Source of the DNA: Styela clava
Lineage: Eukaryota
Assembly: GCF_964204865.1 (NCBI RefSeq)
Contig: NC_135258.1
Location: 14,446,001 to 14,510,000, forward strand
Direction of reading: 5' to 3'
Length of the DNA stretch: 64,000 nucleotides
A model generated the notes under the pieces. It saw only the letters and a list, made by a program, of their open reading frames with translations. It did no database searches and had not been told where the DNA came from. Shown here piece after piece: positions 1 through 64,000 of the stretch. The position numbers and the translations under genes are program-made. Numbering within the stretch: position 1 is the stretch's first letter; every line of letters starts with the position of its first letter.

Positions 1-1675
1 TGTCCACAGAGAAAAATCTAGTCGTTATGACGTCACGGGTTTCAGACGTATTTCTTTTATTTCTGCTTTTATCCGCGGGTTGGACACTCCGTCTCTGTAC
101 AAAAAAAAAATACAATACACAAGACTAAACACACAGAACGGAAATTCAGGAAGATTACCAAACTTTAAGTGAGGTTTGAAACATGAGAATCTCACATTGC
201 GTTATAGCGTAAATATATACTACTACGTTATAGGTATTAGTATATATTTATGGTTATTGGACACGAAGTGGACATAACGATCGTTTCAATATTATGTTGT
301 TGTTGTTGTTGTTCTTTGACACGTTTTTAAAAAGTCGCTTTTCTCTTCGAATAGAATACTGAACCAATTGCTTTGAAATTTTCAGTGGTTAAAGATTAAT
401 TTTTTCGCTAGAAGGCTATTACTTTTATTTATTTCAAAATTTTGCGTGAATTCTATGAAATTTGATATTTCTTCTAAAATTTTGCTGTATTATTTTTTAT
501 CCGTGGGAACACGGATTTTAGTCAGTGTCATGACTGGCTGTACGTTTTGATTCTGCAAAATCCTTGCTACTGAAAATTCAGAACTTTTTTGAGGGTACCG
601 GTAGCGTCAAAGGTGCCGGTAAGGACTAATTCGCTCTGGTCTAACGTGTCCATATATTTGTGCGTAGCTCTCTTGTAGTATATACCGGTTCCGTACCGTA
701 GGAGAAACACACGGCGGTATACAATACGATGAAAACGATCTATATTTGCGAATCCAGTTTTCCAAACCTTTCCCTTTCTGACACGAATAAAGACTTTGGA
801 TATATCCCGCTTTTGAATGCCAGATTTTGATAATTACAGTACATGATAAACCCGTGTGTTGTAGGACGGCACTGTACTGGTATCTAATGACGGATTTGTT
901 CGGGTCTCAGTGTAATTAGGAGAGAGAGATATTTATTATCACAAAAACAAAGTCAACACTTTTATAAACATAATATAATAAAGAAAATATTTCAGCAGTA
1001 ATTAGTGATAAAAGTGATTGAATATTGTTTTGTGCGGGTCAGTGTGCAGGACCCATACAAGTCATATAAGCTCCCAATTCCCGATCCTCGTGTATACGCT
1101 GTATATAAGCTCATCATGGCATAGTAAAGTACCATAGGTGAAAGCAAAATAGATGAAATATAAATATATAAAATGTAAATACGATAAAGAAATGAGTGAA
1201 TGAGTCGGCAAGTTGAAGTTATTATTAAAGCCATTAATGGCAATTTAGGATTTTGAGAAGTTGATTTTACATCGGTTGAAGCCGAACATATCCAATGGAA
1301 GAATTTAAAACAATCAAAGATTTCCAAAAAAATTATTTTTTATTGGACAAATTAGTTAGTCAACGTCCCAAACCTCTCGCGACTAGAAACCTGTTTATGA
1401 CGTCGGGTTTTCTGTTGTGCCGTGAATTTCAATACGGAATGGGTTTCTTAAAAAGTTTTCAAATTAAACTTACTATACAATATACAGTGTCTAGCGTACG
1501 GTAGTTAGCAGGATTTACATCGGTTGGAGTTATTTTTCCGCGGGACTCCATCCATTTCTGTTGCAAATATATTATTTAATAAAAATAGAATATGTTAAGA
1601 TGTTTTGTTTTGAATGTTTTCTGTCTGGCCTAAATTTTTAATTTCAAGCCGGCGAAAACGAATTATTATGTAGAC

Positions 1676-3572
1676 CAGGGCTTCCCAAACTTTTGAGCTC
1701 GCGGCACCTTTTTAAATATTAAAATTTTTCGCGGCCCTTGTTCACGTTAAATAATGCCAAACAGTTCGAATTATGCATTTTTGATGTTTTATTGGCACAG
1801 CTAATTCTCAACTTTAACATGTCTACTCAATAACAAAAACAAGCACATATTTATTCAGATTAACGTTTCTCAATTATTCAGTGTAATGGGTACGAATGCT
1901 TTTTGCTGCATAGCAAGACTCAATGTATGTTTATACAGGCCTAAATGATGAATTACGTTGTATGGCTACCGACGACATGGCCCTTATCTCGAATTGTTCA
2001 CTCTTATTGATCAAACTTAGCATAAGGCAGCATTTTGTGCGACGCCAAATTATCAGGGAAAAAACTCATGGCGCACCTACACGAAAAATATACTGCCTCG
2101 AAACAAAACACAATTTTGTCATCGTTAATATGAACTAAATGTCTTTTTGAGGTTTTTAATCATGTAAGCCCGTGGAAAAAAGGCAAAAAGTTAACGTTTC
2201 TTTTTTTTCTTTATCACTGCCTGGTTTTTCTTTGAAATGCTAAAGAAATCACTCAAGTTTGATGAACTCGGTTCAGCAAATGAATAAACTGCAGCCTATA
2301 CGAAATTGCAGCATGTAGTGTAGGGTTTATCTCTTATATTACGTAACAATAGACCCTACATACAGAAAGTAAACACAATAGAACGGCAAAATGACTTTGA
2401 TTCATAAACACGTCATTTGAAACAATAAAACATTTAGAATAAATATGATATGTAATATGTTTCGAGGTGCACTCAGCAAATCGTCTTCGGAAACCGCTAG
2501 CTTAACTATTAAAGCCGTCATTGTTATGCAAACCGCAAATCGGGTTTCACGATCAGAATATGCATTGTTACGCAAGCGCCATCATTCTACCGTGTTTCCC
2601 CGAAGATAAGACCAAGCCTGAATTTTAAAAAGATTTCAATATAAGCGCTCGACTTTAAAAAAGACTTAGTCGATAGCGCGAATTTTTTTTTTTTTTTTAC
2701 TCAATCTCGGGGAAGTGCGTCGTTTTAATTTTGCTAGGACGTCGCAAAATTTCGTGATTCGTGAACCTTTCAAACAACCCATATCTTCTACTTTCACTGG
2801 AAAAAAGAAAGATTAAATCGATCTTACCTGTGATGTTGCTATAATAGGAAAGTTTAATTCTGGAAATTCGGTTTTCTGTAGATAAAGATTATTTGTCCTT
2901 GGTTCAAAAAGCATTGCGCACTCCCATCTTCTTTGCGATTTCGTATTTATATAAAGCAGGCTTTTCTACTAAGGCCCATTAATTGCGATTTCACTGACTG
3001 TCGTTAAGTTTTGTTTGTTCGTTTATATGAAACTCATTGCGAAAAAGGTCCTTTATTAAAAGGTATCTATACGTATTTTCACGGGGAGTCAGTCGCAACT
3101 TGAGCATATTTTTGAAGGGCGTCACAATACGATGAAGTTCGAGAACCACTGCGTCCCATGTCGATAGCAAAAAATATTTTATACTTTTTTAAATGGTTAA
3201 AAGTCTATATGTAGCAGTTATTTAAAATAAAAACGTGCTATTCATTAGTAAATGGAAATCGGTATTCATATTTTGTATAATAAAAAACCTCATTATTCTC
3301 TATCCCAAAAATAAGCCCTAGTGTTATTTTCGAAAGAAAATTGAAGACAGTGTCTTATTTTCGGTAAAACACGGTATTATGATGATGTATTCACTCGGAA
3401 TCGTGGAATCTTTGTTTTACACTATTTGTATAATAATTGTATTTCGAATCAAGAGTCTGAAAAAAGTACAATATATATGGTACTTTGTGTAAAATTGGTG
3501 TTCTTTTTGCGGCCCCTAAAATTCGTTTCGCGGCCCCTTCCAGGGCCGCGGCCCCTAGTTTGGGAAGCCCTG
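1676..3572. mobile_element. Non-autonomous hAT (Charlie-like) DNA transposon carrying nested insertions
   Basis: TIRs CAGGGCTTCCCAAACT / AGTTTGGGAAGCCCTG, perfect 8-bp TSD ATGTAGAC on both sides, subterminal CGCGGCCCC repeats. Confidence 0.9.
2590..3374. mobile_element. TA-flanked pogo/Tc1-like MITE nested in the hAT element
   Basis: TA|CCGTGTTTCCCCGAAGATAAGAC ... GTCTTATTTTCGGTAAAACACGG|TA. A shorter sister copy lies at ~7928-8297. Confidence 0.8.
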
Positions 3573-6500
3573 ATGTAGACTACGTATTATAACATGTCAA
3601 AAATAGTACAACAGTCAATTCAATATGTACCAACAATTTCTATAACAATAAGAGTTCATGTTGACCAAATCAATGTTCGGTTCCATCCAATTATGTTAAT
3701 GTTCATATTAGACAAATCGACATTCGGTTTCCACTATTGTTTGTTGTACATTCTATGTCCGACCAAAGAACGTCTGGTTTTATTTTTATTCGGTTTTTAT
3801 ATTATATTGAAAAGCGTCCTGGTTTTGTCTTTTGAAGTAATTTTCATACCTGCATTGGGTTTCCACTTTCCATCATTCGTATTCGATTAAATATTGTTTG
3901 GTACCATTTGTGGTGAATTTCAAATTTTACCAAGTTAATGCTTGGTTTCTACAATTCGTGGTGAATCTTCAATTTTCCAAATAAAATTTCAGTTTCCAAA
4001 ATTTATGCCATTTTCATATTCGACATACATACATATGGAGTTTTTACCATTAGAGAAACGTTTATCTGGTAGTGCGGCCACCAACACCGATGTTACAAAG
4101 TTAGTTGGAAATATAATTCATTCCCTATCTCAAACTGCATCCCTCATTCGACTGACAAATCTCGTTAGCAAGGGCTGTAGCTTATAGCAATTACATTACA
4201 ATTGGAATGAAATTCGTCCAGTCGGCGAAATGTGACTCGCTCTCGTCACCAATTTAAAAGAAAAGAGCTCATTGAACGTTGAAACAATTTTCAAGTGGAT
4301 CACTACGCCTGATGGACAATGAGTATTTTGTCGCGGGGTTGAAGATTTTAGAATTAAAACAATATATATTATGCAGTGGGTGTCGAGGCAGTTTATTCCA
4401 TACTCGGAATAAGTATTAAAAATTCTAATTGGTATAAATGTCAGGAGTATGCTTCGAGCAGATAGGCATGTATAGATTTCGAATTTTTGCTAACATATAT
4501 ATATGCAAGTCTGATCAAAGTCAGAACGATTTATTTAAATTGCAAGGCACTGCTTTATTGGATTGAGCAAAAGTTTAATTAGGCCACCACGCGTTGCTTT
4601 TATGTTCGTCGGAACTGCGAGGTGTATCTTGTAACTTTTCATTGTCAGTACAATACGTTTGTCATTAATTCCAGGTATGTCCGTGAAAGATTTTGCGCGA
4701 GGATTTTACTAGACTTTACGCTTACAAATGTCTTTTCACGAGGAATAACTTCGCCAAAAACGGAAATATGGTATATGAAAATCTAGCTAATCAAAATAAA
4801 TTTTTGAAAATAAAATATTCAGAGACGATGGGAATAAAAATTTGACATAGAATTCCTAACGTGAATTGGATTGGTATATTATTGCTCAAAGTTAGTTGTT
4901 AAAAATCATATTTGCCCAAGTACAGTTTAGTAACATTGTAAATGTTTTGTCATAGCTCAGCAGTTCCCAAAGGGTGCGCCGCAGCGAGTTGCCCTGTGCT
5001 CCGAGAAAATTCACAGAATTGTGTTAAACATGACTAAATGTTTATTGTTACTTAACAATGAGGTAGACACTACTTGTTGCAATTTCGTGAGCTGCAGTTT
5101 ATTTATCTGCGTTGACGTTTTGCCTTTATTCCTTCGACCTACATGTTTGTAAACTTTAAAAAGCATAAAGTACAAATTAACAATCACAAAATTGAGTTTT
5201 TTTAGTGTAAGTGCGCCGTAAAGCACTATAAACTTCTGTCGTTTCTCCTTTCTCAAATAATCTTTAGTATGTTGATTGTTGGGGTATCCTGGAATAATAC
5301 GATGCAGAAGAGTTTCATAAATTTTTCCCATTATTGTGTTGATTAAAATAAAAATACAGTTGTTATCATTCCCGTTTACCACAATAACAAAACTGAAAAT
5401 AATCAGATGATCGATATACCAGAAGTATATCAAAATTAACCGGTTTGTCGACATAAATTAAGCGAGTATTTATTGCAGCTTTGGCAAAATTTTTGAAGTT
5501 TGCTAATGATACTTGTGAAGATTAATTTTCTGTTTACACGTATGGTGCTGTTTACATAAGATGATTATAGCACGCAGTCAATCAAGTACAACGACTAAAT
5601 GTTTCCCCTGGGGAGTAGTTTAATAATACAAATATATATAGAATTAGGTGTCAGTGATCCATAGTTAAGAGATGACACTTACACAAGATGAAGGTTATTT
5701 ATCCTAAAGTAATAGCTTTAAATAGCTATCCCACACTTTTGAATTGATAGTGTGTAGTTGAGTTTACACCACCAGAAACTCGAGTTAAATCGATTACGGG
5801 TTTTGGACGTGTAGAATCAACCAAATAGCAAAAGAGTATCGTGTAAATGAAAACATTGTGAATGAGTTAGTTCATCGGGGAGGATGATAACGAAACTCTC
5901 ACTTTGCGCGCCTTCGCACCTTTTTAACACCTCATAGAATGTGTGTCATGCATTTAAGAAAATAAAAGAGCTTCGTCAAAATTTCACTTTATTCGGTACA
6001 GAACCACCTTAAATTCGACCCCGAACCAAACGCTACCAAAAATGTGTAAACAATTATATGAGAGTTATATTTTTATCAAGCAGTGCTTACCGAAGGTCGA
6101 TGTTTCACTAATACACATATATATATATATATTATCAACCTTTATTATCCGACTATGCCCACCGCAACGTCAATAAATCGAACTCTTTTTCATCGCAATT
6201 TCCCACGGGACATTTTGACCGAGTCAATCTCACTCGATTGATAACGTTATATTCATTACTTTATTATAATACTTATAAATTATATACGTTGTCCCGCGTC
6301 GTAACTGATCTAGTAATTGAATACCGAATTATGTTTAGTGGAGCTGGCCATGGGTACATGAAATACAGATTGTCGCCTGTGCTTTATCACTGAAATATTT
6401 GAACTAACAAGCTAATTTGATATATTTAGGACAAATTAGATAAGAAGTCTTGGGTCTGGTCTATTGTAGGCTTTCAAAGTGCAATTTCTGTAAAAGTAAA

Positions 6501-7291
6501 CGCGCCCCTATGATCAAGCAGGGCTCGATTTTGGGTTCAGTTTCATCCGCATTATACTGTAACCTGAACTAATTGAATCTATTGTTTTTGACAATGGCTG
6601 GCCATTGATGCTTGGTAGAGCCGACCCTTTATGTATCATAACGTGAAAATATAATGTACAGTACATAGAATGGATTTTCTTATCGTCAGTCCGCACACAG
6701 TGTACGTCAGCCTCCCTCGTTCAATTGCCACTTGCAGATGCACAAATGAAGCCAAATTAGATTAGAATTGCGCAGAAAAGAACGTTGTACGCGTGCAGTT
6801 TCGGATGAAGCGAGTAGCAATTGAAGACGGGGTTACTTTTCTAAATCAGATTTTCAAGCAGGTTATTTAGTAATTGTAATACGCAAGCAGTACGAAAGAA
6901 GTACTCCTCAACGTTAATGGCAATATGTCAGTACGTCATCTTAAGCTTGTAATGCAAGAAAAAGACAGCGTCAATAATCTGCAAATTTTACTGGGAAACT
7001 GAATAAATGTGCACTAATGTACAGTTGTTTTCCATCGATATTAGTTTTATAGCTAGTTGATTTAGATTAGATTGTGATCATGTTTTCTTTATTACGTCAC
7101 AAAACTGTGCTTCTGGACAGGTAACTAGAGTTAAGTTTGTGATTTCTCTACAAATATGATGAAATATCACATACTATACATAGATTGGAATGTAGTATTC
7201 GGAAAAATAATATATTTAATTGTTTTCGAATCAATATATGCGTATTCTATATCTATGCGTTAAATCTTTTGATAGCTAGCTATTTGTGACG

Positions 7292-10200
7292 ATGGATGAA
7301 TCCCAAGCGGGACATAACCATGAACGCAACAAAACTAAAACAAGTTTTACAAAGTCGCGCTCAGCAAAGTCTGGGTGGGTAACCAGCGACCAAAAATTGA
7401 CGGGTAAAACTGTTGTAATAACTGGAGCAAATACCGGAATTGGGTTGGAAACAGCAGTGGACATGGCTGAACGTGACGCCAAACTGATCATAGCTTGCCG
7501 AGATCCACGGAGAGGAGAATCCGCATTCAAACACGTGAGTTTGTACCATTCGCTGCTGGTGTCGATAAATTAGAGAAAAGCACAAATCAGATTTCGGAGT
7601 TGTATCATTCCGAGTATCGTATCGTCTGAGTCGGGTATAAAATCACTCTAATGAGCTGATAAATCACTCTGCCGAGTTGACATTACAGTTTAATGGAATT
7701 TTGCTAAATTTATATGGTCATTTCATTTCCAATATATTTTAGGGAATACTTTTAGCGATCTTAAAAAATATTTTTGTATGGTATCTGAACCGCAATTTTT
7801 TCCGAATCAATCGCGATCTTGTGTGCCTGTGTGGAATAACAGCGCAATGTCGATGCAGGTTTACTGTTCAAATAGTACAATAGGAATAAATGTTATATTC
7901 TGAAAACCTGAATTAGTGCCACACAAACCGTGTTTCCCCGAAAATAAGACCTAGCCTGAATTTCAAAAATGATTTTAATATAAGCCATCCCCCTAAAATA
8001 AGACCTAGTCAATAACGCGGAAATTTTTTTTTGTCCCAGTCGATAGCAAGAAATCTTTCCTACACGTTTTGAATGATTAATAATCTGTTCTGCAGCTATT
8101 TTGAATAAAAAACGTGTTATTTATAAGTAAATGGATATCGGTTTTCATATTTTGCATATTTGAAAATCTCGTTATTCTCTACTTTGTAATTTTGATAAAT
8201 AAAAATATAGGACATCCCCCGAAAATATGCCGTAGCTAGTGCTATTTTACGGAATAAAATTGAAATAAGATCCAGTCTTATTTTTGAGGAAACATGGTAG
8301 ATATATAGGCTATTTGTATATTACATATTTATATATATAATCGTAAATATATACTATACAATTGTATCGTTACAGATAGTCGCCGAGACGGGGTCACAAC
8401 GTGTACGTTTTTCCTTATTAGATTTGTCGTCGTTTTCCTCCGTTAGACAATTTGTCGAAAATTTCAAAAACGAAGAGCAACGCTTAGACATTCTCATTAA
8501 TAATGCAGGTAAACACTGTCTGAAATGCCACGTATGTCCTATGCTTTTTGCAATGTATTAATCTCTTGCATGCCAGGCAATTTGTATTGTTTACTGCTAC
8601 CTGTAGTCTGCAGCAAAAGGCAGCGTAAAAATCTCATAAAAAATATTTACATACATTTATTATGTCTAACAAATTTTCATTTCAGGAATTATGATGTGCC
8701 CTCAGTCTACTACGCAAGACGGGTTTGAGACGCATTTTGGAGTGAATCACCTTGGCCACTTCCTACTAACCTACTTACTGCTCGACTTAATCAAGGTATC
8801 TCAATAGCAAAAAATGGGATAAAGCCGCAAATATATCAAATTTAGATTACCTTAATATGAATTGCAAATACCAAAGAGCTGATGAATGTTATCAATGAAG
8901 CCACGGCTAAAACCCCATGGATCGTTTTTCTAAATTCTTGTTGTCGTTGTTGCTGGGGTAATCGCTCTTTTCACAACTAATTTAAGTAATAACTTAAATA
9001 TGATCGCAGCCGCTAGAAAGCTATTACTTTCTATATATACCCAATATTTCACCAAAAATATATGAACACGAAAGCCAAAACGATGTAGTATCAAATGTTT
9101 TACAGTACTGGTACCAGTCTGACCACCAAATCACTGAGATGTGATCACGGAACGCAATTTTTAATTTTGATGACGTCATGACACAAGACTTCGAAGTAAA
9201 AAACGAATCTCACACAGATACAGCCAACAGATATTTTTAAAATAAATGAAAGTAATAGCCTAGCGATAACAAGAAGCTTGGACCACTGAAAATTAAAGTG
9301 ATTAGTTGAAGAGAAAAGCGATTTTTTTTACAGTGATAACAAAACGATCCATGGGTCCATTTCGTGTCCAAATACTCGGTTCGGTAAGGCCGCACCGGTA
9401 CTGATGCGCGTCTCACCAGTATCTGTGTGAATTGGTATGGCGTTGGGACTTATTTTGCATCAGATAAAGAACTGCAGTGTACCGTTACCTGAGAGATTAA
9501 AATCAATACTCTACTCTACTTTTTTATTTATTAGGCAAGCGCACCAAGCCGCATAATTACATTATCGTCTGTAATGCACAGACGTCTGTACAACGCTCAC
9601 ATTCATTGGAATGATTTAAATTTGAAAAAGTCATATAACGCAAGAGATGCATACAGTCAAAGTAAATTGATGAATGTCTTATTTTCAAGAGAACTTGCAA
9701 AAAGACTGGAAGGTAAGGATTAGAATTATTTATGGTTGGGGAACATTTTGTACCCGACTTGATTCGGATCATGCTATAGTAAAAAAGTCATTTTGACTCT
9801 GATCCTGGGAGGCAACTTTCTGAAGAACATGACCATGCCTTGTAAAAGGATTTGATACTTCCCATTGAAGTTTTCCGGTCGTATATTGTTTTAGGGATTC
9901 AATGCCAATTGACTTCGTACTTCAACCGATCAACTTATTTCTTGAAATTAAAACGTGTTGAAATTGACGTGTTTCAAGGCAATTGTGGGAACAATGGTGT
10001 TGCGGTAACAAGTTGCGTCGAAGGTTAAAATGTCGGGTTCAAATCTCACGCCCATCACCGCACCCAAGGTGTAATAAATCGGATAGGCAACGCCGAACCG
10101 GAAAGATTCCAGAACTTCCAAAATAGTTTCTTACATTTTGATGGCTTATTGGACAGCGCCTTGTTCCGAGTCAAAAGCGTAGTACAAAATAGAAGTAAAA

Positions 10201-11235
10201 CTTGACTTGAAGCCTGAAGTTACTGTATTGTAAATGGTAATGTCAGCAGGGTTTCCCAAACTTTCCGTTCATCGGTACCATTTGGACAATTTAAGATTCG
10301 CTAATGTACCTTCAAAATTGTACTGCGTGCTGTTTGTTATTGGACAAAACAAGTCACGTAAAATGCGAAAGTAGACATGTTGTAGTTGAAGCTTCTAATT
10401 GGGTGAAACCGCGACTTCGTAAGGAATTCTTAAACTCAGGTTTTGTAAATTATTAAAATCAGGTGATAAAAATATATTAAAGCCGAAGAAGAAAAAATAT
10501 GTTCACACTTAATCTAAAGTACCCATTGAAATGGTAAAATGCCCCAGGGGAGTAGTATATGTACCCCAGTTTGGTAACCACTCACTGGCTTATAAAAGTA
10601 TTGTAAGTCAATCTCATCTTTCGTGGTGTCGACACTATGAAGGTTGCACTATGAAGTAATTAACGACATTCTATTTCAGGGACTGGAGTAACAACATATT
10701 GCGTGCATCCAGGCCTAGTAAACACAAAATTGGTGAAATACGCTGGAACTCACGGAAACTGTTGGGACACTCTATTTGGATGCGTTACGAAGTCAACAAA
10801 AGGTTTTTGGAAGACTCCGAGACACGGAGCACAAACTACTATTTATTGTGCAATCGCCCCAGAATTGGAGAATGAAACAGGGAAATATTACAGGTTGGTT
10901 TGCATGGCCAGTACGCAATTCAATCCTTGTCAATAACTTAGCACTATAACTGTTAATTAATAGCGGTGGTAGGAAATGTATCCAATGTTTTTTTGATTGG
11001 CAGTGCATTTGAAACCCTGCATGTTCATACGGTCAAAGAAACCGCTAGGTGGGAGGAAAGAAGGTTTCTCCCAGTAGTATATAATTCGATAAATTTTCAA
11101 AATCACATTGATTATAATGCACTTCTAACTCACCACAGTGAATGCAAGAAAGCAAGAGAAGCATCATCAGGGAGAGATGATGGAGCAGCATGTAAACTAT
11201 GGGAAATCAGCATGAACCTAGTGGAACAAAATTAG
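7292..11235 (+). CDS. Retinol dehydrogenase-like short-chain dehydrogenase/reductase (RDH11/12/13 family), 6 exons
   Basis: Exons ~7292-7534, 8376-8508, 8686-8795, 9535-9712, 10680-10892, 11139-11235 with GT-AG junctions. Motifs: TGANTGIG (Rossmann fold), [26 protein letters not shown], catalytic [37 protein letters not shown]. Confidence 0.92.
7928..8297. mobile_element. pogo/Tc1-like MITE, same family as 2590-3374, in RDH intron 1
   Basis: CCGTGTTTCCCCGAAAATAAGAC ... GTCTTATTTTTGAGGAAACATGG|TA; internal sequence is colinear with the 2590 copy. Confidence 0.8.
8910..9372. mobile_element. Degenerate palindromic MITE; related copy at ~255-430
   Basis: Inverted ends CCATGGATCGTTTT..GCTATTACTTT versus AAAGTAATAGC..AAAACGATCCATGG; the same motifs recur near the window start. 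Confidence 0.55.
10247..10582. mobile_element. Degenerate hAT-like MITE in an RDH intron
   Basis: CAGGGTTTCCCAAACT ... AGTTTGGTAACCACT termini; TSD not recognisable. Confidence 0.55.
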
Positions 11236-13283
11236 CAATAATTATTTTCTGCTCCTCTGAGATAATTCTCTTCAAAAATAAGAAGATATAAATTATTTTA
11301 CCATTCCTTTGTGGTGTTAAATTCTGTAAAACTGGGATGCCGATCAGTTTTCCCTATCCTCTTATAGAGTACGAAAAAGAAACGTCGCGATGTTTTCCTC
11401 AATCTCCTTAAACTCCGTAAAAAGGATTTCAGACGTGACGCTATGACATATTCAAAACAAAGAATCCGCCTTTCCATCAGCACAAGGGGTAATTAAAGAT
11501 TGCACCATACCAAAATGTCTTCAAATATCAAAAAACTTATGGAAGATCACCAAGCTGATCCATCTTATCAGAAAAACACGATCTATATACTATGATTTAA
11601 TTAATTTTCTTTGCAACTTTATGTTTTTTTTCGCGTGGACGGGCGGCAGTGATGATGTTCAGAGTGTTGTAAGGGGGCGAAAGTACATAAATGTTTGAGA
11701 AGCAATAGTTTGAGCTACCTAGGATCATTTTTATCTTCGTGAATTGCAAAACGAAAGTATGTATAATAGGACTTGGTATTTAGGTTTAAGACGTGATTCG
11801 GTAACATTTTACACTCATTTAATCCGGGACTATACGAATATCGAATTGGGTTTCCTTTAACATTATCTCGCTATATTATAGCGAACTTTTAGGTCTGTCA
11901 CCACTTCAACATCAATGTTCAACAAGCAAATTATTTTCATCTCGGTATGATGAAATTCTAGATCAAAACGTTGCCAGTGAATACCCATCATAGGAATTTA
12001 AGATATTTGCTAATATACTCAACCTGTCTGCTATTCAAGACAATTGTTTTCTCACTAAAAAAAATATCGGCCAAAATCGTCCATTTCAAAAAGTGCATCT
12101 TGATTAAAATAAATTTACTAGACTAGAAAATGGTTATAGCCATTATTCCCGTTTTCGGGAATTTTTTCTTTATATTATTCAAGATAAGGCGCCGGACAAG
12201 CAGAATAATCATGAATATAACTTAGCTCATAACCGTTATTTACGTTTGAGGAGTTTTCATTCTTTTACTGAGAACAAGGCTCTGGACAAACCCAAGGATT
12301 TTGATAAAATTTGGGTTATAACCGTTAAAATTTATATAGAAGGAATTTAACGTTTTTATACATTCACTCAGAACAAGTCTCGGGAGAAGTAAAGCCAGGC
12401 CAGGAGCAGTTTTTAACAAGTTGTTTGGAAATAGTACACAGTATTGGTTGGTAATTTTGCGCCTAATTCGTTGCCAACTAGGCGGTAGACAAGCTCACAT
12501 AACATATAATTTGGTTTCATTGAGCCTTCGGTCAAATATAGTCAAAGGCGCCTGCACTGCGAATGAAGTGCGTTTACTAATTTATTCGACGATAAACCAA
12601 CATAGCGAGTATTATACAACGTTTGGACTATTTATTATCGCATAAATTAATTGCATATTCTTACATAATCACTCTATTTAACTTATCATTTCATGTGAGA
12701 GGTACATGATTTATTTTTATTTACCGCTTGTGAAAAATCGCTAAATTCCGCCATAATTTCGATTGTGGCCTACCTGTTTTTTCAGTTATTTTATGAAATT
12801 ATTACATCGATCGTTCTAACCACTTTCGGGGGAGTTTTCACAATAGTACGCTAGGAATATACTTGGCGTCAAATTTACTTTAATTAACGCCGAGACCGTC
12901 GAGATTGTCAGGTTATTGAGTAACAAACCAAGTGGTTCTATCTTAAGATAAGCGACAGTGCAAACAAGCTTTTATTTGTGATCTGCCAATAAATATATAC
13001 CTGCATATAAAACATTATATATATGTATGACGGACGGGTGCCCGATACTTGTCAGTCTAATATTCTTTTAAAATACTTAATCAATTCGGCTGTCTTGGAT
13101 AGTGGATCAGTATAAAAGTTATTGTTTTCTGATTATTTTATTTTTAAACGCAAGGTAGATAACAAAATCGTTTATATATATGTTTGATACCATCCAGTAG
13201 GTAGCTGTAATTTATTTTACAATGTGTGATTTATGAGTTTTACTGCCAGCATTGTAAAATTTGGGAAAGGATAGGCAAAGGCC

Positions 13284-16200
13284 ATGTCGAAAGAAGAATC
13301 GCTTGTTCGGTGGTTAAAATTGATTCTCTGTTTTTTGGTTATTACGTTATGGGTGAGTTTGAATTTTTTTATTGGTAGAAATGTACTCATAGTGAACTAT
13401 TACAAATACAAAAATTCCGACATACTTGAATTATGTAGCTCATCCATATTGTAAGCTATATGTCTCTACTGATCACCAATATTGCGGATAGAACCGATAA
13501 TGCATTCAATAATAAATAATGTGTAGGGCTCGTTCACTCTCGCAACCATGTCAAATGAGACACGACAATTGTATAATTAAAAATTGTGTCTCAATTATAT
13601 TAAAAATACAGTGCAATTAAGTTCATCATTAATTATTTGGATTTCCATATTTTGCACCAACCACAAGTGATAAAGTCCCGTAGTACACTATTATCCACTA
13701 TTTGCGAGTATCATTTATCTCATGGTGTCTCATCCATGCCTCACTTATCTTTAAGAGTAAATTATAAACGTGTACTGTAGAACCACTTCATTCGTTACTA
13801 CATTTATAAACTATGACACAGTATATAAACACTCATCACTTAAGTTTTATATGATAAGACATTGTGTTCAAGTTTTACGAATTTTCATTTGGTCGTAGAA
13901 CAACTTATGTAACAAACATCTTCTGCAAACAATAATGTGATATCGCACATCCGAAACAAACTGTCAACTCAAAATTCAATTTTCAAAAATCATCACATTC
14001 CATTTTGTCACAGGTTATAGTTTCTCTGTTTTGAGTTATGTTGTTCATAAACTGATATCGTTTTATACACGTGCCCTGTGATACTCTTCTTACACTTAAT
14101 TAAAGAATCTATCCGAGAACGCCAAAAGTACATAAAATTAAATTTCTAGGATAATACGTAAAACGTCATCATCTTTATAACATACCATCTTATTCATATA
14201 ATTTTGATGAAATTCCCTCATGCTGAAAACGCATAACATTTTACTTAATTAATATTATCTTGGCCACAAGAACTATATTGTTCCGGTTTTTATCATACGC
14301 TGACTTCAACAATTAAATCATTGACAATATTACCATTGTTCTTAATCAAGTTTTGTTGACAACTATACGCTAATACTACAAAGTAGATTTATACAACCGA
14401 CTTGGAGTGTTTGCATAAAATATCACTGCACAATTTTTATCAGCAAAGTGCAAAATGTTCCGTCTTCTTGTTGTTCTAAGTACGAGGTTAATCAAGAACT
14501 AACTAACTCACTGACATGTTCAGCCTTTGCATAGGTAAGTATCGCGAACAAAAAATATCCAAATTTGTCAGGCGTTGCCGAGTATATCAAGCGAAAGTTG
14601 GGGATTACGAAACTACACCCAATTTTCCGATGTTTACTCCTTGACTAATTAGGTTTCTTGTCAACACAATTTGATGGGTTATAATATTTTAAAGCATTAT
14701 AGAATTTACTGTAGCCAAAAAAAAAAACGGCGTCCGATGAGATATACAATCGTCCAACACGAAGAGCAAATCTGTATTGTTTGAATTCCCATACTGTATA
14801 TAGAAATGCATATTTCGGCGGCGAGGTGTTCAGCAATCCTCTCACACATAACCATCCCCGTACGAGATTCGAACCCGCGAACCCACGCAGAGTAATCAGA
14901 GGTCCGAACGCTTAGCACGATGAGCCACACCGCCGCCAATAATATATATTAACTGTCTTTAACATGGAGGAATGTATGAAGGTGTGCATTCATTTCCATC
15001 TTCTAGCTGAATACTTATTGGTAGTGCATCTATAAGCTCTTATCGAATCCTAAGAGGTACTTAAATATTGCATGTTTTTTATTTCTAGATATCGTGCTTG
15101 GGGCTTCTATGTGTGTCGTGTTGGATTCGAGATAACTTAAGCAAAATCACATTAGTAACAGAAGGAACATCGGCCGGGAATTTCTATCTCGTTGGATTCT
15201 TTCCAGTCGTTTTTCCTGTTTTAATATCCGTTTCTTGTCTCCTGCTTGTCATCGGATGTTTAGGATGCTGTGGAGCATTCACTGAAAACAAAGTTATTCT
15301 AGCATGGGTAAGTCTTTATCTACTGGCGAAAATAAAATTAATTCAATAGATTGTGTGTTATTGTTATGTGATATTTGTTCGTATGTGGTGAATATTGACA
15401 ACACTATCATCACATAAGAATACATACCAACATAATATAGGATTATTTTGAATTCATAGTCAGCAAAAATGCAGCGTGTGTATGATGAAAGTAAGAATAA
15501 AATCATGATTAAAAGTAGAGCAAACAAACTGATAATGAAGTTTAATATCTGAATACCAAAATAAAGTATATAAATTAAAAATAGAAGAGTTAGGTGTTTG
15601 CCCACTCACTTATGATAAAGTTGACATAAGTATACGTAGATTACGGTTCAGAAGTGAAAGCAAGTGTCCGGTTAAGAAACTAAAATAATCCAATAGCGTT
15701 GATCATCTTTGACAGTGCGTCTGATCATTAGAACCATGTTGGAAAAAATTTTTCTCTTTTTAATTTCTGACTAAAGTTTGACTGTAGAAAGGTTTAAATA
15801 ACCCAACTACCCTGGTTTAGTCACAAAGTATTTTTAAATTATCATGCTTATCCCGAGAGAAAGGAAATCAGACAAGACGGCTTGACCACATAATAGGAAA
15901 CCCGGGCCACTTTTCCAGTCACCAGTTTATGTTGGGTTGAGAATAATTAACTAGTTAGTAAATTCTGAAGCATGCAAGTGATGGAAGAGAAAGAAACTGT
16001 TACGTGAACCATCCTTACGATGGCGAGTAGTTCGGCAATCCTCTTGCACGTGATTATCACTCGATCCTGCGAATATGCCCTGGGTAAATAAACGTACGAG
16101 TCAGTCGTGTTTCCATTGATTTCCAAGGTGAGCCAGTCGTACAGCCTGCGACGATCAACAAACCGTTGGAATAAATTTTGAAACTATTTTTAGTTCTTTT

Positions 16201-19126
16201 TCTCCGTCTTGGCAAGCATCTGTGTCGAAATAAGTGCTGGGGTATGGGGGATGCTTGACTGGAAGATAACATCAAATGAAAAAGATCTGTCTATACTTCT
16301 CGAAAATGCAAAGAAGTATGGGAATAAAGAACACGCTTGGTTCATCAAAGCTTGGGAGGAAATTCATGAAAAGGTAATTTCTCCCCACAAGAAAATACTA
16401 TATTTATCGATATATGTTTTATTGTCCCTATAAACCCTTGAAATAATTTTATGATATGACTGGTACAAACTCATCTCGAACTTTCCATGCACGAACACTG
16501 ATTTTGTATATTATGAGATATTTAGAAAAAATTGGATTTTACAAATATTTCAGGATTTTCTTTAAGCTGAGTCAAAGCCGATGAAGCTGACATGCGCATT
16601 TTTATTATTGACTTGGCGGCATAAGACATTTTGTATATACAAACCATGCCTATAAAGTTGGATTCATAGCAGGTCGGAAAAACACAATTATTCCGTCGTA
16701 AATATTGGAAAGATCTAGTAAATTTTAATGTTAAAGTTCGCTGAAGACTAGGCAACAATTAGGAAGTCATTCATTCAAACAAATAAAAAAGCTGCTCAAC
16801 GTATATAGACCGAAGGACATTCAGTGATTCTTTGTTTACTTCTTATCATAGCTGTCGCTTATAAGTATTCCAAATTTCAATACAATTAATAGTGTATATT
16901 TGCTTTCACACAAAACCATAAGGGCACGCGGCGGTCCTGTAAATGGCGATCAAATGTTTCGAACGTGGAGTGGTGACCTACAAATTTTCCCAGCGATAAT
17001 TCGTGCACTCGCGGCGCAGGGAAAAATTGTGGGAAAAATCCTAAAAGACGATAATATTATAGATTGTAGAAATTGATCAATGATCAGATTCAAAATGTGG
17101 AACTAAATTATGAAAAATGGTTTGTTAGGTAGACAACTTTTATTTATTTACAATAAACTGATACCTCTTTTTCAGTTCCAATGCTGTGGAATAAAGTCTT
17201 ACCGAGATTGGGAAATTGATCATGAGATACTGAAAACGTGCTGTGAAGGATCCGAAAATTGTATTTATCATTCATCCAGATACGCGGTTTGCGGGAATAT
17301 GTTGTTGGATTATGTGAGATCTCCAAAGCCAGTTCATTCAATGGCTTACCTTGCGACCCTCATTGGAATTATTCAAGTAAGTATACAGTTACGATGGAAC
17401 TTGTTGTCTCGAATCATTCAATGTTAACTGGCATGAAATTGTTATATATACTAATACCTGTAAGTTCGAATGATTGAATTCAAATACGAAAATTGTAAAA
17501 GAATAATAATCGTGATTGAATAATCGCTCTCTCTTATCTATTTTGGCGATACTGCGACTATGAACGAAATCTATTTCATGTTGATTTTGCATGGAAGTCA
17601 ACATCGTAAACGTCGTAGATAGTTTTGATTTACATACTATCATACAAAGTTCATTTGATCATGTATTTTAACGATGCTTGCTCAAGGTTGTCACATTCTT
17701 CCGAACATTAAAATAGATTCAATTACCATCTAAGCTCTAAGGTAACTGTACTGGATAGGATTTACATATTTATCTCGAGGTAGAGGAAAGTCGATAAGAC
17801 GGCTTTGTTGGGGAGAAATGACTTTTCCTCATAACTAATGTGCCAATCAATTTCTATAGGAAATTCAAAATGGTGGGCACCAAATAAATGTATCACCGAG
17901 TAAAATTAGCGTTACATAGATTATATATATCTATATATGTGACATGGTGAAAAATTTGTTGTCCTTTGGTCAATAAATGGCAAGATATCGTTGAAATATG
18001 ATAATAACACATTTGGTAGTTACGTAATCTGACGTTATATTCATGTTACCTCCTTTCTCAATAAACTGCGGTCCCGACTACCACGACATGTGCGAAATAA
18101 CAAGTACCAATGAAAATATGGCTCAGTGGATAAACTTGATCTTCGCGTCCATATATTAGAACATTACTCTCTTGTTTCCAGATTATATGTCTCGTTATCA
18201 CTGCCAAACTGTGGATGGTACTATGCTTTCTTGGTAAATCAAAGTCTTTAGATAATGAACAACTTGGCAAAGTTGAGATTCACGATAAAAATCTGAATAG
18301 TAACGCCAAAATGATGGGAAACAGAAGCGTTTACCAACCGAAATATTCTACAGCGGAGAACTTCACTAACGAAAATCAGTACGTCCCTATGAGAGCAATG
18401 ACGAAACCGACTCACCAGACACAGGACAAACAATACTGCCAACAATGTGCGTTTCTGGCTTTCGAACATTTGCGACAGACGTCAATGTCGGCGTTGGAAG
18501 CTCAGTATTTGGAGGAAAACACGCGCCCACACAGGTCAACGAGTCGGCGGGCTTTAAATCATTCAGGCCAAGAATTTTTTCATCGTTCAACAACATCTGA
18601 TAGATGCCTAGGTATTCAGCAAAATCTGATACCTACCAGTCATGCCGATATCCGAAAAAGTGCCAGTTCGCACACGCCGATTTCTTGGCGATCCCCGAGT
18701 TGGCAAGTGATGCATCCTACCCAAAGAGAATGCCGTAGTACAGGGTTGCCACGAAGAAAAATGTCACCCAACTCGTCGTGGAGGCTTAGGCCACCTAGAA
18801 ATTACACTCAGCGTCTGTCTACAATAAGAGCATCTGGAGTTGCCGCGGAGAGTGACCACCTCACAAATACAAGTTCGGATCACGAAGAACTAGGCGGGAG
18901 TCGTTGCTATAATACAGAAGTTGGTTCGTCAGCTTCAGACTCAGAAAATACTAGAACTCGCAAAACATCCAAACCTTACAGTAGCAGTTACACTTACGAT
19001 CTAGAAAGTGAAACGGCCAATTGCGAACCAGGTAGTACACGAAAATCCCCACAGAATTACAAACAAACAAATTTTCAAATTGCCTCGTCGACTGATACTC
19101 GTAAGGCTTACTATCTGACTTTGTAG
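13284..19126 (+). CDS. TSPAN12: Tetraspanin, TSPAN12-like, with very long C-terminal tail; 5 coding exons
   Basis: Exons 13284-13352, 15089-15307, 16194-16373, 17176-17376, 18182-19126. Four TM segments and FQCCG in the large loop. MSKEESLVRWLKL, VSCWIRDNL, FPVVFPVLISVSCLLLVIG and CVEISAGVW match vertebrate TSPAN12 as recalled (MAREDSVKCL, VSAWMRDYL, FPVVHPVMIAV, CVELACGVW). Confidence 0.85.
14705..14937 (-). mobile_element. tRNA-derived SINE (variant tail) in TSPAN12 intron
   Basis: Head GGCGGTGTGGCTCATCGTG (A box) and GGTTCGAATC (B box) shared with the copies at 27079-27355 and 46856-47170. Confidence 0.75.
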
Positions 19127-20290
19127 CGGTATAGTTAATACCAAATCGGCGAGAAATAAACCCACTGAAGTATGATGGGGGGATTCGAAATTTCTTCTGA
19201 GCGAAATTGATCCCACAAAACCCTTCTTGGATTATCATGATAATCATCAAAACCGTTTCTGTTGTAGACGTTGGACGATCGCAGCAATCGGGTAACAAGC
19301 GCAGAAGCCGGCGACGAGCGTTATATTTGGCACTTTGAAAGATATGTATTAGATATGTTTAAAAAGAATGTTATGCCGTTCTTATATTGTCTCCTTATGT
19401 TACGTTCTTCTATTGTTATACAGCTAGAGGTTCGGCATGGATTCTGAAAAAAGGTAACCTGTTGTTGGGGATTTCGATATAAAAAAGAGCCTGCTTTTAA
19501 ATTTTGAATCCCATTGCTGACAGAGGGTGACGGTTTCAACGCTACCTGAATTCCACGGAAAAAGGCGTCATGGAATTTATCAGTAATAGGGTGCTTGTTT
19601 GTGTTTGGCGTTGTTTTGCATTGTACCTATAGCAAATTTCTAAAATCACATGCGATTTGCCTATTTTTCCATACATAAAAATTACAAACAGCAAATGCTG
19701 GTCTTTTTTTATCAAAAGGTCTATGGTTCAGAATGAAAGGAAACAAACTATGGGATAAGAATTCTGCCACAAGTGATTGTTAATCTTATACAATATTTAT
19801 ATGATATTCATAAACTAGAACAAGCTATATTGCTGAACCATCGAGACCGATACACTGCAGACAGACGATGAATAAAAGTTATTATAACGTTTTTTAATGC
19901 AATATATCCGACTGAAAGAATATATGAACATAATAAAATAGTATAAAAGTAATACATTGATAATAATCTCATACTAGGCAAATGACTGCACAATTCCATA
20001 AGAAAGTATTTCAATTGACATCGCTTGGAAATTCTCATCATTCTCAAGCAAAACGACTACTGGCACCATTCAAGTTCTCTGCCATGCAAGCCCAAAAGCG
20101 ACTTTTCTATAAAAAAAGTAGCAAATAAAGCGTCGTAAGACAATGACAGTTCTCACAAGTGAGAACCTTTTTAAACTAATTTCTCCTCAGCATATAATAC
20201 TCCACCAAAATCAACTTCAACCAAGAAGGATCATTCCAACAATATTTTGCTAGGCATCTTCCATTAGTAAGAATTTCCTATCGCGTCGTA

Positions 20291-21985
20291 TTACTTGCAT
20301 TTGCAACATGGGTACTTGGTGGTACATGTCAGACAGGCTAATGCATCTTCTCTCTCATTGTTCGTATATTCGTGAGAACCTGCAAAACAGCCCCAAAAAT
20401 AGTAGCATAATATTACTGAATCTGAAGCAAATCTCTTGAAGTTTCCTAAATCTCACATAAACGAGTGAGCAATTCAATCTGATGCAACATATATTTAAGG
20501 AAAGGCGCTCCAGAAGTGTGTGTACCAATATAGAGGTAACTAATTTTGTTTACCTACTTTACATCAAGTTGTGTAAAGGGACTGAAATCTATGGGCAGGG
20601 GGTATATTCACTTGGCTAACACAGGCAGTTCCCGAACTCGTAATAGAACTAAAATAAGGAAATCCGAATAAAATTATGGCCTAACCCAAACCTGATACAC
20701 AAACTACGAGTGTACCTAAAGAAAAAAATTACCTTTGACATAGCAGGTCGTGTTTTTCGTCTGTAATTAAGACAATCGGAAGAGAGTTCATAAATTTCCA
20801 TAGCAACACTGTATCTCCAATGCCCTGCTTCATTGTCAATTAAATCCATGATTGCATCTTGCTGTTCGTCACATTTATCCATAACATAATCAAGTAGACT
20901 TGGTGGAGATCTGTCTCTATCATATACTGCTCTGCTCGTCAGTAATTCAAGTATTACCTAAATCGAAGAAATTTTGAATGAGTAAAACTGACGAAACTCC
21001 TCAATTGTTTGGTATGTCACAGCCTGTATCCTGGTTACCAAGATCATGTTAGGCTAGATATGAAAAGCTGTCAATCATTTTGAATACATCTACCGTTTCA
21101 CCAATCATAAGGCACATCTCAAATCCTATTTTTCTTAAAAATTGATTGTGCCCCCTCTAAGTCAGTGCATCTAATGAAGGGATCAGGTGGTGCTTTATGC
21201 TTAATTGTATGCCTCGAAAACCAGTACTGGTACTATTTTTAAATAAACAATGCTATGCTGTAACTGCGAAAATCATAATAAAATAGTAATGCCAATTGTG
21301 TCTTATAAAAAGGACTGTAGAGGTGTATTTTCATGCATTCAGGATGGAAAAAAAATTTCAATAACTACCAAAAAAACGCTTACAAACAAAAAACTTCTGT
21401 GGTAAGTATTTTATTTCTCTGAGACAAGAGTCCAAATTTGTCACAATTCGGATAAAATAAATAGCTCAGAGTGAGAATAAAATCAAACGGTTTTCTGACT
21501 GCATAGCTGTAATCATAAAGACCATCTCATTTTAATTCACAATACAAGTTTTCATCAAGCTGATTTAACATTTCATAAACTTATCTTACAATTCCAAAAC
21601 TGTACACATCCATAGCAGTTGAAACCTCTCCTCGGATAGCTTCAGGAGCCATGTATAATGGAGTTCCTATAGGATTCTTGGTCACGGTTGATGTCGTTTC
21701 AGGTGCAGAAATAACAGATCGAATCAATCCAAAATCACTTATACGAGGCCTTGTTTCAGTATCAAGTAAAATATTTGAGCTAAAAATGGGAAAAAAATTT
21801 TGCGATGCTGTAGTCGGTATTTTATTTTTTCACCATGCTGAAAATATGCAATAAACATACACTAATAAAAATAAATTATATAAATGCATTCAGCGTGAAG
21901 GGAGACTAGAAAAATCAATACTGGTTATCGAGTAGCGTCACCATCAAAAATGTCTAACAGAAAAAATATAAAAAATTAAATCAAA

Positions 21986-22021
<36 letters not shown>

Positions 22022-25000
22022 GATATGTACAGTATATATATGAGTTGAGTAAAAGTATATACTCAGTGGTCGCATGTCTCAACAAGGAAAAACTGACTCA
22101 GAGCACGGACAACGAGGAAACCATGGGAACAACAGCACATAGTATATTAATAAAATTTGTTTTGCTTGCTCATGAATGGCGCAATGTTAAAGTACGACCA
22201 AGTTTTTGCAAGTTAGGAAATTAGCGTTTGATCCCATGTCAGTCAAGTTGCCATTCTATAGACAAAACCACAGAAACAATAACTGGATATGCTACGCTTT
22301 CGTCTTTCCATACAGAAATTTCTTTTTGCCTCGAGTCCTGTTCTGAACACACACAGGAATACATAAAACTGGTTTTACCTTTTAATATCCCTGTGTACTA
22401 ATTTCTTGTTATGCAAATATTCAATTCCAGCAGCACTTCCTTCTGCAATTTGAAGTCTTTGTGCTACAGATAATTGATTCGTTCCCTCCCTACAAAAAAT
22501 AAGTTTATGAAATCGTTTTCCGATGAATAAATCATAACATCTTGTTTTTCACAATTTTTTTTTATAAAACAGCAATATTTCCAATGTATTCTGAAAAATG
22601 GATATAGTTGAAAAGAATATGCCGAGTTACCTCATACTCAAGAATATATATAACCACAATTCACAATTCTCAATCTTTCCTGAACTCACTTTATAGTAAC
22701 ACCAACCAGGCCTGTCGAGTGAAAGACAATTTACAAATGACTCCGTCTCTCTTTTCGAGGTTGAAAAATTTTTAGCTCTAACTTTGTGTTGAAAAATATT
22801 TCAGATCCGAGAAAATTAAATTTTGATAACAAAATCTAGGCGCCTGCAGTTTTCTACTATTAGACTTTTAAAAACGATTGATAAAATTCTTGCTGTTTTT
22901 GTGGGAAGTTTTGACTTATTTTATCACTATTGAAAAGCGTGCGACTCAAACTCCGGGAATTCACCAATTTCAACTTTGACTCTGTAAAGTTCAAAATAGG
23001 ACTCCCGCTCCAACTCCGGACTCAGTGGAAACATGCTGAACCCCGCCTCTGCAGCCTTGGAGCTGATTGCCAAAGTAGTAACTCATAACAAGTGTCAATT
23101 TTCATGCCAAATTGTAACATTTATGAGAGGGTATTTTGAATCGGTGAAACATAAATTGACTTGGAACACTAAGTTGATCTTAGTCAGTAACAAAATATAA
23201 AAAGAATAAAAAAAGTACCTGCAACCTTGCAGATTTGAGCTGAGAGATCCATTGAACATAAAATCATATACTAAACAGAGTTCAGGTCCATCACATGAAT
23301 ATCCAACCAATGGTAAAATATTTTCATGCTCTAATCTAAATAAAAATATCAACACAGTATTGAGTTTTCTTCAGAATAACTCCCTATACAAAGACGTAAT
23401 AAGAACCCTAACAGTAAAAAAGTAAGTAGTAAGAGTGAGACTGAAGGTAAATCAGGACATAATAGTAAATGAGTAAGACGGAAACAAGATTGATTAGAAT
23501 ATAACTTTCGCAAAAATAAAAAACAAAGCAATGAGTGTTGTCAATCTTAATTTATCTGTATATTTAACTTGACAATCAAAAACTAGCGGAGCGTTCAGGA
23601 ATGTAAAACCAGTATGAACCACATTGATTCAAAATAAATTTTAAATAAAAATCTACATTCCCAACCAAGCATCTGCAACAATTTTCAATCTGCTCTATCC
23701 CAGTCCTTTTCAATAACGGTTGGCAACATTTGCTATGTATACATCATCATAATAAATTAATATAGCATACATACTCAGATATTATATGAATCTCCTTTTT
23801 AAATTGTTCAGCAACTGCAACTGCTAGATCTGGAGCATCTAGTTTTAATCTTTTTATGGCTATTTTTCTTGCATCAGATTTGATTGGCTGCAAAACGAAA
23901 ACGAGTATAATATTAATGAGCATGGGGCCTAGTGGTTAAAGCGTTAGGCTTAACTTTGATGGATGACATTGCCGGTCAAAATCTTGGGTTCAACTCCCAT
24001 GCCCAAACATCTGCGTCCAAATTTTTGAGTTTTTCTATTTATAAGTCCAAGTCAAGTTTATTTTTTTTAACCAGTCAAAAAAAATCACAAATTATAAGAA
24101 AAAGCTGATTACACAATTTTACAGGAAAGGGGACTTTCTGGGAACCAAACTGGTCATCGAGCAGCGACACCCAAGGTTCTAATATTTAATTTGAAAAGTA
24201 TATATAAGGCACAATCAAACCTTATGCTTTGGTAAATGCAAATTTCCACTGAATACAGATCCAAAAGCTCCTTCTCCTAATTTACAAGATTCATTGAAGT
24301 TTGATGTTAATTCACTCAAATCAGAATAAGAAAATGAAGGCACTAAATAAAAGATGAATTTACCTTCTATATGAATTATATATACAGGATGTATATAATG
24401 TCATCTTATAATTTCAATTTTACTATGAAGTCAAGTCAGTTTGCAATATATCTTAAACCAGGTTTTATTTTAAATATTGTTTATTCTACAAGTTTTTACT
24501 ACACCTGTAGAGGCCATAAAACTGTATACGATATCGATATACCCTTTGCAACTTGATAAATTTTAAGACTTTATAAACACTTTGAAATACCAGTAAGTGA
24601 AAATATAATAACGATAGCACTGAATTGTATATTGCATATTTGATAGAAACAGGTATATAGCTTTGAAGAAGATGATAAAATAATATCTGAAAATTCATTG
24701 AGTATGCCTGTGGATATCCATTTATTTAAAATAGCAACAATAGCAAATTATTTAGATAAAAATTTCCAGTTGACTCAAAATTGACCTAATTTATTTAATG
24801 CTGATATGATTTCTCTGAATTTAACAATTCAGTCAAACATTCAAGTCATAAGTGAAACTTACCACAAAGAAATTTACAAAGCAGTAACAACGCTATTTGA
24901 AAAAATACTGCATTGGCATATAATATTTTAATGAAAAAAGTTCAATTAAACCAAAGCTTTGATGGCAAACTCACAATTTTTGTCTAAACTTAATTCTTCT

Positions 25001-26464
25001 AATGACAAATGCTCTGAAATATCTGTAGTACAATTTTCAGTAGGTTGTCGAAGTGACATTGAATCATGTTCAATAGGTTCTCGTTTCCCCATACTTTGAG
25101 TAGAGCTAACATGTGAAGCAGTTTGTTGAAACCCTGTAGACTGATGTGTAGGAGCTTTACTTGGTTCTGCGTCTAACCCCATTGTTTCTCGGTACGAAGG
25201 GGGATCAAATCTTCTTTGAGGAAGCGGTTCCGGTGGTAAAACTATATCGGCTAACTTTGGTAAATGCATTTTATGAAATACATTAACAAGATCCTGAAAA
25301 GGAAAAAGGAAATGACAAAATTTTTATTTTCAGTCAGTCAGTCAATACAAATTTTTTTCACAAATCGAAAATACAGAGCGAAAAAAATGAAACTAAAAAA
25401 GCGTCGTTTCAGTGTGAAGGCCGATGCGATAAACCAAAAATTGTTATCAAGCAGCATCACCTATGAGGAAGTCTAACACGAAGGTGAAAAAGCTGAAAAA
25501 TTTAATTCAATGATAAACTTCACAAAGATAAACAAAACAATGAATAAGTCAATAAAATTTGTGTAAATTGTCCATTCCCGTTTCAAACAAATGATTTTAT
25601 TTTGAAGAAGTCAAAACAAAAATTAAAAAAATAAAAATTTGAATAAAGTCATATAATTTTTTATTTTTGAAAATAAAAATGTGAGATAGGCTACATAACG
25701 ATCACCTGTGCAGTGACATTCGAGGTTGCCCAAGCTTGAAGAACAGCTTCAGTTGCACTTTTACCACGTTGTGTAGATAATTCAAAATGCCTTGAAAGAA
25801 AAAAAAAGAATAATACACACATTTATCATTTTCCAAAACGAATTCAAATTTTCAATCTTCTGAAGATTCATTTTGAACAGTACCGGTAATTAAATTATCC
25901 ATACAGAATGATGAACAATGTAATGAAAAGCGATGGCCTAGCGACAGGTTGTTAAACCATTGGTGTTATGGATATTGATTGGATGTTTGGTGTTAAAAAT
26001 TCATCTACTTGATGGCTATGGATAGATGAAAAAAAGACCAGGTTCATTTCTTTACGTATTCAAGTAATATTATTATTGTATTGCTGCTATGTCCATGCTC
26101 TATAATTTTTGCCCAAATCTCAAATAACTTTAATAATAATTTCTCTCGTATAATAACAAATTTTTTCAACTAGTGCCCAATTAGAAAAACAGCCCTCTAA
26201 CATTCAAATTATAAAAAGAATTCATATCATCATTTCCGGCAACACTACTTACTGTATATCATTATTTGTAAATCTGGGATTTGGATTCATTGAGCTGATT
26301 GGTATATTGAGGGCAAGATCTCTCCATGTAGTTGAAGTCCCATCTGGATCAAGCTGCTTTGCAACATTTACCAAAACAGAATACGGTAAATCTCGTATAA
26401 AAGTTGTTGGACCAGCTCTAACTCTGCTGGGCCTAAATCCGCTAGTGTTATTGCTGTGATACAT
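20291..26464 (-). CDS. IRAK4: IRAK4/Pelle-family death-domain Ser/Thr kinase, ~10 coding exons
   Basis: N-terminal death domain (TFIRDLPYSVL..LDP..WRDLA..; GKSATEAVLQAWATSN). Kinase motifs KLGEGAFGSVF, IAIKRL, LCLVYDFM (Tyr gatekeeper typical of IRAKs), VHRDIKSSNILL (RD kinase), ISDFGL, GTPLYMAPEA, DVYSFGIVILELLT. Last exon 20379-20291. Confidence 0.9.
21986..22021. repeat. (CT)n(AT)n compound microsatellite
   Basis: Read directly from the sequence. Confidence 0.9.
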
Positions 26465-26708
26465 ATTTCTATACAATTCACACTTGTTTCACCTTTTCTA
26501 TGCACCGATAAAAAAAACAGTAAATTATTAGAATGAAAAGAATGTTATTAATTGAAAAAAAAAGTTAAGAATGCTTTACAAAGGGAATCAAAATACTAGT
26601 AAACCTTCAAGGAATCAGAGGCTGTAACCAAACATAGACAAGGCAAGGAGATGAGATTCAAATAACATCTGAATATAGACTATTTTTAAATCCAGACACT
26701 TTGCTGTA

Positions 26709-27055
26709 CTTATTAGGCCAGCGACTTAGGATTTAGTTCATTATTTGACGGTATTGAAAAAATAAATATAAATTTTTGCAATTGCAGAAATTTTTCAACA
26801 CACGTGTACATGTAAATCATACATAACATCAATTAATAGCATGTTGTTGTAAGCATTTTAATCATAATGACACCGACACATGACAATCAAGACACAGCTG
26901 TACCTATTAGGCCGTAACCTATGATTCAGTTCATTATTTGACATATTGAAAAAATAAATATAAATTTTGGAAATTGCAGAACGATTCAACATCTGTGTAC
27001 ATGTAAATTATATAAAAAATCAATTATTAGCATGTTGTTGTAAGCATTTTAATCT
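26709..27055. repeat. Tandem duplication, ~195-bp period
   Basis: TATTAGGCC..AGTTCATTATTTGAC..TATTGAAAAAATAAATATAAATTTT..TAGCATGTTGTTGTAAGCATTTTAATC occurs twice. Confidence 0.85.
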
Positions 27056-27078
27056 TATTGACTCATCAAGTGAGCAGC

Positions 27079-27355
27079 TGGCGAACCACGGCCTCTCGTC
27101 CGGTTACCATTCCAAGTCGGGTATGGGATTAGTTTTACTGTATTGTTTGTTTTCGGAAGCATGGACTTGGTGGTGGAGGAAGCCGTAACCGACCAGCGGT
27201 TACGTGAACCACCCAACGACGGCGAGGAGTCCAGCAATCCTCTCGCACATAACCATCCCTGCATGGGATTCGAACCTGCGAACCCACGCAGAGTAATTAG
27301 AGGTGCGGTGGCGAGCGTATTCCTAAAGCTTAGCCCGTTGAGCCACACCGCCGCC
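27079..27355 (-). mobile_element. tRNA-derived SINE in the presumed IRAK4 5' UTR intron
   Basis: A box TGGCTCAACGG, B box GGTTCGAATCC; body colinear with the 46856-47170 copy. Confidence 0.85.
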
Positions 27356-27719
27356 CCTGTGTCTTTGTTTATTACTTTATTGCTTGCATTTTCACTTCTT
27401 CTATGTAGTCTATATGACACAGATTCATGCATTACGGTATTACAATAATTAACATTCACATACTGACATATTCATCCCATGGGAGTGAAAAGTTCAAAAT
27501 AAATTTCTTTTATCACCTGTATCATGCTTTGTATATGAAAACAGAGGAAGACTGTCTGACTGTACAGCTATCAGACTGAACGCAGTCAATACACTGTATC
27601 AATATATAGCGATACTAAAATAAAACGTTATCCTTAAACAAAATGTATACCTATATTCTTGATTTAAACTGATTCTAGGCCATAAAACTATCACAGTAAT
27701 ATCAGAATACTGGAATATA

Positions 27720-27900
27720 TAAGATATGAGTTCATGATGTGCGCCGGATTCGATCCGCCCATTTCGGAATTCCCCGTTTGGTGCTTGCGTAGCGTGTTTC
27801 CCCGCATTTCACAATTGGCTTTTATGACATCACAAAAAGACTCAAACAGCTGATTTGCAAAACAACCATTTCATAACAATTTTGCAAAGAGAAAGGATAT
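27720..27900. promoter_or_regulatory. Putative bidirectional promoter for IRAK4 and PSME3
   Basis: CpG-rich patch between divergent genes, with a kappaB consensus GGGGAATTCC (minus strand, 27766-27775) and CRE-like TGACATCA (27825-27832). Confidence 0.5.
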
Positions 27901-27944
27901 TTCGTTGTATGTCTAGCTTTACGAAACCAGCACACTAAATCAAT

Positions 27945-29010
27945 ATGGACTTTGTTCTTGATATAAAAAGTTCAATAGGCTTGGAAGCAGAAAATCTTGT
28001 GAACAAGGTATTTCCAGAAAAAACAGCACAATTGGATGCAATTCTTCAAAGCCCGGAATTTCGTCTGGAAAACATACCTTCGGTGCGCCAAAAAAGTTGG
28101 GAAAGTCACGCAAATGTAACAGCAAAGAAGGAAAATTCTAAAGCATCGACATCGGATCGAAACATTGGTGAACCTCCAGCAAAACTTTTGAAAAGTTGTG
28201 ATGAAGGTGATGCGTCAGAAGATGCTGTCGAGAAACAAGAAGTATTTTCGAATCCACAGATTGTTCATCTTTTGGAGATTATCAGACCAGAAATTATTAC
28301 TTTAATGGAATCGTGTAATACAATTCGTACCTGGGTAAGTAAAAAGTAAAAGTAGGCTGTGCCAAATATTTCACCGCATCATAAAAAACGTGTGTGTTAA
28401 GTGCAACAAACATAATTGTTAAATTTTCTATTCGTGTAGGTCATGCTTCTATTGCCGAAGATGGAAGATGGTAACAATTTTGGAGTTTCTGTTCAAGAAG
28501 AAACGATGGGAGAATTGAAAGGAGTCGAAACGGAAACTGCTGTTTTCTTGGAATCAACTACGTCGTATTTTTTCGCTCGTGCAAAGGTAGCGTGAGAAGC
28601 TCAATATTTCGAATTTTTACAAACCTTATGACGACAAAAATGTTTTTGAAGCATGAGCCATGGAGTATTTAGCATGCGTTTTACTTAGAATATGGATCTC
28701 TTTTCTGGACATTTACTGAATGTTTGTACTTTCAAACATACAACTCCTATTTAATGACTAATAGATGGATCGTAATTTGAAAGACTAAAATGCGATTGCT
28801 ATATTTCAGGTCGCGTCCAAAGTCATCAAACACCCGAAAATTCACGATTACGCCCGTTTCATTGCGGAGGAGGACGAGAAGCAATTTGTTTCTTTGCGAC
28901 ACACTGTCGCAGAATTAAGAAATTTTTATTCGTCTCTACATGATTTGATTATGAAGAATATTGATAAAATTAAGAAACCAAGAAACAGCAACCTTTCTTC
29001 AATGTATTAG
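27945..29010 (+). CDS. PSME3: Proteasome activator PA28/REG gamma, 3 exons
   Basis: Exons 27945-28334, 28440-28586, 28810-29010. Activation loop PKMEDGNNFGVSVQEE; C-terminus LHDLIMKNIDKIKKPRNSNLSSMY*. Confidence 0.93.
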
Positions 29011-29842
29011 TTAAGTTGGCAATCAAATAAAAATAAACCTTACACATACAATATACACGTTTGTTTCATGGACAAGGTCATAATCGAGAAAACAGTGAAT
29101 GAGGGCGTGACGTCAAAAACTGAAAAGTGATAGAGTTAACTATCGTGTCAGGAGCTAAAAAAGGATTTGTCATTTCCATGCCGCTGCCACAAGTCGACTG
29201 ACCCGCTATCGCTCAAGGCAAAGAGATCAACAATGTATTTTTAGTAAACAGGAAATAGTTCAAAGCCATTTATGAAATAATAGGTTATAACACTGTTACC
29301 CATGTGAAATAAATTTATAATAACATAACAACGACCTATAATAAAACCAATACATACTTTGTTTGACATTAAACTGCGATATTCACGTACAGTAGGCCTA
29401 CCGCGCTTATTTTACTGTCGTACCTTAACTATGGTGTAGTAACAAGAAATTAAGGCAGGGGTACAGACAGGTATTAATAAAAGGGGTGAAACTTTCCGGA
29501 TCGTTATATGATATGAGAGCCTGAAGTATAGCATCTGAGGAACCTAAAGCCTTAGAGATTAAATGATAAAACCGAATGCAAATGCTTTAAATCACCAACA
29601 AGAATCCTGAACATCGAAAATATACGCCACAATGTGATGTGAAAATTTAAACAAAGCTAATAATCATACAATTATTTTAATATAATACTGTACTGGCGGC
29701 TTCAGTTTTCTCTTATATTAATCATTATTGAGTGGTACCCCGATTCTCAAGTACAGTTTGAGTTTTAAATGTTATAATTCGAGTCTGCAGCCAAGTCGCT
29801 ACTGTTTTGAATCACAAGTCGACGCCGAGTCATAGTAGAATT

Positions 29843-30879
29843 TAGGGGTGGGTGATATATTCTAGAATACCTGAATCAAATACAGAATACCGAATCCTAT
29901 ACTATTTTATTGTTTTTCAAATGTGGTAATTCTCCCACCATAAATATGGATTCCAATTTTTAAAAAGCCAAATTGTCAATGTATTACTACATTTGTATCC
30001 AAATGAAAATACCCTGAGCATTTAACGACTATCAATTATAATCAAGTATGTCAGCGTGTTTATTTTCTGCGGGCAAGACTCGAAAATAACATCTTGAGTA
30101 AAATTCATTTCTATTATAAAATACTCATTTTTGGTTATTGTGGTTATACATACCACTAGCGGCAACCTTTTTAATTTGAAAATACCGCATGACACTCGAC
30201 CAAACATGTGTCGTGCTTGGTCGACAGAAACGGATTCATTGGCGACTTGAATCATAGTTAACTATGCTTGAATTACGAATATTTTATTTTATTCGGGGTA
30301 CAAAATAAATGAAAAATCAACGCATTGTTTTGCGATATCACTTTGTATTTTCGGAAACGGGGTGTCGTGAAAAAAAAATTTGATGTAAATTAATCGAAAA
30401 TATTGTCTCAACATCTATCGTCTGGTGCACATGATTTTCCGGGAGAACTCGAAGGCCGCGATAAATCATTCAAACTAAAGAATATTTCACGTACTCCCAA
30501 CATTTAAGATTGTTGCAATTAGAAAATCGTCAGTAAGGCGGCACCAATAATAATTATTCTTATCAGCGAAATAGATTGAAACTTGTAAAGTACGTTGTCT
30601 TCGCGTTCTGAATATGCAAAGCTGGGATTACGAAGTTTGATATCTGCCACATTTGCGGGTTCTTTGCGAGCGAACGCTAGTATAATGTTAAATTTATACT
30701 ACTACGGGTATAATCAAACGAGAGAGATTTCGTCGCGTAAGAAAACGCTCGTCACTGATTAATAAATTAAAAATCCGTAATACAAAAATTGACGCATGGC
30801 GCCGAAGAGGCGGAAACCGATTCCGAATACTTTGGGATTCAAATCCCCCGGATTCGGTATTCTATATTGCCCATTTCTA
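29843..30879. mobile_element. Putative non-autonomous hAT-like element (TAGGG termini)
   Basis: TAGGGGTGGGTGATATA..GAATACC.GAATC ... GATTCGGTATTCTATATTGCCCATTTCTA inverted ends; flanks GTAGAATT / ATATAATT match 6 of 8. Confidence 0.6.
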
Positions 30880-30938
30880 ATATAATTCATAAACAAAGTT
30901 GAAATGAGTTAAACTGACATTAGTTTGAGAATCAAAAT

Positions 30939-31300
30939 AGGATTCAGTCATGTATTGTCAGCATCTACCTCGGCATTAACAGCCTATTTTGTGAAATCCA
31001 TACAGACGTTATAAATTGTATTTTAAGTGTCAGCTATTTTCCATAGGCATAGACTCTATCTCAAGGACAAAAAAAAATCTCATCGGTGGTTAGCCGGCTC
31101 GTGACGTTTCGAGTCAAAAAAGGATTCAGTCATGTATCGTCAACATCTACCTCGGCATTAACAGCCTATTTTGAAAAATATATACAGACGTGGTAAATTG
31201 TATTTCAAGTGTCAGCTATTTCAAAGACTTTTTGGAAAATATTTTTCGACTGTCCAAAAAAAATCTCATCGGTGGTTAGCCGGCTCGTGACATTTCGAGT
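30939..31300. repeat. Tandem duplication, two ~180-bp units
   Basis: AGGATTCAGTCATGTA..CTCGGCATTAACAGCC..ATCGGTGGTTAGCCGGCTCGTGAC..TTTCGAGTC starts at 30939 and again at 31121. Confidence 0.9.
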
Positions 31301-31399
31301 CTTTGAAGGAGGTGAACCGGACAGTATGACATTCATGTATTCTCATGACCACACATATGGGAAATAAACCTGAATATTTTACCATATTACGCAGTAAAA

Positions 31400-31625
31400 G
31401 TAAATGTTACGAAACGCAAGAAGTCGCGAAATAGAGGTGCGATGGCGGGCGTATTTCTAGCGCTTAAAACGCTGCGGGATACCACTTTAGATTAGGACTT
31501 CGATTGATCGCTGAATCGCCAGAAGAAAAAATGACCAGATCGGCGGTGAATTTTGTTACGTAACTCTGGTCACGTGAGGTTACATAACAAAGATCGCGCG
31601 AAACTCGTGTTATTAAAAGCGGCGT
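31400..31625 (+). promoter_or_regulatory. Putative promoter upstream of the BOLA2-TRMT1L-XPC cluster
   Basis: CpG-rich, with E-box GTCACGTG (31569-31576) and E2F-like TTTCGCGCG on the minus strand (31595-31603). Confidence 0.4.
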
Positions 31626-31914
31626 GAATTGCAGTCTGATTGCTGTCAGTTTAGTTTCGCTGCGTGGGAGGGAGGATAGTGCGGAGGTTAGGAGTGATCA
31701 GGTTTTGGAGATTGGGCGAATCGAATGTTGCTACAGGGGCGGTGACTCCTCTATGAGCCGGGGCCACGGCCAATGGGCCGCAGAGGAGTCACCACTTCCA
31801 CTCGAATGTTGGGTGCTTTTGCGGAACTGGTAGAGTTAGTTTGTTTTGCAATATTTGAATTACTTTACAGCTAGGTTCGGCAATCACTTTTCTCAGTGGG
31901 CCAGTTATAGATTA

Positions 31915-33373
31915 CCGTAAAAGCGCCTAACTTCGGACAAAATTACTATATTTTCGTCAATAACTTGGCCATTTATTGTCCAAAAGGTGCCAAAATTGCT
32001 CGGTAAAACATTCGTGCGGTAATTTACATTCCCTGCAAATTTCGGTTCAATTGGACTATTTTTACTATTGAAATAATCGATATTTCTTGCCATCTGACCG
32101 TTATCCTTCACTGCCCTAACTTCGGACAGTCATTTTCTTCACTGCGTAACCGCGACGCACAGAGAGAAAGAGGCTTCCGATGCGGATTGCGTAATCACGT
32201 CGTTGCGTGAAGATAAGACGTTCGATCGTCGTCGTAACGTAACATTGACGTCACGACCAAAATGCATTAATTGAAACTTCCGTCGTCCTATGTTTACATC
32301 TTTCGTTCGTTATTTGCGATACTTCAGATGAGTATAATAACACGTTAGTCATTTTAATCAGAAAATGCATACGTAAATATATCTGATGCAAACCGTTTCA
32401 ATCCACAATGAAGTATTTTAACAGGCTTCTATCGAAGTCTTTGAAGTATTAATATTCTCGACGGATAGCTTTTTTTTTATCGTGCGCGGTTATCTTTATA
32501 ATTGATAATTTATATCAAACACACGGTAAATCCGATTGTAAAGTTTAATTTAAAATTCAACTTAATCTTGTAAACATGTAGGTCCCGTTTATTTGTTGGA
32601 GATTAAATTTATTTTTAATTTCGAGTGAAAAAAATTCAGCCAGGCCGTATTCAATAACTGTCATTTCGACTACTAATCATAAAATAATGGTTAAGTTAGT
32701 GCACTGTGCCATATGGACGTTGGAATTATCATAGTTTTATATGTTCGATTTTAACGTCATCGATTAAGTGTGACATGTATTTTCATTAATGTAATTTTGG
32801 CATATATTCATACATGACCGAACAAAATACAAAAATATTACATTGGAACGCCGTCTTTATCTTAACGGAAATTGTCATATTGGCTCCGTTGTGTCTGGCG
32901 TCAAAATTCATTTCCGCGACGCAGTGTGACGTCGTGTCGGAAGTGAGCGAAAAATAATCTACGTGAGGTTGACGTAATTTTTGACGCTGCGTGAAATCTT
33001 AATATTCTTACGGAATTTATAATTCAGAATTTTAGATTTTATTTGAATCTCGTACGACATCTTGCGATCACTCAAATAAATTATATACATTGTTGTCGCC
33101 CTCTACCGAATGATGGTATTTTGACGATGATAGCTTCAGTAGGAGCGACGCTCTGCGCCGTTGAATGCCGGGCAGTCAATTTTCGGCAAAATTTCCGTTT
33201 TTTTACCAAAAAAATAATTATGCAACATTAAAAAAGATGAGAATAGATGTAGATATAACAGCGCAACCTATAATAATTGAAATTAGCAATATACGGCGCG
33301 TTTTAGCCAAGATATGGCCGTTCAAAAATTTTGTCCGAAGTTAGGAACTGTCCGAAGTTAGGCGCTTTTACGG
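31915..33373. mobile_element. TA-flanked non-autonomous DNA transposon (Tc1/mariner/pogo-like), ~1.46 kb
   Basis: Perfect TIRs CCGTAAAAGCGCCTAACTTCGGACA / TGTCCGAAGTTAGGCGCTTTTACGG, TA on both sides, internal repeats of CCTAACTTCGGACA; no transposase ORF. Confidence 0.9.
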
Positions 33374-33916
33374 TACCGTACGGTATGATGTTTTTTGATA
33401 AATGCAAAACCCTAATTTATACCTCAACTTCTTGTACAGTACCAAGAGAGTGAGTAGATGGTTATCGTTTCCCTGTTTCATGTCGTTTGGGAATGAAATT
33501 ATTGTACTGCAGTACTGTAACCTGGTACGGTAAGTGACTTAAGATATAATATGTGGGGAATTACTGTATGCTGTACCTGTACGGTAGCTGATAATAAGAA
33601 AATTTATATTCATAGAAACTATTTTTAATTTCAGCAGGCACAAGTGGGCAGGATCCGACCCGTGGGTCGTAATTTCAGACAGTGCAATATATTTCATGAC
33701 CTCACTGCTAGCGCACTACTCGGATTATTATTAGATTATTCACACATATTCCAGTATTCATAAATATTTCATCACTTTGTGAAAAATATAAATTCACTCT
33801 TAAATCATTCATCCATCACTTATATTATTGTCTTTAGATTATATGAACGCATGTTTTTATATATGTTTATATTTTTAATTCGCCCAATTGTGACTTGCAT
33901 CTAGCCATCAGCAATC

Positions 33917-34174
33917 ATGACTTCAAGTGAGATAATTAAAGAGAAATTGCAAAAAGGTTTGCAGGCAACTTATATTGAAATAGACGATTTGTCGCCCAAT
34001 ATGTGTGGAACTAGTTATAACGTTGTTGTTGTATCGGAACTCTTTGTTGGAAAGTCACGTCTTGAGCAGCAAAGGATGGTCAATGACATTATTGCAGAAG
34101 AGATGAAATCGATTCACGCTTTTACACAAAAAACTTATACTCCAACAGCATGGGAAAAAAAGAAAAATGCGTAG
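33917..34174 (+). CDS. BOLA2: BolA-like protein 2 (cytosolic Fe-S/iron chaperone, GLRX3 partner), intronless CDS
   Basis: 85 aa: IEIDDLSPNMCGTSYNVVVVSELFVGKSRLEQQRMVN..IAEEMKSIHAFTQKTYTP..W. CG and IHAF motifs present, no mitochondrial presequence. Confidence 0.92.
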   Translation: MTSSEIIKEKLQKGLQATYIEIDDLSPNMCGTSYNVVVVSELFVGKSRLEQQRMVNDIIAEEMKSIHAFTQKTYTPTAWEKKKNA

Positions 34175-34305
34175 TTGCTGAAATAGTATGTTACCATCTC
34201 CCACACTTGGGATAGCTGTTAATATTTTCTTTCGCAATTTTTAAATCAGATTTTTAATCATATAATCATAAGGTAGTATCGAAAATAGTCAACTCAAATC
34301 TAGGT

Positions 34306-35673
34306 ATGACTGAATGTACACTATCTGAATTAGGTATTTCTGCGAAATATACAAAAGACTTTCTCACAAAGCTAGGAAACCAATGGCACACTGCTAAAAG
34401 ATTACATACTCCTCGTCTATTCTCTTTACTTGCATTATCACAAATAATTGAAGAATTTCAAGGAGCTGGAATGACGGCTTTGTCTTGTATTGATGCAGTT
34501 CCAGGTCTCGGAATGTCAGGAATGATTTGGGCGAAACACTTCGGAAAAAATGTTTCAGTTACAATCAATTTACATGACGAGATTTATATGAAAAATTGTT
34601 TGGAAAAAAATCTGAAAAATAACATTCTTGAAAACAATGTATCTATTGTATGTAGGAATCCGAATTCTTTACTACACGAATCAAATAAAAGATACAACAT
34701 GATATATCTAGAAGCATATGGAACATGTGTAAGGTACCTTGAGGCTGCTTGTTTCTCTATATGCCACAGAGGCGTATTATGTATTGTTTCAACAGACCTA
34801 TGCACTTTATATAATAAATGTCCAGAAAGAGTGCCAAGAATCTATCATGGGCAAGCAATGAAACATGAATATGGTAAAGAACTTGCTGTAAGGCTCATTT
34901 TAGCAAATGTAGCTCGTTCTGCGAGCAGATGGGACCGTGGAATATCTGTACTTTCATCTTATGTGGATGAAAATTCCATTGTTCTTTTAGTTAGAATTTT
35001 AAAAGGTGCCACGCATGCTAACAAATCATTGGATTTTATACAAAGAGTCGCTCATTGCAGAGTTTGTCATTATCGTCAAGTTTTGAATGAAAAATTGTAC
35101 TATGTTCCAATGCCAGATATCACCGACTGCTTTTGCAAAGATGGAGGAATCACAGATGAAAATGTACAACCACCGATTGTAATGTTAGGTCCAGCATATA
35201 TTGGACCCATATTCGACACTAATTTTGTGATTCAAATGGCTAAAACTCTTACCCAAATTGATATTAAAAATAAACTTGTGCCAGTCATGCAAAATATGAC
35301 ATTGGAAAGTTTGTGTCTTGATTCTGATGAGCAAGAAGTTGAAATTATTAAACTTTACAAGGAAACAATAGAAACTCAAAAAATGTCTAAAAGCCAAGAT
35401 GCTAATGAGCCGTCTGCTAAAAGATTGAAACCAAATGATAGTTTGGAGTCGATTATTCAAAAATATTCTTCGGAAACTTGTCCGATTTTCTACTATATTG
35501 TTGAGTCTCACACTAAAAAAGGGTCAAATCCTTTGAGAATTCTTGCTTCTATTCAAAAGTTGCGGTCGGTTGGATTTCGGGCTTGTGGAACGTTGTTCGA
35601 TCCAAGGGGAGTTAGGACTACTGCCTCTCCCAGAGAATTTAGAAAAGTAATTAACAGCATAACATCAGACTGA
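34306..35673 (+). CDS. TRMT1L: TRM1-family tRNA (guanine-N2)-dimethyltransferase, TRMT1L-like, intronless
   Basis: 455-aa ORF. CIDAVPGLGMSGMIWAKHFGKNVSVTIN resembles TRMT1L ([28 protein letters not shown]); also YGKELAVRLILANVARSA, CxxC (HCRVC), LGPAYIGPIFD and GFRACGTLFDPRGVRTTA. Confidence 0.85.
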   Translation: MTECTLSELGISAKYTKDFLTKLGNQWHTAKRLHTPRLFSLLALSQIIEEFQGAGMTALSCIDAVPGLGMSGMIWAKHFGKNVSVTINLHDEIYMKNCLEKNLKNNILENNVSIVCRNPNSLLHESNKRYNMIYLEAYGTCVRYLEAACFSICHRGVLCIVSTDLCTLYNKCPERVPRIYHGQAMKHEYGKELAVRLILANVARSASRWDRGISVLSSYVDENSIVLLVRILKGATHANKSLDFIQRVAHCRVCHYRQVLNEKLYYVPMPDITDCFCKDGGITDENVQPPIVMLGPAYIGPIFDTNFVIQMAKTLTQIDIKNKLVPVMQNMTLESLCLDSDEQEVEIIKLYKETIETQKMSKSQDANEPSAKRLKPNDSLESIIQKYSSETCPIFYYIVESHTKKGSNPLRILASIQKLRSVGFRACGTLFDPRGVRTTASPREFRKVINSITSD

Positions 35674-36091
35674 AAATATTGACATCTTTTGTCTTGTGAT
35701 TTTAATGAAAGCTGTAAAAAAATTTCATTTTATGCACAATAGAACAAAAATTTTTCATCTTTGCTGTGAACCGAAACTAGTAGTTGCTTAACCTTATGTG
35801 AAAAAATTCGTGCAGGATCCAAAATGCCTTACCTCAATGGCCCGCTTGTCAGTGAATTTTGTAGTTTATTTTTATGGAGCATTGATATGAGTTGAATAGT
35901 TACATATTTACCTGAATTGGGTGTTTTTAGATTTTATTCCATTATACCTTCTCAAGCTCTCAAAATGTGTTTTGTAGTTATAGATTTTATTTGAACTATA
36001 TTTTGTCACGATCCTACCATAGGTATTAGACATTAGTAAAACACATCAATTAACACCCAATTTATAATTTGAACTATAAAATTGTATAAAG

Positions 36092-36279
36092 CAGTGGTTT
36101 CCAACCTTTTTCGCTATATTCCTCTTTTCGCGCATATTTTGGAACTACTGTATTTATTCAATCAGTAATGAATCATTAGCTTGTATTATGTGTGTATAAA
36201 TAAGCATTAGAGTAAGAATATTAGCAGTTTTACTAGACCAAAATCACAGCACAAAGTTCCTTCGGATTGGGAAACGCTG
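36092..36279. mobile_element. hAT-like MITE between TRMT1L and XPC
   Basis: CAGTGGTTTCCAA ... TTGGGAAACGCTG with perfect 8-bp TSD GTATAAAG. Confidence 0.85.
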
Positions 36280-36490
36280 GTATAAAGTATTATTGGAAAT
36301 GAAAGTATCATTATTTGAGGAGTCTACTTATACTGTCTCTTTTCCCGTATTATCTTGTAAATTTTGAAATGTGAAGTTCCATGTAGAAGTGCTTAATGTG
36401 AAGAAAATATTTTGGGCTTTTTATTAAATTGCTCCATTTATTTAAAATGTTTAGAAGAATAGTGAATAGTTTAGGTTAGCTTTTGTAAAG

Positions 36491-39400
36491 ATGTCACCTG
36501 ATACAACAACAGAAAGTAGTGATGAGGAATGGGAAGAAGTTGAAGAATCTCAGAAATATGAAGAAGAAGAAAAAGATGTTGTTCCATCTGCAAATGTGGA
36601 GGTGATTACTATTTGATATCTTGAATACAAATGTTTTATCTAGTCTTGTATTTTAGTCCTTGTTTCTTTTGAGTTATTTTGGCCACTAGATTGGTTGCTT
36701 GCAGTCATTTACACTATAATATGGTCCTTCCCCTTCAGTGTTGAGAGTATCAATAAAGATAGATTTTAACTCTACTACTATTCTCTCCACTCTCAGTTGG
36801 AGGCTCTCAATTTTGCTTTGAGTAATCTAGTATAGGCCCTACTAGAAATTATGTTTAATATGAAAATTTTTCTACTTTATATATATATATATATATGATG
36901 TACCTGTGTTTTATTTGTATATTCTCATATTATCACCTTGCAGTAATCAATAATAAATCCTAAAATAGTCCCTCAATCTCAAATTCTTGAACAACTACTT
37001 TGAGTATTGAGTATCAGTCAAATTATACAAATTAATTTTGCATAGATATTGAATATGTTTTTGATTATAGGTTGAGTTGGTTCCAGATGCTGTGAAGAAG
37101 AAACTAAAAAGAGAAAAATGGGATCGAGAAATGGTTGAAACATGCATTAGGCAAGCAGCTAAGAGAATTGACAAAGAAATGCAAACTGTTATGCATAAGG
37201 TAAACAAATTTGGTTTCAGCTCAGAAAATATGATGCATTCTGATGGAAAAAGTATTTTTGTATGATGATCTGAATTTCAATACAAATTTTCTAAAGTGTC
37301 CCATCATTCAAAAGACAAAGGATGATTGACGAAGCTCAATCTTTAAAAATTCAATTTCATTCAATTTAACTAATTTTCCAGGATAATTTGAATTCTTGAT
37401 ACCAGGATAACACAGCAGGGAATAGCCTAAATATGATTATATTTAGTAAACCTCTTATATGAGTGGTTCCTATTTTTTTATATTTCCTGGGAATGTCTAC
37501 TCAAATGTGATACGGCACACAAAAACTAGCCCCCGCTCGTTTGTCATTTCATCTACTGCGGTTACCACGGTTACCCCACCAGTGGTGCCTGGAGTTGTTC
37601 TCTCGAATCACCATGAACGACACTGGAAACACCAGGTTGCTTAATCGTACCGACATGGCTGATTTCTGTCATTAAATATTGTTCCACTTCCTTTACTTGT
37701 TTTTTTATGAGATTCCCTCAAAGATGACGCTGTTTGATAACCGTGACTGGTTTATCGCGTCTCCCATCACATTATTTTATATTTTACCTTACTTTTGTAT
37801 ACTTTCGTATTTTCGGTATGTGAAAAAAAACATTACTGATTACTGACTCATTGAAATTATCAAAATATAGGTTCATCTTATGTGTCTCTTAACAATGGGA
37901 ATGCGTGTTAACCGAATTTGCAACAATGAAGAACTCCTATCAAGAACATATTCTTTACTTCCCAAGAAGTACCATGATGTCAAGCCGAAACATGTCTCTG
38001 CAATGTTCTTAACAAGGTTTGAATCGTTTTGTAATGCTAAAATCTATTCTTTTCAGCTGTTCATTTTTTTCATTTTTCATCCATATTATCATTTCAAAAG
38101 TTTTAAGTTGAGTTTATAGAGTTGAAAGTTCAATGTTTAATTTTAAAATTTGAATTTGTGTCTCACTGCCGCCAAATTGCATTTAGACTGAGAGTAAATT
38201 CAGATTTACTTTTGCACAGGGTACCAGTGCATGTAACTCTTATTTCTTCTTTTTTTCTCTTTTTTCTTCACTATCTGTGTTTAATTCAGGTTTATACAAG
38301 ATATGCAAAAAATATTTGAGACTGAAAATGGGGTGGAAAAGCTTCTTGGTTTTGGAATGCTCAGATTACCATTCTTGGAGACTAAGATGAAAAAAGCTCT
38401 GGAAGCACAAAAAGTCAAGTTCAAGTTGGATTGGGTGTTGGTAAGTCTTCAGTTTTATGACTTTTGCATAGATATCCATTATTCATAAACAAACATGGAA
38501 TTGCTTAGGGTAGAACACATTGATTTCTATCTTTTCAATTGAAGAGGGGAAGAATATTCAATTCCAACTTCCAAGATATACTGTTATTTGGTTGCAATCT
38601 CACATAAGCGAGTAAAATTTCAGATAGTTTTTCAGGTTACTATCACCTATTTCATAGATGTCCATGGATATACTTTACAAGTTTTTTTATTCTCAGGTTT
38701 TTGTCCTTGCATTGCGAGCCATGGGATTGAATACAAGGCTAGTGGTATCATTACAGCCTCTTCCTTTGAAAACACCAATAGAGAAACGAGATGTGAGTAT
38801 TTTATGAAGAATTTCGAGGCTCCTAATTAGTTCAAAATGAAAAATATTAAATGACTGTAAATAAGAAAAATCACAACCGTGCTTGATGATATTACTTGAT
38901 ACTTTTTCAGGAGAGCGTTGCTGCGATCAAATCGAAAATTTACGCATCAAAGAAAAATAAAACTAAAGATATTCCGCTTTTAATGGACAAGGACAGCAAG
39001 GTGATACTTCAACTCGATGGAGCGAATGATTCTCCGCAGAAACGACGAGTTACTCGATCATCCACTGCGGGAGTGAAAGTTAACAATGAAGAATCCGTCA
39101 ATCCTGTTAAAGCTCGGAAACGAAAAATAGCTAAAAAAGATTCCGATGAAGAAAATGCTGCTCCTTTAAAAACAAGGAGAAGTAAATTGAACAAAGTTGA
39201 AGAAAAAATTACCGAAGTATCGACAGCTGTAGCAAAGAAAGAAGTAACGAAAAAATTGAGAAAATCAAAGAAAGATACAACTGCAGTCCAAGAAAGTAAA
39301 ACTAAGAAAGAAAATGTATCAAAACAAAAAGTATGTTACTTACAGCGATTCAGAAGTAACTAGCCAATTATATTTATCCAAGATTGTCTTGCTTAACAAG

Positions 39401-42400
39401 TTATGAATATTCACAGATTGAAGAAAATAAAGTGGACGAGACGCCACTGGTGAAACAACTCACAAATACCAAAGCTAAAAGAAAATTAAGAACTACTGTT
39501 AAACGAAAGATTAATGTGGTATGATCTTGACATTTGCTTTTTATTGAAATTTATTTCGAACAAAGCTAAGGTAGATTGTTTATTGGGTCTAGGAATTTAT
39601 ATTCCGCTTGACCTGCTATTGAGCATTATTCACTTTATTTATCACACACTAGGCGAAATGATGCGCTTGGTCAAAGCACTGGACGTGTAGAAAGTTAAAC
39701 GAAAAATCTATAACATACAGTGTCCTCACATAGCTTGGGCAACATCCTATCTCAAATTGCACATCTTAATGGAAGCAATTCATCATTTTCTTTTCAGAAA
39801 AGTGATGTGGACTCAGATAACGAAGATGCTGATTTTCAACCCATTGTTAATTCACCCAGTTCTAGTGAAAATGACAGTGATTTTGAACCTAAAATGGAAA
39901 CAAAGAAATCACCAGCTAAGAAAAGCCGTAGCAATGTCCAAGGAAATACTACTAAAAAGACGTCTGCAGGTATCTATTTTTAACTCAAAAAGCTTATATA
40001 ATCTAATCACCTAAATGGTAATCTTATAACTTGGCAATTGGCAAATCATGCCAATTATGCCTAAGGATTATGCTCACTCTTGATCTGCTGACCACCCAAA
40101 ATTAATTTTTTGCAAGAGGATTGCTCACGCACCGACTGTTAAACTGCTGATTCTTGTGGCATTTGATTATAGGTGGTTTTAAAATTTGGTTTCATATGTC
40201 GTGTGTTTAAGATTGTTGTATCTTTTTGCACTTATCAAGGCATGCCCAACTGTAGCAGTTTTTAGTGCTTCAGATAATTTTGTTTTACGGTGAAAATAAT
40301 TTTAAAACTACTTATTCAGTAAACGTTTACATATATTTTTAAGGCAAAGCCAAAACAAAGAAAGTGACATCTCGAAAAACTTCTGCAGCAAAACGAACAG
40401 TGAGCAGTGCAGATTGTTATGATCAATGGATAGAAGTATTTTCTGAAGAGGTATTTTAGGTTGAAAATTTTGAGGTTTATAGATTGGTTAGTACCTAACT
40501 TAAATATAAAATAAACCGTTTTAGTTCTTACCTCCACACTGTCCAGCTGGACATGATATCATATTAATTCCTTATTATTCAATTTTAAGAACAGAAATAA
40601 AATTCAAACAACTCTGTGTGTTCTTCACTTTGACTACACTTTTTCCACATGTAATTAAAACATTTTATTAACATGTAGATGGCAGTATATATTATATGGT
40701 TATAATTTTAGCTGCATTACCTTTTCTGAAAATTCACTAATTTTCGTATTCTGAATATATGTATTCAAATCATAATGATATATATAATATTTGTTAGAGT
40801 GACCGTCGCAGGGATGCTCGTTATCTCCTTTTTTGTTTTTTATTTATATATTCTGCTGCTATTTTTACCAACCAGCAGTTTATATTTTTGAATTGATTTC
40901 TAATTCAGGAGGGCAAGTGGATCTGTCTCGATGTATTCCGTTGCATTATCAATCATCCAGAAGAAATAGAAAAGTATTCTACTCCTCCTGTTCATTATGT
41001 CCTTGGATTTAGTAACAAAGATTACATTAAAGATATAACGCCTCGTTATGCAGCAAAATGGTTAACTGACACTAGAAAGTTGCGAGTTGGAATGGTTGAT
41101 AAAGATTGGTGGAAAGAAACACTGGCACCATACGCAGAACCTGATACGGTATACCCCTTCATTCTGTTACTTAGTAGTTCTAAAACTTTCATGCTCTGTC
41201 CGCCAATGACTCCCTAGATTGCACTTCTTATAAAATAAAAACTAGTTTTGCGGTTAACACGCATCAATCAGGTATTTTACGCCCCATGTTTAATTATAAA
41301 AAGGGCCATCAAACGGTCGAAAAATTAGACAATACCTAGTATAGACATTGTGATACTTGTGGTCTCCGAAGAACCACTTTGTGGTTACTTTTGAAAATCT
41401 CCATAAAAAAAAAACTGTTTTTTTTGGAGTACTCAATATTCCAAGTGCCATGTACTATAATCATTCGAATATTTCAACAGGTATTAGATGCTAAGGAAAA
41501 CAGAGACATGCAAGAAGCTCTTTTGGCTCAACCATTGCCTACAACCATATCCGCTCTTAAAAATCATCCATTGTTTGGTTTGAGGAGACATCTTCTCAAA
41601 TTTGAAGCTATCTATCCACCAGATGTACCTTCTGTTGGTCTTATAAGAGGAGAAGAGATATATCCTCGGTCATCGATATACACATTATGCAGCAGAGAAA
41701 AATGGCTTCAAGAGGTACGTCGGTATTGATTAAATTGAGAGCAGATATTTCAGTTTCCAATTATGTAATATGCAATTCTAAAACTAATAACTATATTGAA
41801 AGTTCTGTCTCATTATTGCAGGCAAGAAGTGTGAAAGATGGTGAAGAGCCTTACAAAATGGTGGCATCATTATGGATAAACATGAAGTTGAAACAAGATA
41901 TGTCAACATTGTCAATGCCACTGTTCGGAATTTGGCAAACTGAACCATATGTGCCACCTACTGCGAAGAATGGAAAGGTAAATCTTCATTTTGCATTTAA
42001 ATAAAAAGTCATCCTTGAACTAATTATTCTCAACGAAACTTTGGTAACTTCCAACACTACCATTTTGTAAAAGGTGCTTCACAGCCATCAGTTTGAATAA
42101 GATGTACCTAGGATGTAATTACTTCCTATAAAACTCTGACCTATGCTCCATTAATAAAAAAGAACGAAGCCTAAAAATATGGATATAAGGGTCGCGTGTC
42201 AATACCAAATCACCTTACTTGTGTAGTTTGCTGAAAAGATCAGTAGACAAGCAGGAAAATAACCAAACTGCTTCTATATATGAAATATAATGAAAACAAA
42301 TAAGGTTTGGGTGATATCTCTGGTGCCATAACCATAAGAATCTAAGGAAATTGAAAAAAAAAAGTAATGACCATATTTGAGTACAGAAAATTTAAAATTG

Positions 42401-44366
42401 ATCGATCCATTAGTTGCCATGAATAAGATTTTTCCCTCAAAAGAATAACAATCACCACACCAACAACAATAGTTTAGCAACATGATCCATATGTACACTC
42501 TTATTAATATTGAAACCATTCAAGTACTAGGAAATGGTGAAGTAATTTATGCTTATTGTAAAAATGAATGAAATGTAAGTTCTGGAATATTTTATTAATA
42601 TTATACTATATTAAACAGGTGCCGAAAAACCAATTTGGTAATGTTGATTTGTTCCAGCCAGAGATGTTACCTATTGGTTGCGTTCAGTTACGTCTGCCTG
42701 GGCTAAACAAAGTCGCTCGAAAGTTGGATATTGATGTTGCATTAGCTGTTATCGGTTTCGACACACATAATGGATATCCACATACTGTGTAAGTCCATTG
42801 GATACATTTGTTCTTTCAACTGTTACCTTAGGCTCTTTGGACGTGCTCAAAGAACCTATTTTCTGTAATACCCTATTCTGAAATATTTTTTCAACCAAGG
42901 ACCATGTTCTGGAGATTGTAATTTACGCCCGCTAGTTTGATTTGTGTCTGTGGTCTTTCCATCAGTTAGGCCTCTTTGAGACTCGGTAATGTGCTATACT
43001 GAACTGTGATTTTAACCAAGGGCAATGTACTTAAGATGGCTGTTATAGAATCCTGCCGTTTTGAAGTTTGAAATGTGCCTGCGGTCTTACCACCGGGTGA
43101 CCGTACATTTGAACCCGTATATCCGCGGGTCCAACCTATATGAGGGTGCTAAAATCCATGGGATAGGGTTAGTACGTGTTCAAATATCCGTAAAAAAAAA
43201 ATTTCTATAGGTGCAATAGTACGCAGGTGAAATTGTCGGAGGTTCAAATGTAATGGAACCTTACCACTGGTTATGCTATTCAAGCGCAGAGCTGTTGCCT
43301 ATATTATCTTTCTCTTAATAATTTGCAACCAACATCTTTCACAGCACGGATGGCTATATCGCCTGTATTGAGTATGCAGACACACTAGAAGAAGCATGGA
43401 AAGAAGACCAGCTGCATGCTGCAGAACGGGAGAGAGAGAAAAAGGATAAACGTGTTTATGGACATTGGAAATTTTTTATAAAAGCCATGTTAGCAAAAGA
43501 AAGAGTGAAAAGAAAATATGCTTATTTGGGAACAATGAGCACGGAAAAGGTTGCAACAAATTAAACATTGTTATTGAGATCTTCACTGATCTCATTTTTA
43601 ATACAATTCCTAATAGTTACCGTATCTATCTCTATTTTTATTGAAATTCTTGCATGATTAGATTTCTTCTTGGCTCAAAAACAATCTTAACTGAGTATAT
43701 AATATTCGGAACACCACTTCAATTAATTCAACTGAATTGGTCCAGCAGTTGATCTTTTGGCCTTTCACTCTAGAAATCAACCACTTCTAGTGAGTGATGT
43801 TAGTTGGATAACTTGTTCGGTACTCACCGTCAAAGACAGTAAATTGAAAATTTCAATCACATAAATGGGGCTTGGGTGTCGATGCTCGATAACCAGCTTT
43901 GGTTCCCCGAATCCCTGCGACTTTCCATTTCCAGTAAATCTGTGTAATTATCATTTTCTTGTATTTTGTGCTCGATTTTTCACTGGTTGGAGAAAATAAA
44001 CTTGACTAGACTCTGGTATTTTCATTTGGCAACTTCCAATACATATGAGATTCATTCCCTGTCGCCAATAGCTAATATATATAAAGCATATTACACCTGT
44101 GTATGTTTACGCAAAAGACGCGTTCATCCATAAGATTTTTCAAATCTGATTATTGTGCTGCTCTACTACGAAATTTAACTGCCACGGGGTTGGTGACTTA
44201 TAACACATTTCAATATTTTCAGGGATCTGCTGATCAAAATAACAACACTGAATCTAGTGCTGCATGGCAAGCAAAAAGAATTGAAGTAGCAAGGAGAATG
44301 TCTAAGCACATGAAACGAAGAAAACTTCCCATTGGAAATCAAAAGGAGGAATTGTTTCCATTCTGA
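36491..44366 (+). CDS. XPC: DNA damage recognition factor XPC/Rad4, ~15 exons
   Basis: Acidic [11 protein letters not shown] motif, [78 protein letters not shown]-terminal LFPF*. The start codon is tentative because an upstream exon cannot be excluded. Confidence 0.93.
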
Positions 44367-44446
44367 TGAATCAAGCAATCATGAACATTTTTTAGGAATT
44401 ATTTTTACTGCCATTATTAAATTGCTTTCCATTTCATATCTAATTC

Positions 44447-44545
44447 TCTCACTTTGCAGTATTTCTTTTGTCGATTGTACATAAATTTCTGGAAATACCT
44501 CACTTTGCAGTATTTTTTTTGCTGATTGTACATAAATTTCTTGAA
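44447..44545. repeat. ~52-bp tandem duplication in the XPC 3' region
   Basis: CTCACTTTGCAGTATTT..GATTGTACATAAATTTCT occurs twice. Confidence 0.85.
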
Positions 44546-45118
44546 AAATAGTTGAATTTGATTCACTATGCAGTCAATAGTTTGACAAAGGTTTAAACAT
44601 CGGAAGCATAGGTGAAATGCATGTTAGGGGTCTCCTTCTCCATGGTTCGACTCTAGTTGTTGATTTTTTATGAGGCAGCAAATATTGTTAAATACTGATT
44701 CAATACTGTTTACAGACATTGTGAGGCGGATAGTATACGCTACAGGATAGTCCAGTACATTTAAAGAAGTTTGTAATTGAATCAAAATGTATGTATGTAA
44801 TTGTGAAAAAATTTGTCCAACAGCAGGGAGGGAAGGGACACAATATTTTGCCCATCCCCTGAACCAGTCAGTCATTCAATGTACTGGGTCCGATTAATAA
44901 TATTAATGGTTAACTGTTGGTCAGCCATGATTTTCACTAGTGTTTAAGCTGAATGATTAAAAAATGCTCCAGATCTAAATTTCAAATATTTTATGAAATA
45001 CTTATTCAAATGAAACAACACAATCAATAAATACAAACAAAGCATGAAATCTCATTGTGAGCTGATAGCGCATTGTTATTCTATTCATTTTACGGTCTCA
45101 AAATGAAGGATCTCGTCT

Positions 45119-45298
45119 TCAGTCAGGCTTTTGTGATACAAAAATCTCAGTATGCAATTCCCCTTTCTTCACTCGCCCATCCGGTATTGATGTATCAGGC
45201 CGATAAATCATATGAACAGTCTGACTTCCAGCGGCAGTGCAGAGAGCAGCAGAAAACATATAACGGATAAAATATGACCATGAATGTCCATATGGCAT
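45119..45298 (-). CDS. UQCC6: BRAWNIN / UQCC6 / C12orf73 (Drosophila sloth2) microprotein, 59 aa
   Basis: Manual translation: MPYGHSWSYFIRYMFSAALCTAAGSQTVHMIYRPDTSIPDGRVKKGELHTEIFVSQKPD*. It aligns with human BRAWNIN as recalled (MPAGVPMSTYLKMFAASLLAMCAGAEVVHRYYRPDLTIPEIPPKRGELKTEL). Not in the supplied ORF track. Confidence 0.9.
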   Translation of the reverse strand: MPYGHSWSYFIRYMFSAALCTAAGSQTVHMIYRPDTSIPDGRVKKGELHTEIFVSQKPD

Positions 45299-45317
45299 TT
45301 TAGATTTTACTTATTAT

Positions 45318-46114
45318 TTATTTATTCTGGAAATTTTGATCAGATTCTTCAATACTTGATTCAAATTTTCTGTTAGCTTGGTTTCTTCTCCAGACGTCAT
45401 CTAGAAAATACATAGCCTACATTACATATTATGGTGCAGTTACAGAATCAATTTGGCTTTACTGTTTCCAAATCAAAAATTTAGGTTCAAACTTTGGTTT
45501 CTAACTCATTGATAGATTTTCTGTAATTCGAAATTACGGCAACAATCTATTCATATATATACTCCCAGTTTCAGTATGTGGTTGAAAATATGAATAAAGT
45601 CAAATTAGGGCAATTACTGGTAATTCAAATAAATTTTCCATAAACAAGTTTCTCAATCAAAAATAAGTAGTGACATAATCTCAAAACGGTTTTCCAGTTT
45701 CCTACAACTGCTAAACTGAAATAAGAAATTAAATTTCTGGTCCTTTAGCCACATATATGGAAATGCTAGAATTTACATATTTATCCTGGGAGAAAGGAAA
45801 GTCGTAAAGGCAATATTGCAAACCACGACTATGTTCTCCTAGCTTTACGTGGCGGGAAACCCACAATCTGTATGTATTTTGTACTTCACTTATTGTTGTA
45901 ATTCAAATAATATAGATAGCCTATAACAGTATGGCCTATTACCGTACTCACAAAAAGTTTCTCCTCCAGCTGCAGGCACGTTGATCATGAACCATTCCAT
46001 GCAAGCTCCAGCCAGAAAGAAAACCGGCATATATTTATACGGTGAATTGATACTAGGTAAATAACCTCTCCTTACACTAACAATAATATCAAGAAACCTG
46101 TCAAGAACGCCCAT
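45318..46114 (-). CDS. UQCC5: SMIM4 / UQCC5 (Drosophila sloth1) microprotein, 81 aa, 2 exons
   Basis: Exons 46114-45952 and 45400-45318, GT-AG intron. YKYMPVFFLAGACMEWFMINVPAAGGETFYDVWRRNQANR matches SMIM4 as recalled (YRFLPFFFVLGGTMEWIMIKVRVGQETFYDVYRRKASER). Confidence 0.92.
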
Positions 46115-46855
46115 TTGAAAAACTTTGGTGAAATCGTAAAAACTCGAAGCGATAACTTGAAATTGTAAGACGACTCCAGATACGACATATCAGCGGTCGC
46201 TCACGACTTTATCCTCCACAAGTCCGTGCCTCTTTAAAAAAACTTGTAAACTATTCTCACACCGGTACTTGGACTGGTAACCGAATATTTTAAGATTACA
46301 CAACTATTCACATTGATACGATAAATCATAATGTAAACAATATTATTTCAATGTTCGTGACAAAAGGTGAATAAATTGAAAAAGAAATATGGCTCGGCGA
46401 TGTGGCGCACTTCTCATGGGGAAAGTTTTTTGGGGTCAAGGGTCGGAGAAGCATCTCCCTGTTGAAAAACTCAAAAATTGTAAAAGCATTAAAACATAGG
46501 TAACGTTAGATAGGCTAGTTTATTTTTATTCTCCCCGGTGGGCAAGTGAGGCAGTGACTGAGGCTTCGCGCCACGGTAGTTTCATTATCGTGGTTTAAAT
46601 AAAAAAAATAAACAAACAGCATAATTTGCGCGATTTTTAAATTTTCAGCGCCTGAAATGATTACGGTACCACGGTGTTGCGCTTGATGGATCATGGATGC
46701 AGAAAATCAATGTAACTAGATGATAAATATGAACATAAAGTAATTGGATACCGGTACCGTACCGCAGATTATTGGAAAAAATGTACATTGTGCAGTAACT
46801 CTGCAGTTTCGGTGATTATATATAAGGTATATCTTTTGTTGTTTATATATTTGGC

Positions 46856-47170
46856 GTGGCGGTGCTATAGTGGTGGCTCATCCAGTCATCGTGCTAAGCG
46901 TTAGGAATACGCTTACCACCGCAAATCTGATTACTTTGCGTGGGTTCGAATTCCGTGCGAGAGCATTGCTGGGCTTCTGGCCGCCGTAAGGTAACTTCCT
47001 CCACCATCAAGTCCATGCTTGCGAAAAGAAATAACTAACTACAGAACTAATCCCATACCCAACATGGAATGGTAACTGGACGAGAGGCCTTGGTTCGCAT
47101 ATGGTTAAGTCGCCTTATTGGCTTTCCTCTCCCCTGGGCTGCCGGAATAAATATGTAAATCCTATCTTAT
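46856..47170 (+). mobile_element. tRNA-derived SINE upstream of the CENP-T start codon
   Basis: TGGCTCA..GCTAAGCGTTAGGAATACGC..GGGTTCGAATTCC..CAAGTCCATGCTT..CTAATCCCATACCC..; same family as 27079-27355. A decayed copy lies at ~61060-61240. Confidence 0.85.
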
Positions 47171-47472
47171 TATTTATTCATCCTTACTTATTCTGTACAG
47201 TAATTATTGTATATTCCACATTCAGACACAGTGAAACCAACAAATTCAAAATATACATGCTTGGTTTAAATATAAAAAATGCATTAAAGTACTTGGCATA
47301 TCGCAAAATTCGAAATGTTTTTTCTAATTGCATAGACAGACAGTATAATTGTTGTATACTGAAATAGAGCTAGATAGTTTATTTTGCAAACTCCATAATA
47401 CACACAAATAGTTATTACACTATTTATCGCTTTCTAATTCTGTTCTGGGTATATATCCCCCATCATCTGACC

Positions 47473-50400
47473 ATGGAGAGCAAGAGTGAAGATGCTGAGA
47501 CTCCAAGAACTCTCTTTAGTTCGATGTTGCAACATGTGAAACCAGTGGAAACAATTCGGCGTCCTGCAGGAAGACCTGTTCATAATACTGATTCCAGGCA
47601 TAGACGATCAAACAGGATATCTATGAATACCAGGTATTGGTTGATAAGCATTTCCCAATTAAATCAGAAATTATGGCGCGAAAACGAATTTTATGTGATG
47701 CATGAAAGTGCCAATTCAATTTTAGATAAATAGTTTTTTTTTGAATACTCCATAATAAACAGAAATTAAAAATTCCGTAGAGAGCAAAATCTTCAAAAAG
47801 TTTAAAACATAATAAATATCATGTGTCCGCTCACCAGCGCACATAAAAAACAAACAAACCTCATTAAATGAGTTGGGCCATAAAAACACACAGAAAATAT
47901 ACGAATGTATCAAACTTTAGGTTCGTCTGCCGCTGTATTGGTATAACAACCAATGGACAGATAGAACTAATTTATTACAATTTTATGATAGTGACTTTTT
48001 GAAATCTTATTCCTGCAAGTATTATCACTGGACTGTTAGCTTACAAATCTTTAACAAACATTACTATTTAATTGCAGCCAAGCTAAAATTAAGCGAAAAT
48101 CTACCGGATCAGCAATTTCTGATAAGTCCCCAGAATTTTTACCTACTCCTAAAGGATTAATAGATGATGTTCTGAAACAACAGTCTATCAAAAAAACAGT
48201 ACATGTTGCTCTACGTCAAACTCATCCAACTATACTTGTAGATGTTAACGAAACAGAAAGGTACAATTTTATATATTCTGAACTATTTTTCATTATGTAT
48301 CTGAAGCGTGAAGTCTAATTTTATCTATAAGTTGAATCTATGAAATCTTAATAAAATATTTTGTTTCTTATTTAATACTTTACGCTATCACATCACCTCA
48401 TTTACAAAATCTGAATTTGTGATATTCTCAGTCCAGCACCGGTTGCTGCAGTTGTTGACCAAGAAGATCGAGCAGATGTTGAAAAATTCAAAAAGACTCC
48501 GATTCCTACGATACAAAAGGCTGATGATTCTTCTAAATGGTAATGCTCACACATGATTGAATAATATATATTTTATCTTTTACAGAATGATTTTTAAATA
48601 TTTGTTGGATGTATACAAGCATTCATTTCAGATATTTTAAATGCTGTTAGTGTGTGGTGCAAACTCCTAGCATATCCTACTAGCCCACTTACTTTTTATG
48701 TACTTAGTGCTCATTTTATTGATGAAAATCGAATAGTTACAACAATTGGCAGATTTGTGACACTATCATTAGAATCTGATAGTGTGTTTGCTTAGATTAT
48801 CATGAGACAAGTTTTATGTTAGTAAAAATCTTAGGTATAAGGTTTGATAGTCGGAGAGTTGTAATCAGTATCAAATAATATAATACTATATGTGTCCAAT
48901 GTAACAATAACCATTTTTTTAGTAATAGTTTCAGTTTTATTTTAAGGTCGTCTCTTGATGGGGAAGATGAAATATTATTTCACCATAAACCCAGAGAAAA
49001 AAGGATGAGGTAAAAACTTGTATACAAAGTATTATTGCGATATCCAATCAGACTTCATGTTTTCTTTTTTGGATTCAATTATATTTTTGGTAAATATCTG
49101 TTGAGAAGTCAAATCATAGCAAGTTTACTTTGAAGCATGTTATTGTTATAGAAATATATTCTATTCCGTCAATGAACAATCAAGGCAACAATGTTTGATT
49201 ATGCTTGAATGTTGATTCGCAATCAGATATCAGAAGTTTATTATTTATCTATCCCTCCCTCAATAACCTTAAATGGGACCTCCTGAAGTATACGCATGGC
49301 GCACAACCTGAACTCAGGTTAGGCTTCAGGTTGTGTGACATCTTGGTGCATATACTTCAGGAGTACCCTTAAATGTATACAAACAACACTGTCTATTTAA
49401 TAAAAAGATTTATCCGAAATTCCTAAGCCAGAATCAAATTTACCAGAACATATCTCGTATACTTCAAATTGCAGAACAACTCCTTTTTTCAGACTCTCGG
49501 ATATAAATCTATCGAAAGTAGCAGCCAATGCTGAATCTACATCTTTCTCTCAAGATTTGATGTCAAAAGTACAAGCTCTTATAAACAAAAACAAAGAAGC
49601 TGAGGCAGCGAGTCCAAAAGATGTTTCAAAATCTGTTTCTAATAAAAAACAAAATATATATTCTACTCCTTTGCTAAGCTCAACACGTATAACGAGGTAA
49701 AGCACTACAAGATTTCTGGTTTACTCTTCAACGATGTTAATAAGGTGGTTTTAATGAAGTCCTGTTACAATTTTCAATTTGCTGTGATTAACTCTCTCTA
49801 ACCAGGTTTGTTTTGTTTATAATCAGTGTTTATATAATTTTTTTTTATTATATTTAACACACCTGTGGGGTCCAATAAACTATAATATATAGTATTAATA
49901 AATTCTCTTTGCACTTTAAAACATTTTATGACTTTATGAACTCTATGTATATATTTATCATTTTTTTGTTTTCTATTTTATGCTCTAGTTTCTTCGAGCC
50001 AGCTCGTAAGGATGCAACGACTGACACATATTTTTTAAATGAGAGTATTATACCCACAAATCATGTAAAATCTGAAAAAGAAGAAGAGAAATTTCCATCA
50101 CATTTTTCATCACACACCACAGTAATAGGTGAGAAATAAAAAGTAGTTTTGTACAACATCCTTTTTTGTTTTAAAAAACACTTTTTTTGTTGTTGTTAGC
50201 TCTGAACAAGACTCTGTACAAATAGCCACGATATATGTGGAAGGACTGGGTTTTATTTCACTCTGGGTGACGGGGTGGGCTTGAGATTCGAATCAGAAAT
50301 GCTTAACCTGCGATTCCAACACGCCCCGCGAAGGCGAGAAATCCTGCCAAAAAAATTATCTAATATGGAATTCGTAACATGAGTTATTAGTACGATGATG

Positions 50401-53400
50401 ACAAGTGTGTTCGTGTCTTGTATGTAATGCTTGTGAATTCAAAATTTTGAATTTGATATATATATATACACACATTATCAGTCAGTGTGTCACTCGAATT
50501 TTATTTTTTTTTTCAGAGAATCCAAATGAAGGAACACCAGATGATCATATTTTACCTGATAAAGAGGTTATAAATTTATATTTATAATGTGTACCAGCAT
50601 ATGATTTTTATTTTTGTGGACACATATGTTGCACTAACTCTTTACCCATCTTTTATCATATATATGTATATTGTATATGTATCAAAACAATTACATGGAA
50701 ATTTTTTTCGTTGCACAACACAGTGGTTCATATTGTCCAGAATCTATTCAAATACTAAATATCGCTCAAGCTTGTAATGATTTTGCAATGCTGCCTGGAC
50801 CTAAGCGAATGGTGTTAAAAAATTTATTTTCTGGTTTCGCCAGCCTTGTCTGCCAGTTCTTTGTCTTCTTGATTGTTACAATAATTCTGGCCATACCATA
50901 TTTTTATTTCCACTCTTATTTGACGGATTTGCTTCATGTAAATATAAAAGATCATATATCTTCTTTTGTAGATTGTTACTTCAACAATAGAAAATTCAGA
51001 TAATGAGATTGAAGGACCCTTAGAATTGAGCAGAATCTTTAATGGTACGAAGACTTTGTATTCTATAATAATATATATTTGACTCTTCTGTATTCAGATC
51101 AGTCTGATCTCTAGTGCAAATTTTACCCAATGAAAAATAAAAAAATTTGTGTTTTTTTCCCCCAGAAACGGATACATCACAAGTGCCCAGTCCACATAGC
51201 AATGGTTCAGCTTTCAAAAATCAACGCTTTCCGAATGACCATGCACCTAATGATATTATTACTGATGAGAAGCCTGTGGATACATCTTCAACATCAAATC
51301 TTCGCAGGCGTCAAAGTGTGGTATGTGTTTTACTGTTGCTTACACAATAGCTCTGTGGGCTGCATGGAATTAGGTGCTTCAGTGGATTGCAAACTTGCTT
51401 GTGCTCGTTACGGGCTTTTAGTTTTTTCTGTGTTTATTCTAGTAAAAATGATGGAACTACCCATAATCACAAGATTCATCCACAGTTGTACGGAAAATGC
51501 TTCAAACCTTACAATGAAATTTGTTCTTTCATATCTTTATGGTCATTTGTCCTAAACGTATTGACTAAAACTTCTCATGTGCCTATCTTTATCTTCTTAT
51601 TTTCTTTAATATCATTCAGCAAAGATGTATAAAAGTGTCCAACCAAGCTATTTTGTGACATGTGTTTGGAACCAATAAAAACTGTCAACTTATGAATTTT
51701 GTCTTGTGCCTTGTGGTTGAACCTTTACATGTCTACCCACCTCATAAATATTTTATGTGAATTTATTCCATGATGACTTCCAAATTGGTTGGAACTAGTC
51801 AATTTCATCTTTGTCTATTGCTAGTATATCATTTACTTTTCAGCATCACCAAACTGTTCCAGTGGTCATTGAAAATGAACAAAATGCAGGTATTTGTTAC
51901 GTAATATACATAAACTGGAAAATATAATTACAGTTGTGAATTCGCAAAAACTTACAATAAACTTTTCCCTAACTTAAAAGTCAATAATATATGATTTAAT
52001 GGTTTAAAGCAGCGTTTCTCAAATTTTTTTTTGCCCTGAAACACCTAGTACTGCTTTTAGCTAGCCTTGCGGAACACCGAGAAATTAGAAGGTAAAATTT
52101 ATTGGTTTTCAAAAAATTTAGCCCATGGTAAAGATTTCTGTAAACTTGACAGATAAGAAATTAGGCCGAGGGTTAACGATAATAAACGTTATCGGTGAGA
52201 GTTGAGAGACAAATTTATGACCCAGAGGCGACGAAGTACTGCCGAAATCGCCATGATGACCAATTTGGTCACGATTTCGGTCCCAGTCCAGCGGAACAGT
52301 TATGTTCTGGGAAACACTGGTTGAAGGTCATATCAAAATTTGAACTGGCTTCTCCAAAACTATTACTTTTATGCTTTAACCTATTTATATCAAGATACAA
52401 GCAAAGAGGCATCAGTTGGAGTAACATCACACAAGCTGATATCTCGTGAAAAGAAGTATGAAAATTATATGTTTGTTTTATTTTTAATATTTTAATTAAA
52501 TCTACAGTAATTTTAAATGGTAATATTCATTTTTAGGAATGCAAAAAAGCGAAAACTACTCAACAAACTTCCATTCCCCAGATCACAGCTTGCTGGGATT
52601 GTACAACACTACTCCACTTTGAAGATTTCTAAGTATATATGTTTTATTCTTTCATGCAATTCTTTATAGGACACAAAATGGCCATATGGGTCTTTTTGCT
52701 GAAGCGTTGTTGTTAGGGTGACTTTTTTGGAGCGAAAAAATTGCTTTTCTTGAACTAATGGACCAATTGATATCAGAGTTCTATGATATCCAATATTTCT
52801 CTGTTTCATTTTAATTCATATTAACACTATTTTTCATGGCTGTACTCCTTTTTAAATTTGCCAATTTTGTGATCAGCCATATTTCTGCATGAGTTGCATA
52901 GGTTACTGCTACTGGAGTTTGCTATTGGATGTTCATGTCCAATTTTCTAAATAAATATGTTTCTGGCGTCAAATTACTTGTAAACTTACATTTGATGACT
53001 AAGATAACAATTTAAAGTTAAAGAAACTTTTTTGAGTTCTTTCAATAAGGCTGTCGAACGTGTTTGAGGCATCTACTTAATTTTACTTCAGGGAAGCATT
53101 TGAGGAAATAGAAGATGTTTCTCGGCAATATTTTGAGAATACTATGAATGACTTGGAAGAAATCTGTCATAGGAAAAATAAGAAAATAATTTCATCTGAA
53201 GATGTTGTAAGACTTATGAAAAGGTCTGTTCCTGAAATAATAATTATTTTCGAAGCATTTTCTGCAAAGTCTCTAGAATACAAGTTTCCGAGATGAAACT
53301 GGCGTTTGTTGAATCTAGTGAAATTAAAACATTTCTTCTTTTAAACATATGAACAAAAAATTCCTAAAATCAGGTTCATACTTCGGAATAAATCCTCTGA

Positions 53401-53616
53401 ATTTCATCATATATTCTATAAATGATGCATGCTTCTTTGAACTTTTGGAACTGTTGTTTCGCTTACACAGTAGTCATAATGAATGCGTTCATTTTTAGGC
53501 GACAACACTTGACAAAAAAGAAGACATTAAATGCTCTAATAGAGGAAAATCTCTCACTTGAATATAGAGAAGAACTTATTCAAGTAGCATATGCAGGAAA
53601 TAATATCTTGCCTTGA
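47473..53616 (+). CDS. CENPT: Centromere protein T (inner kinetochore, C-terminal histone fold), ~13 exons
   Basis: N-terminal ETPRTLFSSML and PTPKGLIDDVL motifs, long low-complexity linker. C-terminal EAFEEIEDVSRQYFENTMNDLE..KKIISSEDVVRLMKRRQ..LNALIEENLSLEYREELIQVAYAGNNILP* matches the CENP-T histone fold (LPLEYRQLLIPCAYSGNSVFP). Internal exon boundaries are approximate. Confidence 0.85.
49276..49368. mobile_element. Short palindromic MITE in a CENP-T intron
   Basis: GGGACCTCCTGAAGTATA..CACAACCTGAA / TTCAGGTTGTG..TATACTTCAGGAGTACCC, flanked on both sides by TTAAAT. Confidence 0.7.
52010..52319. mobile_element. hAT-like MITE in a CENP-T intron
   Basis: CAGCGTTTCTCA ... TGGGAAACACTG; flanks GTTTAAAG / GTTGAAGG. 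Confidence 0.7.
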
Positions 53617-55638
53617 TCGAATGAATAGTGCATGTAGTCATAATATCTTGAGGCCTAATAAGATTCGAGTTCTGTTATTAGAATGTGATTGCCGATTTTC
53701 TGACAGATTCATTGCACACCAATCATGAGTGGGTATGATCTGCTGACAAGGGAGAGTATGAAAGGTATGCTGACAACTGTTGAGCATCAACCAGTATTGA
53801 ATTAAAATAAATTCAACATGTCACTTGGGGTACAATTCATTATTATAAAGCTTGTTTATGTGGTTTTTGTTTTAGTTCATTAAAATTTCGAATATTTCTG
53901 AGAATTTGTGTTCTTTTCCAGAAGAAGGGGTTGTACTGCATTCTGAATTAGTTATTCTTTTACGTCAATTTATGTAAGTTCGCGCAAATACCTTCCTATT
54001 CTTAATGTTGCGGGTAGCGCTGCATCTGTGACACGCCTCGTAGTTCGGGACTGTTTTACGTAAAAATAGAGCCAAGGACGAACTTTAATCTTTTCCAACC
54101 AGTAAAAATCGATCTCGAAGTTGCCGCTACCGGAAAAGCATTGAGCAGTTTCACATTTCTAGAAGTGTTTATGCCACTTGGTTTGGAAACTTTTTTCGAT
54201 AAAATTTTGTACGTTATAAACGTTTCCCAAATTTTGTTGGAGTATTTCACGTCACTTCTTTTAGCTGTCGGCGTGTAAAAAGTTGTTTACACTTTGCACC
54301 CGTTCGGTACAGATCCATGCTGGTTTGTTTTCTTATGGTGCTCACAGTGCGCAGTTTTATTATGGTTATGCCACAAACGCGGTGCGTATAAGGATATAGG
54401 TAGGTATGTACCTATTTGTCTTGTGATGTTTTGTCATCATTTCAAATAATTCGCTTGACATCAATTAAATTGACATCAAAGAATATGTATATGATGGCCA
54501 GCAAATTATTCACATGACCCGCCGAACAAATCAACGTGTCCTTCGTTGGGTATGGGTATATGATAGTATTATAAAACCGTATCTTTGGAAAGCAGCTTCT
54601 AAACTGGGCCAGGCGATATTGCTTTATCAAAAGCCGGTTGTTGTTTCTCGCAGTTCGTGATAATTTCTTTATTTACCTGTGAACAAGCAAGAGGCTGAAA
54701 CAAAGTGTAGCTGAAGGAAAATGTTAATATCGCAATCAGAAAAAATTTGTGTTGAGTTGTGCGTTTTATTTTGATTTCCCCGAAAAAAGCACACACAGAA
54801 CAAAACAGTGAACTGGGAGAGCCGGCAAGACCTCTATGGTTCCAAAATATATATGTTCCAGTGTACAGGTGTACACTGCAGACATGGTGGATTCCAATTT
54901 AAAATTGTATACATCAAATTGAATATGATTGGGCTGTGTTTATCGTCTGGGATTTGTTTACACCACCCACATCCTGACATTTCTGCATTTAAAGGAAACC
55001 AATAACTTGATTGAGATGAACAAGTGCAAATTAGTGCTGTAGTGTCTCACAGTCTTAGGTGAAGAAAACAGTGTCAGAAATCGGGAAATAGTAATAAATT
55101 ATTAAGGTCATTGAACAGTTTGGTTTGAATAAAAGCCCACCTGAGTGCTGTGGCAAAAGAGAGGTGCAATGTCTGAATGTAGTTCCATATAAAATGCTTG
55201 GCCATTTCTTTCTCCCTAGTTCTTGTGTGCTTATGTAAAATTGGACTTTCGAGTCCTTATTCCTTTATTATCGTGTTTTTTCGTTTGCCGAATCAAAAAT
55301 TCTGTCTCTCCGAAGTATACCCAACTTTGAATTACACAGTAGAAAACCATCAATCTGACAGTTTTCCTAATAAATAATACTCTACATTATTTGTATGGCA
55401 TAGTGCAATTGTAGTATATATCATCACAATATCATAAGATTATTTTGTATTGCATGGAATTAAAATTATATGCGTTTAAATTACATTTACTTATCGGTAT
55501 ATTCCTGTTCCAGTACTGCTTTATTAAAGTATTGACAACTTCTATAAAATTTATAGAAAATAAACAGGTTTAATACTGAAACAAATGAAAAATTGTTTTT
55601 ATTCTAGCAAATACCATTACGGTAAGTATATAGTTTGA

Positions 55639-56403
<765 letters not shown>

Positions 56404-57228
56404 TCTTGTTGTTACTACATCATTTGTGCTGCCAATTTTTTTTATTCCATTACTGTTTTTAATCAAATTCCATTTTTGAATAGTCGTGTGTAACGATTTG
56501 TAGGCACAAATTCAAGGTTAGAAATCGAAGATATTTTGGGATTTGCTTAAAGAAAATCTCTAGGTTTCCCCTCAGTTTCAAGTTGTCCTCTATTTGGCAT
56601 GGCAACTTTTTGTCCATCCATTCTGATATACTAGGGAATAGTAAATTTTTCAATTTTTCGCAATGTGAGGGCTATAATTTGCATGTAAAACACGTTTCTT
56701 AACATCATTTTATGGTGGTGTACATTTTGGGAAAAGTAGCAATCCAATTACAAGGATCAAGATGTAGTTCCATGAACAATTAATGATATCCATTAATAGG
56801 ATTTAAGTTGACTTGCTTACTAACTGTACAGCATGTTTTAATTAACAAAGTGACAGTACAGAATGGGAATAAATACATGCCAAATAAGCATGTTCCATCT
56901 ACCATATCATTCTTCCATACTCAGCATTTGATTTAGTTGTGTGGTATAAGAATTGCTTTGTTTGCAATTTAAGGATCAACCTACATTAACAAAGGATTTT
57001 TATTTAGATTGATAAAGCATTTCAAACATTCCAACCATTGTGCCTTTTCCTGAAATTGAGTGGTGGTATGGGTATAATACCAATATATTTCACCACGTGT
57101 TACATGCTTTAAGATTACTTCACTCAAATTTTTGTTTCTATTATCCAATTCGCTTATTTTCCAGGAAGTAACTGTATAACTCATAGATAGTTTTAGATAT
57201 ATATTTATAAAATTGTTTATTCACCAAT

Positions 57229-60200
57229 ATGACGTTTCAATGGTTAGTTGTGTCGTTTTTCTTATACTCTGAAATAGGATTGTGTGTGTTATTATGTCTA
57301 CCATTTATTCAACCAAAGAGGTAAGATTTCTTATGATTCATTTTTACAGTATCATTTCTAGTTCTAGACAGTTGTATGCATTGAGCTTGGGACTTGCGGT
57401 ATCTAGATTCGCGACTTAATCTTAATCCTATATTTCGTATCTGCAAACTATATTTTGTCAATCACTTTTTAATGGCAATTATTTGCAATGGATTGAGCAT
57501 ATTTAATAACAACTGTATTGCTGCAGTGGACCTAGCCATTTTAAGATTTTGAGAAAAACCTAACCCAAAAAATCAAAAAAGTCTATGAGGTTTTAAAATC
57601 TAACCCCAAAATAAGGCACCACCTGAAAACAAGACTAAAACCGGACCCAATGATGACTCCTCCCACCTGGTTCATATCGATATAAATTTAAAAACGTCCA
57701 TTTCTGAAGTATGTGACATAAGCTTCTTTGGTTTTACTGCATGTTACAATGCCATTAGTCCAAATGATTATCATTATAGGAGTGATTTCTTTATAGTCAT
57801 TCTGTTATTCAAAATGGGTATGTAAAAAACCACAAATCACGACACTTGAGTATTTTTAATTGAACAGTCAATTTCTTGGCCCAGTAAACTTTCATTGATT
57901 CAAATGATTAGGATGTATGTCAATGTCAGTTGTCAAGACTGTCTGTGTAATATGCTGATCAAATGTTACGTTTTGCAAACATGGAATATGTTTTACTCAT
58001 ATTTTGAATATTTACACTAGCTTGTAAATTAAAATGGACACTTAATTCTGTTACACTGAATTGATAATGTCAACCATTTTATTTTAATGCTCCACTTTTA
58101 TCATTTTGCTATATTTTTGCAGATGGCAGTATGTTTTCAAATCTCGTCTGCTAGCATTTTTTGTGACATATGGTAACCTGTATTTTGGAGTGTTCATTGC
58201 GGTATTGGTGTTACTTTTTGCAGGTATGGTTAATAATGATCTGTTATTGTAATATTGAACATACTGATATCAATATATCTAGATATTCATTACATCTATA
58301 TAACAACAAAAGTTGCTTGGGTATATCTATAAACTGTATATTTTGAAGCTATTTTTTAATATTCAGTTCAATCAAAAATCTCGAAATAATGGCACTATAT
58401 CAAGGAAAATGCAAGATATTCACAACTTATTAAAAGATTGATTCTCTTAAAAACAATCTATTTCAATGTGATCAAAAAAAATGACCTCTAACAAAAATAA
58501 GCAAGTTATTTTGCTCAAATTAACAATTCCTAGAAAAAAAACCATTGGTTGACAAGTGGACCTAGTTTTGTAATATCAGATGTATATATTCTGTAATATA
58601 TTGGTTCAAATCAATGCAACTTTGATTGATACTTTTGTAACCTACAAAACGTTGAATAATTTTGTAGATGCTATACGTGAAGTGCGAAAGTACTCTATTC
58701 CAAATGCTCAACAAGTGGATCTCAAAAATAATCCTAATGCACAGGATCATGTGTTGATGATGCTATTCAGAGCTCAGAGAAATTTGTACATCACTGGTTT
58801 TGCTTTGTTCATGCTGGTGTAAGTAACCTATTCCTATTTGGTATGTTTTTGACAATTTACAAGGTACTGTGACCGTCCATAAAAAAATTTATGATATTAT
58901 TTCGACAAAGTAAAATGCATTGATTTTCTATGTTTATGTTAGAGAAATTTCATAATTTATGTACTTGATAATTCAACTTCATGATCCCTAGATCGCTATG
59001 GCGACCAATTTAGATTTCTTTTTCCATGGAACACTGGGAAGACGCTCGCGAAACACAGTTTGGGAAAGCCGCGCTAGGCTATCACACCATCTAAGCTCAC
59101 CCAAATGAGTGTAACCTAAAACTCACTGACTACCTAATTCACTAAGTTGAATCTAGTTGTTATATTTCACTTATATTCTTTCAAGGGTTCTTCGTCGTCT
59201 CACTACATTAATTTCTGACTCTGCTACACTTATAGCAAGTAACGAAGCAATTAAAAAGCAAGCTGAAAGCGCAAGCAAAGCTGCAGAGGTAAACACTTTA
59301 GATATCAATATATTTGCGTCCACAAGGTAAAGAGAATGTTTAAATTTGTATGCGTTATTTGTTTACAGGCGTTGCTGAAATCCAAGGAAAACAAAGATGG
59401 CAGTGATGTTGATGCGGTAGATGTAGAAGAGCTAAAGAAGGAACTTGATGAAGTGAAAGAAAAATTATCTGATGCTAGAAAAGGTTTGATTTTACTAAAT
59501 TGCACAATCTCAATAATTAAAGTCAATACTTTTCAATAATTGTAAAAAAAAATTTGGGGTGTCATTACAAAATTGTGACAATTCGCTCACCCATTACCTA
59601 GTCCAGGGCGGTGCAATGTTGTCGGCTCCAGTGGCCACAAAATTAATTTGGCATTGTTCGTGGACCACAATAGTGCCAAGAATAGGTAAACAGTGCAACA
59701 CAGAATAAACACTTTTATTGTGAAAACACATTGATAAGTATGTTATTTATCAAGATCAAAAACCACAGAGTTGTTTGGCCATAACATTAATAATTAGTTA
59801 TCAGGCATAGCCAACATAAGCCGATAGAATCCACATTCGATTTTTAGTTTTCTATGATGCCAAAATTGTTAGCATATATTTTCGACCAAAAAGATAAAAA
59901 GCCAGATAAGAATTTGGGCTGCCAAGCACATCATTCAACTTGCCGCAGTTAGCCATACCACTAGTCAATTCAGTGACATTAGTGATGTAACAATAATATG
60001 TCAAAAGATTTTTCTCGTTAATTTTATGACGAAACAACACCAAATGCGATTTTTTAATTACTCATCGAATTCGACGCGGGCCAGAGATAATGAAGGTGTG
60101 GGCCTAGGTTTGGACCACCCTGACCTAGTCGATGCAGCATCTTTTCAAAAGATTGCGTTGTTCTCAATCTATTTTTCTCTTATCTTACCATGTTAATAGT

Positions 60201-60422
60201 TCCTTTTGCCACTGATAAAAAGTGTGTTGATGTTTATTAACCTACATATACCATAATAATTTTCTGGTACTTTTGTATTTAGCTGAAACGAAAGCACAGA
60301 ATGACTTGAATGCAATGAAACAACAAGCTGAAGGTGTTACGAGAGAGTATGACAATCTAATGGAGAAGTTCACTGAACTGCAGAATCAAGTTGAAGGCAG
60401 TGGAGATAAAAAAGATGAATGA
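57229..60422 (+). CDS. BCAP31: B-cell receptor-associated protein 31/29 (ER membrane chaperone), 6 exons
   Basis: MTFQWLVVSFFLYSEIGLCVLLCLPFIQPKRWQYVFKSRL, DAIREVRKY, LFRAQRNLYITGFALF, coiled coil, and C-terminal KKDE* (KKXX ER retrieval signal). Exons ~57229-57320, 58123-58223, 58669-58818, 59187-59288, 59369-59483, 60282-60422. Confidence 0.92.
59604..60122. mobile_element. hAT-like MITE in the last BCAP31 intron
   Basis: CAGGGCGGTGCAA ... TTGGACCACCCTG with perfect 8-bp TSD ACCTAGTC. Confidence 0.85.
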
Positions 60423-62501
60423 AGTGATTTGCAAGCTTACCAATGCATGATTTTGCGGTACTTTCTGATTCAATATTGCTTGCTCTGATGCAATCAGAAA
60501 ACTTACTTAAGAATTAAGGACATTTTAGTATATAATAAATTGTATATCATACTGTGGAGAAAAAAATATGAGACTCTTATATGGGTATCTACTGAAAAAA
60601 AAAAAGGATATAAATTGGTGTGAATCCCAACATATTATCTACAAAAGTTTTTCAGAATGTTTCATTGGTCATCCATGGACATTCGCTATTATATCATTCT
60701 AACCAAATATTCATATGGAGAAGTTTTCACTTTACAGTCTGCATATGAGCTGTAGTGCACTTCATTATAATATCTTGCTCATATATTGCTGTTATAAATA
60801 GCTATTTGCTGATGTTGTGCTTTTGAGTAACTTGCATGCATGTGTATTATGTTCATAATATCTTCTGATTTTACGTGAATGAGCTAATGTTTATAATAGC
60901 CTGAAACTGATATATATCATTGTCTGTGGGATTTAATGTAGTATCTATATTGTTCATTGATGTACATAAGCTGAATAAAAGAACTGCCTTCACTATATTA
61001 TATGAAGTAAATTTGCGACATTTTTTGTGGTGCTGAATCGTTTGTTAGTATTTAAATTTACGTTGAGGGGAATGGGATCCTGTGGGGCTAATTGTGTGCA
61101 AGAGGATTGCTGGACCCCTCGCCAGCCGTTGTCAAGTCATCTGAAACGAATAACTGGCGAACAAACCCCATAGCAACATGTACTAGAGGAGAGAAATACC
61201 CCATATGCTTTCCCCCCGGATAAATATGTAAATCCAATTCGAGTAAAAATTCTGAAATGGTTCATGGTCATTGCAGAAACGAGCACTAACTATGTAATAT
61301 GGTTTGGAAGAATCTTCCAGTTTCGGTGCAGCCGACCCAATTAATTACGCTGCGGAGATGGGTTTGGACCAGCAGTGTCATCATGGATGGTTATACCTAA
61401 TAATTTGATAATCACTAGGTTGCTATTCGAAACAAATATTGACTTCATAGTAACAGAAGTTGAATAACAAATGCTCAACATTTAATACCTTACACTACAA
61501 TAACCCCGAAAATCAAGATCTAACCATAGCTACATCGGATATAACCAATTATTCCAACCACATAACTCCTGCAGGACAAGGGACATATTACTGATAAAGT
61601 TATATAATCACACAATTGGAATATTTTTTGGTAATATTGTATGCTACTTAACAACTGCATTGTAATACCTACGCAAGCCGCATAGGCACACCAAATATGG
61701 AGTATTGAAGTTTTATTATATATTTTTTGACAGAAATATGAAAAAAAAGAGTAGAGTATGGTCAATGGCATCAGAAGTTATTTACCGCATGTTTCATTAA
61801 CACTATCATAAAGAAGTGAAGCTATGTGCCAGACAAGCAAAGACAAAAATTAATAAAATAAATGATGAACAACAAAAGTATTTGATTAACTTACAAATAC
61901 AAAATTGCAGCAATTTTAAGACAGATAAACCATCTGGAGATTCTGCAAACTTTTTAAAAACAGATCTCAAACACAAAATATAGATGTAGTTGAATTGGTA
62001 CGTAATAATGAATACAAACGAATGTTGAAGTTATAAATGGTTGGAGGTGATTCTTTTAAGCAATGGAATATATTTAAATACTGATCGAAGAGTTGGAATA
62101 TATAGACTATTAATAGTACTGGACTGGAATTTAACAGCAAAAAAGATAACCAAGCTAGAAAAAAATAATTCATCATGTTACATTGATGATTATCAGCACA
62201 ACAACACTCCATATTTTAAGACTGCCTTATACCATCTGCATTGTTGTCAATAATGAAGAAAACCAATTTTTGTTAGTTATTTTTAACAAGGCACTGGGCA
62301 AGCAGAATCTTGATTGGGGAGACATTAATTTTAGAAGCATCAACCTTAATGCCTGGATAATCAAGTTCCATCACACTCTAATTTGTAGTTCTCTGATACG
62401 CCTTGTTATTATGCATTTGGTGAATTACATGGTAGGTTTAGTAGATAAATACAACACTAGTTTGATTGTAATAATGCCAACGAAATATAGATGTTCTAGA
62501 A

Positions 62502-62949
62502 CAGGGGTCGGCAACCTACGGCCCGCGGAGCAATATAATCCGGCCCGCAACGCTTCACTGAATTATAGTAACAAAACAGCTGTTTAGGCGACCATATTCT
62601 TTACGTAACAGAATTTATTTTGAGATAGTGTAGACTAAATTATATTATAACCTAACAAGTATATAATTCACAATTACTCGTTTAATGAGCCTGTAATTTA
62701 ATTATAATTAGACAAATGCCAACGAAACGCAGAAAAGTTGATGCTAAGTGCAAATGGTTTAACAGCGCAGAAAATATTCAAATGGTCAGTCTTCGCGCGC
62801 TGCTTAAAATCTAACTTCTGATCTGTGTGATAATATGTGATTCATCGACCATCCGTTCGGTTTTTAACTTTCTGAAAATATGTGCGGCCCACCAATGACT
62901 TGCAACCTTAAATTTTGGCCAGTGAGCGACAAAAGGTTGCCGACCCCCG
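62502..62949. mobile_element. hAT (Charlie-like) MITE
   Basis: CAGGGGTCGGCAACCT ... AGGTTGCCGACCCCCG, CGGCCCGC subterminal motifs, NTCTAGNN-type flanks (TTCTAGAA / CTCTAGGA). Confidence 0.85.
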
Positions 62950-63910
62950 CTCTAGGAAATAGGTAAATTTAACATGTTAATGGCAGAAACAATAAATTCC
63001 TCCACTAGATGCGAGAAAAGTTCAATAATACACAAAACACAAATATTTGAAATGTAAATAAAAAATGCCCGAATGAAATCCTGGGCTGCTGAATTTGAGA
63101 AGATTTCTTACAGATGTAGAAATATGAAGATAAATAAAACATTACCCTATGTTTGACATCTTATATTTAATTGAACATTGATATATGTAACTTTTCTAAT
63201 GGTATATGATATGAACTAAAGACATGTAAAAGAGTATAATATTTTCAATCATTGAAAAAAATATGTCGGCTTTGCACTAAATGTTTACCAATGATGATCT
63301 GAAAATTTATCGGACAATCTGAAAATATGTTTCACTTTTGAAGATTTCACTTGGTCTCGGATTCAACAATATTTCTTGTCTCGTACCAAGCATATAAAAT
63401 AAGGCTTTAAATATACAATACTACTACTCGCATATCAATTTACTTCTCCGAAAAATGGTCCCAATGATCTTTTAATTCCAGATATTTATGCTATGACATT
63501 GTAACTTTTACAAAAGCATACTAAACAATAATATTTGACAGGACAGATGATAAAATTTCAAATTTTATTATCGAGATATAGCAGTGCTCTTCAACAGGGG
63601 TTCCGCAATACATGCAGTTGGGTTCCGTGAGTTTATAGGGTTCCTTGAGGGTTCCGCGTTTTTTTTCAGGGGAAATCATTTCATGCTTCAGCATGTTGAT
63701 GCGTTGCCGGGAAGTTGTTTAAAGAGTGTAGACATGAGCATGAGAATTCAAGAAGATAGCAAAGGAAATGCAAGAACAACTTAGTCATTGAATTTCACGC
63801 TTGTTACCTTCTTTCTGTTTCGTTGTTGAAGTAGAAATATTTGAATTACAAATATTTCGTGTTACGAGTATTTCATGTTTTTTTTTTAATTTTGGTAATT
63901 GGGGTTCCAT

Positions 63911-64000
63911 ACAGGGTTGTCCAAAACGAATCGAATATTCGAATGTATTCGAATATCAAGGTATTCGAATACCTTTTCGGCTGATTTTCGAATAATTCCG
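63911..64000. mobile_element. Left end of a probable hAT-like element truncated by the window edge
   Basis: CAGGGTTGTCC terminus followed by repeated ATTCGAAT subterminal motifs. Confidence 0.5.

Follow-up and report, generated by a model that had tools for sequence, protein, structure and literature searches.

A tightly linked SMIM4/UQCC5-BRAWNIN/UQCC6 gene pair in the tunicate Styela clava and the possible routes to its two products

Introduction

How are two microproteins produced from coding sequences that lie only 19 nt apart on the same strand? The question is raised by a locus of Styela clava that carries SMIM4/UQCC5 followed by BRAWNIN/UQCC6 and falls within a 64,000-nt stretch of contig NC_135258.1 (the window, to whose numbering all coordinates refer). 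In tunicates, spliced-leader trans-splicing resolves tightly packed operons, whereas flies, to our knowledge, have no spliced-leader trans-splicing. The same ancient gene pair that occupies a truly bicistronic mRNA in the fly is thus met here in an animal able to resolve operons, and the two lineages, one without and one with trans-splicing, offer a clean natural comparison of how a two-subunit complex is kept in balance.

In Drosophila, a gap of 5 nt separates sloth1 (SMIM4, CG32736) from sloth2 (BRAWNIN, CG42308) on a shared mRNA, and both are essential (PMC9681215). Their products bind each other and support the assembly of complex III (Bosch et al. 2022, eLife 11:e82709, PMC9681215), and the fly reporter data fit leaky scanning past the weak sloth1 AUG (PMC9681215). 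The same layout has already been published for Drosophila, a choanoflagellate, lamprey and the sea squirt Ciona (PMC9681215). A choanoflagellate transcriptome contig carries both ORFs (Supplementary file 1, PMC9681215), the two lamprey proteins are annotated as separate gene products, and Bosch et al. left "adjacent separate transcripts" open for the linked species (PMC9681215). Human SMIM4 acts with C12orf73 in cytochrome b biogenesis (PMC8719881), and inner-membrane localisation of BRAWNIN together with a role in complex III assembly has been established in human, zebrafish and fly (PMC9681215, PMC8719881).

Results

The upstream gene of the Styela pair is split. On the minus strand, coding exon 1 of SMIM4/UQCC5 occupies 45952-46114 (ATG at 46114; 163 nt, 54 codons plus one base, ending in phase 1), and coding exon 2 occupies 45318-45400, encodes (Y)DVWRRNQANRKFESSIEESDQNFQNK and ends with the stop TAA at 45320-45318, where an earlier reading made from the sequence alone (the sequence-only reading) had placed it on the same strand. 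Between them lies a phase-1 intron of 551 nt (45401-45951), with the donor GTGAGT at 45951 and the acceptor ttttctAG at 45402-45401. This intron splits a Tyr codon after E-T-F, and joining donor 45951 to acceptor 45401 restores ETF-Y-DVWRRN, after which comes the basic C-terminal tail typical of the family; translation of the two exons gives a protein of 81 aa. The splice model is supported by conservation in fly, lamprey and Ciona, as the intron position and phase are common to the fly and lamprey genomic sequences (Supplementary file 1, PMC9681215) and the block GETFYDVWRRN that spans the junction is identical in the Ciona mRNA. SMIM4 was searched exon by exon, with the exons kept separate. 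Exon 1 matched PF15114 (UPF0640) with 37.1 bits (E 3e-9, profile positions 21-49 of 67), above the curated Pfam cut-off, which is 27 bits for both PF15114 and PF14990, and the proposed identity of SMIM4 is therefore upheld. Exon 2 alone (26 aa) gave no PF15114 match in the profile search. The SMIM4 start codon has the context TTTCAA-ATG-G, with C at -3 and G at +4.

The downstream BRAWNIN/UQCC6 ORF (45119-45298, minus strand, ATG at 45298-45296) is intronless and encodes 59 aa. In the spliced mRNA its frame is +1 with respect to that of SMIM4. The sequence-only reading had remarked that the ORF track missed it, which is correct: the ORF is one residue below the 60-aa default minimum of the ORF lister and was left out for that reason. 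It matched PF14990 (DUF4516) with 51.3 bits (cut-off 27) and an E-value of 8.9e-14 over profile positions 1-44 of 46, confirming the BRAWNIN assignment. The features of the family are present, namely a microprotein of ~60-80 aa, the MP-G start and the AG-Q-VH, Y-PD-SIP and K-GEL-T blocks. Forty relatives were found at E<=1e-3 among 1.84 billion representative proteins. In an alignment of 12 sequences, made up of the window ORF and eleven relatives from the representative library, the ORF has the expected residue in all eight invariant columns (M1, G24, H29, P34, I38, P39, G46 and L48). A protein search based on shared words returned one match for BRAWNIN. The closest relative, P0001, is 62% identical and is encoded on a 983-nt Logan contig. 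The top match among the representatives, P0002 (3096 aa), was set aside as a repeat protein whose score is the sum of many weak matches and which is no relative. The BRAWNIN start context is TCTAAA-ATG-C, with A at -3 and C at +4. It is by orthology only that this protein would be placed in the inner membrane and given a role in complex III assembly.

No exact match to the BRAWNIN ORF or to the unspliced SMIM4 exon-1 ORF was found in a collection of 15 billion proteins, and both microproteins consequently look unannotated for Styela clava. SMIM4 exon 1 had no word-sharing relative in the same collection.

Each family has a single above-threshold match in the 377-Mb genome, for PF14990 as for PF15114, and both matches fall at this locus. 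Their adjacency is therefore not a matter of chance, and BRAWNIN, being present in one copy, must be expressed from here. No paralogues, processed copies or retrocopies of either gene were found in the genome, so that it holds no "fossil cDNAs" of the pair. Within ~5 kb upstream of SMIM4 there is no Pfam-recognisable ORF, and the next gene downstream, with XPC/Rad4 domains, is on the opposite strand and convergent on the pair; the transcription unit is thus made of these two cistrons only. The sequence-only reading had argued that such tight same-strand linkage forces co-transcription. We agree, since a promoter would not fit into 19 nt and both genes are single-copy, which makes co-transcription almost unavoidable. 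It is near-certain that one promoter upstream of 46114 gives one primary transcript over both ORFs.

The spacer (45299-45317, minus strand) reads ATAATAAGTAAAATCTAAA, with 17 of its 19 bases A or T, in agreement with the letters and coordinates given previously. Two overlapping AATAAA hexamers (45317-45326, minus strand) are found at 45326-45321 and 45322-45317, the second of which spans the SMIM4 stop, and the sequence is read there as the codons Asn-Lys-stop. The hexamer scan confirmed this earlier observation and found the pair to be the sole canonical poly(A) signals on the minus strand from 46400 to 44300. As chance would give ~2.6 AATAAA in 2.1 kb of DNA with 34.6% G+C, the observed count is ordinary, and it is the position of the pair, not its number, that is suggestive. 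On the 3' side of BRAWNIN, the scan to 44300 found no canonical poly(A) signal but only variants. This absence is neutral with regard to translation of both ORFs from one mRNA as in the fly.

Two acceptor-like sites are also present. An AG at 45311-45310 lies within the spacer and has no pyrimidine tract; it follows the first AATAAA by 10 nt and precedes the BRAWNIN AUG by 11 nt. A candidate 3' splice or trans-splice acceptor, recognised from its letters, extends over 45327-45343 on the minus strand and consists of a branch-like CTGAT (45343-45339), five further bases and TTTCCAG (45333-45327); its AG (45328-45327) is inside the last SMIM4 codons, 28 nt ahead of the BRAWNIN AUG. The earlier statement that the spacer holds no pyrimidine-tract AG acceptor is accurate as far as the tract goes, but it passed over the AG that the spacer does contain and the TTTCCAG look-alike just upstream of the stop.

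In the predicted spliced mRNA, the several internal AUGs previously noticed in SMIM4 amount to five between the SMIM4 and BRAWNIN starts, three in frame and two out of frame. One of them, at 45995, is in a strong context (GGA-ATG-G) and opens an out-of-frame mini-ORF (45397-45995, minus strand) of 15 codons that crosses the splice junction and ends at TGA 45399-45397. From this stop to the BRAWNIN AUG there are 98 nt with no AUG between, a geometry that is good for ordinary reinitiation at BRAWNIN. The mini-ORF is not conserved in Ciona, which has GAGTGG at the matching spot. Another AUG, at 45400, begins an upstream ORF of 28 codons that ends 15 nt ahead of BRAWNIN. We note that five AUGs between the cap-proximal AUG and BRAWNIN, one of them in a strong context, would hamper simple leaky scanning. 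A motif search found no TGGGA/UGGGA (TURBS-type) motif in either exon. The predicted fold of 161 nt of RNA around the junction was no better than that of shuffled sequence (z = +0.51), and no Rfam element matched at the junction.

Comparison with the published pairs placed the locus in context. The Drosophila precedent had been invoked correctly, SMIM4 followed by BRAWNIN being the published order. Drosophila and Styela agree in the two families, their order and strand, the use of different frames, the point of the phase-1 SMIM4 intron and a tiny spacer. The start contexts also differ in the same direction, the SMIM4 AUG having the weaker one (C versus A at -3 here), but five further AUGs intervene in Styela. 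They differ in that the single mRNA and leaky scanning are experimental results in the fly, while the Styela locus is known from sequence alone; the fly has one internal AUG instead of five, and it has no AATAAA at the junction. By hand count from the PMC9681215 supplement, the spacer is 5 nt in Drosophila, ~84 nt in the choanoflagellate, ~200 nt in lamprey and ~240 nt in Ciona, and the 19 nt read here from the sequence make the tightest chordate spacer among the five sequences compared.

The Ciona intestinalis locus (XM_018812254.2 / LOC100183920) shows the same order and strand and a BRAWNIN of 59 aa, and both ORFs are unannotated there as well. The BRAWNIN proteins of the two sea squirts are identical at 26 of 59 residues (hand count), and the SMIM4 GETFYDVWRRN block is the same in both. 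VPAAG-GETFYDVWRRN and VHM-YRPD-SIP...KKGELHT are common to the Styela and Ciona peptides, and the Styela peptides are far closer to those of Ciona than to fly or vertebrate-like relatives. However, within the longer Ciona spacer an AATAAA stands ~50 nt beyond the SMIM4 stop, with a T7-AG after it, which suggests that two mRNAs may be formed in Ciona. In addition, the Ciona transcript model goes on to include a third gene, while the next gene here, XPC, is convergent.

Discussion

The gene identities and the linkage are solid. Judged by its sequence, the locus is a tunicate copy of the ancient linked SMIM4/UQCC5-BRAWNIN/UQCC6 pair (Drosophila sloth1 and sloth2). The layout is already known, sea squirt included, and is not a new arrangement; the prior listing of sea squirt, lamprey and choanoflagellate lowers its novelty (PMC9681215). 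The locus adds a second tunicate that keeps the ancestral SMIM4-BRAWNIN linkage, which was lost in jawed vertebrates. A bicistronic mRNA is probably the ancestral state, because the choanoflagellate contig also carries both ORFs. The question left by these results is how one primary transcript would yield the two proteins.

Trans-splicing in Styela clava is assumed here from general knowledge of tunicates, and it is because the animal is a tunicate that processing of the Ciona type would be expected. Our leading reading, held tentatively and with a little less than an even chance of being right, is that the transcript may be processed as a Ciona-type operon, with no intercistronic DNA, into two mRNAs. 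The SMIM4 mRNA would be cleaved and polyadenylated by way of the AAUAAA pair that overlaps its stop codon. A spliced leader would be joined to the BRAWNIN mRNA at one of the two AGs (45328-45327 or 45311-45310), leaving a short leader ahead of an AUG with A at -3. Either event would destroy the other product, so that each transcript would provide one partner, and some BRAWNIN may still be translated, as in the fly, from a share of dicistronic mRNA that escapes processing. The products would be two single-pass mitochondrial microproteins acting jointly in the assembly of complex III (cytochrome b).

This proposal draws on what is known of Ciona operons, which include ~20% of Ciona genes (PMC2760879). 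All 19 of the 19 operons examined have the AG acceptor of the downstream mRNA right next to the upstream poly(A) site (Satou et al. 2006, NAR 34:3378, PMC1488885). The authors propose that making either of the two mRNAs may preclude making the other from the same transcript (PMC1488885). The sequence-only reading had disfavoured spliced-leader trans-splicing, but its exclusion covered only the 19-nt spacer. That was premature, as Ciona operons have no intercistronic DNA (PMC1488885) and acceptor-like AGs are available at both of the positions named above. The Styela pair resembles these operons in having same-strand neighbours with essentially no DNA between the cistrons, candidate AGs placed so as to leave a short leader ahead of the downstream AUG, and upstream 3'-end formation that would compete with downstream trans-splicing for the same few bases (PMC1488885). 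The features of the junction that favour an operon are the AATAAA over the SMIM4 stop, the AG 10 nt further on and the CTGAT...TTTCCAG just before the stop. The resemblance is not complete. At 16 of 18 Ciona junctions there is no AATAAA within 40 nt (PMC1488885), whereas there are two here, and the SMIM4 3' UTR would be at most 8 nt long or the acceptor would lie in SMIM4 coding sequence, both of which are unusual. Also against an operon, the weak-then-strong Kozak pattern is the one that supports leaky scanning on the fly bicistronic mRNA.

A further point against an operon comes from a search of the genome for a spliced-leader RNA gene family. None was found with the Ciona leader followed by GT (up to 2 mismatches allowed), with the bare Ciona 16-mer leader at up to 1 mismatch, or with the 3' half of the Ciona leader plus GT and CTTTGG. 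A leader-like family of ~85 copies on one contig proved to belong to the spacers of a tRNA array, where the motif is located 43 nt ahead of the tRNA genes, and the single-copy leader-like matches have no Sm-like site; both were discarded.

The operon with two mRNAs ranks slightly above a bicistronic mRNA translated as in the fly, where BRAWNIN would be reached by leaky scanning past the weak SMIM4 AUG and/or through the mini-ORF at 45995 and reinitiation 98 nt on. We regard that fly-like mode as possible but doubtful. The Drosophila pair, with its 5-nt gap, its single mRNA and its reporter support for leaky scanning, speaks for it, as does the choanoflagellate contig with both ORFs (PMC9681215). 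So do the same Kozak asymmetry here (position -3 is C in SMIM4 and A in BRAWNIN) and the stretch free of AUGs from the mini-ORF stop to the BRAWNIN start. However, ribosomes would have six AUGs to bypass instead of the two in the fly, and an mRNA of this kind would be prone to truncation at the AATAAA pair, which lies 22-28 nt ahead of the BRAWNIN start. Ciona lacks the mini-ORF, and tunicates have spliced-leader trans-splicing as a ready alternative. The sequence-only reading had favoured yet another mode, in which ribosomes on a single mature mRNA terminate after all 81 SMIM4 codons and reinitiate 19 nt downstream, while alternative polyadenylation produces a SMIM4-only mRNA and tunes the ratio. 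The short gap from stop to start and the A/T content of the spacer (17/19) agree with it, and work on yeast GCN4 uORF1 reportedly found that AU-rich sequence after a stop favours resumed scanning, which is what this spacer offers. The many internal AUGs, which oppose pure leaky scanning, and the AATAAA hexamers that do exist at the SMIM4 stop are also on its side. Under Kozak's rules, though, ordinary reinitiation becomes much less efficient when the first ORF is long and when the gap to the next is short, and 81 codons and 19 nt are both unfavourable. As, moreover, a UGGGA (TURBS-like) motif is missing from both exons, the fold around the junction is neither stable nor unusual (z = +0.51) and Rfam gave no match there, the preference for termination-reinitiation was not borne out. 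We consider this mode improbable, and the spliced-leader operon is at least as likely.

BRAWNIN might instead have a transcription start of its own, within the 551-nt SMIM4 intron or in exon 2, and be expressed from an overlapping monocistronic mRNA. The intron is long enough for a promoter, the lamprey proteins are annotated separately, and separate transcripts were left open by Bosch et al. (PMC9681215). This is nevertheless very unlikely, as no sign of a promoter was seen in the sequence and the transcript would carry the AUG at 45400, whose 28-codon upstream ORF ends 15 nt before BRAWNIN.

If the pair is indeed resolved as an operon, one further step can be considered. An either/or choice between the two mRNAs, made within ~30 nt, could set the SMIM4:BRAWNIN ratio and would then be the tunicate replacement for the balance that leaky scanning provides in the fly. 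The SMIM4 3' UTR would in that case be a few bases long, and BRAWNIN would be trans-spliced within or just after the last SMIM4 codons. We put this forward as a speculative extension that may well prove wrong.

SMIM4-BRAWNIN fusions were also sought among ten longer proteins of the BRAWNIN family. None was found, as all ten match PF14990 only and have unrelated N-terminal extensions; one of the ten is fused to an EFCAB10 C-terminal domain.

The mRNA encoding SMIM4 (UQCC5), whose ORF ends 19 nt upstream of the BRAWNIN (UQCC6) ORF on the minus strand, carries an out-of-frame AUG with the strongest Kozak context of the entire transcript; this AUG is the start of a 15-codon ORF that crosses the splice junction (window 45995-45952 and 45400-45397, minus strand). 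The stop codon of this short ORF shares bases with the AUG that follows it (UAUGA), and the ORF could be a source of reinitiating ribosomes for BRAWNIN. The element is absent in Ciona.

The BRAWNIN stop is separated from the end of the convergent XPC/Rad4 gene by ~750 nt (window 44367-45118), and neither AATAAA nor ATTAAA was found on the minus strand of this interval. The only poly(A) signals there on the same strand are variants, namely AATGAA (45089), AATAGA (45085), AATAAG (45006), CATAAA (44995 and 44672) and AGTAAA (44409), and the sequence gives no firm position at which the BRAWNIN mRNA would end.

The genome was also searched with the Ciona spliced leader. Around 85 copies of ATTCTATTTGCATAAG, one base different from that leader, were found on the minus strand of one contig (G000:C3:24847565-24961794) at intervals of ~500-1800 nt. 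Every copy (sample stretch L007:1-4001) is preceded by TATATATT, contains the octamer ATTTGCAT and is followed ~43 nt downstream by a tRNA gene. The family resembles a promoter motif placed upstream of the genes in a large tRNA array rather than a set of spliced-leader RNA genes.

Elsewhere in the window, a BolA gene (33917-34174, PF01722) is followed on the plus strand, after 131 nt, by an intronless ORF for a TRM1-like tRNA methyltransferase (34306-35673, PF02005). The gap contains no AATAAA, an AG lies 2 nt upstream of the TRM1 ATG, and the arrangement is consistent with a Ciona-type operon junction. XPC/Rad4 (BHD1-3, 41.4-42.8 kb) comes next on the same strand, after a gap of ~800 nt.

In the representative-protein search with the BRAWNIN ORF, four very long repeat proteins of up to 5253 aa (P0002, P0004, P0005 and P0006) ranked above the true BRAWNIN relatives, because each accumulates its score from numerous weak matches to a repeating unit, AG-SYVNSW...GE(F/L)H. 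P0002 was checked as a BRAWNIN homologue and rejected, its score being such a sum.
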